Part shown: piece by piece, positions 1 to 64,000 of the stretch
How positions within the stretch are numbered: position 1 is the first letter of the stretch
Layout: each line of letters opens with the position of its first letter
Assembly (NCBI GenBank): GCA_011109175.1
Contig: RDEW01000040.1
Location: forward strand, 1-64,000
Source of the DNA: Dicyema japonicum
Lineage: Eukaryota > Animalia > Dicyemida
DNA: 64,000 nt
Direction of reading: 5' to 3'
Notes under the pieces: model-generated
What the model saw: the letters and a program-made list of their open reading frames with translations, nothing else
Database searches by the model: none
Told to the model about the DNA's origin: nothing
Position numbers and translations under genes: made by a program

Positions 1-680
1 TCCAAATTGGAAATTATCTGTTTGTGACGGAGTATTTAACTTGTTTATCAAAAACTTCACTTGGATTCTTGTCACTTTGTGAGGAGATTCTGAAGATCAT
101 AAATGATGAATATACTTCTGGTGATTGGTTCTATACTGGGATTACGTACCTTATTCCAAAAGTGGATATATGTGATTCATTCAAGGAGTTAGGGTCAATG
201 CCTAATCTATGTGAACTATTGACAAATTGTGTGAACAAAAAATTATCAGAATATATTGAATCATACGATTTGGTAAGCGAAAACCAACTAGGAACTCGAA
301 TAATGTGCAGGCCATTATCAATCAATACTCAAATCAACGAAATAAAAACAATTTGACTTATACTTGTATCGACGTGAAAAAAGACTTTGACTCCGTCGAT
401 CATCATTGGACCAGGGATTACAGAATTCTGGTCTCCCCTTATGGATTGTTACATTTATTGAGAAAATTGTCACGAAATGAAAATTATGGTAAATTTAAAA
501 AGCAAAATGTTGGGAGAAGTTAAAATAAAAAGAGAATTCTAAAATTTGAACAAGTCGATAAAAACCTTCGCAAATTCATATGGACAGCCACATCCACTGC
601 AACAGGCAAAAAAGAAAAGTCTTGTCAATGCAAAATACCTCCTAAGAAGGAATTCTACATGTCATTAATTTAACGAAAAC
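1..680 (+). mobile_element. Decayed RT fragment of an RLE-type (R4/Dong-like) non-LTR retrotransposon; left copy of the inverted duplication
   Basis: Frameshifted WFYTGITYLIPK, VSENQLGT, CIDVKKDFDSVDH (RT motif); the right copy also retains LNLPINKFGRGL. Confidence 0.7.
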
Positions 681-689
681 ACACTATCG

Positions 690-2300
690 TAGAATTCATT
701 TCCCGAAAGTACAACATTGTAAATGTGAAGGTAAAAATAGCTGCGGCGTTATGTGGTTCACGGCTTCTGTAAGTATTGGTAACGCCCAGAGAGCACATAA
801 TGTTCATCCAAAGAACCATTAAACACTTACCTCCGTGGAAACTGTCTCCCGGCGGCACGCACATTCATCCTCATCTACCCGGAAGGAACCCCTAGCCCAC
901 CACAAGAAACTGAGCACGGTTTATCAACTAAATGTCGATGGAGTAAGGGGCAACTGCGCTCTCTCCTGGCGGAGCTGAAGATGATCGACGTGGCTTTGAA
1001 ACAAGAGACGAAACTGCCTATAAACAGTCCTACCCGGTGTTCCCTGAATACAAGTCAATACGGACTGACCGGATGAGGAAGCGGGGTGGTGGCCTACTCA
1101 TTTTATATCGGAAAGACCTTAAATGTGTGGACATTACTTCAGTGATGAAGAATATTTTGGGAGACGACGATGTTACTAAGTCAATGAAGTCTCACTTGGA
1201 ACAACAAATAGAACCATTACCTTTGTGAACGTCTATATGCCCCCACCTCATTCTTGCCCGAAGCACTACACTATGCCCAATTTATCTACTTTGGCTTTTT
1301 GAACGACGTGATCATTGGCGGGGATATCAATGGCTGGCAAGTCAACCGTCCCACTCAAAATGAAAAGTACTACTTTCGCAGACAGGACCTTTCACGGTCA
1401 TGAATGACCTGTCAAAACATACGATAACCCCCTTTAGGGAGTCAGACCAACTAACATCTACATACATCACGCTTTGTCTCCCGGCCTGGCGGCAATGTCG
1501 ACTTGGTCAGTCACTTACAACTCAAGAAGTGACCATAATGCGATCCTTTTGAAGATCAAGAGAGAATCGTCAACTAAGATGAGGTCTACATAACAATTCA
1601 ACTACAAACTAGCAGACTGGAGACTTTACCGTACACTTACTGACAACCTACTGCAGGACCTGGATGGCATTACTTCCATGGACAAAGTAGTCGCTTATGT
1701 AAACCGCACTATCTTGGATGCGAGATCACTATCTGTACCTAACACCACCTTAAGTACACCAGGGGATATGGCAGGTCGGCATTAACCAAGGAAAAAAACG
1801 AACTCAAAAAGTCTGGCAGATTAACTACTGAGAATAAGTTTAAACTGAAAACTTTGAACAATGAACTAAAAGACAGGGAGGTAAAAGCACAAATACCAAA
1901 ATGGAAGCATGTATTCTCTTCGTTGAATAGAAATAGACCCACTACTGAAATTTGAAAGACCATCCGAGACGACTCAAGAGTGGATGAAAGATCGTCCGAG
2001 GTGGATCAAAGCCCATAGATTTAAACAACTTAATAAATACTATGTGAAAATATCCCATAAGACCATAAGATGTCGGATGTATCCCTGAAATATCTCAGTA
2101 AACCGAAAAAGTAACCGGATACGATTCACTTCACGGAAAACGACGTGAGATATGTATTGAAAGCCATTAAAACAACCTATTCTAACAGAACGGATAAGAT
2201 CTCAATCATCCTCCTTAAGTGGAGATGGCAAAAAGCCATAAGGAATGATGCTTTTCCCATATTCACACGGAAAATCATTTGTCTGGGATGTAACCTGTGT
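690..2300 (+). mobile_element. APE-type LINE (Jockey/I-like), 5' part, decayed
   Basis: VYQLNVDG, ALKQETKL, PEYKSIRTDRMRKRGGGLLIL, IIGGDING, RSDHNAILLKIK; multiple frameshifts. Confidence 0.75.
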
Positions 2301-2399
2301 GGATACCTTCTCCGCTTCACTCCTTCCAAGAAACCTGGATATCAAGCCAACACAGCGGAATCAGCCAAGATCCAGAAGCACTCGGCGATTGGACCGATT

Positions 2400-2940
2400 C
2401 ACACCAGTAGCCATAGAAACGTAGGGAGCTTGTAGGATCCCTCACTGAGGCTTTGTTGAAAGAGATTGGAAGGAAACTAGAGAGCCGAAAAAACCCCCAC
2501 GAATCGTTCCGGCTAAGGCAACGAGTCGGGATTGCAATATTACGCAATTCTATCTGCAAATGCGTAATTATTTAAATTTTTTAAACACCGATGCCGATGC
2601 GGGAAAACAGTCGATGCGAAGGGTTTGCACCCGCTGTCCTGCAGAAGAAGCGCCGGAAGAGGATCACGTCACGCTGGTCTGAACGATGTGATCGTCAAAG
2701 CTCTGAAGGCTACTGGCTTCCCAGCAAAGCTTAAACCAGTGGGTCTCGATCGAGGAGATGGAAAGAAACCTGACGGGATGACCCTTTTCACTTTCACATC
2801 CGGATGATCTTTGGTCTGGGACGCAACTTGTGTTGACATATTCTCAAGCACGAATCTTTTCAAATCAGTTCAGACACCTGGAGCAGCTACTTCGACCGCG
2901 GAAAATTCAAAAATTAAAAATATTCCTGCCTCGAGGACCG
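2400..2940 (+). mobile_element. CRE/SLACS-clade non-LTR fragments (zinc knuckle plus restriction-like endonuclease); a C-terminal piece precedes an earlier piece
   Basis: RLRQRVGIAILRNS (about 2510-2560), then [46 protein letters not shown]. Confidence 0.75.
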
Positions 2941-2942
2941 CT

Positions 2943-3138
2943 ACCGATTACTATTTTTATATTCGGAATTTTCTCAGGATTTGAAAAATCTTATACTCAA
3001 TGTGTCACTGTGGGAGCACTGTTACACTATGGAATACTAACTCAGTTTTTCTGGATGCTTTCCCAGACTATTATTCATTATATAACATTCATCAAAGTTA
3101 TTGGCATGAACATGGATAATCTGATTTTAAAGATTCTT
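2943..3138 (+). pseudogene. Fragment of an adhesion/secretin-family GPCR 7TM region (about TM2-TM4) wedged between transposon remnants
   Basis: CVTVGALLHYGILTQFFWMLSQTIIHYITFIKV matches the family-B C..V..LLHY.....F.WM motif; no flanking exons recognised. Confidence 0.55.
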
Positions 3139-3915
3139 CTAATTAACTGTAGTTAAGTTTTTGTTAATTTTTAGGAATCTGCTTCCTATCATTTCATAAA
3201 GAACATTCTTATAACATGATTTGAATGAGTTTATGATCCCCATATCTAAAGGTTGAAGAAGTGCTGTTATGTTTTTAGGAAGTTTAAGAAATGATAAGTT
3301 TGAATATTCCTGACATTTGTGACAACGTACATTATCCATAATAATCAAAATTTTCCTGTTTTTTTGAACCATTTCGAAGTTTATTCTTTGTAGCCATGTA
3401 TCAAAAATATCCATCGTCATCCATGCATTTTTGAAGCTGTATATTAACCCAACACAATATACCCCATAATCTTCTGTATTTATGTTTTTTAAGTATCTTG
3501 GGGATTTCAATTTCCCGATAACAAGAGGTTTTAATTTTTCGCCTTCACGGCTGCAGCATAAAAGAACTGAAACTCGTTCTTTACTTTTCATTTTACCAAA
3601 ACAATCATCATTTGAATAGACAAATGATCTACATGAATTTTTTAATAAAAAGAGAAGTTTCATCGCAGTTAAAATATCTTTTTTATCGTATTCTTCAAAT
3701 AAACTGTCGTAATTGTTAAAAAAAACTCTTTAAGTTTTTTTTTGTCTGATGAGTTTTTTTCACCCGAAATTACTTTGAATAATAAATTCGCTTTTTAAAT
3801 CGATCAAGCCATCCATTTGATGCATTGAAATCATTAAACTGAAATTTGGCAGCAATCTTTTTTGCAATATTTTTGAGGAGACATCCAGATACTGAAATCC
3901 CATCCTTTTTCTAAA
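3139..3915 (-). mobile_element. Tigger/pogo (CENP-B-like DDE) transposase, decayed
   Basis: FNASNGWLDRFKKR, KERVSVLLCC..GEKLKPLVIGK, NAWMT, LIIMDN..CH, LPKNITALLQPLDMGIINSFK. Confidence 0.9.
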
Positions 3916-5718
3916 AAGAGGAGGAGAAAGAGAGCATTACAGTCGCTCATATGTACACGGAAGTTACACGTTAGCCGTGACACTAACCTGTTTATCTTCA
4001 AGGAAGTTATTCTCCTAACCTTCTTTATGGGTTCGAGGGGTGGTTCTTCTGTCCGAAGAGGGACAAGATCATATACCTCCTAGAGAAGACTAGAAGTGCT
4101 GCAATTAAGCACTTCTTAAAAAAGAAACTGAGATACTGTCTAAACGAGGACAAAAACAAGCTCCTGGAACCGATTAGCAAGATTGTGGAAGATCGGATCA
4201 ATAGTTTCAGGATGAGATCAAAGGTCCAGGACACATAATAAAGCTGGGAGAAACGTTCAAAAAGATAAATAATAAAAAGGAGGGAGGGTCCGTGTGGATT
4301 CCAAGCCGTATGGTAGGACTCAGATGTAATACCCTCCAGAAATCTCCTTAACTCTTTTGTCAATTAATCGTTGTTGTTGTTGTTATTGCAATAAATTTTT
4401 GAACTTTTGTCTTTGTTAGGTTTTCAATCCTTTTGATGATGTGCAGTTGTTCAATATTTGAGGTTTTCATGGATATATTGTGATTCCTTTGGTTTCATTA
4501 AGACTCCTGTAACCTCATGTTTTGGACTCATAAGTTTGACTTATCAGCCCGGAAACGAAATGGCCCCGGGTTCTCATACTAATCGACAATTATTATTATT
4601 TTACTAATGAATTAATTCTTTTTTCATATATTTCCGCTGTTTTTACAAAATTGAAATTATATCTTACTTTTGATAACCTAATTTATTAATGAAAAAGAAT
4701 TCTTAGAAGGAATTTTGTTTAAACTGTCAATAAATACAGCTTTGTGTTTTCACCACTTCAGACATACGCACGCAACAAGCTTTTGATAAAAAGAAAATGA
4801 ACAACTTTATATGATTCACCAATTTACAGTTCAACTTTAAATGAATCACCAACTTACAGTTTATGGAGGTGATAAAAAATGGAGAGGTCGAATTATCAAC
4901 TCCAATAAAAATGGTAATCAACTCATAAATCTTTTCATAGGTTTTTAAAAATGAACACAGAATTGGATTTTATGAATATTTTGGAAAATGGATGCATATA
5001 ATATAAGTCGCCTATTGGAAAATATTACATGTCTAATTTGCTAATGAAATAATTATTGGTTTTAAAATTTTTTTATGAATAATTAGAAACAACTATTCTC
5101 GCCACTGGTATCTTGGCAAAATATGAATTCACTTGGACACGATCTGGTTCTGAGAATATTAACGTTAGTATACCTGGCGCTTTGCTCGACAAGACATCTT
5201 GGTTTAAAATTTCTACCGGACGAAATTTCAAAGAGCAAAACAGCAATATAAATGAAAACATTTTCTATGATCTCATTTTCTCGAAATTTATATAGATAAC
5301 GAAAGAATTTAAGAAATTGTTAATGAATATGTTCTATAAATGATTAATTGCAAAAATAAAATTTTACCTATCATTCTATTACTTCTTAGTGACGATAATA
5401 TAAGTTCTCTAAATTTGAGTTAAACAGGATTAATTTCGTGGCCACCTCAACCCTGAGACTGATTAGCCACTAGAGTAACTAGTTAATCAATTCATTTTTC
5501 TTATAAATTTATTATTTTTTAAGATTGATTGATAATTTTGTGGTAAATTATAAAACACAATCAGAAATGTCACATATTGGTTGAGTTTCAGCATCATATT
5601 ACCAAACCAAATAGTTAAATATCCAATTTGAATAATCCTCTATTATTTCTTAAGAAGGTCAGTTGATATAAGCAACATACACCATAAAAATCAATCTCAA
5701 GTCACAAATTAGTTGGGT

Positions 5719-6735
5719 TTTTGTTGAGTACACTTTATTTGTGACCAAAACTCACTTTCTTGCAAAAATATGATTTTTTAATAAGATTGATTTCAAATTG
5801 TGAACATTGACATATATATATTTGTGAACAAAAATACTTTAAAATTGGCAAGAATTTTTTAGAGTTATTAGTTTTATGATTGAAGATCCTAATATTTTGT
5901 AAAAATAGACATAGACTTCGGAGTGTTGTATTGTGTGTATTCGAATTCATTCACGTTTGTTGCGAAGGAGAATGGATTAGTGTTGGAATTCTATACTCCA
6001 AGATTTTGAGACTTTTTTACAGATATCTCTGAGTTTTACAGCAAGAATCCCATATATTTCATAATTGGCAATATTAAATCATACTCCGAGGGGACTCGTT
6101 CGCAATCCACGCATCAGGTATCCTCAACTGACATTTGTTTAATTGTTAAAAAATTATTTTGTTTAAAAAAATAGTTGGTATCTTCGTTTTTTTCAAAAGT
6201 GATATGATTCTATTCCTGTTCGTTGAGAAAAACGTTACGGTTTTAGTACTCGAAGCTATTTTTCATTTTTTTGAATATGTAGTTAACTATCTGGCACTTA
6301 TAACACATGGCCATAATCTTCTTAAATTGTATTCCGTTCACTTCCGCCTTCGAACTGATTGGCAGCTTGCAAACAGAAAGAACACGAAACACTATTAAAG
6401 GAAACACTCGTATTAAGTTAAGGGGAAGTAATACGAAACGACAATGCTTTTTAACCGACTTCCACCAGGAAAATCTAACCCAAGAAGTTGCTTAACTGCA
6501 GGTGAATCGATTATGAGGATTTGTTCCAAAGCAAGCACATGAGCTTTCCCATTTCTATTGAAATGATCAATAGAGATATTTCAAACTTTAGTAGTCGTTT
6601 TTATTGAGTACACTTTATTTTGTGACCAAAACTCACTTTCTTGCAAAAAATATGATTATTTGATAAGATTGATGTCAAATTGTGAACATTGACATATATA
6701 TTTTTTGTGAACAAAAATTCTTAAAAATTGGCAAG
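5719..6735. repeat. About 135-bp direct repeat pair (5719-5852 and 6599-6735)
   Basis: Both copies read TTGAGTACACTTTATTT..GTGACCAAAACTCACTTTCTTGCAAAAA..ATAAGATTGAT..CAAATTGTGAACATTGACATATATA..AAAATTGGCAAG. Confidence 0.92.
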
Positions 6736-7075
6736 TAAGTACTTTTTTGAGAAATCCTCCTTCATTATCTTTCTTAATAAAAGCCGGGATTTCAGGAAGA
6801 AACTAACGTCCGTTTACTTTGCCGATAGTTTCCCCGATTTTAACAACTTTGATACTAAGACTAAGTTATCGATGGAAAGGAGAATTGAGAGATACGTCGA
6901 AGCCCGTCTGATTCAGTCATTTTTGAAATTTCAGGTTCATTTTATGTATATATGCGATGTTGTTGGATCGTTTTCTACCAAACATTTCCATAAATCAGTA
7001 AAGCTGTTGATTTTGAAATACAATCTGAACATGTACTACATTCTGTAAGTCGCGATGCTCTAATAACTCTAATTT

Positions 7076-7345
7076 TTACAAATTTAATAGAATTACTTTC
7101 TTGTGATATAATGAAAGTGTAGTGAATCTTTCTGTCACCCGTTCTTGGACAAGGTCGCTTGAGTTTATTGAGATTTGCATATTTTTTGACATTTGATGGG
7201 CAAAGTAAAGGGATATGACAGACTCTGCCTTTCTATCCAATATCGAAAGATCTCTTAGAAGAGAATTGAACCTCGCGAAATACTTTGATTGAGACAGAGG
7301 CTCGTAATGGAGGTGATCAGAGGAAACACTCACAAAATCTGGCAT
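7076..7345 (-). CDS. Unidentified ORF, possibly the first exon of an orphan gene
   Basis: 89-codon ATG-led ORF in AT-rich context with a GTAATT donor-like site near its end; no homology recognised; downstream exons unresolved. Confidence 0.3.
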   Translation of the reverse strand: MPDFVSVSSDHLHYEPLSQSKYFARFNSLLRDLSILDRKAESVISLYFAHQMSKNMQISINSSDLVQERVTERFTTLSLYHKKVILLNL

Positions 7346-7739
7346 TTTAGTAAAATGACTATAGTTGTTTTTTATTTAAAATTAAATTTTGAAGCCAAAA
7401 ACGAACTCGACTTTTAATGAAGCGCGATCGTTCTCGTTTTCTCACTAAACACTGTTCATAAATTCCGCATGTTTTATAAGATTTTTAGTCTTTAGTTTAG
7501 AATTCAAGGGTTTCAAGACCCAATCTCTGGTTTTAAAAGACGCTCCCATATTTTAGTTCCTTCTTCGCTTTTTAACCATCTTTGAGAGCCATTATTCAGG
7601 ATTGGCTCCTTTTTTGCTTTATCTTGAATGTTTAAGGATTCACATGAAAGCGAATAAGAAACAGTATTGAACACAATTTATTGAGATTTTAGTCAATGAT
7701 TTAAATCGTGATGAACCTTGATGACTAAAGGACAGATTA

Positions 7740-7872
7740 ATTTTCTCGCGTCTTGCCAAACTTTCTGTGTGTTCTAAACACGGGATTATACTGTTGGATC
7801 TCTGGGAACGCCCGTCATTGTTACTTGCGTTTTGTTAGTCATCGGTTTCCTTCACTTCACTTGAATGTAATG
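7740..7872 (-). repeat. Unclassified dispersed repeat, related copy at about 58930-59050
   Basis: CTGTTGGATCTCTGGGAACGCCCG..CGTTTTGTTAGTCATCGGTTT..TTCACT..GTAAATAAATA vs CTGTCGGATCTCTGGGAGCGTCCG..CGTTCTTGTTAGCCATCGGTTT..TTCACT..GTAAATAAATA. Confidence 0.65.
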
Positions 7873-7884
7873 TAAATAAATAGC

Positions 7885-7990
7885 AAACAGCGCAGTGTAA
7901 TAAGTTCAGAGTCCGAGTTCGAATCTCAGTGCTTTCTATTCCGGTTGTAGGTTCAACGTATCTACAATACTTCTGGATAGAAGAGCGACG
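7885..7990 (+). mobile_element. 3'-truncated SINE head (same family as 20755 and 47795 copies)
   Basis: 7915-7989 aligns gap-free with 20766-20840 at 59/75 identities (manual count); B-box GAGTTCGAATCTC. Confidence 0.8.
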
Positions 7991-8025
7991 TTAGGGTTAG
8001 GGTTAGGGTTAGGGTTAGGGTTAGG
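7991..8025 (+). repeat. Interstitial telomeric tract (TTAGGG)5TTAGG
   Basis: Perfect ancestral metazoan telomere repeat; the only such tract in the window. Confidence 0.97.
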
Positions 8026-8057
8026 ACGGGCGGGCGTAACAAGTAACAATGACGGGC
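8026..8057. other. Templated junction filler (inverted copies of 7808-7827)
   Basis: 8040-8057 CAAGTAACAATGACGGGC is the exact reverse complement of 7810-7827; ACGGGC and GGGCGT are further pieces of the same template. Confidence 0.85.
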
Positions 8058-9779
8058 ACGGTAAAGTCTCCAGTCTGCTCGTTTGTAGTTGAATTGTTAT
8101 GGGACCTCCTCCTAGTTGACGTTTCTCTCTTGATCTTCAAAAGGATCGCATTATGGTCACTTCTTGAGTTGTAAGTGACTGACCAAGTCGACATTGCAGC
8201 CAGGCCGGGAGAACAAAGCGTGATGTATGTAGAAGTTAGTTGGTCTGACTCCCTAAAGGGGTTATCGTATGTTTTGACAGGTCATTCATGACCGTGAAAA
8301 GTCCTGTCTGCGAAAGTAGTACTTTTCATCTTGAGTGGGACGGTTGACTTGCCAGCCATTGATATCCCCGCCAATGATCACGTCGTTCAAAAAAGCCAAA
8401 GTAGATAAATTGGGCATAGTGTAGTGCTTCGGGCAAGAACGAGGTGGGGGCACATAGACGTTCACAAAGGTAATTGGTTCTATTTGTTGTTCCAAGTGAG
8501 ACTTCATTGACTTTAGTAACATCGTCGTCTCCCAAAATATTCTTCATCACTGAAGTAATGTCCACACATTTAAGGTCTTTCCGATATAAAATGAGTAGGC
8601 CACCACCCCGCTTCCTCATCCGGTCAGTCCGTATTGACTTGTATTCAGGGAACACCGGGGTAGGACTGTTTATAGGCAGCTTCGTCTCTTGTTTCAAAGC
8701 CACGTCGATCTTCAGCTCCGCCAGGAGAGAGCGCAGTTGCCCCTTACTCCATCGACATTTAGTTGATAAACCGTGCTCAGTTTCTTGTGGTGGGCTAGGG
8801 GTTCCTTCCGGGTAGATGAGGATGAATGTGCGTGCCGCCGGGGAGACAGTTTCCACGGAGGTAAGTGTTTAATGGTTCTTTGGATGAACATTATGTGCTC
8901 TCTGGGCGTTACCAATAGTTACAGAAGCCGTGAACCACATAACGCCGCAGCTATTTTTACCTTCACATTTACAATGTTGTACTTTCGGGAAATGAATTCT
9001 ACGATAGTGTGTTTTCGTTAAATTAATGACATGTAGAATTCCTTCTTAGGAGGTATTTTGCATTGTTCCAAGTCACCATAAAATTGGAGGAGCATTCGTT
9101 CTGCTTTATTACTGACGGACTCGAGGCCTCTTCCAAATTTATTTATTGGTAGATTAAGACTTTCTTTTTTGCCGGTTGCAGTGGATGTGGCTGTCCACAT
9201 GAATTTGCGAATGTTTTTATCGACCTGTTCAAATTTTAGAATTCTCTTTTTATTTTAACTTCTCCCAACATTTTGCTTTTTAAATTTAACCATAATTTCC
9301 ATTTCGTGACAATTTTCTCAATAAATGTGACAATCCATCAGGGGAGACCAGAATTCTGTAATCCCTGGTCCAATGATGATCGACGGAGTCAAAGTCTTTT
9401 TTCACGTCGATACAAGTATAAGTCAAATTGTTTCCATTTCGTTGATTTGAGTATTGATTGATAATGGCCTGCACATTATTCGAGTTCCTAGTTGGTTTTC
9501 GCTTACCAAATCGTATGATTCAATATATTCTGATAATTTTTTGTTCACACAATTTGTCAATAGTTCACATAGATTAGGCATTGACCCTAACTCCTTGAAT
9601 GAATCACATATATCCACTTTTGGAATAAGGTACGTAATCCCAGTATAGAACCAATAACCAGAAGTATATTCATCATTTATGATCTTCAGAATTTCCTCAC
9701 AAAGTGACAAGAATCCAAGTGGAAGTTTTTGATAAACAAGTTAAATACTCCGTCACAAACAGATAATTTCCAATTTGGA
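8058..9779 (-). repeat. Inverted duplicate of 1-1633 (chimeric R4-like RT plus APE-LINE)
   Basis: Position 1 pairs with 9779 and 1633 with 8058; near-identical with scattered substitutions and small indels; about 90 bp (9066-9155) missing from the left copy. Confidence 0.97.
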
Positions 9780-9885
9780 AGGATCTGTATAAGTGATTGC
9801 ATTATTTCCAATTTGGAAGGATCTGAGAATTTATATTAGTATATGACAATACAATTTTAGTTGGAAATTCATTTAAATTATTTTT

Positions 9886-12840
9886 CGGTTGAGCTGGTGA
9901 CTCAATGTCTGGAAAACACAGTATCAAGCCATTGGACTTCTCCCTTCTCACATTTAACGTCAGAGGACTCTCTAGCGTTTCGAAACGGAAGGAACTGGTC
10001 GAGGATCTTTCAAAATACAAGATTTCAATCGCCTGTCTTCAGGAGACTAAACTAATCAACGGGATCGAAAAACAAAATGGGAACTTTCGACTAATTTTCC
10101 TTCCAGGTGGAAACAAGCACTATGGGCTAGGATTTGCCGTTAAGAATGATCTATCCAAGAGAGTCTGCCGATATTACAGTGTGAATGATAGAATCGGGAT
10201 GTTGCAATTGAAACTGGATGACCTCAACCCGTCGAAGAAATATGTAACTATAATAAACGTTTACGCCCTCACAGTGGATGGTTTAATAAAAACCCTGAGA
10301 GATTGATGATTTTTACACCAGTCTTTCTGCTGTGTTCTCCAAGTATGCTCTCTCAACATTAGTAATGATCGCAAAAGATCTAAATGCGAAAGCTGGCACC
10401 CAGGTTACGACCGATGAGACATTCATGGGAAAGCATGGTAGGGGGAAAAAAAATCTCCCGGGAACTCTACTAGCTAACTTCTGTGAAACGAACAACCTAT
10501 TTTTATGCAATACAGCCTTCATGCATCCAGCCAGACATAAATCTACGTGGTCGGAACACAGAAGAAATCCCGAAGGGCGAGTGATAAATATGTACAACCA
10601 GATCGACTATATGCAGGCAAAAAGATCGAGGAATATACTTGATGCACGACCTTATGGTGGATCGATTATGACAGCGACTACGAAATGGTTATTGATAGAC
10701 TTTCTCTAAAGAGATTTTTGGTACTACAAAGAACGAAATGGAAGCACATTGAAACCACAGAACCCAACTATAGACGTTATAACTTGGAATCCTTAATAAG
10801 TCAATCAGAAGGGGCCCTAGCATTCAAAGAATATCTGGATGCAGAACTAGAAAACATGCCTACAGATTTGCCGCCCGGAAAATCCTGGGATTTTGTAAAG
10901 CAGTCAATACATAAAGGAGCCAATCTGCATTGAAAGAACATGAGAAAATCCCATCGCACAATGAAATTTACACGGTGAAGGACCTTGCCAATAAACAGAA
11001 GACCATATGGATGCTATATTAAAATACTGACGATTCGAACGTAAAATCAAAATTGCGGCTAGAAAGAAAAACTATCAAAGCAAAAATAAGAAAAACTATA
11101 CGCCAGCATAACAGAAATAGAGCACTGGACCAGATTAAGAAGATAGAATCTCTCAAGGACAACGCTAGATTCTACGAGGCTGTGAGACAGATGAAAGGAA
11201 AGAGACCCCATCAACCGAAATGATAAGAGATGACAAAGGAACGCAGATTGTGGACCAAAGGAAGTGGCGAAATTATCGCTGCCCACTTTGGAAATCTTTT
11301 CAATCCAAGGAACGACACTATCATCCTAGAACGAGGAAAATGAAGTTGAACTTGCGAGTTCCAAGTTGAAAAACAACAGGATTCCTGGCCCCGAGGGACT
11401 TGATGGTGAATTCTTCAAATATAGAACCCAAAAGCTGTATGAAAGTATCGCTAGGATCCTGAATGAAATGTACTATTATGGTCACACGCTGACCCTGGGA
11501 GAAAGTATCTTGATACCTGTACAGAAGGCGAATAAACCAAGAGCTCAGATGGATAACCTCCGTCCAGTCATATTAATAAATTCACTTCGGAAAATTCTAG
11601 CGAACATAACATTACAAAGGATGGAAGGACGCCTAGATACTTCTCTGTCGCTATACCACAGCGGATTCCGAAAAAGAAGATCTACTTCCGATGTTTTATG
11701 GTCCCAGAAATGTAGATCTGTGACCGTTCAAAAGTTCAAAATGTCTACAATTATCCTCGGAATCGACATTTCGAGGGCCTTCGACTTTGTCGACAGACGG
11801 AGACTAATACTGGTTTTGGAAATTTTCCTAGACGCTTCCATGTCAGAATTGCCACCACCCTACTAGCTGATACTTGGCTCACTGTAAGAGTCGGGGGAGC
11901 CTTGTCTCGCCGATTTGAGACGACTGTTGGCACTCCACATGGAGACCCATTATCACCTATCCTTTTTGTAATATAGCTTTACAGGAGTCAAAACCGATAA
12001 TGGGTGAAAAGACAAACATTATTGCGTATGCTGACGACGTAGACTTTATTTCAAACGACAAAATACCGCTCACCCGCTTGATGGAAGAAGTGCCTGGAAG
12101 ACTAGCCGAATGGTTCCTAACAGTAAATCCGGACAAGACTGAGGTAACTGAACTCAATAGAGAAGATACAAGGACGGAGGTACTGGCGCAAGTGTAAAAA
12201 GCTTGGCTCCCTCCTAGGAGACCATAAAGAAATTACGAGAAGGAAAACCCTGTCACAAACTGCCCTCTCCAGATTGAAGAACACATGGCTCCACAAAAAA
12301 GGCCTTGACATTATAACAAAAACTCGATTATACAACTCGCTTGTGAAACCCATACTACTGTATAACGCTGGTACCAAGGCCTGCTCAAGAAATGAACTGA
12401 AGAGGCTTAATGCGTTTCATAGAGACCAACTACGGCATATGATGTTCGAAAGAAGTGATACGAGGATGTCATCTAATCTTTTTTATGAGAGGACGAAGAC
12501 CTCAGAAATTTCTAATAAGATTCTGGATACACGATGGAGGCTTTTCGGTCATATTCTACGACTGGACCTAGACGCCCCGCGAACGTAGCCATGGAGGATT
12601 ACTTCATGTTGGAGGCCCCCAGTTTCCGTGGTCGCCCAAGGACGACACTGGCAGTCGTTCTCGACGAGGACTTCGAAGAAATGGGACAGCATCTTGGAAG
12701 TGGAGAGGATCTTGACTGGTTGCGCACTGCGACTTTGAATAGGAGGAAGTGGATGAAACTAACCAGTGATTTGCTAACTCGTGTTGCACATGCTTTGTCA
12801 AGTCCTATGACATAGCGATAAGTGCTTATAATAATAATAT
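9886..12840 (+). mobile_element. Near full-length RTE-clade LINE (APE+RT), frameshifted
   Basis: LLTFNVRGL, IACLQETK, HYGLGFAV, YNQIDY, NLRPVILINSLRKIL, GIDISRAFD, PHGDPLSP, YADDVDF, RWRLFGHILR, GRPRTTL; TAA-repeat tail. Confidence 0.92.
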
Positions 12841-12844
12841 TTTA

Positions 12845-13050
12845 CACGAGGAAGGTCATGGACAACTTATTTCTAACTGTGTTAAATGAAGAATTAAAAG
12901 ACGTCGGCAGAAGACTAAAAACGACCGACGATCTCGATGAATTAAGAGAACTTGCGAAAAAGAGGGGAAATGGATGAGACTGGTACAAAGGGTGTTTTAA
13001 GTGGCACATGGATATCTTTTTGTGTATTCTCGGAGGTGCCGATAATAATA
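12845..13050 (+). mobile_element. Short 5'-truncated RTE 3' end
   Basis: TVLNEELKDVGRRLKTTDDLDELRELAKKRG resembles the C-terminus of the upstream RTE; ends ATAATAATAA. Confidence 0.55.
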
Positions 13051-13240
13051 AATGTGTTTTTACACAATTGTGCTTTAAAGCATATAAAGTGGACAAATTT
13101 AGAACAAAAGTAAAAGAATTTTTATCAAAAATTGTATATTAGTTGTATATAATACTACTTTTGATAATATATTGTTAATGATTCTTGTGTGAACAGAAAT
13201 ATATTAAAATAAACCAAATTAAAGCCAAAAAGTAAATAGA

Positions 13241-14247
13241 TTAGTGTGGTTGGTCATCTTTGTTGTTATCCACGTCCTCCTGACTCTATTAAATAAAATA
13301 AAAAATTTACTTCAGTTTGTTCCTCAGTTGGAAGAGGGTCTAATGATAATACAATAATATACTATTCTGCAGTGACATTTGAATAGCCAACAAAAGCTGT
13401 TCCTCCTCGTCCATTTCATCAACGTCAACAGTCTCAGGTTGGACTACTTCTGCCACGGCTCCTTAACTATTCATTAAATAAATTACTTTGTTGGTCCATC
13501 ATTGAAGCACGAATGGCCTATAATATCACTACAAATATAACCATCATAAGATCGGGGTCGTCTTCAAAGTTAGAGGATTCTTGAGGACGTTGTACCATTA
13601 TCTGTGAAGAATGGACAGCCTCCTTTACATTTCTTAAGGGTGAGACGTGGACAAGATGACTGAAATTGTTAAACATGAGTGAACCTGGTCTCATCATTTG
13701 AAAATTTACTCATAAAGTCATTGAGAAGATCAACATTTTTCTAAATATCTCCAATGGGGTAAACTGGTTCAATATTAACGACATCCAATGATATTCCATT
13801 CTTTCTTATACTTTTGTATAATTCTGTTAGTTCCTTCTCAGAATTTAATATTTGACTTCCAGTAAATACAATTATTCGGGGCTTGTGACTGTAATTTGAA
13901 CGATTCTGAACGGACAACTAAGAATATATACAATCACAGACACAAGCTAAATTAAGTGCTTTCACAAAGTTAGCAGTCCCCTTTGGTCTGAGTGCCTGAA
14001 GACGACTGTTAAACACATGCATGCTGTCTGTCAGAGTAATACTTATTTTCCCTCCATAACAAAGGGAAATGAGACCAATAGTGTTCTCATGTCTTGCGTG
14101 GATTGTTGAGTTGGCTATGAATCCAGCAGCTTCGACAACGGAGGCAAGTCTGGTCGGAGAGTAATCCCCATTTATCATAACATCACTTGTATCAATACTA
14201 TTATTGTTATTATATCAATACCACAAATATATGCTCTCAATTGACAT
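13241..14247 (-). CDS. PSMD4: 26S proteasome non-ATPase regulatory subunit 4 (Rpn10/S5a), about 8 micro-introns
   Basis: Spliced MSIESIYLCIDTSDVMINGDYSPTRL (vWA start), PRIIVFTGS, UIMs DPDLMMAIRASM and EEEQLLLAIQMSLQ; GT-AG introns of 20-26 nt restore frame. Confidence 0.92.
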
Positions 14248-15064
14248 CACCACTACAATGTTTTTATTTATTTTAATTTATTTAATTTATATTATTATTT
14301 TTATCAATAAATCTAAACCTCTCACTAGCGTCCCTTACGTTTCCAACCAACTCCCTACCATAGTCAACTATTACTTTGCGAATTGGAGAGAATTAAGCTG
14401 TTTCGTCGATAATTATGTTGGAAACTAAAAATTACAAAATGTATCTTTGGTGGACCAAATAGTCAAATGGTTCATCGTTATGCGAAACGAGGAAACATCC
14501 CCAATGGGTATGCGCTTTTCCTCTTCTCCGCAATTCGATACAAACCACTGTTTTTGTAAGAAATAAAAATGATGACAGGATGAGATTACTTGTATTCAAT
14601 ACAGAAACTGACAAAAATATCCAAAGATGATCTCAGTGAAATCTTTATATAAAAAGTTTGGAACTCAATTAGGTTTCTCAGGAGATCTATAAAATCAAAA
14701 CGACATCCATATTTGACCAAATTCATTAATCAATTGCCACGGTTTTTTATCTCACAAGGGGATCTTCAAATAACGCCGAGTTTATCTGAAAAAAAATTAA
14801 CTCAAAAAGATCATCCAACTGGATTCGACCTTGAACTCTCCTTTACTAAACACGTGGAGAATAAGTCTTCATTGACTATGACAATTATATCATGAGCGGC
14901 TAAGAGCAATGCAGAATGCCTGTTAAGAGAATGCATTTTCGGCCGTTCAAGAATCGGTTTGAGTCCAACCATCTCAAAACACTTCTTGTTGAACAATAAG
15001 GCGGCTGTCATAACGGGCAATCCCTTAAACAAAATCCTGCTCAAATACTTTTAAATTTACTCCT

Positions 15065-15780
15065 CTTCCCTATTATTATTGCCCCAGGACACTGGGTTAA
15101 AAGAGAAAGGATGTCCGATCTAACTAAGTGATCCAAGACCTACAATGATGAGATCGAAACCATGGGGATGAGTATTTTGAACCTCTCTCCATAATGGGCT
15201 CAGAGTCTTTTCTTATTGTGAGTGGTTTTTGAAATATTTGACTAGAATCTAGTAGAGAATAATGGTTAGTCACCCTCACGAGCTTTCGTTGTCTTTCAAG
15301 TAGAAATGTTTCAATAATAATAGACTAGGAATTAGATCTGAAGATTCTGTTAAAGGCTTTTTGGATTTTGGTCAATTTATTCACCGAGGCATGGGAAAAA
15401 GCCATTGGCAACGTTGTATAGGTCAATACTGGCAAGAAAAATTGTTTAGTGGAGAGGGATCCAGTGCTGTTTCTTAGAGCTTTTACTACAATTTGTAGGA
15501 TTGTGGTTCTGTCACTCAATTTTCCACATGTTTGCGTGCTATTTACTGAAATTATCGTATTGTTAAGGAGGATTCATTCGCCCTCGTCTTATGTTCATAA
15601 AGTTGACCAACCAAAGTTTGATATTTTGGTGAATATCCGGGAATACTTCGCATTCAGGTCTCCGCAGATTAGCACGTTATTGCTGGATACGTGGGTGAAA
15701 TATCTGTCAGGGGTGTGTGCTACAGCTTGTTTGTGGGTAGTAGGTTTTTATTAGTGTCGGAGAGAACTAAGGGAATTCTA
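15065..15780 (-). mobile_element. Jockey-like LINE 3' fragment with (AAT)n tail
   Basis: QFFLPVLTYTTLPMA RT C-terminal signature; 3' end GGGGCAATAATAATA shared with the 22545 copy. Confidence 0.7.
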
Positions 15781-16299
15781 TTTTTATTGCCTGGAGTTCT
15801 AGACATCAAAGTTCAAATCAAATCTTTATTCCGAGACCACAGTTAAAACGAAAAAAACAAAGTTATCCAACAAAAATAAACCTATACTCTCAGCTTAGCT
15901 CAATGCTCCTCACTCGATCCTACACAAGCTCATTGGGGCCGAGTTTTCTTTTGATTACGCTTGATCAAGTCTCCTCCGTTATTCCTTCGGATTAGGATCT
16001 CCGTGGGTTATAAAAATCAATAAATGTCCCGGATTTCTAATATAATACAGTGGTAAGTCTAGCGGAATACTTATATACACGTATGTGAAGCGAAATACAC
16101 AATTTTTGAAGTAGAGTTTTTTCAAGAAGGCTGTTAAGATACCTTGGAACCTCTGAAATAATATATTTCAATTGTTATATTTGGTAGAGAAGTCAAGTCC
16201 GTCTTCAAAGAATCGACTCAAAATTGTTGTAATAAAAACAAATTTAACGAATAAAAGCGAGATAATAACATTTTTTCGTACAAAATCAATTTTATTTAG

Positions 16300-16565
16300 T
16301 TAACTGTCATCTAATATCGAAGGCAGAACTGAAATAGAAGATACTTCAGCCATAGACTTGTCTCTCAATAGGCTTAGGTTTTCAAGTTTAGAAAATTCTA
16401 GAGGATCATGTTGAGATATTTGTTCCAATTCAATTAATCCAATTTTTGCTAAAAATAGTTAACAAATTTACTCTGAAGGTTCTTTATTTTATGTTTAATA
16501 CAATTTATTGTTTTATCCAACTGATAGAACTTCTCTTGATAGTCAATTCTTGTATTATTTTCCAT
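16300..16565 (-). CDS. Orphan 80-aa protein, one 23-nt intron (16449-16471)
   Basis: MENNTRIDYQEKFYQLDKTINCIKHKIKNLQ|TKIGLIELEQISQHDPLEFSKLENLSLLRDKSMAEVSSISVLPSILDDS*; removing GTAAATTTGTTAACTATTTTTAG joins two open frames. Confidence 0.55.
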
Positions 16566-16714
16566 TATTGACACTAAAAAACTAAACAAAACAAACCCAG
16601 ACAATTTATTATTTTTAAATAATATAAATTTAAATACAATTAAAAATAACATTTTATTTTTAATTAATAAATCGGCAATATGTTAATTAAATTAAAATTA
16701 AACGCATTATATAA

Positions 16715-17635
16715 GATGGAACAACTAAGGGCACCCAAGGAGACGCCCTATCCCCGGTCTTATTCATTGCATATCTGGAGGCAACCCTACAAATAATATC
16801 CCCGGACATATAAAGGAAGTCATCTTCGCAGATGACATAGACTTCACGGCAACAGACCACCAATTAGAAAATATTATTGGCCAAAACATTTGAAAAATCA
16901 TTCCTAAAAATTAACACCAAGAAAACAGAATATACTATAGTTAGGTGATGCAAACAACGACACGAGGAAAAATGGAGGCATACGAAGAAACTTGTAACTC
17001 TCTTAGGAGATATAGAAGACATACTACGAAAAAAATCACTAGCAGCTTTCGCTCTTAAAAGACTAAGTTACGTATGGTTACGAGGTAAACAAATTTCTGC
17101 CTTTTTGAAAATCAAATTTTACAATATGTTCGTAAAACTGGTTTTACTGTACAATTCTTCTACCTGGGCACTCACAATATCTGAAATGAAACGTCTGAAC
17201 TTCTTTCATATAATGCAGCTCAGATACATTCTAAGATTTTCCCGGCCAAAGCACATCTCAAACAAACACCTCTATTCCCATTACAATATCCACCCATTGG
17301 ACGGAGCAATAAGAAGTAACAGATGGGGCTTATTTGGTCACATCCTAAGAATGGACAGGAATACTCCGCTAATCTCTCGATGGTACACCACTATGCTCCT
17401 CATCCGGGATCGACTTTCCGGGGAAGACCACGAATTACTCTACCAACCCTTCTACATCAAGACCTAACTTCGATTGGGAAAAGGTTGACGTCGGCAGATG
17501 ATCTTGAGCAACTGAGGGACCTATCGAGGAACAGAGGGAACTGGAAGCGATTAACAAAAAGCATCCAGGAGAGGGTGGGACAAGCGAGATAACTAACGTT
17601 GTTTGCGGTGTGCTTATTAATAATAAATATAAGAT
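16715..17635 (+). mobile_element. 5'-truncated RTE LINE
   Basis: GTQGDALSPVLF, FADDIDF, VKLVLLYNSSTW, RWGLFGHILRM, GRPRITLP; TAATAATAA tail. Confidence 0.85.
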
Positions 17636-17849
17636 AACGATATTTGTGTGGCGTTATGCTGTCTACCTATTCAAAAGGATTTGGAAACACTCAGGGGACC
17701 TAATTCACACCGAAAAAGTACCTTCAGACCCTTTCCTCAAGGAGACATTCTAGTCCTCCGGCGATGCATTTCGCTGAAAATGGAAATCCTCAGCCCATCA
17801 AAGAGAAAATCACTTTACTGCTCTTCAGATGAACATAAATAGAATTAAA

Positions 17850-19310
17850 GGGAAAATCAGGGAACTCCGCTCACTCCTGGTTATGATCAAAGAGACCAAA
17901 TTCACTTTTAATGATGGATAAAAGGCTATCCGGATGGACCGTAAAGAGAGAAGAGATGGAGACCTGCTTACTCTATTCAGAAAAAACCTGGAATACAGAG
18001 ACATCTCCTCGGAAGTGAGGAAACTTGTTGAGGATGATGAGGTTACCGAAATAATTGGAATCTCGCTCGGGACAACGAAAAAAGACTATGCCTTGTTAAT
18101 ATCTGATTCCTGGCCGAAGATCTATGTTATGTCAAACCTATCAAGACTGTCTTCCTTAGATGAGATCATCATCTGCGGGGATCTGCATGCAAAGCATCCC
18201 TTTTTTTACCCCAAAATCAGCGGATTAGAAAAAAGTTAAAAGTTAACTACTAACTAAGTGATTCCGGTTTTCCGGGTTCTGGCTCTCGTTCTGAGTCCTC
18301 GAAGATCCAACAGAATTGGTAGAAACGGGGACGGTCTCATTCTCCATAGATTTCCCGCATTTTTTAGATAGTCAGATATAGAGAGTGAAAGCGGACAGCC
18401 GGTTTTTATTGCCCACTGTAGAAATGACTTCACTCTCCACTTTAGGTGTTCTTTAACATTCAATACGTCATCCACAGTTTTCTATTTATTATTTTCAAGG
18501 TAGCAAGTTGTGCGGCTTCTAATTTTTGAGACGACGATTCAGAAATCATCAAGCTCCAGGAAAGACATGCGTATTCGATTACAGGCAGTATGCATTGTCT
18601 GTAAATTTTCCGTAGTAAGAAGGTGTTGCGCCCGATTGGTGATCGGGACAAAATTTTCACTATGTTGGTCCTCCTCCTGACTTTAGTAATAACGTCATTG
18701 ACGTGTTGGCCGAATGTCAGAAGAGTATCCAACTTGGAAACTTATTCATAGGAAATTTATATCCAAATAATTTGATTTTGGGAGAGTATAATGATCTTCT
18801 ATATGTAGAGAAAATTGTTATAAACATCCTTATGGTTGTTAACTCAACTAGCCAACATGAGAGAAACTATTGTTATCGCAAACGGACTCGCTGACGACAT
18901 TGAAAAATACAAGGACACTACTCATAGAGGCACTCTGCTCCTCATCACTTTATTCTAAAATTGTTTGGTCAGTCTTCTATGAAACAAGAAGCGATCATAA
19001 TCCGATTTTGGTGAAGATCAAGAGAGAGGCCGACATGAAGAGAATTCCTAGTATCTACAATTAGAAAGGTGCTGACTGGAGATTGTATAGCGCAATCTCT
19101 GAAGACAGACTGAATCGTTACTTGGATTAAAACGATCAGCTACTTTATCCATAATCTTTGAAGCAAGATCAATGACAATACCAAACATCGATTAAAATAG
19201 TGACTGGACGGCCTTTATTAAAGAAAGAAATCATCTCTAAAAATATAACCGGATCACCTTGGAAATGAAAGCCGGGATCAGAGCATTGAATAATTAAATA
19301 AAAACTAAAG
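17850..19310 (+). mobile_element. APE-type LINE 5' region with a nested opposite-strand LINE 3' fragment (about 18255-18735)
   Basis: LLTLFRKNLEY, IICGDLHAKHP, RSDHNPILVKIK; nested minus-strand LTFGQHV..ILPVIEYACLSW. Confidence 0.7.
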
Positions 19311-19499
19311 AACTCAGGGCCCAGATGTTAAGTGGAATTGTGTGCGTACAACAGTAAAGCGAAAACGGAAGAAGTGTGGAAAGCTATTCGAAATGTTGCA
19401 AAGGGTAAAGAAATTTTGTCTGAAGAGGATTATGTTCAAAGAGATGTGAATAAATTGATAAAATTTCACAAAAGGAGCACATGAAGTCAGATACATTCT

Positions 19500-19700
19500 T
19501 ACTATTCGTGTAGTCCCGACTTTTATTAAAGCCGATAAATTTTCATCAATGAGTCTTGTTCTTTGAACAGTTTTTGTTAATTTCATAAATGAAAAAAGTT
19601 GTTCACAAACATACGTCGAACCAAACATAACAATTATTTTCGTAGCAAATTATTTTTAAAGTTTTTAAAAGGCCCGCGGACCGCATGTTTGACACCCCTG
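19500..19700 (-). mobile_element. Internally deleted hAT (Charlie/SPIN-like) element
   Basis: Terminal CAGGGGTGTCAAACATGCGG (19700-19681) joined to the dimerisation-domain motif MFGSTYVCEQLFSFMKLTK. Confidence 0.8.
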
Positions 19701-20640
19701 ATCTCAGAATACACTTCTTTATGGTCGATCGGAATTCCTCTGCCGACCTATCTTTGAATGGGTTTCCTAGCTCTTTGCAGAAACGTAGGAAGCCCTGGCT
19801 ATTTCTCAACTTCTTTCCCTCTGAAAGGAGACTGGGATGAATATGGTGTCAAATTTAATATGTCGCATTATTTTCCACCTGAGAAGTTTATACGCTCGGC
19901 CCTAGGAGAGAAGAGTAGGGGCTCTTCTTTATGACAGCCTTTAGGACGTTCCACTTTCTAAGCCTTTTGGTTAACACTTCCTCCTTGTGACTGAAGAACG
20001 TTATTGGAGAGTCGAATGTTAGTTCAAGGATCATCTGTATTTCCATATAAGGAATATGAATGTTTTCAAAGAATACCTCTACTTTTAATGCCTCTTTTAA
20101 AGTGAGACTTGGGTGCAGATACATACAGCAAATTCGCGATAGCCAGTCACTCACCTGGTTGAGGTGTGTTGAACCACCGTCACATCCCTGGGAAGAGAAT
20201 TGTTTCTTGCAGCGATAATCAGGTCATCCCTGTAAGATAAAAACATAGTTTCCTGATCTTTGGTAGTAGGGAAGTCGTGTAGAAATAAGTTAAACAGGAA
20301 AGGAGATAAAGGGAAACTTTGTGGGACCCCATTTGTAAGTAGTCTTGATTTTAGAGTAGTTTTACCGATTCGGACTCTTCCACGTCAATCAGTTAAGAAA
20401 TTTTCCAGCTATTCCATGATGTTTGGATGTAAATTCGAATTAAAACTGTTTTCGTAGGAGCGACCTCGAAGCAGAGTAGAAGACCTTCTATATATTGATA
20501 TATACCAGAGCCGTCCGTAAGTGTGTCTTCATGTTAAAACCGTCTGTAATGAACTGGTAGACGGATCCCAAATGGGTCGTTGTAGAACGGGCTGCTCTTA
20601 AGCCATGTTGAAATGTGGTAATGGTAGGACACTGGAGATT
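19700..20640 (-). mobile_element. Jockey/CR1-like LINE RT 3' half, decayed
   Basis: Plus strand TGTGGGACCCCATTTG and GGTCATCCCTG correspond to decayed GVPQ and DDL RT motifs on the minus strand; LRKWNVLKAVIKK shared with 60590 copy. Confidence 0.65.
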
Positions 20641-20754
20641 GACATTAATACAACTTCTCCAGCACTTTTGAAAAGGCGCAAGTTTAAAATAAATAACATT
20701 TTTTTCGGATTTTTACTTTATAACAGTATAATTTGTATCGAATTTAACCAAATC

Positions 20755-20990
20755 CAGATGGTGCTGGGTTAGAATCTCACTGCTGTCCATGCCGGTTGAA
20801 GGTTCCACGCATCTACGATGTTTCTGAATTGACGAGTGACACCGTCATCAATGATTCATCAGTGCAGAAGCAGATTGTATAGGGACTCACGCAGGCAAAA
20901 AGAAAATAACAATAACTTACGAACTCCTTCAATGCCTTAAATAAATAGCATGACTGTCCTTTATTATTATGGCACTTTCACGAAAGCCAT
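20755..20990 (+). mobile_element. SINE, second subfamily, head partly lost
   Basis: GGGTTAGAATCTCACTGCT..GAAGGTTCCACGCATCTACGATG..TTGACGAGTGACACCGTCATCA core shared with 32419. Confidence 0.78.
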
Positions 20991-21004
20991 AATGAACATT
21001 ATTT

Positions 21005-22330
21005 ACAGTTAGTCTTTTCCATCTTCCTCTGTCGAATGCGAGTGATCTCAATTCGTCCAGGTCGTCCTCCGTCTTTAGATTTTTTCTCACACGATTTAAG
21101 TCTTTGTTTAAGGCAGTCGGAAGTGTCGATCTAGGTTGTCCGCAGAAGGGTTTGTCTCATCTGTCATAGTAATCTTCCATCGCTTTGTTAGCGGGTGCAT
21201 CCGGGTTCATTCCTAGTACATGCCCAAATAGCCTCCACCGGGCATCTATCACATCCTTGCTGATGTAAGAACACATACACTTGTTGTAGATACCAGTGGT
21301 TGATATTCTACGTGGCCACTCCATTCAGAGTAAGCTTCTTAGTTGCCTTCTATGGAACGAATCCAGTTTCAATAGTTTGTTGAAGTAACTTCCCCATGTC
21401 CCAGCGTTGTACAGTAGGATCGGTTTCAAAACGCGTTGTAAAGCATGCATCTGATGTCAATTCCGTTCTTTGGCTCTTAGCCATCCTTTCTTTAGTTTAG
21501 CCGTTGCTGTATTTGCCAGTGTTTTCCTCCTTAGTACATCTTCAGCGTCTCCTAGTAGAGAGCCGAGCTTATTTAGTACGTCTCCATCTTTCATGAGTAA
21601 TATCGTCCTCTCTTTTGATTTCCGTAATTTCAGTTTTGTTAACATTTACGCTGAGAAACCATTTCTCAAGCTCCGCAGTGTTGGAGTGCGGTCACGTCCC
21701 GTGATACAAAATCCATATCATCCGCATAAGATGTCTCTTCTATGTCTCCTATATAGCATTTACGGAGGTCGCGGAGTGCAGATTCAAGGTATATGGTGAA
21801 TAGTAAAGGGGAGAGGGAATCACCCTGGGGTGTCCCAATCGTTGTTTTGAAACTGCGGGAAGTTGCTCTTTCTGTCCTCACAGATAGTCTTGTGTTCGCA
21901 AGTAGTGGTCTGATTATCCTAACCGACGATTCATCCAATATTTGCTCAAGCACATTCATCAGTTTCTGTCTGTTTATTGAGTCGAAAACTCTGGAGAGAT
22001 CTATTCCCAACACAGTGGTTGCGCCCTTGAATCTTTGGTGCGTTGCGCAGCGCCATCTGTGGCTCCATACAATGTCTGCCGTAGACCTCCCTTCTCGGAA
22101 CCCACTTTGACTTGCTGGTAGATCGCCACACCTTTATCCGGCTTAGTGCAATGTTTGCCAGCACCTTGCGTATCGAATTCAGAAGTATTATCGGCAGAAT
22201 ATATATCATTTAATGTGCTTTTGGGATATGGAGCAATGGTTCTAAATGATATCAGTGGTTGACTTTGCTTATTTAAATCTACTTTGACACAGCGATAAGT
22301 ATTAGTCACAAAACTTGATATTAGACCCAG
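21005..22330 (-). mobile_element. RTE LINE RT/3' half
   Basis: ILLNSIRKVLANIAL, GIDLSRVFD, GTPQGDSLSPLLF, YADDMDF, RWRLFGHVLGM. Confidence 0.85.
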
Positions 22331-22544
22331 TCTTATAATAGACTGTTTCGTGTATTATTATTTAGAATTCACGAAAGTCATAATATCTATAGCCTCTAGT
22401 TTAGATGAAACGGCCCTCCGACAAACATAGTAGTCTGTTCGGCGGGGAAGCCAATTCCATCCTCAGGATGTGCCCGAATAGTCTCCAGCGAGACTGTATG
22501 ACCTCTATTCAATTAAATAATACTCATAATTTAAATCTTAATTA

Positions 22545-24130
22545 TTATTATTATTATTACCCCCAGGATCACTGGGTCAAAGAGAAAGAAAAAAAGTTCT
22601 CATCTAACTAAAGTGATCCCAGACGACAAAGGTTAGGACGAGTCCGGCGGGGTCGAGAATCCTGAACAGTTCTTCTCATTGGACATGGCTTCGGCTCAAA
22701 ATTTTGTATGATTGTAGATAATTCGATAGTATTTGGAATACGAGGGCAGCTTGGTAGAACAGCCTCCTTTAATAGTTTCGTTGTAGTTCAATTAAAAAAT
22801 TTTCAATTGGTTGGATGTTGTGATCTGGTCCAATTAACCTTATTGCAGTCTCCTCGATTGCAGATAACTGCAATGTGGAAGATCGTGACATTTGCATTGC
22901 CCATGAAGGACTTGCATACGTCATTGTTGGTCGGATAAATTGTTTGTAAATCGTGGCAAGGATCCCAGTTTGATCTCTAAGTGTTTTTGAGAGCACTTTT
23001 AAAATTCTCATTTTTTCAGAGCAGAAGTTACTCTGTTTTCAACATGCCGGATAAAGGTGAGTCCCTGATCAAAGGTTACTCCCAGAATCTTCGGTGTTTT
23101 GTTAATAGAGATAGCTTCGTTCTTCATAAAGACTTTTGGTTCGATACAGAGCTGTCTCTTGTAGGTGGTAAACAGTGTGACAAAGGACTTTGCTGCTGAT
23201 GTGTCAAGTCTCCGCTTCGAGAGCCATAGTTCCAAGTTGTCGAGCATTTGTTGAGCCAACTGAGTCGCTGATTGAATGCTTCTGTTCTTGGAGGCAAGAA
23301 TGATATCGTCGGCATAGGAGAGGATTAGACAGTTTTCATTACAGGTTTGTGGCATGTCGTTTATGTAGAGATTGAAGAGTGGGGTGATAGTGGTGAGCCT
23401 TGAGGACTCCATTTGGGAAATAGCGAGATCTTGATTTGATGTTGTTGCAGAGCACTTGTGCTCGTCTTCCATTTAGGAAGTTTCCAAGCCAAAGTTTCAG
23501 GTTCGGATGGATGTTGGTTTCATATATTTTCTTTGTTAGAAGTTTCCTAGGGACTGAGTCGAACGCTTTTGTGATGTCCACGGATATAAGTACTGTCCTC
23601 TGATGGGTTTGGGGAGTTAAATCCTTCCGCAGTGAATTGTGTGAGGGTTGTAAGGTGTGTTGTTGTCGAATGGTTGTCCCGGAATCCGTGCTGGGTCGGA
23701 GGTATTGAGATTGAGTCTTGTATTTTTTCCAAAACAAGCCTTTCAAGGATCCTTGAGACCGGACTTAGAATAGATATTGGGCGATAGGAAGATGGTTTAT
23801 CTATTGGTTTGTTGGGTTTTCGGATATGTCTGATTAGAGACTTCTTCCATATTTCAGGGATTGTATTTGTGTTAATGGATAGGTTGAATATATAGGCTAA
23901 TAGTTCCAGGGCTCGATGGCCTAGGTGCTTCAGTTCACATGTGGTTATGTTGTCTGGTCCTTTGGCCTCTGAGTTGTAGGCCTTAGATATGGCTCTGCGA
24001 ACATCCTGACTAGTAAATAGGATCTAGTCATAGGAGCGTTTCGGTTCAATCTTTTTCAGGAATACTTGGTGTTCTTTTGAAAACTTCCTGTAGGATATAG
24101 ATGTGTAATATTTTATCAGAGTGTCTGGTT
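22545..24130 (-). mobile_element. Jockey-like LINE RT and 3' end with (AAT)n tail
   Basis: QHGFR, VDITKAFDSVPRK, LFNLYINDMP, LSYADDIIL, PKILGVTFD, YKQFIRPTMTYASPSW. Confidence 0.87.
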
Positions 24131-24224
24131 TTATGTAGACTTCGACTTTTCTCTTTAAATCCTTAAAGATAATTTTAATAATTTATAATAATTAAAATAA
24201 TAATGATAAATTTTAATTTCCACA

Positions 24225-26228
<2,004 letters not shown>

Positions 26229-26336
26229 CAGTTTTTGGGTTTACTTTTTTATATTGCTATCATAATTGTATTGGATAAGATTTTTAACAAAATATTTGGT
26301 TTGATTGCAAGGGTATCTTACCCCTTGAGTCCGCTG

Positions 26337-26545
26337 ATGAAAGCTCGAGGATTCAATTCGCTATCATTTTTACGAGAGAAGAGGGATGGTTGATTGGCGC
26401 ATCTACATATAGAATGTACTGAATCAATAAAACTGCAACTAGGCGACAATAGTATAAATTGGTTTATTGATTACTCACAAGCTAAACTCTTTGACTATTC
26501 AAAATCATATTTTTACTATCGGATGAAATCTATGATAAGCGATTA
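26337..26545 (+). CDS. Predicted orphan 61-aa micro-gene, one 24-nt intron (26389-26412)
   Basis: MKARGFNSLSFLREKRD|ECTESIKLQLGDNSINWFIDYSQAKLFDYSKSYFYYRMKSMISD*; intron GTTGATTGGCGCATCTACATATAG removes the only in-frame stop. Confidence 0.45.
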
Positions 26546-26557
26546 ATTAAAATAATA

Positions 26558-27378
26558 TTAAGTTAATTCTGTATAGTCTTCCACTTCAAATATAAGCTTT
26601 CCCTGTAGATAGTAAAACTCGGGAATAAAAGTGCCTATAAGTGCACCCATGACAAACACTCCCACCCACTCGCAGATGGCTCCATAATAGACAACCGTAT
26701 TACTCTAAATTAACAATATGACCAACCAAAAGACTCTTATTAACTTCCTGAAGGCAACCCACCATAGCTAGTATAAACAAATGATAAACCTATAGTGGAG
26801 CACACTGTTGCCACGACTGCTGTTAAAAGTCTCACAAGAGCATATATATTGTTTTGTTTAGTTATAAATGTCAAGTAAGTAATGACTGTGGCATATGACG
26901 ATTGGGAAACCAAAAATGTCCCAGCCCCAACATAATGAAGCCATTTTATAGAGGACTTCTAAGACAGTAATTTTTGGATCAAACCTGAACATTCGCTACA
27001 ATGAACCCTCCAAATACAATTCCCATTCCCAAAATCAAACAAGTGACGTTTAGAACATATATCTTTTTAGTCTCAACTTTGCCTGAGCATATAAAATGAC
27101 AATATCGAAGGAAAAATACCAAAAATGCTGGAAATAACAAAAAGCTTTACATAACACAGTAACAATGTTCATGAATATTGAATAATATTTATCCGAAGGG
27201 TTTAGTTCAACGATCACACTTAATATAACTTTATCCTCACTAACCTAATATAATCCACGTGGTTCTCCAAGTTGTGATTATAAATAGCAGAAATTAAGGT
27301 GGAAATGGTGACTATCGGGAATATTAGCAACACTAGGATTGGGAGGTAATGGAAATATTTTAAATTAAGTTCACCCAT
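26558..27378 (-). CDS. DRAM/TMEM150 (Frag1/DRAM/Sfk1) family membrane protein
   Basis: Spliced HVDYIS, GGFIVANVQ, WLHYVGAGTF, YGAICEWVGVF..GTFIPEF match the family pattern; micro-introns of 22-26 nt. Confidence 0.8.
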
Positions 27379-27498
27379 AAGGATAATTCAAATCGAAATA
27401 AACGCTTTGATATATATATAGCGTCGTATCAACGATAATGAAAAAATTATAAAATTAACATTAATTAATTAATCATTATAATCTCAATTTGTTATTTA

Positions 27499-27800
27499 AT
27501 GACATGTCTATGGGCGGTCTCGGAATGTGTAGCAGTCAGAGAATTCAAATCGGGAGAGATATTCACCCAAGCCATTTCTATTATCTACGCCCAGACTGCT
27601 GTCCAGTGTGACACCAATCCTGAAGAGTTCGGCACATTCTACTTCTCATTGATGGAGGTATACGGCTCACTTACATCGTATGACATTTATCGGTCAAGGT
27701 TGGAAGCACTGAACGAGGAGACCAATCATTTTGTTATCTATTTTGAGGCTGATGGGTTTGAGATCATTGATAAAAAAGCATTATCATAAAATTATTTTGA
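27499..27800 (+). CDS. Orphan ORF, probably with a 23-nt intron (27756-27778)
   Basis: ATG-led 96-codon ORF divergent from the DRAM-like gene; spliced end EADGIIIKLF*; no homology recognised. Confidence 0.35.
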
Positions 27801-28289
27801 GTTGACAGTGTCTGTCAAGGAATACATTCATGACGTTCTGTCTCATTCAATTGATTCTCAAAATTGTTATAACTATCAGGCCAGTTAACTCGGTTCACAT
27901 TTTCTTTATCTCGTCACTAATGATTACGAGGGTTTTCTTTATCACATCATTAATGATTGATGAGATTAATACATTATTAATGACCATTTCTCTCCTGTCA
28001 TTTATTTCGAAGATCAAGGTACGTTTTGTCAATCCTCACCTTTCAACTTCCGATTTTCAGACTGGATTTCGTTTTTTCCATTTGACTACTACACGCCTAT
28101 CTGCGTTATGTGGTTCTCTGTTTCTGGTAGCGCAAATTGATGAATTTACTTCACAGTCGAAAAGGACCATGTATTCCTCCCAATCCAAAAAGATTGTCCT
28201 TCTGATGACCGCCTGTCTGTTATGCCTCACCAGACTTGGTTGAAGCCCGTCAGATGCTCTCCGGTTACATAAAACCAAACCATCGGGCA

Positions 28290-28750
28290 TCAAAAGCCCT
28301 TGTCCTAATTCAAATAAACATATACGGAATAAAAGGAAAAGTTCTTGAGCTCAGGAACCTTCTAAAACAGAACTCAGACCTTTGCTTACTTCAAGACACA
28401 AGAAATTCATGTCTGACCGTCTTGGACGTTTCTTCATCATGTCAACTTACTCACGTTACAGATTTACCTAATGGAGATCCTTAAGGCTCAGTTCTTTCTT
28501 TGACTCTTTTAAACCTATATTTGTCTATCTTGTTGACTAACAAGAATACAATACTACTTTCATATGCTAATGATATTATGGTTGCCTCACGTCATCATAA
28601 TCACCATTGCTACCTTCCAGACAAACGCAATACAGGATTGGGTGCGCCTACTCAGTTTGACTCATCCGTACTGGGACTTGATCGAGATTGTCACGGAAAG
28701 GAGTCTCTCGCTACCTCTATGAAGACCAACATTTGTTCTTCATGAACCCA
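28290..28750 (+). mobile_element. Highly deleted LINE remnants (APE start and RT pieces)
   Basis: IQINIYGIKGKVLEL..LCLLQDT; LLSYANDIMV. Confidence 0.5.
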
Positions 28751-28939
28751 TATCCTCAGTTGCCCAAATCTTCTAACAATACGCGAGGGATACATGGTCC
28801 GAACAAGAAAGTCGAAGTGTTCCCTCTCGCTCAAAGTTAATCGAAAGTGGTACCCGCTCAGCCATCGGGGCACTTTCCTCAAGTGGACAGCGAAAACCGA
28901 CGCCTACAATATTTTACTGAATAGGCATCCTATGCCACC

Positions 28940-29345
28940 TCAAAACCTACGTTCAGTCCCTCTCTAGCCAGAATGAGTCCACTGATTGCATCAAAGGATG
29001 AATTTCTCACAATACGGAATTTTGCCCCTAATAGCAGTGGCTGGATCGACGGAATGAGACTTGGCCATCTGAAAGATCTGACCTCTTCATCCGTAGGAGA
29101 ACAAGGACTTCTTACGAATTCAATTACCTCACTTATGAACCGGATTATGTCTGGAGTACTTCCCTAAGTTGTCCACCACGTCCTGTTCTCCGCTAATTTG
29201 ATAGTCTTCGATAAGAAGGGCGGCGGAGTACAACCGGTTACGGTCGGGTTTGCCTTCAGGAGGTTGGTTGCTAAAATTGCCTCCACACATTCTATTCCAC
29301 TCATCACGTAATTCTTGAACCCACCTCAAGTAGGCGTCGGTGTTC
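28940..29345 (+). mobile_element. CRE-clade RT N-terminal fragment
   Basis: SSGWIDGMR..HLKDL, ANLIVFDKKGGGVQPV..FRRLVAKI. Confidence 0.7.
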
Positions 29346-29369
29346 GCTTAGGATGCGTGGCCGCTGTCC

Positions 29370-30860
29370 ATTCAACGAAGAAGGAACCTTACCACGAACT
29401 ATTCACAGATGACCAAGTCTTGGATGTGATCACCAGATTAAAGAGCTCACGGGCGTGCGGGCCTGACAAAGTATCTTCTATTCACCTAAAACACCTAAGC
29501 CACTACGCAATTGGCTACCTCACGCAATATACAACCTGTCCATTAACTATAATATTATTCCCAAGATTTGGAAGAATTCTATCATCAGACCGATATTGAA
29601 GGCTGGGAAACCAGAGACAGAACCTGCCTCCTACAGGCCTATTTCCGTTACCAGCACACTGTCAAAAATTATGGAGAAACTTGTATTATCAGTCATTATT
29701 CCGTATCTTCCATGTCCTATATTTCAACATGGTTTCCTTCGCGGTAGGTCAACCGCTACATACTTGGCAACCCTATCGCAGTTTATTGCTGACGGTTTTA
29801 ACACCCATCCCCGCCTCACAAACGCACAATCTTGGTTTCTATTGACATCAACAAAGCCTTTGACACTGTTTCGAGGAAAACCTGGTTGGAAAAATATTTT
29901 CTACTAATATTCGTCCGAATGTGAAATTATGGCTGGCCAACTTTTTGTCTGGAAGACGTGGAAGAGTAGTCAGTGGTGATCTCAGATCTAGATCACGATT
30001 ACTACCGAACGGGGTACCCCAGGGGTCTCCACTTTTACCAATTCTATTCAACCTATTCCTACACGACCTACCTAATGATGGAGACGAAGATTCCCTGCTA
30101 TTATCCTACGCAGACGATGTAGTCATTGCAATACGGAACCGCTCGACGCAAGTCGCATCCCTTAAAACTCAGACAAAATTGAACATTCTCCACGATTGGA
30201 TTGTTGGCAATCAACTTAAGATTTCTGCAGCAAAGTCCATCTGTTCCATTTTCATTTCGGACCGTCGTTTCAAGGATGAACCGAGTCTTTATTAATCCCA
30301 CTCGGATTCCAGTGACAAGTCCCCCACTGTCCTTGGAGTCAAGTACGACAGTCTACTCAATTTCAACTCCCACGCAAAGACATGATTACCAGGGGCCTCC
30401 AGAAAGTTAACGTTTACGCGCCCTTGTCCGGAGGACCACGAGGAACATGGACTTTTCCGTTTCTACCTCTACCAACAAACAATCGCGCCTGCCGTTGAGT
30501 ATGCCTCCGTTGCATGGAGATTCGCTATCGGAGTCTTGGTCCATAGAGTCAACTCGATACACCAGAAAACAATTAGTATGATTTGCCCACGTAATGGATC
30601 AACAGTCGACCCACTACTCATGGAAGATAAGATCCGTAGTCGTGGCTCCGGATTTCTTCGCGTCTGTGAGGAAGATGGAAAGCCGCTTCGCCTGATCCTT
30701 TCCATGGCAAGAGAAAACCGATTGGATAAGAAATTCTCATCCCCGATCGGATTCCTCTGCAAGACCGAGAGAAGACTCTTCCGGAAAGTAGTGGGGAAGA
30801 TGGAAGATCACAGACGTCGAATGGCACAATTGATTGAGAGGACTGGGATCACCTAACTGT
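29370..30860 (+). mobile_element. Jockey-like LINE RT and 3' end, inserted between two CRE pieces
   Basis: YRPISVTSTLSKIMEK, FQHGF, GVPQGSPLLPILFNLFLHDLP, LSYADDVVI, APAVEYASVAW. Confidence 0.87.
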
Positions 30861-30909
30861 TTGACTCTTTTGTCTTTCTTTCTCGGTGTTCCCGGGGTTA
30901 TTAAAATAT

Positions 30910-32060
30910 ATAAAAGTCAACGAGGACATTCCTAAACCGCAGTATATAAAATTACCGGGGGGCATGTCCTAGTCAAACTGAACATCAAGAACGCCTTCAA
31001 TATATTAAGGAGGGACGTATCCTGGAGGCGTGTATGGGAAGATGCCTTAATATTTTCGTATCTGGATGTATCCTCTTGACCAACATATCAGATTGGCGGT
31101 TAAAAATATGCCATTTGCAAAACAGTGAATTCCAAGGTTACCAAATCTTACTAGCAGTGAGCCCTGCTTCCATTAAGTCTCATCAAAATTAATGTTTCAG
31201 ACAATTCCGACACTGAATGAGAGTCACCGTCGATACCTCTGAGTTGGTCATGTAGTAAAAATATTGGGCCATCCTGAAGATATATGCAAGTTTTTGTATA
31301 GTAAGACTGCTCCTCAGAAGGAATAATTATGTATGTTAGTACATGTTCGGATGTTTTACTTAACTCGATGCGTTGAGTTGGTCCAGGTTAATTTGTAATC
31401 TTTCTGTAGCACTTGGATATTCCGATCACGTGAGGCCAATGAAAGACAAAACCGGTGAGGGACAATTCGAACAATAAAATATAAACGTAAAATTAAAAAA
31501 ATAATAAACGAATTTTCATCCAAATTTATTCTCTTTTGAATCAGCGTATTTTTCAATATTTTAAAAAATTGGACTCATTTTGACAAACTAGCCAACATCG
31601 CCGTGCCTGTTTGTTGTCGGGGGCGTCTTCCGAGAGCGGTGCCTGGCTCAACGCCATTCCCAATGGAGTTCTGGGTACCTTTCTGGATGATGAATGCGTC
31701 CGTATTAGGATCTCATTGGGACTGGAATTAAAACTCTGTTTTCCACATCCGTGCCGATGTGGAGACAAGATCGACTGTTTTGGCCTACACCCTCTCTCCT
31801 GCAGGAAGAGTGCAGGCAGATTTCCCAGACACATGGCCTTGAACAAAATTTTTAGGCGAGCTTTGGACGCCGCCGGACACCCCTCCATGCTCGAACCGGT
31901 TGGTCTTTGCACCGAGACGGGAAACGACCAGATGGGATGACAATCTTCCCTTTTGAAGCCTGGAAATCTCTTGTTTGAGACGCTTCTTGCACCGACACAT
32001 TTGCCTCTTGCAACCTACTCTAGTTGCGCCTGCGACGTTGGAATTCTTGAGTCGTCTAGG
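30910..32060 (+). mobile_element. CRE-clade RT C-terminus plus zinc knuckle/RLE
   Basis: [57 protein letters not shown]. Confidence 0.8.
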
Positions 32061-32418
32061 AGTGATTCCCAAACTTTTTTGAGGTGAGGCATCTTCTCTG
32101 ATTTTATAAAAATTTGAGGCACCCTAATTGTTTTTATTAATAATATCTTATATTTATGATTTTATTAAGGCAATAGAATTAAATTAATGTGTCAAGTGTA
32201 CCTGTATTTTTGCTTCAGAGACCTTTAATATCCGGGATAAATGTGGATAGTTGCAATCTTATGTCTGAGGAAGCTTCAAGCTTATTCCTGTACTTTGTTT
32301 TTGTTGAGGAATATAAGGGAAAACCGAACTCGCATAAGTAGGTAATCGAAAATGATAATAAATAAGTTATAGCTTTTTTGCCTATTTCTTGATATTTCCA
32401 ACTGCATTCAGTCCAAAA

Positions 32419-32747
32419 GCCGGGTGGCTTAGTGGTTAGGTGTCGGGCTTAAGTGGCTTAGGCTACGGGTTCGAATCTCGCTGCTGTTCACCTGGTGGAA
32501 GGTTCCACGCATCTACGATGCAGAAATGGTTTGACGAGTGACGCCGTCATCAGTGAATACTCACTGCGGAACTGGATTTGTCTAGAAAGGACCCACACAC
32601 AAGAAAAAGAAAAAAAAAGTGAAGATCATTCCTTGGTTCTACGATTAGTTAAAATTAACTGTTCTTTACTTAAATAAAGTGTGTGTCCTGCCTATGCGGA
32701 GCTATAAAATACTATGGCTCTCGTGAAAAGGCTTTATTATTATTATT
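32419..32747 (+). mobile_element. Full-length tRNA-derived (Leu-UAA-like) SINE with perfect 13-bp TSD
   Basis: A box TGGCTTAGTGG, anticodon-loop-like CTTAAG, B box GGGTTCGAATC, (TTA)n tail; ATTCAGTCCAAAA at 32406-32418 and 32748-32760. Confidence 0.93.
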
Positions 32748-33199
32748 ATTCAGTCCAAAAATGAAACAATCCCCGTTCATATTCATATTGTAATTAGGAG
32801 TTCTTAGTTAACTTAATCAACTGTTTGTATTCTTATATGGCTAAATTTACAGGTTTTGTCTTAATGTCAAAGGGATTTTTTACTCAATCATAATTATCAA
32901 TAATTTCGTGAAAATATTTTTCAAAATTTCCTTTTAATTTTTTAAATGATTGTCGATTTCTGTGTGAATTTCCGAATTTAACGAATGTTTGTTTATTACA
33001 ATAAAATTATGTAAAACAGGAAAACATTCATAGCATGCTCTGCTACACATGTTTGCCAAAATTCTAATTTTCTCGAAAAGGCAGTTAGATTGTCGCTGAA
33101 GTCAAATATTGTGAAATTTTTTTTCTGTAAAAGTAAAGAAAATTCAGTCAATTTACTGAAAATATCGGATAAATATGCTACTTGTTGCAGCCAAATGAA

Positions 33200-34010
33200 A
33201 TCGTTTAAAAATTTACAAAATTGAGATTTGAGTGAATTAAAAAAACATTAAGTTGATCTTTAATTATAAAAATCGTACTAATGTTTGTAAAACCGACGAT
33301 TCTACACACTGACAATGGAAAAGAATTTGTCAACGAAAATGAATGAATTATGTATGGACAAACAGATAAAATATGTCCGTGGTCGTGCAAGATGCCCCTG
33401 AATACAGGGTCAAGTTGAACGACTAAACAAAACATTAAAATATATGATCTATTCAACTTGTCTTTCGAACAAGTTAAATTATAAGTGGATTACGATACTG
33501 GATGAGATCACGAGTTCGTACAACTCCACGGTCCATTCAACTACGGCATATTCACCGTTCAAGCTTATGTTCGGTGATAATGCCGACGAATCGTCCAACA
33601 TTCAATACACGGAGAAAGAAATTAATTTATTATTCCATCAACTCGATACAGGTGATGATGAAGAGAAGAATGCAAGTCAGTTCGTTACTTTTTTTGGACG
33701 GAAAATGAAGTTAAAAAGAGAAAGGTTCAATAAATTTAATTGAATTTAAGGCTGTCGAGTTTTCCAATCTAGCGGAGGAAAAGATGTTAAGAAAGAGGTT
33801 GTGGATGAACGATTTAACGGTTTTCAATATTGGCGACAGGGTTGCTAGAAGAGTACGCACTGACACAAATATAAAAACTCGTAGAGGTGCTCTGAATGAG
33901 CATATGGACATCAATATTTATTACGTTAGAGAAATCTCTCCCACTGGGATGATAATTTGTGAATGCAAAGATGGAACTATTATTAAAGAAAATAGCAGAC
34001 TTGGCTAATT
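33200..34010 (+). mobile_element. rve (retroviral-like) integrase remnant of KRBA2/SCAND3/Ginger type
   Basis: LHTDNGKEFVN, RGRAR.P..QGQVERLNKTLK, SYNSTVHSTTAYSPFKLMFG; no RT or LTR nearby. Confidence 0.75.
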
Positions 34011-34319
34011 TAGATACAAAATAAATGATTTTTCGATTAAAATTAATTTGTTGTTAATAATTTAAAGTGATTACTTTTTTATTAGTCAATATTAGTATAA
34101 AAACAACATCTAATAAATATAATTTATCAGGAGTATGTAGCAGCATTTCATATATGTTTTACGAGGAGTATGTGGCAAAGTGTAGGAATTTGCGTACATA
34201 CGACGACAATCAATTTACTTTTTACTAAAGACTTTTAATAAAGTATTTCTAGAATTTGATCATAGTCGGAAATGTTTAGGGAAATTTACATTATTAGGGT
34301 TTATAGTTTTTAATTTTGG

Positions 34320-34730
34320 ATATCAATCTCTCCCACATTCCGTAGCTAGCGATCTTTTCGTTAGAATCTTTCGCCACTTTTCCAGCGTGGTGCCTAAACA
34401 TTTATAACTTTTAGAGGGAGATTGGTCGTTTAGACGTATTCAGATGACACCAATCATTTCACTCACATGCCAAATTGTGTCCCAGTTCAGTAGGATCTTT
34501 GACCAAAGACCAATCTTGGATGAATGACAAATCCGATCTCATATCTTCGAATCACTTAGTAGACATAATAATCGATAATTTTAGTGGTTCTTGTTGAGAC
34601 TGTTTGCATTCTCCGTCTCTTGTAGACAGCCAGTAGAAACATTATATCCCTCCTGGTCATCCCAAACTATCTTCCTAGAGAAGGCCTTTGATATACCTCC
34701 AGTATTTAATGTAAGGAGCTTCAGAGGAAA
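34320..34730 (-). mobile_element. RTE APE-domain fragment
   Basis: LLTLNTGG..GCLQETE pattern like the 9905 ORF. Confidence 0.6.
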
Positions 34731-35259
34731 AAATTTTTCTTGTATCTTCTAATTTCTAGATTGTTAGCCTATCAAAAAACGAGGCACGTGATCAATATTC
34801 ATATTGGGTCAACTTTAAAATTTTGTAGGCATGTGTTGCATTTTCCAGAATATGTAAAGAGTTAACGTTAAGCCTATTATGAGTACTGAATCCTCAAACT
34901 TAGTTTATTTATTTGAGGAAGGTTACGAGGAGATAACTTCCCTTTCGTGGAGATTAATCCCTGACTCCAGAACTAACCGCGACAAAAATCAAGCCTGTGA
35001 AATTTCAACCAAATATTATAATACTACGTTAGTTTGATGAATCTCACACTCGTCCCTCTTCAAGACAGACATATCCAAATTTCCCCAATTTAGGCCAGGT
35101 GGAATTCGAACCCATATACACTTGAATACTTTTTTATTTCTAAACTTGGAGTTTTCTATGTCCCTCGGCTCCATTAAGAAGGGGGACGTTAGGTTATATC
35201 TACCTTGCTGGGACGAAGACATTGAGCGTACCAGAACTTCTTAATCAGCTTGACTATGC

Positions 35260-36998
35260 GATTAATTAACCACTGTAAAGTTTTTCAAAAAAGAAATAAG
35301 TCTTTTCTACAAAAAATGTAAAAAGACCTTCAAGCAACTAAATACAGTTTTTCAAGTCTAAACTGATAGTTATTTAAATTAAAGCATGAAAATATTATAA
35401 AATTCATGGGAGTATCCTTCACAGCCTTGAATCCTATCTTTTTATTTGAGTATGCATCGAAGAGATCTATCTATGACATGATCCACAACAAGGATTTCGA
35501 ATTAGATATTGTGTTCCAAAAGTCATATTATCATGTAATTAATCCCTTAAACGCACAGGGATTAATTTACTTGCACAAATCCCCGATTGGTTTTCATGGA
35601 TTCCTAAAAAGCACTAACTGCATGATATCGTCCACATATACGGTGAAACTTGCTGGGTTTGGTACAACTTCGGTTGTTGTTAAAAAAACTGAATATTATC
35701 AAAAAGAATCAAAGAGATTCCTCAGAGGACGAAAAATTGGCAAAAGGTAGATGTAGTAAGTTTTTTAGAACTGTTATGGACAGCCCCAGAAATAATGAAA
35801 TGTGAAAAATTGGCTAAAAAAAGTCAGAAAGTTTCAAATGGCCGATATGTTTTTTTTGCGGTTATTATTCTTGAAATTCTGAATAAAATTCTCCCATTTG
35901 ATTATATAAATCGTTGGCTAAAGGCAACAGGTAGTAAGTTTAAGTTAAATTTACAGAAATAATAAGCAGTTTTGTTAGAAACGAAGAAATCCTTCAAATA
36001 TTCGCAATTCCAATAAACAATTGCGATAGCTTCCTTCAAAAAGAAATTTTAAAATGTTTTAACGTCTTTCCTTCTAAAAGACCCTCAGCCAAAAATATGA
36101 AGCATAAATTTCAGTAGTGTATATATTTAATTTAGGCATTATTGGGGAAACATTGACTCACTGTGTGGTTGACTCACACAAGAACTCGTAAACTAAATTT
36201 GAAATGATCCGGTCAGATGAGCTTTTGAGAAGATCTGAGGATTTGCTATATGAAATGCTTCCAAGGTTATTTCTTTAGTTGATAGAATAGGTCGGTTGCA
36301 GAAAATCTGAGAAATGGAGAGACTTACAACTCCATACGTTTTGAGTCAGTGACGATCTTTTTCAGTGATATTGTTGGATTTACAGAAATAAGCTCAAAAA
36401 TTGAGCCAATAGACGTCTTGTGTTTGTTTAATAGTTTGTATTCAATAATGGATGAAATTGGCAATAACTTTAACGTTTACAAAGTACTACGATGTTTTGA
36501 CTAAAAGAGGAAAATGTTGGGGACGCATATATGGTGGTATCAGGACTGCAAGAAGAAAACAATAACCATGTGAAAGAGATCGCAGAAATGTCTCTAGAAA
36601 TGATAAAAGCTGTTTCACAAATAGAAATTACCTCTTTAAAGGATTCAGTCAAAATCAGAATTGGGATTCATTCGGGTTTTGATTCCTTGGTTAGTCAAGG
36701 TCCTGTTTGTGCTGAAACTGTGGGAAAAAACGTCCAAAATATTGCTCTTTTTGGAGACATAGTCAACACAGCTTCACGGATGGAGTCAAATAGTGAAGGT
36801 GGGAGTATTTATAATTCTGATAGAAATGAAAATTCAATTGAGCAAGTGTAGTAAAATATTGATTGACAAACATCATAAACCACGTGGATACATTGATGTC
36901 AAAGGTACTATTTTATTTAGTCTCAGGGTAAAAATAAAATGTTCACTTATTATTATTATTATTTAAGCCAAAGAAACACCGTCTTAACCAATAACTAA
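35260..36998 (+). CDS. Receptor-type guanylate cyclase, intracellular part (kinase-homology plus cyclase); 5' exons not found, C-terminus supplied by a LINE tail
   Basis: HENIIKFMG, HGFLKSTNC, LLWTAPEI, FSDIVGFT, GDAYMVVSG, RIGIHSG, LFGDIVNTASRMES, RGYIDVKGK; introns 22-26 nt. Confidence 0.85.
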
Positions 36999-38070
36999 TA
37001 TTCAGGTGATCCCGGCATCTCTCAATAATCGGGCCATTTTTTCTCGATGCTCCGACCGTGATCCCACGCATTTTCTATACGGACGGGGGTCTTTTTCCTT
37101 TCCTCTTCTGAAATTGGCCTCCAGTTGCTTCTATGATAGACTCGAGTGTTCTGAGGGCAATTTCTTTATCTGTATATTTTTCCAGTAATTTTTTGCTCTT
37201 GACATGATCTTTTGAATTTTTATTAGGTTCGTTGCCGCCAGATTGGATCCCATGCAGCACATGCATAGCCTATTGTTGGCTCAATGTACTGCTTGTAAAG
37301 GGTCCCGATACTTGGCGGATAAATTCCTCCACAGTTCCTAAGGAAGGTTATTACAAAATTGATCTTCTTTGCACAGGTTGATTTAATGGATTCTACATGG
37401 GCTGAAAAAATCAAAAGTTACTCCCAGTATCTTCTGCGATTTTTTTTGTAATATAGGTACTCCATTTAACGTGACATCAATTGTTTGCGTTCCCATTTTT
37501 TTATTCTTAGTAAATAGAGTGACTGCTGACTTTTTTGAAAATGCATTTATCGATTTTCGCACAACCATCCATATATGTTATTTAGTATTCCTTGTAGTCG
37601 ACATTTACGTCCCTAGATGCGACAACTATGTATCGGAAAGAAAGTAGCATATCATTATTATTTCATAGTACGGGGAGATCACTCAAAAACAAATTAAAAA
37701 GATTGGTGACAGAGGAATCCTTGGGGTACACCATTGGGAATAATCCCGATCTGGAACTCTTGTTTCCGACGGATACTTCCCTCGGCGTCCACTTTCGAAA
37801 TTTGCTAACCAAACTTTAATGGTGCATCAATTTTTGTCAAAATATTTTTCGTATGAGGATCTTCCTAGGGACAGAGTCGAAAGCTTTTTGAATGTCGATC
37901 GTACATATGACCGATTTTCCTGTTTTGCTTTTCTGTGTCCTTCAGTTATGAACTCATTAATGTTGTTAGAAGGAGTTGTTGATAATTCTTCTTTGAACCC
38001 ATGTTGGAATGTAGGTTGGGAGAGAAGGGCGAATAACTTTTAGGACCAGTTTCTCCAGGATCCTCGACAC
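36948..38070 (-). mobile_element. Jockey-like LINE 3' part whose tail lies in the last cyclase exon
   Basis: IDIQKAFDSVPRK, KILGVTFD, LYKQYIEPTIGYACAAW; 3' end homologous to 30800-30860. Confidence 0.8.
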
Positions 38071-38229
38071 TTATTGGTTAATTGACGAATTAATAGCTAA
38101 TTATTTTAATAAGTTTGTAATTATCGTGAAATTAGAAAATATGAATTTTTTTGGATTTTATTTTTTTAGAATAGGACTATTTTTAGTGAATTTAGTGATC
38201 GTTGTCCAAGGTGAAATAACGTGCACGGA

Positions 38230-38500
38230 CACTTCTCTAATGGGAATTTGCTAAGTCATCGTTGCGCGCAGGCTCAGCAGCTAGCACTGGTGAAATTGAA
38301 AAGGGGAAGTACCGGAATTGGAACCGTTTTTTCCAGCCGATCTACGTTGAGATGTATGGTGTTATTGGCTCGAGCACGTCTGAGTTTATTAAATTAATCG
38401 GGCGGCTTACTGAGCTCAGAAGGGTGAGCTTAGAATGACACAATGGCTCTTCCAGAACATTGGGCTCGCGATTATTAGAAGTAACCCCAAAATGATACAT
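38230..38500 (+). mobile_element. CRE-clade RLE C-terminal fragment
   Basis: AGSAASTGEIEKGKY..FQPIYVEMYG..WLFQNIGLAIIRSN. Confidence 0.65.
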
Positions 38501-39484
38501 CGTCATAACAACTAACTTGATTTATAGTAATACAGTTGAGAGATTGCTCTGTTGGGAAATATTTTAAATCATTTTAAGTAAATTTGATAAAGACAGTAAA
38601 GTTCTGTTATAATCCTAAGAAATGTATCACTCATACGGTCAGCCAATAATTATTTTGTTTGTTATTAAGAGAATGTAGGATAATTAATGATCTAATAATC
38701 CCCTTATTCTGCAACAAGGCAGATTATCATCCTCCATATTTGGACTTAAATAATACAAGTCGGATTTTCACACTTTTTTAATTCTGAAACCTCTAATTCC
38801 TTAAAAATGACTATTAGTGAGAATGGATAGTTATATCCATAGGAATTAATGAAGACATAATTGATTCACTGGCTCAATATTCTGCCCAATTTCACTTCAT
38901 ATTAACATAATTAGGTCAACTGCAAGATTTAAGATTTCGAGGTTGTACTAGAGGACTCGCTCAGCGTGAATCAAGGGAAACTCTTTTTGTGGATTTCTTG
39001 AACGCAGTTTCTTGGCATGTTATTTTTATCCATTTCCAAGTGTTTCAAGTACTCCACGTGGAACTTAGTTATGACGCCATCCCACTTAGGAAATAACACG
39101 GACTTTACATTAATGGATTACCCCCAATTCTTTACCCAGAAGAGTTTGCTTCAACTTCTTCTTTGCCTATACAGTTTGAATACGCTATTGGTGAGAATCT
39201 GGCTTGTTGAACTGAAGTCTTGATCCCTGTTTCCACCTTTATAAAATTTTGCATTCCCAATAACACAGGGTACTTCAACTCTACCATAATAAGCCCTCGG
39301 AGAACACAGAAGGCACTCCACCACCTTCTGGATTTTGATGGACCATACCTGTCGCCCAAAATAGGTTGATACAGCATTAGCTCCTGCACACACAGTGGTG
39401 GTAAAGCATACTGCCGTACTTAGTAGTAAGATCTTCAATTCTAATAACCGTAATGTTAATGTTATGATAATTAGATGATTAGAG

Positions 39485-40558
39485 TTAATAATCTAATAAT
39501 TTAAGGAGAAGATCGCAGTAATTCCCAGACGTGTCCTCTTTAATGTCTTTCGAAAGACTCGTGTTATAGGTATTCCAATATAATTCAGAAATGTCTAATA
39601 TTCCATCGTCAGAATGGCGAACAATTGTATAAGACAAAATATTATTTCTTGTGCCCGCTCCTTTCATACTGTTTTTGAGAATTTTAGCCCACGTGTATTT
39701 CGGTTCCATGATCATTCGAATAAATACTTTTAAAATATCCTTAATATCCCCAGACAACTCTTTTTTGACGCATTCTATGATCGGTTTTTGGGTTAACTGA
39801 ATGATTAAAATACTACAACTTGCTCATATTTTTTAAAAATTAATTTTAGCTGTTTTTTACTGCGCTGAGCTAAAATGTTCATATAAATGTTTTCTAATGT
39901 GAACCAGTTACTGATTTTCTCATCAAATAGAATCTGAGCGCTGAATTCGGCCTCATTTTCGTTTTCCATATTGTCCTCATCTCGGTATACCTAAATAGCT
40001 CGTTAACCTACATTTATTAAAGCCAGGGCAAATTTCTTGTACAATCCACTTGTGTCTCCAATAATGTCGCTTTCTAGTGAACGTTTATAAACTTGTAGAA
40101 TAACCCCAAACTTAACCGTTCTTATAATAGGATTTTATTTGCTTCAATTCATGAGAACTTCTGGAAATTATGATCGTATTTAACAAGTCTTCGTCAGTGC
40201 CTAAACCCTGTAGTCTAATAATTTGCTGAATAACCTTCATTGATGTGTGAAGACAGTCTGCATCCAGTTCAGTGGGGGATTTAAACAAGCAGGTTACAAG
40301 AAATTTGAAATTTCCCATCAAAGCAATATTTAACTTTGAAATTAGATCCTGCAGTAACCAGCTTAAAAAAACCTCATTGTAGATCGTCTCGAACGCATAT
40401 CTTATTTCAAGTCTCTGTGAATTATTCGTGTTTGCTGTTATTTCGATAATTTTATCGTTGGCGGCTTCATTTACAAAATCAGGACTTACACTCGGCAATA
40501 CTGTTGTAAATCTCTTTGGCGTAATATTCTTTGTTAAACTGTGCACTTGGTATGCCAT
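39485..40558 (-). CDS. Annexin (four repeats), micro-introns
   Basis: MKGLGTDED, SLESDIIGDTSG, MKGAGTR, DIKEDTSGNY; introns of 21-27 nt. Confidence 0.95.
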
Positions 40559-41039
40559 GTTTCATTTGTGAATGTGCATTAATTTAGTTTATATAATAAT
40601 CATTATTATCGATAATTATTGTATAGAAAATAATTAACTTATAAATTCACCTAAATTGCAAATTTAAATAATTGCGGGATAAAAAGTTTATTTTTCAAGA
40701 CGTCAGGTGGTGGTGGGGAATCAAGTGAGCAATTGCCCGGAAAGTTGAGGTTGTGGCGTACGAAATGTCTACTTAGCCTCATGATGAATTAAAGCTCTGT
40801 CTTTCATCTTGTGAGCATGGGGGAGGTGATTGACTCAAGAGACATCGGAAACCCGGAGTTCTGAACAAAGGGAATCTCGGATGTACGTAGGACCCGCGTT
40901 TGAATCTTTTGCAGCCCAAAATTGAAAGAACTTGAAAGATCATCTTTTAGAAGCTGCACGTGTAAAATGATGGTTCTAGGTATGTTAGGTGGTATATATG
41001 GTGATGTGCCGCTCTTAAAAGTCTAATGCCTTAGTAACC

Positions 41040-41180
41040 CGTGAAATGAGATGGTTCTCTCAGCGTCTTGGAATCGCTATCGCCCCTACGCTCATTGATC
41101 CTTGGCACCTGAAGTAATCATTTTTGAATGTTGCCAGGTACTGGACGTTTCTTGACGTAGGAAAATCATATGACGCTTCT
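41040..41180 (+). mobile_element. CRE-clade 3' remnant
   Basis: WFSQRLGIAI motif. Confidence 0.5.
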
Positions 41181-42764
41181 TAGGCTTAGAATTTAAAAAA
41201 GCTCAAAACAAAAGAATTCATGTGACCAGGTAAGAAACAGCGTGTGAATCGAACGTATAGCTACATCATTAAAGCTTGATCACATTTTCTACTCTAAAAA
41301 CTAATTTCTTATATAAAATTTCCCATCGTTAACGTCACTTTCTATACCAATAGCATCAATTTCCGGTTCTAATGGCCCTTACAGGAATATAGACAGAAGA
41401 TCCTGAAACAGCTCTTCCGCTTCTTGATTTTTAAGACACTGAAATCCGACCTCATTATGAGTTTTAAGATGCTATTTTATCCAAAGAATATATTTACCAT
41501 ATTTCAAAATTAATGATTAAAAAGTGACGCTATTGATTAAGAAAGTTACGTTAATGGTTGGGAAACTCAATAAAACTTTAGTGTGGATATTCTTGAAAAT
41601 TCACTAAATTAATCTCATTAAAACATAAGCATTTATTAAGTTTTGGCAATTGATCCTCGCCTAAATAATTGACTGATAGCAACAAAGATCTGCTAAACTT
41701 TGGTTAAACTCGAAAAACCTAAAAGTTTTTCATTTTGAAAAAATTAATTCTCACGAGTTATTTAATCGTTTGAATAAAAATGTTTAGCATCAATTGGTGA
41801 TCCTAGCTTTCATGAATGATAGTTGCCCATCATAATCACAATTTTAGAAAGACTCAACGTCCTGGTCCCTTCATACAAGCCGCTAATTGTTTCAACTAAA
41901 TTTGTTGTAATGGGCACCCTTCCTTTAATTATTCATCGATTAACATTCAATTGTTTCAATATGAAAACTAAAAATTCCATTCATTAAATTGATACACTAA
42001 CCACTAAAATTTTTATTTGATTTAAACAAAAGTGGTTCGCCGTCCTAATCAAAAATGAAACAAAATAAATCAAATAAATTTTTAACAAAAAATATTTTTT
42101 TCAGTCAAGAAGCTGAAATAATCATAGAGGTGAATTTTTTCTGAGTTTTAGCATCCACGTTAATAGGACATTTATCTGCAAAATTATAAACTAAAAAAAC
42201 TTCCAAAGCGGAGCAACAGAAACGTGGCGGTTAAAAGGGTTACTAAAATAGATCAAGAATGGAGTACAATAATTTACGGAGATGAAAAATATCATCATGT
42301 TAAAATACCCAAATCTGTCGACGATAGCTCCCACTCCAAATGCAGCTGTAGAAAGCCCGAGGTTCTGCACAGATTGAAGTCTACTCTTTATATGGAATTA
42401 TACATTCCATAAGCCGTCGTCAAGTTGAGGGGATCGACGATATAAATGATCATCGACCAAAAGGAACAGGTAAAGATGGCATAGCTCAAACCCAACAAGG
42501 TCTGCCGTGATATTCAAATCAAATACAGCGATAAATAAGGGACACAGAAATGTAAGACCAAAAAGGCACATTGCTGAGAGACATGTTATAACTGCTACTA
42601 TAAGCCACGTGAGATGTCTCCCTGTTTTGTCTATGATTAGACCAATAATAGGGGATGTAAGGCCGGCGACTATGTAGATCGTGCTATCTTGTTAAAACAT
42701 CCCCCACCTACTTATTGACGTGCAGTAAGTAATTTTGTAGTTATATTTGAGTTGTAGAAAGACT

Positions 42765-43680
42765 CTAAAATTCACAAACAAAGGCAAACAGCGAAATCTC
42801 AATGAAGGGGGATAAAGCTAAGAAGTAAGTCGAACAAATGACAGAAACAAGCCAGAACACTGGCCCAAAGTCATTGATCGAGAATTTGTAACTCTCCACT
42901 TTTGACTCCTCACAATTGGTCCCAGAAAATGAATCAAATTGACAAACTTTTTGAGGTTGACGTGTGTTGATTGAATCCAAAGATGATTGAGATTATGAGG
43001 GAGACAGCACAAATCAAAGTCACTAATTGTTTGGAAAACGAATACAGAGAAAAAAGGCGATTCCCAACTGATGGTACCCCGACTGAATACAGCCTGCCAA
43101 ATAATACACGTAAATCATTGTTTTGATGACGACGGTGCTGCCCTGAACTGTAAATCGAAATTTTACAATCCTCGATGTGCTTATTTGCAGACCAAACACA
43201 AGGTTTAGTTTTGATCCACAGAACCAGAGTGCTGAATAGGAGTGAATAACACTGCATAGGGTCTCCCTCCAATTCTAAAGTTTTGAATTCACGAGTAAAC
43301 CCAAAAAGTAATCTCCCTAAATACATGAGCCAAATATTGTGCATAAAAGCTCCACCAGAAAACAAAAGCTGTCCTAAAACCAGAAGAATGTTGCAGATAA
43401 TTCCCCCAAATGCAAGTCCCGTATATTTGCTAACAACAAATGATCCCACAAAACACATGAAAATATTGACTACCGAGTACCACGTGTACAAACCCATAAA
43501 TGTTTCACAGTTTATGTTTAGATCCTTTTTTACAATAGATTGTATTGCCCCAGGAGTATCGAAACAATAATAAATGGCTGCAAAATAACAATTTAGCTTA
43601 CTGAAAGTGGTGAAGCACAGAAATAATATGAAAGCATAATTATTGAGTTTAGTCCTAAATTGATGCTCTTCCTTATTCAT
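42765..43680 (-). CDS. MFSD1: MFSD1-like lysosomal MFS transporter, N-terminal half only; possibly disrupted
   Basis: YYCFDTPGA, FMGLYTWYS, LMYLGRLLFG, SALWFCGSKLNLVFGLQIS, FWLVSVIC; one frameshift near 43265; only degenerate traces (LGRRTTFV, about 42040) beyond 42765. Confidence 0.85.
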
Positions 43681-43979
43681 ATTTATTTATTTGAGAATAT
43701 AATTTTTTATTAATTTAAATTAAATAATAAATTTAAATTAATAAAAAATCAAAAATTAATTTCCCAGAAAAGCAAAAAAATGAGAGGGAAAAATAGTGTT
43801 TTTAAAAATATCGGTTTTACGTTTTTGTTGAGTGACTCTCATTTTGCCTTAAATTAATCGTCGCAGTGTCAAAATAAAAATTTCTGGCAGAAAGTGTCTA
43901 AATGGCAGAAATTAGACACGTATTTAAACAAAAATCACGTATTTTAATTAAATGGTCAGTTTAATATTTAAACCAAAAA

Positions 43980-44700
43980 GCAGACAGGTAAAGGCACTTT
44001 GCTCCAAATCACTTGCTGATCTATCAAATCTTACTTTTTAAAATCGATTTTTATGGGGATTTAAGGATTAACGACTTTTTTAAAACTGCTTTATTTGATT
44101 CAAATTTTCAGAATCATTGATTTTTATTCGTTAATTTGAATCAATCTGGCGACCTTAGAAAAAGTGGGTTTGATCAATTCATGGTCCCAATATCTACTTA
44201 AGGTTTAGGAATTTATGAATTTATCAGTTCCAGAAAACCGTCAGTATGATATCCTGGGTTTTGTAAGATACTGAAAGTCACGTGCTAGAATGTTGACAGA
44301 AAATAGGAATTTCAGGCATCAGTTTCTTCCCAAGAAAATCAAGCTAGCATATTTTCAAGTAGCATGTGGAATATTAAAAATTGAACAAAAGATTAAAAAA
44401 ACCTCAATATGTCATTTAGAGAACATTATAAAGACTGTGGGATTACTTATAAGAAGTCCCTATATGTAACCGAACTCTTTGACTTATGCGCAAGTACTTC
44501 ATCGAGTGAGCCTTGGCGTGTACCCTGAATAGTATCTCATTGAGGAGGCACAAACTAAATAGTTTCCATTTCAAGTCATCGACTGTTTCTAAGGAAATGT
44601 CGCTTAGGATTAGGCCAATTGGCGTTCATTATGGGTTCACTTTCGTGTTCTTCTAAGTCGAGCAATTATTTCGGCAAACTTCAAGCACAAATAAATTTGA
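43980..44700 (+). mobile_element. Very decayed CRE-clade RT/RLE remnant
   Basis: Degenerate similarity to the 30910-32060 element; many stops. Confidence 0.45.
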
Positions 44701-44875
44701 AGAAAAACCAATTTGCCATCCCCGGATAAATTCAGATTTCAGCAGAGCAGATAAAACTAAATGAATCACAGAAAAAAATAAAGACTTTACTTAATAAAAT
44801 CGTCGATAAACATTTATTTTGCCAAAACAATAAAATAGTCCATAACAACAGAAAAAGCGACAGAACTGACAATTG

Positions 44876-46144
44876 TCAGCGCTCACCAGGGAAGACATCC
44901 TCCAGGTAGAAGCACTTAGCACGGTTCATACCATTGAATCTTGAGGCAGCAACCAAAGTATATGCCCCCATATTGTGAAACACAATGTAATCCCCAACTT
45001 TCAGCCGGGGTATCTCTACCCCTTCCATCACACAGTCAATGCTGTCACAGGTCGGTCCCCACAAATCCGAGAGATACTTACTCCCATTATTCAACTCCTA
45101 TAATAAATCAGACAGGGAACCTTAGGAAAGGTGGGCTTGACCAGAGCATGGTCATACATAAGGCAGTTAAAAGCACCATAGACACCATCATTCAGATAAT
45201 ACATCATTTTGTCATTCGTCTCCCGGCTATTGACCACCCGAGTGACCAAGGTGTATGCAGAGGCCACAAAGAATCGACCAGGCTCAGCAATTATCTCCAA
45301 ATCGGGGAACTCTGACTTTGGGAAAAACGTCGACAATCCAGAATTTATGAAATCCGATATAAGCTTGAAGGATACGGAGGAATCGTTGGCTCCAGGAAAA
45401 CCTCCGCCAATGTCCAACAAATATGGGGTCAGCCCGAGACTCTTTGCGGAGGTAAATGCCTCCTTTGCACTGGCAATCGCATGCCAGTAGAGTTTTTCGT
45501 CCTCACAACCACTGCCCACGTGGAAACTGAACAAATTAAGCAAAGACAGACCTAACTCCAACCAAATTTAAGTTCAAGGTGACTACAGCGGAGAGAAGCT
45601 TGGACACATCTTCAGGAAAGCATCCAAATTTGAGTCCTAGGTTACACTGAACCTTCCCATTTGTGGGAGGAAGGATCCTCAAAAGAAGACTGGAGTTGAT
45701 TATTGGGGGAAAACCGTGCATTTGGGAATTCTCTTTTAATTTTTGTAAGTTCTGATAAATTGTCAAAAGTCATGAGAGAAACGTCGTTAGATTTAGCATA
45801 CCGGATAGCGTTGAGTTGTTTGCAGGGGTTGGCGAATATTATTTGGCTGCTGACTGCCCCCAGTGAGGTCACTGACTTTATTTCGCTCACAGAAGCACAA
45901 TCAAAGCACATTCCAGCGTCTACCATCATTTGGAGAACACGTGGGTCATTATTACATTTAACGGCTTGGATTAAAATAACAGAAAACCATAGAATGGCTT
46001 AATTTGGGGCAAATAAGCAAACCACTTGGCCATTTTGCGGACTATATCCTGAATGTCCACAATATAAAAGGGGTCTTCTTCGTTGGAAAGACCAGTCACT
46101 TTCAAAAAATTAGTAACATCATTGATAGTGGTAGAACCGTTCAT
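44876..46144 (-). CDS. ODC1: Ornithine decarboxylase (catalytic residues intact), 4 micro-introns
   Basis: PFYAVKCN (PLP lysine), FDCAS, FANPCK, FHVGSG, DIGGGFPG, AEPGR, WGPTCDSID (catalytic Cys), NMGAYT; introns of 23, 25, 25 and 23 nt. Confidence 0.97.
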
Positions 46145-46241
46145 AATCTGTCAGACTTTAGAAATTTCAAAAACGTCAACTTTGCAGGGCAGCGGAGTGA
46201 GTCTACAAATTAACCATTAAAAAGCAACCGCAATTGGTCAT
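46141..46241 (-). promoter_or_regulatory. Candidate uORF overlapping the ODC start codon
   Basis: ATG at 46241; after a 26-nt GT-AG excision (46203-46228) it encodes MTNCDSLRCPAKLTFLKFLKSDRL* and its TGA overlaps the ODC ATG (ATGA). Confidence 0.4.
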
Positions 46242-46574
46242 AAAGGTATCAGGCGTGATTTGAATTAAAATTATTAAGGATAGACGGCAATAAATTATAT
46301 TTAAAATACTTTATTTTATATTTATTTTAGTGATTATAATTTTCTGTCTTTCATAATTTTATTTCGATTAATTAATTTTTAGTTATTTAGGTCAACGATG
46401 TGTTCACGTGCTATTTTCTGTGAATTTGGTTTTATTTTTATGCGAGAGAATTAATCAAGCTTATCTTGTTTCTTAGGCATTTTTTATAATTTTTCTAAAC
46501 CACATAAGCACGTGCTCGCACCATTCAGTGAATTGAAAGTTGTGTGTTTTGCTCAGTCAAAATTCGCTTTTTTC

Positions 46575-46705
46575 TCTAATATCGGACAAAGGCTTGCTTC
46601 AAAGAGATGCGAACCTCACAAAGGACTTTGGGTGAGGCAGAGGCTCGAGATAGCAATGATCAGAGGGAACGTTTACGCAATCCTGCCCTCTCAACCAGTC
46701 TTCTC
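46575..46705 (+). mobile_element. CRE-clade 3' end fragment
   Basis: IGQRLASKRCEP..WVRQRLEIAMIRGNVYAIL. Confidence 0.65.
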
Positions 46706-47329
46706 AACCAAAAGACTACTTGTTTTATGATAATTAATTTGATGAAATAATATTTTTATCAAATTTCTTACAAAACCATAGTTATTTTATCTTTGATCAT
46801 AAATTCCTTTAAATGTCTTTAGTTAAACTTTTAATCCTTGCTATTAATAATTTCTTCAATTTTGGGCCGAATGGGATCGAACCTGAATTTTATACGCATC
46901 CGACATTTTTTTATTCAGGAATTTGAGTTTCAGTATCTTTTTCCATGTTTACGATTCAAAGAAAGACAAGGACTTGCATCCTCCATGAAGCAAAGTTGAC
47001 ATTTCTTCCAATAAAGACAAGTCACCTCAGCTTCCCGGCTAACTGGGGTTTTAATAAAAATCTGAATATTATCTGGCGACATAAACAATATCAAAGTACT
47101 AATAATCAATATTTATAGCTTTCACATTAATGTCTATTTAACTGCTTTTCTTTATTAATTAGACTCAACAAAAATATTGGCATTACTAAGAAATTCGCTA
47201 CCTTCGATGAATGAAAAGAGAGAAAGAAAAAATTCCAAAAACAAATGCATTTTATATGAAGTAAACCTGGAAAATAATTTATTATAACACAAAAACTAAC
47301 ATTTAGCAACTGCTAGCAACAGCTGTTTG

Positions 47330-47770
47330 GAGACTTGAGGCTGCCGGATTTCCTGTCCAATCGGAGCCACTTATACTCGCTCAAGCCAACCAAAAATTGG
47401 ACGGAACCATTCTTTTCTCATGAGAGACTGGTAAATACCTTGCTGGGGACGCCACGTGTGTCGATAGCTTCTCTTGCTTAATCTCTCAACGTCAGTAACT
47501 GACCCAGGCTCAGCTTCGGATAAGGCTGAGACCCTAAAGAACAAAAAAATTCGCATGTCTTGAAGGACAATTCATATTCGAACTTGTGGCGGTCGAAACG
47601 ACAGGAATAATTGGAAGCAGGTAACTGACCCTGCTAAACAGGATCGGCTTGCTCATCGTGAAGAAAAAAAACGATAGGAGAGAAAGGAGCTGGCTCATTG
47701 AGCGCATTTCCTTGCAAATCGTAAGGGTAAATACTTTTTTCAATTATGAGAGCAGCCAGCAGTTGCTAAC
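47330..47770 (+). mobile_element. CRE-clade RLE fragment
   Basis: AAGFPVQSEP, GDATCVDSFS, FELVAVETTG, WLIERISLQIVR. Confidence 0.75.
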
Positions 47771-47794
47771 TGTTAGTTTTTGTGTTATGAAGCG

Positions 47795-47990
47795 ACTGGA
47801 TGGCTCAGTGTAATGAGTTCAAGACCTAAATCATGATGTCCCCGAATCGAATCGCGCTGCTCTCCTTTCGGTTGAAGATTCCACGCATATGCCTTGGATT
47901 AATTAACATTACTGTTCTTTTTAAAATAAAGTGCAAGTTCTGCCTAAGGTGGGTTTAAGTAATGGAAACTGCTTGTCGGGAGGGCTGTGT
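47795..47990 (+). mobile_element. SINE, second subfamily, internally deleted
   Basis: TGGCTCAGTGTAATGAGTTCA head, GAATCGAATCGCGCTGCT, GAAGATTCCACGCAT, ACTGTTCTTT..AAATAAAGTG tail motif. Confidence 0.62.
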
Positions 47991-48289
47991 GTAAATTAGC
48001 TTTTAGCTTTAAAGATGTGTCTTTCTATGTTTTTTCAGCATTCCGAAAACCACTAACAAAGACTCAAAAAATAACAGAAAAAGTGCGAAACTTTAAAAGA
48101 ACGTATACGACAAGAATGTGTATTAACTAATTCCATTTGATTTTCTATTTTCTGAGTCAGTTTCGACATAGCTTTAGCCACAATTTCTTTCATTAATTAC
48201 TCAGTTGAGACATACAAGTAGGAATCAGAGATAAATAATGCTTCCTTTATAATTTATTTAATAACCCTCGATATACCAGTCCCACAGGT

Positions 48290-48680
48290 GGATATGTGAC
48301 ATGTGTCAACGATACACGAGTGATTTTAAGATTTTGGGAGTGGACATGTCCAGTGCGTTCGACACTGTCAACAGAAAAACATTGTTGGATGTTGCTGGGA
48401 GTTTTCTTGATGAGGATAACACAAGACTTGTCCGTTTCCTATTATCACTGAATTAACTATACGAGTTGGGAACACAACGTCAAAGCCTTTCGGGACAACA
48501 GCTGGAATACCTCAGGGAGACTCTCTATCTCCGGTTCTATTCGTCGTATACCTGGCATTGAGAGATCTTAGAACAAAATGTGAAGGATGCATGCTGATGG
48601 AGATTATATATGCAGATGGGTGTCCAGATATTTTGGCTGACAGGAAATTCTGGTTTTAAAATTCAGAGATAAAATTCAAG
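48290..48680 (+). mobile_element. RTE RT fragment
   Basis: FRTTAGIPQGDSLSPVLF. Confidence 0.6.
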
Positions 48681-48719
48681 ATAAAAACATTTACTTAAAG
48701 AGAAAGCGCAGTCAAAAAT

Positions 48720-49275
48720 ATTTTTCAATAATACTGCTCATAATCTATGGTAAATGGATTAAATTGTAGCCTTTCTCTTTCAGTGTTGAAAATATTTGTT
48801 CATACATTTGTCGAGATTTTTCTCGAGCAATAGCGTACGTACACTGTATGTCAATAAAACAAATAATGGTCTTTTGATGCCGAGATTGTAGGACTTCCTT
48901 GATAAATTTCGTCATTTAAGCGAGGGTAGTAGTTTTGGAGCGAGTCTTCTTAAAGCCATGTTAGAAAAATACGTGCGGGAGGTAAGGTTTAATCTGATTG
49001 AGAATGAGTTTATCAAAGATTTAGGAAGTGGCACACAGGAGGGATATTGGTCTGTACGAAGCTGGTGAGTCCTTCGGCCGTCCGGTTTTTAGGTAAAATT
49101 TTTAATTTGAAATTTTGATTTTTTTATAAAATTATTGAAAAAGATTAGTAAAAATAATTTTTTAATAATGTGTAGCCAATTTGAGAATTCGCCAATTTGA
49201 GAATTCGCCAATTTCTAAGGAAAATTGGCTTTTTTGAACAACTCTTAGCCATATGTTGGCCAATTAGAGAGACTT
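48720..49275 (-). mobile_element. Decayed Tigger/pogo element with TA-CAGTAAAGTCTCTC-type terminus and 16-bp subterminal tandem repeat
   Basis: Degenerate LPP..LQ...QG...KDHY; GCCAATTTGAGAATTC x2.5 at 49175-49214; terminus about 49270. Confidence 0.5.
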
Positions 49276-49329
49276 TACTGTATAAGCAATCTATCACTAT
49301 CGTTTAACACAAAATCATCTCCTCTGAGA

Positions 49330-49835
49330 GTACTTTTGAGTTGATCAGTTAGAACATTACCATCTTGTATTTGATCTGTACGCTGTCGTCGAACAGTACG
49401 TGCAAGGGTTTCTTTTTTGGTAACGCACAAGCAGCATCAATAGGGTATGTGCTTAAACAATTTTGGATAACTGTGGGTGTAGTTTCTTTACAATCTCTCG
49501 CTCTCTTCTTTATCGTATTGACAGTTTTCAACGCATGTAAACGTCTTACATTTAGTGGATGTTCGTGTAGTGTTATAATTCATTAAGTTCATCGTTAACA
49601 GTTCTTACTCTGCCTTTTCCTATCAGCTCACATCTCCAATATATGATGACATTGTCTCTTTGTCTATCCTTAATGTACGCATAGCCATCATGCAGAAGTT
49701 TTCGTTATTAAAATACACGAGTGGTTTGTGAAAATTCTATTTTTTACCGTTATAAAATACATAGTGTATTTATTGATCATTTATGCTTAATTGAATTGTC
49801 GGCTAAACGTCTTTCGGCCAAATGTCCTAGTACCA
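49330..49835 (-). mobile_element. FLYWCH/Mutator-like transposon remnant
   Basis: DGYAYIKDR..IIYWRC (FLYWCH) followed by HEHP-like motif; putative terminus GGTACTAGGACATTTGGCCGAAAGACG. Confidence 0.6.
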
Positions 49836-49849
49836 TGCAGATGACATAG

Positions 49850-50620
49850 ATTTTGTGTCAGTAAATGACCTGGAACTTGGACTTACTTTAGAGAAAATCC
49901 CTGGAGAATTCAAGAAAATGGTCTCTGCGAGTTAATCAGGAAAAGACTGAACACATAAGAATCACAAAGGAATTAAAATATATTGATGAAAATTGGAGGA
50001 AAAAAAGGAAATTGGGATCCTTACTTGGTGATAGTGAGGACATGATGTATAGAAGAGTTCTAGCCACTGCCATGTATAAGAAAATGCAGAAGATATGGAG
50101 TCAACGAAAGCTAATAAAAACAAAAAAAATTTAAGAGTAAGACTATACAACTCATATATAAAACCGGTGCTTATGTACAACTCGGGTACATGGAGGGTCA
50201 CAGAGCTAGAGGTTGGCCCAAGAAGATTTCAAATAATAAATTATACTCTATGGCACAATCGAGGCCAATCAGCATCGACATTATTGAATCAAGGTGGAGA
50301 CTGTTCTGCCACGTGCTCAGAATGGACATAAACGGCCCTGAAAATATAATAATGGACAATTACTTTAACAATGAGAACAACCCATCATTCAGAGGAAGAC
50401 CCATAGTCACTCTACCAGTGGCTCTGAACAAGGATCTTAATGGGATTTGAAGAAATCTTAAATCTGCAGAAGACCTAGAAGATCTAAGGACAGATGCGCA
50501 AAGCAGAGGCGATGGAGACGCCTAGTGAAGCAGATTGTAAAACGTGTGGCACAAACGGGACCTTAGTTAATATAACGTTCTTAGGTTCTGTGAAAGTGTT
50601 TAATAATAATAATACCAGAA
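49850..50620 (+). mobile_element. 5'-truncated RTE LINE
   Basis: RVRLYNSYIKPVLMYNSGTW, SRWRLFCHVLRM, RGRPIVTLP; TAATAATAAT tail. Confidence 0.82.
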
Positions 50621-51022
50621 AGAGGTCAAGGGTTAATTATCGGCTAATTAAGGTATATTCAGTTATCAAGATCGGAGTAATATGCCCTACATAACGTTAA
50701 TCCATATAGCCATTGTTAAAACAGCTACAGTGAAATAGAAAAGAGATAGATGCCTCCCGAGACAGCTGGATTAACTAATGCTTTTTAGGATTTGAAAAAA
50801 TCTTAGAGCATAACAAAATCCTTCGACTAGTGGAAATCGACCTACAGCTAATCGTGACTTGATCGACAAGACTAATGATATCTACCTTCGCTTTTGAAAC
50901 TGATCAATCCTAATGTTTTATTAAATCATGATAATTTTAACTTCCAGAAAATAACTCAAATGAGAAAATCTATTTTCTAAATATAATAAATTAGTTAATT
51001 CTTTAACAGTAAAGCCCAAAAA

Positions 51023-54000
51023 TTACTCCACATTCAGACTCCAACCGTGGAAACATCGCTTAAACAAATTGGACTCCTTATGCTGTCTTTGAATCACAAT
51101 TTTCCTCGGTTTTGAAACTTGAACTGTCCCCAGGTGCTTAGCATACACCTACGAATATATCAATTTGTACAACAGAAGAAGAGTTCAGAGCGAGTCTCAC
51201 GTCAACAGCATTCACTTCTGTAGGAAACCAAACAAACACGTGTTTTCCATCATCCAAAATCATCGGAAACTTGTCAGACAGATCATTCTAGCACATAAGC
51301 TGACAAACCAACCTTGCTAAAGTCAGAGTACTTTTCCACCACAGTGAAGCAGTCATTCAAACTAAATGCTCTGAAGAGTCTCAAATCCTTAAGGAAATAT
51401 CCTTCCTACAAATAAGCAGAGTTTATGCCTTAGCGTAGTCATCAGTCCTTCCGCCTAGTATCTCCCAAAAGTAGTTGTCTGGTTCATTTCCTTCGTCGAC
51501 CACATTCAAAGCGTACCCACGTGACTGAATCATACTAAAAGTAACCCCAAAGTTCTTGTGGGCTATGTTTTCGGCAATCTCAGACTCAAGCACACTAGCA
51601 TTCTGGCCAATCCAAACATACACAACTCCAACCACATCCCCTTCAAAGGGCACAACCAACAGACAGCACAGATTTGAATTCAAATTTTGGGGGTGCACGT
51701 CCACCTTCACGTGACAAACATCCCCAACCTGTATGCATCGCAGAGTTATGGTCCCAGCGGTTGCTCGAAGAACAAACATCTGAGGAGTTTGGTCGTTAAC
51801 ACTCCCAGAATAGATTACAAAGTGTCTGTCGAATAGCGCGAGGAATCTCAAATCCTCCTTTTGCTGCAAAGTAAGTTAGAAACATACCTGCTCCAGTTTG
51901 ACGACATCTAATGACGTTTTCAGAGTCTTCTCCATCGTTGGCTTGAGGCTGAACTTAAGAAATCATAATACCTCAGAAGGAACTGCAACCATGCACCCAC
52001 AGGAGCGTGATTACCCTCCCAGAAATATGCCCGGTACAGAACTTCTTCCTCTTCGTCGACAAAATTGACCACACTGCATACAAACAAGTAGCATATATCA
52101 TCCCGAAAATTGCCTGAATTACCGTCAAAAGAAACCATATTCCTCTTTTGGGAGATTCACAAACTTTCGTCGATCAAACACGTAAGCGATCAGCAACTCA
52201 CAGTTTTCCTTGTAGTCTAGAATGAGGGAATCACATTCTTCGTCCGTTAAGTCCCGTTTCCGTGGATAAAACAACGCACTTAAGTCACTTTTCATCTTCT
52301 CTTTTGCAATCTGAGTCTTCTCTCCTCCATTTTCTCCAGATTCAACCACATCAAACGAACCAACAGGAGTTCTGATGATTGCTCCAAGGGAGAGAAAACT
52401 TTCCCAGTCCTCAAAGTAAGATTTAAATATCAGAGTCTCGTCCCTTTTGTCAGAAAAGAGCAAACCCTTCTTTGAAGAACTTAATAGATGAGTGCTTTGG
52501 CCGGGGAATCATTATGAACAGTTCCTCGGACAGTTTCAGGCCAGCATTACACAACAAAATGGGGGACTTCCTCCCTTTCCTGCAATTTCAACGACAAACT
52601 AACCAAACATAAACTACAGTAATTGTGTCAAGAATGTACACATTATTTGTGTTCAACAGTTCTTTTTTCAGCGGATTTGACCCAACGGAAACTGAAACTA
52701 CTACGGAAATTCTACCTTGGGGTAACTCAAGGAATCGCTTGTTAAAATTGACTTGATATAACTTTTGGTCGTGCTCCATCAGCTGATCAATTTCATCAGA
52801 ATTCTATATAATTCAGTAAAGTACATATTCCCCTCAGGGACCAATTCAGCAAGATCGTTTTCACTCAAGGTCACAACACGGGCACGTGACTTGTATTCAT
52901 GTTTGCTAATGTTCTCACCAATCAGTCTAAAATATTAAATCGCTTATACCTAGCCTTTGAGATTAGGAAATCACTAAACTTTCCAGAAGGGTAAATGTAG
53001 ATGACAGAATCCATCTCCAATAAATATATTCCAGGTCTCTCCCTCATAAGCAGAGCACTTAAAGGTACCTGACAAATCAGAAAAAAAATAACAGAAATGG
53101 CATGTGGGTTTAAGTTCTTAAGGATCAATAGATAGCATTTGTTCGATGCTGAAAAGGACTCTCCAACGGATGAGAACAACCCCGTCAGGGCGTTTTCCCC
53201 ACTGATATGGTGGATAGACAATCCCATTCTTTCCATAAGATTAACGAACTCCTCAGATTCGTCTCCCATTTCTTCTCTGTGAGTACGTGAGGAAGAATTT
53301 AAGAAATTCCGCAAATTCACGGCGTGGATAGCGGCAGCTGATTTTTTATCAATCTACTATAGAAAAAACAGATTAACTGAGGATTCAGTGCCGATCAGAA
53401 AGAATATTTCGTGTGAGATGTCACCTTTCTCACCGCACGTGGTCTCCAGTATTAAATAACAGTCTCCAAGGAAAAAATGCCCGAATAATTCTCCTGTAGA
53501 AAAAACAGATTACCTGGATTTAGTTCGACAGGGTAGAACTCATTCATTTCGAATATAATCAGTCCTGGGGGTATATATATGAACAAACCTGGAGTTTGAC
53601 CCACGTGTGGCTCAAAAATGTTGGAATAGTCAATGTTTGGTCTCTCCAAATTCTCGTCCCATCTCTTCTTAATCCTGAAATTACACATAAAAGAATACTC
53701 TACATCACTTGTTGTAGCTGTGTTCTGAGACCTTTCAGCACTCATTTTGAGTCCCTTAGGTTAAGTCAACCACAACCTCCAGTACTTTTTCGCTCGAATC
53801 ACCAGATGGGGAATCGTTACTTCGCAGTAGTTTAAGTCTCTTCTTTATCAGTTCTTTTCCTGTTAGTTTAACTGCAGTGACTCATTATACAACAACCTTC
53901 GACTGGTTTGGGGGCCAGAACTCCAGATGCCTCCAGTTGGGTGTTGAGAGAAAAGTCGATTCCATGAGAGGGATCCAAAGTTGGCTTCTCCATGGGAGGA

Positions 54001-55345
54001 TGTGGGGGAAGTATCAAGTCGGGGTTGGCAGTGTAGTCAATCTAAATTCTGGAATGAAGAAAAACATTAATATCCCTGCGTCTGTGAAAGGCAACTGGTA
54101 AGGTCTTTAGTTTGTTAATGGAGACATTCAAGGTCTTGAGATTCTTACATCTACAATATACAGCACAGAGAACCTAAAGAGACTGTCTGGTAGAGATACG
54201 AAATTATTGTCAGACAAATTGAGGCTGAGTAGGGAGACTAGTTTGTTAATTCCACTGGGCAGTCCTGTTTGGTCGAGTTTATTTCCGGAGAGAAAGAGGA
54301 CCTTGAGAGTCAGCAGTTTCAAGATGGAAATCTGTCAATGACATGAATCCTTACAGGAATGATGGCAATGCTGTTTCTGGAGAGATTGAGGTATTCCAAT
54401 TGGGAGAATGACTTGATATTCGAAGTGAGAGTGGAAATGTTGTTATCTGACAGGTTTATGTGCACTAGTTTGGTCAGCTCGTATAAACAGTCTGGGATTT
54501 TGGTAAGTTGGTTGCAGGAAAGGTCAATTTCTGGGGTGAGAATAACAATTACTAGTCAGATTAGACAGGTGATTCAGATTAGAGGGAAGGTTTTGGTCAG
54601 TTCTGAAAGTATTGTTCAATTCCAATGTTTGGAGGGATCTCAGTCCGGAGATTTGTCTGCAATAAAAGGATCACTTGCCTCAGTTGTGATTGAGCAAGGG
54701 GATTGCCACTGAGGATGAGGACTTTTAGGTGAAGAAGTCGTCTTAGTTGGGGCGGAATGTTTTCTGGTCAAAAAAATGAATACCAAATTTATTATGACCC
54801 AAATTAAGGTAGACTAGTCCGATTAGGGATTTTAAGACATCCCCGGATATTTTTGAGATCCCATTGTAGCTCAGATTGAGGATCAGTAGAGAGGAGGCGT
54901 CTTCAATGTGGTTGGGAACGTCTATGAGTTCATTGTGGCTCATATCCTGCCAGTAAGTGACAAAAACTCACCACAACGGACAAATCTCTTATAGAGAAAA
55001 GATCAGAGGGGATCCCGTAGTTCTTAAGTCGATTCCTGGAGAAGTTGATTGACCTCAAAGCAGGCAAATTCGACAGATCCCCGTGAATGCTTAACAGTTG
55101 GTTATTCGCAACTGACAAGTATTCCTGTGAGTTTAGAATGACGGTCTACCAGTTTATGAAGCTTGAAAAGGTCATTTGGCAGTTTACATAGCTTCATGTT
55201 ATCCAAATTGACCCATCTAAGAGACTGTAGTTGGCCCAAACGTCCCTGAAACGTTTGATCCTGTCATAATTGAAACACTTACATTAAAGTCATTGTAGCT
55301 AAAGTCTATTCCGTGGACATAAGGCAAAAGACCAGTTGACCCCAT
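51023..55345 (-). CDS. FLII: Flightless-I (LRR plus gelsolin repeats), more than 20 micro-introns including two GC-AG
   Basis: [20 protein letters not shown] start, LRR array, [32 protein letters not shown] end; introns mostly 20-25 nt. Confidence 0.97.
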
Positions 55346-55411
55346 AATAAACTAAATAATTAAAAATAAATTAATAATTAATACTAATAATTATTAATTT
55401 TTTAAATAAAA

Positions 55412-55906
55412 TTATAATCTTTTTAAAAACGGTCTTTTAATTCCACCAAATCGCAGCTGTCCTGACTCTTTTCTTCCCCCTAATCCGCCACCTAGCCTTC
55501 TAGGAATCCACCCGGGCATCACTCGCCCACGTTCGTAATCGACAAAAACTGACTTTCCATCAATTATCACTGCTGGGGAGATTGCTTTCTTAGCATATCT
55601 TGTTCTAGAAAATTCCACAAAAGCGTAGCATTTGGAAAATCCTGTGACAAGATCCCTCACGAGTCTCACATTCTTTATCCTTCCAAATTCTGACAATCTT
55701 TCCTTTATTTTTGTCTCGTTAGTGTCTGGATCAAGTCCACCAACAAAGACGGTACTATGAGGGTCTCCTTTGGCACGAGTATTTGCAGTGTGATGAGCTT
55801 TCATTGCTCGAATAATTCCTTTATCGTGAATAACCCTGTCATTTCCATCGATATTCCCACTTCTCACAGGGTCGTATTTACCACCAATGAAGCCCTCCAC
55901 AGGCAT
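55412..55906 (-). CDS. SNRNP35: U11/U12 small nuclear ribonucleoprotein 35 kDa protein (U11-35K), intronless
   Basis: YDPVRSG.IDG.D...HD..I.RAM, GDP..TVFVG, RLVRDLVTGFSKCYAFVEF, VDYE...MPGWIPRRLGGGLGGRKESGQLRFGG..RPF; lacks the long RS/RE tail of U1-70K. Confidence 0.95.
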   Translation of the reverse strand: MPVEGFIGGKYDPVRSGNIDGNDRVIHDKGIIRAMKAHHTANTRAKGDPHSTVFVGGLDPDTNETKIKERLSEFGRIKNVRLVRDLVTGFSKCYAFVEFSRTRYAKKAISPAVIIDGKSVFVDYERGRVMPGWIPRRLGGGLGGRKESGQLRFGGIKRPFLKRL

Positions 55907-56099
55907 TACACAATTTTATCTCCCATTGGAATTTAAATTTATTTTAAAATTTTTTATTTATTCGACTATCAAAATTATGTTTTATTATTATTATTAACCC
56001 CAGGCTTACCATTGAAGCCCAGCACAAACAGTCATAGCTAACTAATTTATTATAAACAAACAAGATTTTTGCTTCAAAAGTTCATTCAAATTTAAAGTA

Positions 56100-56940
56100 G
56101 TGGTTGGCAAACTTTTTCTTTGAACGACTTGGGAGGGTCATCTGTGGTACCTCAGATCAAGTTCACGAATACCCCAGGGTTCTCCCCCTTTTCCGACTCT
56201 TCATCCTATTCCTTCACGACTTACCAAATGACGGAAACGAAGTCTCTTTGTTACTATCCTACGAGGATGATTCAATGATTGCATCACGGAATCGTTCGAC
56301 TTAAGTTGCAACCTCTAATGTCCAGGCTAAAGTGAATATTGTCTACGATTGGTTTTTTGTCAACCGCCTCACGATTTCTGCCGAAAAATCACTATGTACT
56401 TTATTCACGTCAGACCGTCGTTCCAAAGAAGATCCGAGAATTTTCATTGGGTCTGTTCAGATACCAGTAACAAGGTCTACCTCAAATCCCGGATTAACGT
56501 AATACAGGTAATTGAATTTCAACTCACATTATAAGAAAGTCATCACTGAAGGCCTCCAGAAGTTTAACGTTGTACTTGTCTGAATGATGTCGAATATTCC
56601 TTTGTTGCGGCATATTCGGGTTATTGGATACTACCCTCCACAGACTCAATTCAATATACCGGAAAACTATTCATATGTCGGGCCCTCATATTGGATCAAT
56701 AGTCAAGCTACGACTCGTAGTCGCGGATCTGGATTCCTTCGGGTCTGTAAGGAAGATAGAAAACCCGCTTGGCCTGTCCTTTTCCAAAGCAAAGAAAGTC
56801 GATTTGTTAAGAAGTTTCCCTCCCCAATCAGATTCCTCTGCAGGGATGAGAAAAGGCACTTTCGTATGGTAGTGGGAACAACAGAAGACCACAGACGTTG
56901 GATAACCCGATTAATTACTGGAACTTGGATTACCTAACTG
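56100..56940 (+). mobile_element. Jockey-like LINE 3' part (family of 29370-30860)
   Basis: FILFLHDLPNDG..LLLSY.DD, RSRGSGFLRVC..ITGTWIT*. Confidence 0.75.
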
Positions 56941-56956
56941 TATGATGTTACCTATT

Positions 56957-58600
56957 CAGATTTCACGAACCAACAAAAAACCACGTTTCTCATAATTAAT
57001 TAAAACTAAAAGGCAGGAAAAGTCTCAAGGAACATAACTAATTGTCTCAGGAAATGATCTTGAATGTTTGAAGGCTAAAAGGTCACTATAGGATATCCAA
57101 GGAACGCTTCCGAAGCTTGGATTTACCCGCATTGACAAACCGTTACTTTTGTCGTCATTCATAGTAGCATATGAAATTGCGAAATCAAAGAAGTCACATA
57201 CTATTGCAGAGACTCTTATTAAACCTTGTGCATTGGAAATGGTGAAAACAGTTCTGGGTCCAGACGCCTCTCGAAAACTGCAGCAGATTCTTTGATCAAA
57301 TAATTATGTCTTGGATCGAATTAATTGATGATATTCTTAAACAAGTTGTTTCGGACATAAGAATTCTTGCATCAAAATTTCAATCCAGTTGGATGAATCT
57401 ACCCATTGCAGTCAACAGTTGGCTTTGTTCGCTATGTACAAGAAAATTTAATTGCGTAAGAGTTTCTTTTTGTGCAAACCTCTCGAAACGGTAGCCTATG
57501 CAAAAAATATTTTCCATATAATTGAGACTTTTTTAATGAACATGATATTCCATTGGATATTATCGGGTCAATTTGCACGGACGGTGCTCCGGTTATGCTG
57601 GGAAACAGGTAGGGGTTTGCAGCCCATTTGAAAAAACATGTTCCAGGTTAAATGTTACTCACTGTATTCTTCATCTTGCATGCACTCGTATCGAAGTCTT
57701 TGCCGATTAAGTTAAAAAATGTGTCAAATCGTGAATTTTATTCGAGGAAGGGATTTGAATCATAGACTATTCAAAAGCATTATGTATTGATTATGATGCC
57801 GAAGCCACTGTTCACTTTTATCTTACCGATGTTAGATGGCTGTCAAGAGGTCGTGTTATGACAAGATTTTTAATTCTCTGACTTGAAATCGAACAATTTT
57901 TATTTGAAAAAAACTCTGAACTACTTGATTGTTTCAAATCTCCAAATTTTGTTATTTTGTTGGCATATTTAGCTGACATTTTCAATCACCTTAACCAATT
58001 GAGTCTTTCAATTCAAGGGAAAAAGATGCTTCTGACAATATACGTGCCTTCAGTAATAAACTGTTGTTGTGGACTCGACGTACGTATTTTTCCAATTTTC
58101 CAACACTGGATGAAATCGGCATTGAATCCAACTCGACTTTTGATAAAATTATTAAAACAAATCAACAGTCATGTTGAATGTTTAAAACTTTTATTTGATG
58201 GATACTTTTCAATTGGAAATAAAGAATCTGATACCTAGATTGTTAACCCATTTGCTTTCAAAATAGTGAAGATGGCGATAGAGATGAGGATAAAGACAAT
58301 TTGATTGAAATGCAAGCATGTACATCACTGAAAATGTTGTACGGCTCAAATTCTTTGGATGTTTTTTGGAGCGGTTCCCAAGTTGGGTTTCAGACCCTTG
58401 AAAAAAACTGCAAATTCTGGTTCCATTTGCAACAACTTGGCTATGTGAATCTGGATTTTCATCTCTAGCATATATAACAAAATAAGTACTGAAACCCTCT
58501 TAACCCTGAAAACGATCTCAGAATTACACTATCAAACAAAAAACCACGTTTCGAATAATTAATACTAAAAAGGCAGGAAAAGTCTCAAGGAACACAACTA
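56957..58600. repeat. About 80-bp direct repeat (56957-57040 and 58519-58600), the hAT 3' end duplicated in front of the transposase
   Basis: AACAAAAAACCACGTTTC..ATAATTAA..AAAAGGCAGGAAAAGTCTCAAGGAACA.AACTA in both. Confidence 0.88.
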
Positions 58601-58680
58601 TTTTTTTAATAAAATTCGAATTCTGTTAGATTTAAAATCGGGGGGTGTGAGGTTGGTTTTTAAAATTTTTTGGGGTGAGA
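57060..58680 (+). mobile_element. hAT Buster/ZBED8-like transposase, decayed
   Basis: AYEIAKSKKSHTIAETLIKPCA, FSIQLDES, ICTDGAPVMLG, DVRWLSRG, LAYLADIF..LN.LSLSIQG, PFATTWLCESGFS. Confidence 0.87.
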
Positions 58681-59149
58681 ACTCAAACGAATCAGGAAAT
58701 GCTGCACTAAAGCCATCAGAAGCCTTGCTATCAACAAGCTTTCAGGAACAATTATTTACGAAAGCGGAGCTTCCCTACCGCAGAAAGTTCCTGCCATTTG
58801 CCGCACCTACGTTGTGGTCACCACATTGATTTACGTTCGTATCTGTATGGAGTTTGACAATCGTCCTATCCATTTTTCCCGTCATGCCTTCTTGACGACC
58901 AGAAGACCTCTTCGCTTGTCCAGCTCCACCTCCAAGTTCTGCACAGAACCAAATACACCTGTCGGATCTCTGGGAGCGTCCGCTCTTGGCTTTGACGTTC
59001 TTGTTAGCCATCGGTTTTTTTCACTAGAAGGAACCGGGGAGTAAATAAATAATATTACAAGACGTCCATATGGATGACCTAGCAATTTCTTTGTTTTATC
59101 TTTGTTACTTCTGCCAGTCAGTGTAGAACCTTATCCGAGTCCCGATTTT

Positions 59150-61150
59150 GTCAATGGAATCTGCAATAATATCTTGAAACTAGGATCCCTCTTAGCCCAC
59201 TCTAAATTGGACATTCCCCCCATTCAAGAATCTAACCTTTCACAAACATAGCCCATCCCTTGTTTTCCAAACTATTGTGTATTTTACAAGGATCGTATAA
59301 GACGTCTTTATGGAAGACTATTTAAAATCGTTAAGGAGAGATTAATATTTACGGACTTTACCCTATTTGTATCTTAGGAGATAATATTTTGAAACAGATT
59401 TCAGTTGAAGTATCCTTTTTGCTTGCGAGATGTATTACACTGTAATGTTTAAATGCCACCTCAGGGGTCTAGATGGCTTCCTATTTTCCCAACCTATGTA
59501 GGTTTTGTTATTATACGGTCACTTAAACGCCAGACATCCGCTCTGGTTCCTTTCGCAGTCGTGGAAGTACATCCTATCGCTAATGAATGAATTGACTATT
59601 CTCAACAACCCAGGATTTCATACCAGGACCCCTATCCGCAGAAAAGATAATCCAAAGCTCCACACATGTCGTTATGCTCACAAACTTTGGCGGAGCATGG
59701 TTTGTTCGATATGGATTTTCAAGTAACCGCAACCCTATTGTATTACAAGTCATGAGACCTCTTTGTGTACTTCGATATTCTACAAGATTCAAGAACAATC
59801 GAAGGCGGACTGGGTTGGATTTAGTACTTATGAGGACAATCGATTATCTGACTTAACATTTGAATGTTCCATCGATTATGGAGCAAAAGTGTTATCAAAA
59901 ACAATTATGTAAGCGGACAAACTATTAATTCCACGTTCATCCTATGTGAGATTTAACCCTAAACTGTCATCCAGCGTCATTTCCCTTGTTAGAAAACTGA
60001 ATTCATTAAAATGAGGTAAAAGTATGATGAGTCGTTACTTCTTTGTGTTTTCTAAATTCAAGAATCACTCAGTTAATCCGGAACAATCACAAACTCAACT
60101 GGAGCCGTTTGGTTAGACACCTCAATCGTGAACACTCGTGTGCTAGTTTCTGGAGAATCTTAAAGAAACTAAAATATAAGGTGATGGAGGAGGAAGCCGT
60201 TCTAGTACGTCGGAACCCGCACATAAACTTGCAAATAATCTCATGGAATATTATGTGTTGATCAGTCACATGAATTTCTTTTGTTCTGAGTTTCAAATGA
60301 TGTGGACAAATCTATTAAATTGATACACTAGCAAATATATGCAGGAATTCTTTGATTACATCAATTCTCAAGTCGGGAAAAACAAAAGATAATCCGTCCT
60401 CCCACAAATATGTGTCCATAACGTACACCTTCAAAAGTAATAGATGTTAATTTCCCCTGTTCTGCCGATACCTGAATTCCAACATACCTTCAGAGCAGGC
60501 CTTTCCACAACGACTCATTTGAGACAGGTATCCCAGTTCATTGCAGACGGTTTCAAAGTGAAACACAATTAAGGAATAGAATGCCTCTTCACCTTGTTCA
60601 CTAAGGAATGGAGTTTTAAGGGCAAACTCAATCGATTTTTTAAGACATTCCTATTTATTTTATGCAAATCAAAAGATCATTGGAATAACTATCGACTAAT
60701 TATGTTTTTAAGTCACGTGGAGCAAGTGTTAACCAAAGGGCTCCGAAAGTGTAATGTTCTAAAGGCTATCGTAAAGAAGAGTTTCCTCCCACCTGCAGTT
60801 TGTATCAACGAATTCTATCTTATTGTGTCGACAATTGAATATGCTTCTGCATGGAGATTTGCCCTTCCCTCTTCAGGGTCGAGCGTATAAACTCCTCAGG
60901 CGTAAAATCATACCACTCATGCGAACCGACAGATCATCCATCACCAGTCTTTTTTCTGAGTAGGCGACGTTGAGAAATGGATTTCCTACGTTTCTGCAAG
61001 AGGAAACCCATTCAGAAAAAGGGTGGCTCATGCAGAGGAATTTGATCGACTATAAAGTGGGGCAACCCAATAGAATTCTTCTGCAGACACAAAAGAAGAC
61101 ATCGGAGGACAGTTGGGTCGCTAGCGGAACACTCAAGGAAAATTAGGAGA
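59150..61150 (+). mobile_element. Decayed APE-type LINE pieces (APE about 59150-60260; RT 3' part about 60590-61150)
   Basis: IQESNL, FPNY..YKDR, LYGHLNARHPLW; VLTKGLRKCNVLKAI, STIEYASAW. Confidence 0.6.
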
Positions 61151-61169
61151 TGTTGGAGGCTGGAGTCAT

Positions 61170-61390
61170 TTATTTAGTGGATTTAGCCATTTTTGGTGGT
61201 CTTGAGGTTTTTAAATAAATAAAACCCAGGCTCTGCTTCAAAAAAGACTGAGACCTTAAAGATGAAAAATAAGAGAGTCTCTGTGGACAGTTTATTTTTG
61301 AACCAGTCGCAGTGGAAACGTCAGGAATCATAGGAAGCAGATCACTGACACTGCTAAACAGAATCGGGTCAACAAAGGCTGGAAAAACGA
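61170..61390 (+). mobile_element. CRE-clade RLE fragment
   Basis: GQFIFEPVAVETSGIIGSRSLTLLNRIGS, close to the 47330 copy. Confidence 0.68.
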
Positions 61391-62150
61391 GACTACGGTT
61401 GTACAACGAGTTGATCAAGCCTATGTTGCTTTAAAACGCGAACACTTGGACCTGCTCCTACGTATTTTTCCCACACCTAAAATCTGCCTTTACCTCCTCA
61501 AACATTGACTATATCAACTCACAGCAGCAAAAATCCTACGTATTTTTCCCACACACTCAAACGACCAGAAACAATGGCTAAGCGTTCTTGGTTTTCTGCA
61601 AAGAACCAGAAAACCCACTTGGGGAACGGGTTATTCATATGAAGACATCCCAATCGAGTTCCTCTGAAGAAATTCGAGAAGAAACTTCCTGAATGTGGCA
61701 TCGTCGGCGGATTACTCGAAGAGACTTAGGAAATTATATATTCATATCGACCAATATTATATTAAAGGCTAAAAGACCACATCTCCGATTTACCTATTTG
61801 TAACCTAAAGCTAATTTTCAATTTGATCAAAAATGAAAAGTCGCTTTTGATATAAAAACAAGTTTAAAGACATCAAAGATGGTCTTTATGTAACGAAATA
61901 TTTCAGCCCTAGAAAAATGTTTCTCTTAGTTTATTTCCGCAGAAGCCTCATAAGTTTTTTGACCCAAAAACACTGTTATTTAAGGAGGACAAACATCTGT
62001 CTGGTGAAAGAAAATTAAGGCGAGAAAATGGTCTTTAATAAAATCGATCTCCCGCTATTAAGGGGATACTTTAACTTCTCTTATTCGTGACAGATTGACT
62101 AATTTTATTAAAAAGTAAGAAAGATTTGGAGACAAATTTAAATAAAAAAG

Positions 62151-62893
62151 TCACTTGGAGGAACACCTCACACAGAACCACTTCCCACGTGGTTTTGTAG
62201 TGAGACCAACACAGGAGAAATGGAACCATTCAATAGGACACTGTATTTCTCACAAACACCAACCTCAGGATTGTCACACCCAATCATCTCTCCGTACGAG
62301 ACCTGATGACACGTGCAGTATGTCGGTTCGTTCGGATCCACGGGCATGTCCAAGTACTCCGAACTCGTCAATTTGGATGAGAGTGATACCGAAGGTGGGG
62401 TCATCTCACTAAAATTAGTAAATCAGTAAATACGTAGATTCGTTTACATTCTCCTTTTTGACCGACTTCCTTGATCCCTTTTTATCTCCATCTCCATCCA
62501 AAAACTGCTCAAAGTGACCCAAGTCCTTGTCAAGCTTGATTATGCTTATCAACCAGAAATATTATTAAGGCAAACTTTCTCGTACATTTTCTTTGAAATC
62601 AAAACTTTTTTATTGGATATTTTCTCGGCAGTTTTGTATTTTTCATTTATTTTATCGATAAACTTGTTTTTCTCAGATTCAGAGAGTTCTTTGATTTTAT
62701 CCAGCAGTTCTTTGGTATCCTTGTGAATTTCGGCCATAATTTTTTCAACGTGCTCATCCAATTCAGCTATTTTCATCAAATTTGTTTTGAGCATAAAAGG
62801 AACACTTTCAAGGCCTATTGAATTTATTTTTAAAGGCAAACCATCAATTGAATTGTCAAAATAAAAAGATTTCAGATTGTTAGATGGTTGCAT
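62151..62893 (-). CDS. Inhibitor of growth (ING4/5-like) PHD protein; second junction anomalous
   Basis: N-terminal ING helices; [29 protein letters not shown]|[24 protein letters not shown]. Confidence 0.9.
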
Positions 62894-63006
62894 CACGTCA
62901 ACACAACTCAAACACTAAAATTATTTTATTAAGTAATTATTAAATAATTCGATTTTAATTAGAAAACCAGAAATTAATAATCTAAAAAAAGTTCAAATTT
63001 TATATG

Positions 63007-63290
63007 TTTTTTATTTATTTTTTTAAAAAGCCTTTTCACGAGAGCCATAATATTTATAGCTCCGCATAGGCAGGACACACACTTTATTTAAGTAAAGAAC
63101 AGTTAATTTTAACTAATCATAGAACCAAGGAATGATCTTCACTTCTTTTTTTTCTTTTTCTTGTGTGTGGGTCCTTTCTAGACAATCCAGTTCCGCAGTG
63201 AGTATCCACTGATGACGGCGTCGTAGATGCGTGGAATTTTCCACCAGGTGAACAGCAGCGAGAATCGAACCCGTAACCTAAGTCACTTTA
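63007..63290 (-). mobile_element. SINE (subfamily of 32419), 5'-truncated, about 23-nt internal deletion, A-rich tail
   Basis: Reverse complement near-identical to 32444-32733. Confidence 0.9.
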
Positions 63291-63299
63291 CTCTGGCTT

Positions 63300-64000
63300 T
63301 CTAACTTCCTCAATAGAAGATCCCGGGTATACATGGATGGAACCAAATAGGTTTCAAGATTATAACCCAATGGTGTTCCACAAAGTTCTTTTTTATTACT
63401 CGCTTTGTACTTACAGAAAGTACGTCGGTTTTCGGGAAGAACATCGAGAAAGATTATTATTAACCCAAGAACACCAATAGTTAATGTAATATATCATTGA
63501 GGCAGATTCTAAAAGAAGCAGGGATCACCTGACGGTCAAGTAACTTTTTAATATGTCTGTGGTTCTTAGTTTTAAATAATTTTTGGTGCATAAAGACCAT
63601 TTTCCAGATTTGAAATTACTGTACAAACAGTTAATTGAGTCATAAGTCAGCTATTCCTATGCGTCCTGAGGAATCAATCTGCACTTGACGAAAAAACATA
63701 AAACCAGCGACATTCAGTCCCTGAAAGCCACTACTATTAGTATTCTCGGGAAACTAGAAAAGCTACTCCCCATCACTTGATGACCTTATCCAACAAAATG
63801 TAAAGGGATTTGCTTTTCTGTACAGGCAGTCCAACTCATAATAGTGCACAGCCAGGACGTGTCTTACGAAAAGGGTATACATTATCCCTCTCCAATTTGT
63901 ATTCTCACAATCATCCCACTCACAGAGAACTAAGTTGGATCCCAGAAGGGGCACAAGGAGAGAATGAGAAATCTGATTGAGGCTGTAGAGATTACTTAAT
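63300..64000 (-). CDS. 3' part of an unidentified gene with a C2H2-like CEWDDC..H...H segment; runs off the window
   Basis: VLCEWDDCEN..FVRHVLAVH; exon structure not resolved. Confidence 0.3.

Follow-up and report, generated by a model that had tools for sequence, protein, structure and literature searches.

A short TTAGGG tract between inverted arms in Dicyema japonicum: a probable scar of chromosome-end repair

In sister-chromatid telomere fusion, a few telomere repeats survive on the longer chromatid, the deletion in its sister reaches several kb into the subtelomere, and templated inserts result from alternative end joining with polymerase theta (PMC5855704). Sister fusions in human crisis cells were described by Capper 2007, Letsolo 2010 and Liddiard 2016, which are reviewed in PMC5855704. 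Fold-back inverted duplications beside terminal deletions have spacers of 766-70,466 bp, with a median of 3,428 bp (Hermetz et al. 2014, PMC3907307). The human fold-back cases carry occasional short inverted local inserts and show 2-8 bp of microhomology at the spacer-inversion junction; no telomere repeats are found at that junction, and the telomere is added at the far end (PMC3907307). Short interstitial telomeric sequences, studied by Nergadze and colleagues, are attributed to telomerase acting at breaks (PMC7215372, PMC8537989). On the telomeres of dicyemids we found nothing in the literature searched.

The locus described here belongs to the first 64 kb of scaffold C313 of the Dicyema japonicum assembly (67,542,437 bases, 377 scaffolds), and the stretch C313:1-64000 is referred to below as the window. 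Pooled animals had been sequenced and assembled twice, with Platanus from Illumina data and with Falcon from PacBio RS II data; once the two assemblies had been merged, SSPACE and SSPACE-LongRead served for scaffolding, GapCloser for closing gaps and HaploMerger for haplotype reduction (PMC6736024). Sequences with octopus read coverage were discarded as host decontamination, and the heterozygosity of the genome was given as 1.24% (PMC6736024). The 64-kb window contains 0 Ns. The features of the locus and its immediate context are as follows, in window coordinates.

1..1632, forward strand: arm A, made up of the end of a family-V transposon (about 1-743, internally deleted) and the first part of a full family X transposon
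744..2219, unstranded: complete copy of family X, about 1.48 kb, uninterrupted across 1632/1633, where arm B is cut
1633..7990 (to 8057 with tract and filler), forward strand: spacer between the arms, a 6.4 kb transposon mosaic that is single-copy in the assembly
2830-3153: 7tm_2 fragment (Pfam)
3142-3663: DDE_1 (pogo-like) fragment (Pfam)
7810..7827, forward strand: template of the filler, also found at the same place in a paralogue on C310
7885..7990, forward strand: SINE-like repeat with tRNA-promoter-like boxes and dispersed copies, cut at 7990, the end of the family's conserved core
7991..8025, forward strand: perfect (TTAGGG)5.8 tract, from direct reading and TRF, with the G-strand pointing right in the 5' to 3' direction
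8026..8039, reverse strand: first part of the filler, in which 8026-8037, by direct reading, apparently corresponds to 7808-7815 in reverse complement, GGGC being present twice, with AA next
8040..8057, reverse strand: second part of the filler, an 18-nt exact inverted copy of 7810-7827
8058..9779, reverse strand: arm B, family X cut internally (8058-8946) and then an internally deleted family V (8960-9786)
9877..12815, forward strand: LINE with APE endonuclease and RT (context), more than 40 copies at 85-93%, with its left-hand end at 9877

TRF calls the tract at 7990-8025, with a period of 6, 6.0 copies and 100% matches, and the G at 7990 is common to the SINE-like repeat and the tract, a one-base overlap. 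The G-rich strand runs from left to right, away from the SINE-like repeat, and the tract is interstitial, with non-telomeric sequence on either side. Direct reading and TRF thus confirm what an earlier note on this DNA had described, namely 5.8 perfect repeats, a G-strand leading away from the SINE and a single shared G. No other perfect TTAGGG run of at least 4 repeats is present in the 67.5-Mb assembly, and the tract is its longest perfect telomere-type run. TTAGGG x3 with up to 2 mismatches gave 120 matches genome-wide versus 2 for the reversed control, and this enrichment indicates that TTAGGG is very probably the species' telomere motif. On this evidence D. japonicum very probably uses TTAGGG as its telomere repeat, and the terminal telomeres absent from the assembly are simply unassembled. 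Because decontamination removed sequences covered by octopus reads, pure TTAGGG arrays would be expected to have been stripped. A search with the PF12009 (telomerase RBD) profile returned no match in the genome; the same profile matched no control genome either.

The sequence to the left of the tract has a close paralogue that preserves the intact arrangement. The nearest relative of the SINE-like repeat lies at C310:472545-472676, and the homology spans more than 1.1 kb of upstream flank as well, 6745-7990 being 96% identical to C310:471437-472676. At the break point the C310 paralogue is uninterrupted and reads ...GAGCGACG then CCGAATCAG..., whereas the window copy continues from the same G into TTAGGG. 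The proposal that a SINE is cut at 7990 is therefore borne out with respect to the cut, since the paralogue runs on. As for the SINE identity, neither ARAGORN nor Rfam calls a tRNA in the repeat, so the label comes down to box-like motifs and dispersed copies. No close counterpart of the C310 continuation past the break was found elsewhere in the assembly, which is incomplete, and this suggests that the distal part of the window copy was either lost or left unassembled. C310 offers a TTAGGG-less 'empty site', that of a paralogue and not of an orthologue, in which the flanks of the tract are not contiguous as they would be around a simple insertion; the right flank is inverted local sequence. 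Hairpins of the SINE had also been put forward as break sites. The TGAC-GCC-GTCA hairpin occurs in some members of the SINE-like family only, is absent from the closest paralogue (C310) and has a folding energy within the range of shuffles (z from -1.0 to 0.0); on these grounds the hairpin was rejected as a fragile site.

The filler beyond the tract points back to the left-hand side of the locus. Matches to the 18-mer of its second part number 2 in the window versus 0.00 expected, and in the whole 67.5 Mb there are only 3 occurrences, which are the template, the C310 paralogue and the filler itself. The distance from the template downstream to its copy is 212 nt, and to the break at 7990 it is 163 nt. 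Since the 18-mer is limited to three genomic sites, the filler was copied locally, and the whole of its 32 nt is a genuine local templated insertion in inverted orientation. A local copy physically ties the right-hand partner to the left-hand sequence, and such an arrangement is hard for an assembler to produce. The inverted templated filler that had been noticed after the tract is upheld by the exact correspondence of 8040-8057 with 7810-7827 and by the genomic restriction of the 18-mer. Its derivation from three overlapping pieces of 7808-7827 holds for the 18-nt piece; the piece or pieces within 8026-8037 are seen by direct reading, the match to 7808-7815 being too short for a significance test of its own. 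No clear microhomology was seen at the joint between the filler and arm B (8057/8058). An interpretation of the 18-nt pair as the terminal inverted repeats of a small transposon was ruled out, as the 18-mer occurs only 3 times in the genome.

What, then, is the partner to which the filler is joined? Arms A and B are about 98% identical; 30 substitutions and 12 indel events, among them one of 87 bp, separate the two, and their substitution divergence of 1.5-1.8% is near the reported heterozygosity of 1.24%. The earlier note placed an inverted duplicate directly after the filler; its start at 8058 is correct, and the position paired with that start is actually 1632 and not 1633. Family X is represented by at least 48 copies at 73-92%, with its full length taken from an adjacent match pair (C356:429514-430989), and has no match in Pfam. 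All other X copies, arm A included, run on with conserved sequence past the point equivalent to 8058, which means that arm B is truncated inside the element. Other copies of family V are 70-85% identical and have 517 bp extra between the two matched pieces. The closest relatives of the arms are each other, at 98% versus at most 92% (X) and at most 84% (V) elsewhere, and both the X/V junction and the internal deletion in V are private to them. The shared private junction, the private deletion and the 98% identity indicate that the arms are either segmental twins or haplotypes of a single locus, and rule out independent insertions of one transposon. Another candidate, that arm B is a LINE 3' end that had been primed on the tail of the telomere, had arisen as many X matches began at 8058; it was rejected given that other copies continue, and the shared start is merely the end of the homologous part of the query. 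Missing from the earlier note is the point that each arm combines two transposon families.

The two arms differ in ways that bear on how they were assembled. Arm A lacks 87 bp found in arm B, and because family V copies carry that stretch, the deletion in arm A is real. Eight further single bases of arm B are missing from arm A, each within a homopolymer or dinucleotide run, which is the signature of a low-coverage PacBio consensus at a contig end. As the window is C313:1-64000, arm A is cut by the scaffold start. The inverted counterpart of the LINE would be expected about 100 bp past that start, which would explain why the scaffold stops there. A second copy of 9775-9885, the sequence just beyond arm B, was not found in the assembly.

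The spacer consists of the rest of family X, the 7tm_2 and pogo-like DDE_1 fragments, local repeats and two C310-paralogous blocks, 2219-3914 (98%) and 6745-7990 (96%), whose order is permuted relative to C310. Such permuted blocks would fit a unit from a tandemly repeated region. The spacer is ruled out as an allelic haplotig of the C310 locus, given that the blocks are permuted and bounded by different transposons. The anatomy of the locus likewise rules out a simple PacBio missed-adapter palindrome, as a 6.4-kb non-palindromic spacer separates the arms.

On balance, we think it probable that the feature is the real scar of one fold-back or sister-fusion event of chromosome-end repair and not a working element. 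A terminal break would have taken away the distal SINE-like repeat and everything further out, and telomerase may then have seeded TTAGGG on the end by pairing via the terminal G; alternatively, an established neo-telomere may have eroded to about six repeats. The unprotected 3' tail would then have folded onto its own strand, where a polymerase would have copied 7808-7827 in two or three short rounds, in alternative end joining of the polymerase-theta type. Ligation would have followed, either to the sister chromatid or to the same molecule folded back, with the partner resected 6.4 kb into family X. The outcome would be a single-copy spacer flanked by inverted arms, the telomere seed having been caught at the junction, and the event would be clonal in the sequenced population. 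Matches to DNA_pol_A, the family-A polymerase domain, are present on C223, C334 and C371 and may belong to POLQ or to POLG.

Three elements of this scheme are supported by the sequence, namely the addition of telomere repeats directly onto a broken, non-telomeric end, the local and inverted templating of the filler, and the identity of the arm B partner as an inverted copy of nearby sequence. The junction had been interpreted earlier as a fossil of telomerase acting at a break. Telomere addition to a broken non-telomeric end stands, as does its polarity, and the connection to hairpins and DNA elimination does not; a single event of sister-chromatid short-telomere fusion or fold-back seems a closer fit than an end that was healed and then later re-joined. 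Given the substitution divergence, either the event is old or each arm stems from another haplotype in the assembly. A sister fusion produces a dicentric chromosome if nothing further happens, and any later events would be invisible here, since the scaffold begins within arm A. The cut of family X at a non-boundary position, the unique inverted 18-mer, the lack of Ns and the 87-bp difference between the arms argue for a real molecule. Weighing against the scar are its location 8 kb into a scaffold, in an assembly of hybrid origin that went through merging, gap closing and haplotype reduction, the homopolymer deletions of arm A, an arm divergence close to the heterozygosity (so that the arms may be two haplotypes), the lack of clear microhomology at the arm B joint, and the failure to find a telomerase gene with PF12009, a search that is uninformative.

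A scar of fold-back or sister fusion would share traits with several of the systems described above, and it would depart from each of them. As in sister-chromatid fusion, TTAGGG repeats are few on one partner, its counterpart repeats that partner's sequence in inverted form and short of several kb, and a templated insert lies between them. The human sister fusions are rare PCR products from somatic cells, whereas the present feature is found in the assembly of an invertebrate parasite and so is clonal or germline. The telomere repeats, moreover, sit on a truncated dispersed repeat and not on a native subtelomere, and 7990 is a putative former chromosome end. The inverted arms, the 6.4-kb spacer, which falls within about 1-70 kb and is single-copy according to the assembly, and the inverted local insert all resemble a fold-back duplication. 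Fold-back systems lose distal sequence, and here the distal half of the repeat and its flank are absent from the (incomplete) assembly. In contrast to the human fold-back cases, the junction here contains the telomere seed and shows no evident microhomology. The 32-nt insert, which comprises one or two inverted copies from about 200 nt away with a small slippage, is like the products of polymerase-theta snap-back joining; that polymerase theta was the enzyme is something that we only infer. Like short interstitial telomeric sequences, the tract is a short perfect internal (TTAGGG)n that is absent from a related 'empty' locus (PMC7215372, PMC8537989). Unlike the classic insertions, which have contiguous flanks, the right flank of the tract is inverted from 6.4 kb away and the locus used for comparison is a paralogue.

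The last of these comparisons leads to an alternative in which the junction is real and arose without fold-back or sister fusion. A two-ended break may have been repaired into a pre-existing inverted segmental duplicate, telomerase having laid down a short interstitial telomeric sequence and alternative end joining having closed the break. The arm divergence of 1.5-1.8% lets the duplication predate the junction, and the surroundings, a dense mosaic of transposons and duplications with permuted paralogous blocks, are suited to such a history. Short interstitial telomeric sequences at vertebrate break-repair sites are, moreover, well documented (PMC7215372, PMC8537989). We nevertheless regard two-ended repair as unlikely. 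It needs the coincidence that the break was joined to a break in the only other private X/V composite, 6.4 kb off and inverted, and it leaves unaccounted for that the flanks are not contiguous at the paralogous 'empty' site, as they are in classic insertions.

To about the same degree we doubt an assembly or haplotype artefact, in which the first 8 kb of the scaffold are a separate end piece or haplotig that was wrongly attached, in inverted orientation, to C313. The piece could even be a true chromosome end with its telomere, misjoined in merging, scaffolding or gap closing. A hybrid pipeline with SSPACE, GapCloser and HaploMerger, the location at a scaffold start and the homopolymer-deletion errors of arm A would all be in keeping with a misjoin of this kind; yet assemblers do not invent an inverted 18-mer from 212 nt away that is otherwise near-unique (C310 paralogue), and the window has no Ns. 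Also in favour of an artefact are the divergence of the arms, which is near heterozygosity, and the lack of another copy of the sequence just beyond arm B; against it, the filler meets family X at a position that is not a repeat boundary, and the 87-bp difference identifies the arms as two real sequences.

It is far less probable that the tract marks programmed or somatic breakage, with a developmentally made end and a de novo telomere captured from bulk dicyemid DNA that is mostly somatic. Somatic cells of dicyemids are reported to eliminate chromatin and to contain extrachromosomal circles (Noto 2003; Awata 2006; both cited in PMC6543705). At the present locus telomere repeats lie directly on non-telomeric DNA, and since terminal telomeres are otherwise absent from the assembly, other such ends could have been lost. 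At the programmed breaks of Ascaris and ciliates, too, telomere repeats are placed straight on non-telomeric DNA with minimal overlap; unlike those breaks, the present one does not recur, shares no motif with other sites and is not terminal. The tract is interstitial and followed by a specific, clonal filler, and is not an end. No significant motif or hairpin was found at the 7990 break, and nothing points to recurrent breakage directed by a motif.

The genome-wide distribution of TTAGGG tracts also counts against programmed breakage, as this is a single case. Four other perfect (TTAGGG)3 tracts are present, on C202, C317, C329 and C334, and none elsewhere is longer. Their flanks are unrelated, with nothing shared among the four and the degenerate arrays, and no inverted arms occur within the 6-10 kb around each of the four. 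No other TTAGGG-type tract abuts a SINE-like repeat, the nearest copies being about 400-900 nt off, so that a genome-wide link between short TTAGGG tracts and this SINE, as the earlier note envisaged for testing, is not seen. With a single (TTAGGG)n run of at least 4 repeats, and with other tracts that have different flanks and no inverted arms, programmed DNA elimination, or a somatic break site as the earlier note had it, is not supported as an explanation by the sequence data. We consider it just as doubtful that 7990 is a real or recent chromosome end, produced when a break within dispersed repeats received TTAGGG de novo, and that the assembly caught a product of somatic chromatin elimination in which fusion, end-to-end or between sisters, regularly occurs as a by-product.

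Finally, there is next to no probability that the tract is borne by a mobile element, as a transposon terminus or part of a telomere-targeting retroelement: a satellite with a TTAGGC/TTAGGG core does exist on C310, but the closest paralogue, also on C310, has no tract, family X copies do not end at 8058, and a genome-wide search for the fixed terminus envisaged earlier found no second unit of SINE, tract and filler, a uniqueness that argues against a transposon terminus.

As we read it, the feature is a fresh example of an already known kind of repair scar, and its significance would rise sharply only if 7990 proved, from reads or from a comparison of tissues, to be a true or somatic chromosome end. 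Should reads fail to confirm the junction, the first 8 kb of scaffold C313 should be flagged as misassembled. A junction confirmed by reads would support TTAGGG as the telomere repeat of the species even though no terminal telomere has been assembled, and it would be a concrete locus at which a difference between dicyemid soma and germline may be tested by PCR. If reads do confirm it, the junction would provide, at a single locus, a dicyemid record of TTAGGG addition, snap-back templated end joining and fold-back or sister fusion, in a lineage whose telomere biology has not been described in the literature searched.

Beyond the TTAGGG run of the window, telomere-type sequence occurs elsewhere in the Dicyema japonicum assembly at places that include the following:

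C202:1841-1882, second-longest telomere-type tract, (TTAGGG)3 TTAAGG (TTAGGG)2
C316:65336-65578, C8:45952 and C24:1209666-1209737, long degenerate TTAGGG-like arrays
C310:259814-262160, tandem satellite, period ~450-900 bp

The scaffold that carries the second-longest tract, C202, is only 6,104 bp long, and the G-strand of the tract points toward the nearer scaffold end, which is 1.8 kb distant; a search for inverted repeats around this tract found none. The degenerate arrays could be old telomere tracts, either interstitial or subtelomeric, and every unit of the C310 satellite contains a TTAGGC/TTAGGG core. Terminal (TTAGGG)n arrays are absent from the whole assembly, and we infer that they may have been lost when decontamination removed sequences covered by octopus reads.

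At the start of the window's own scaffold, arm A (1-1632) carries eight 1-base deletions when compared with its inverted twin, arm B (8058-9779). All eight fall within homopolymer or dinucleotide runs, which suggests that the PacBio consensus at the scaffold start is unpolished. A 25-nt direct repeat (96% identity, copies 38 nt apart) that includes the near-palindrome TCCAAATTGGA lies at 9763-9825, exactly where the scaffold start meets arm A.

The arms and their surroundings contain copies of several transposon families:

744-2219 and 8058-8946, repeat family X, length ~1.48 kb
3142-3663, minus strand, DDE_1 transposase fragment, Pogo/Tigger-like (E 2e-28)
9877-12815 and further, plus strand, high-copy LINE carrying both an APE endonuclease and a reverse transcriptase

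Family X has at least 48 copies (73-92% identity) and gave no match in a Pfam search. Relatives of the DDE_1 fragment are found at 93-95% across many scaffolds. The LINE has more than 40 copies (85-93%), and its reading frame is split among several ORFs.

Two blocks of the spacer between the arms, 2219-3914 and 6745-7990, are 96-98% identical to a single locus on another scaffold (C310:471437-475194), relative to which their order is permuted. The locus belongs to a cluster of local repeats at C310:471-495 kb, and the presence of 7tm_2 (secretin-type receptor) fragments among these repeats suggests, from sequence, that the cluster is a tandemly duplicated receptor-gene region.
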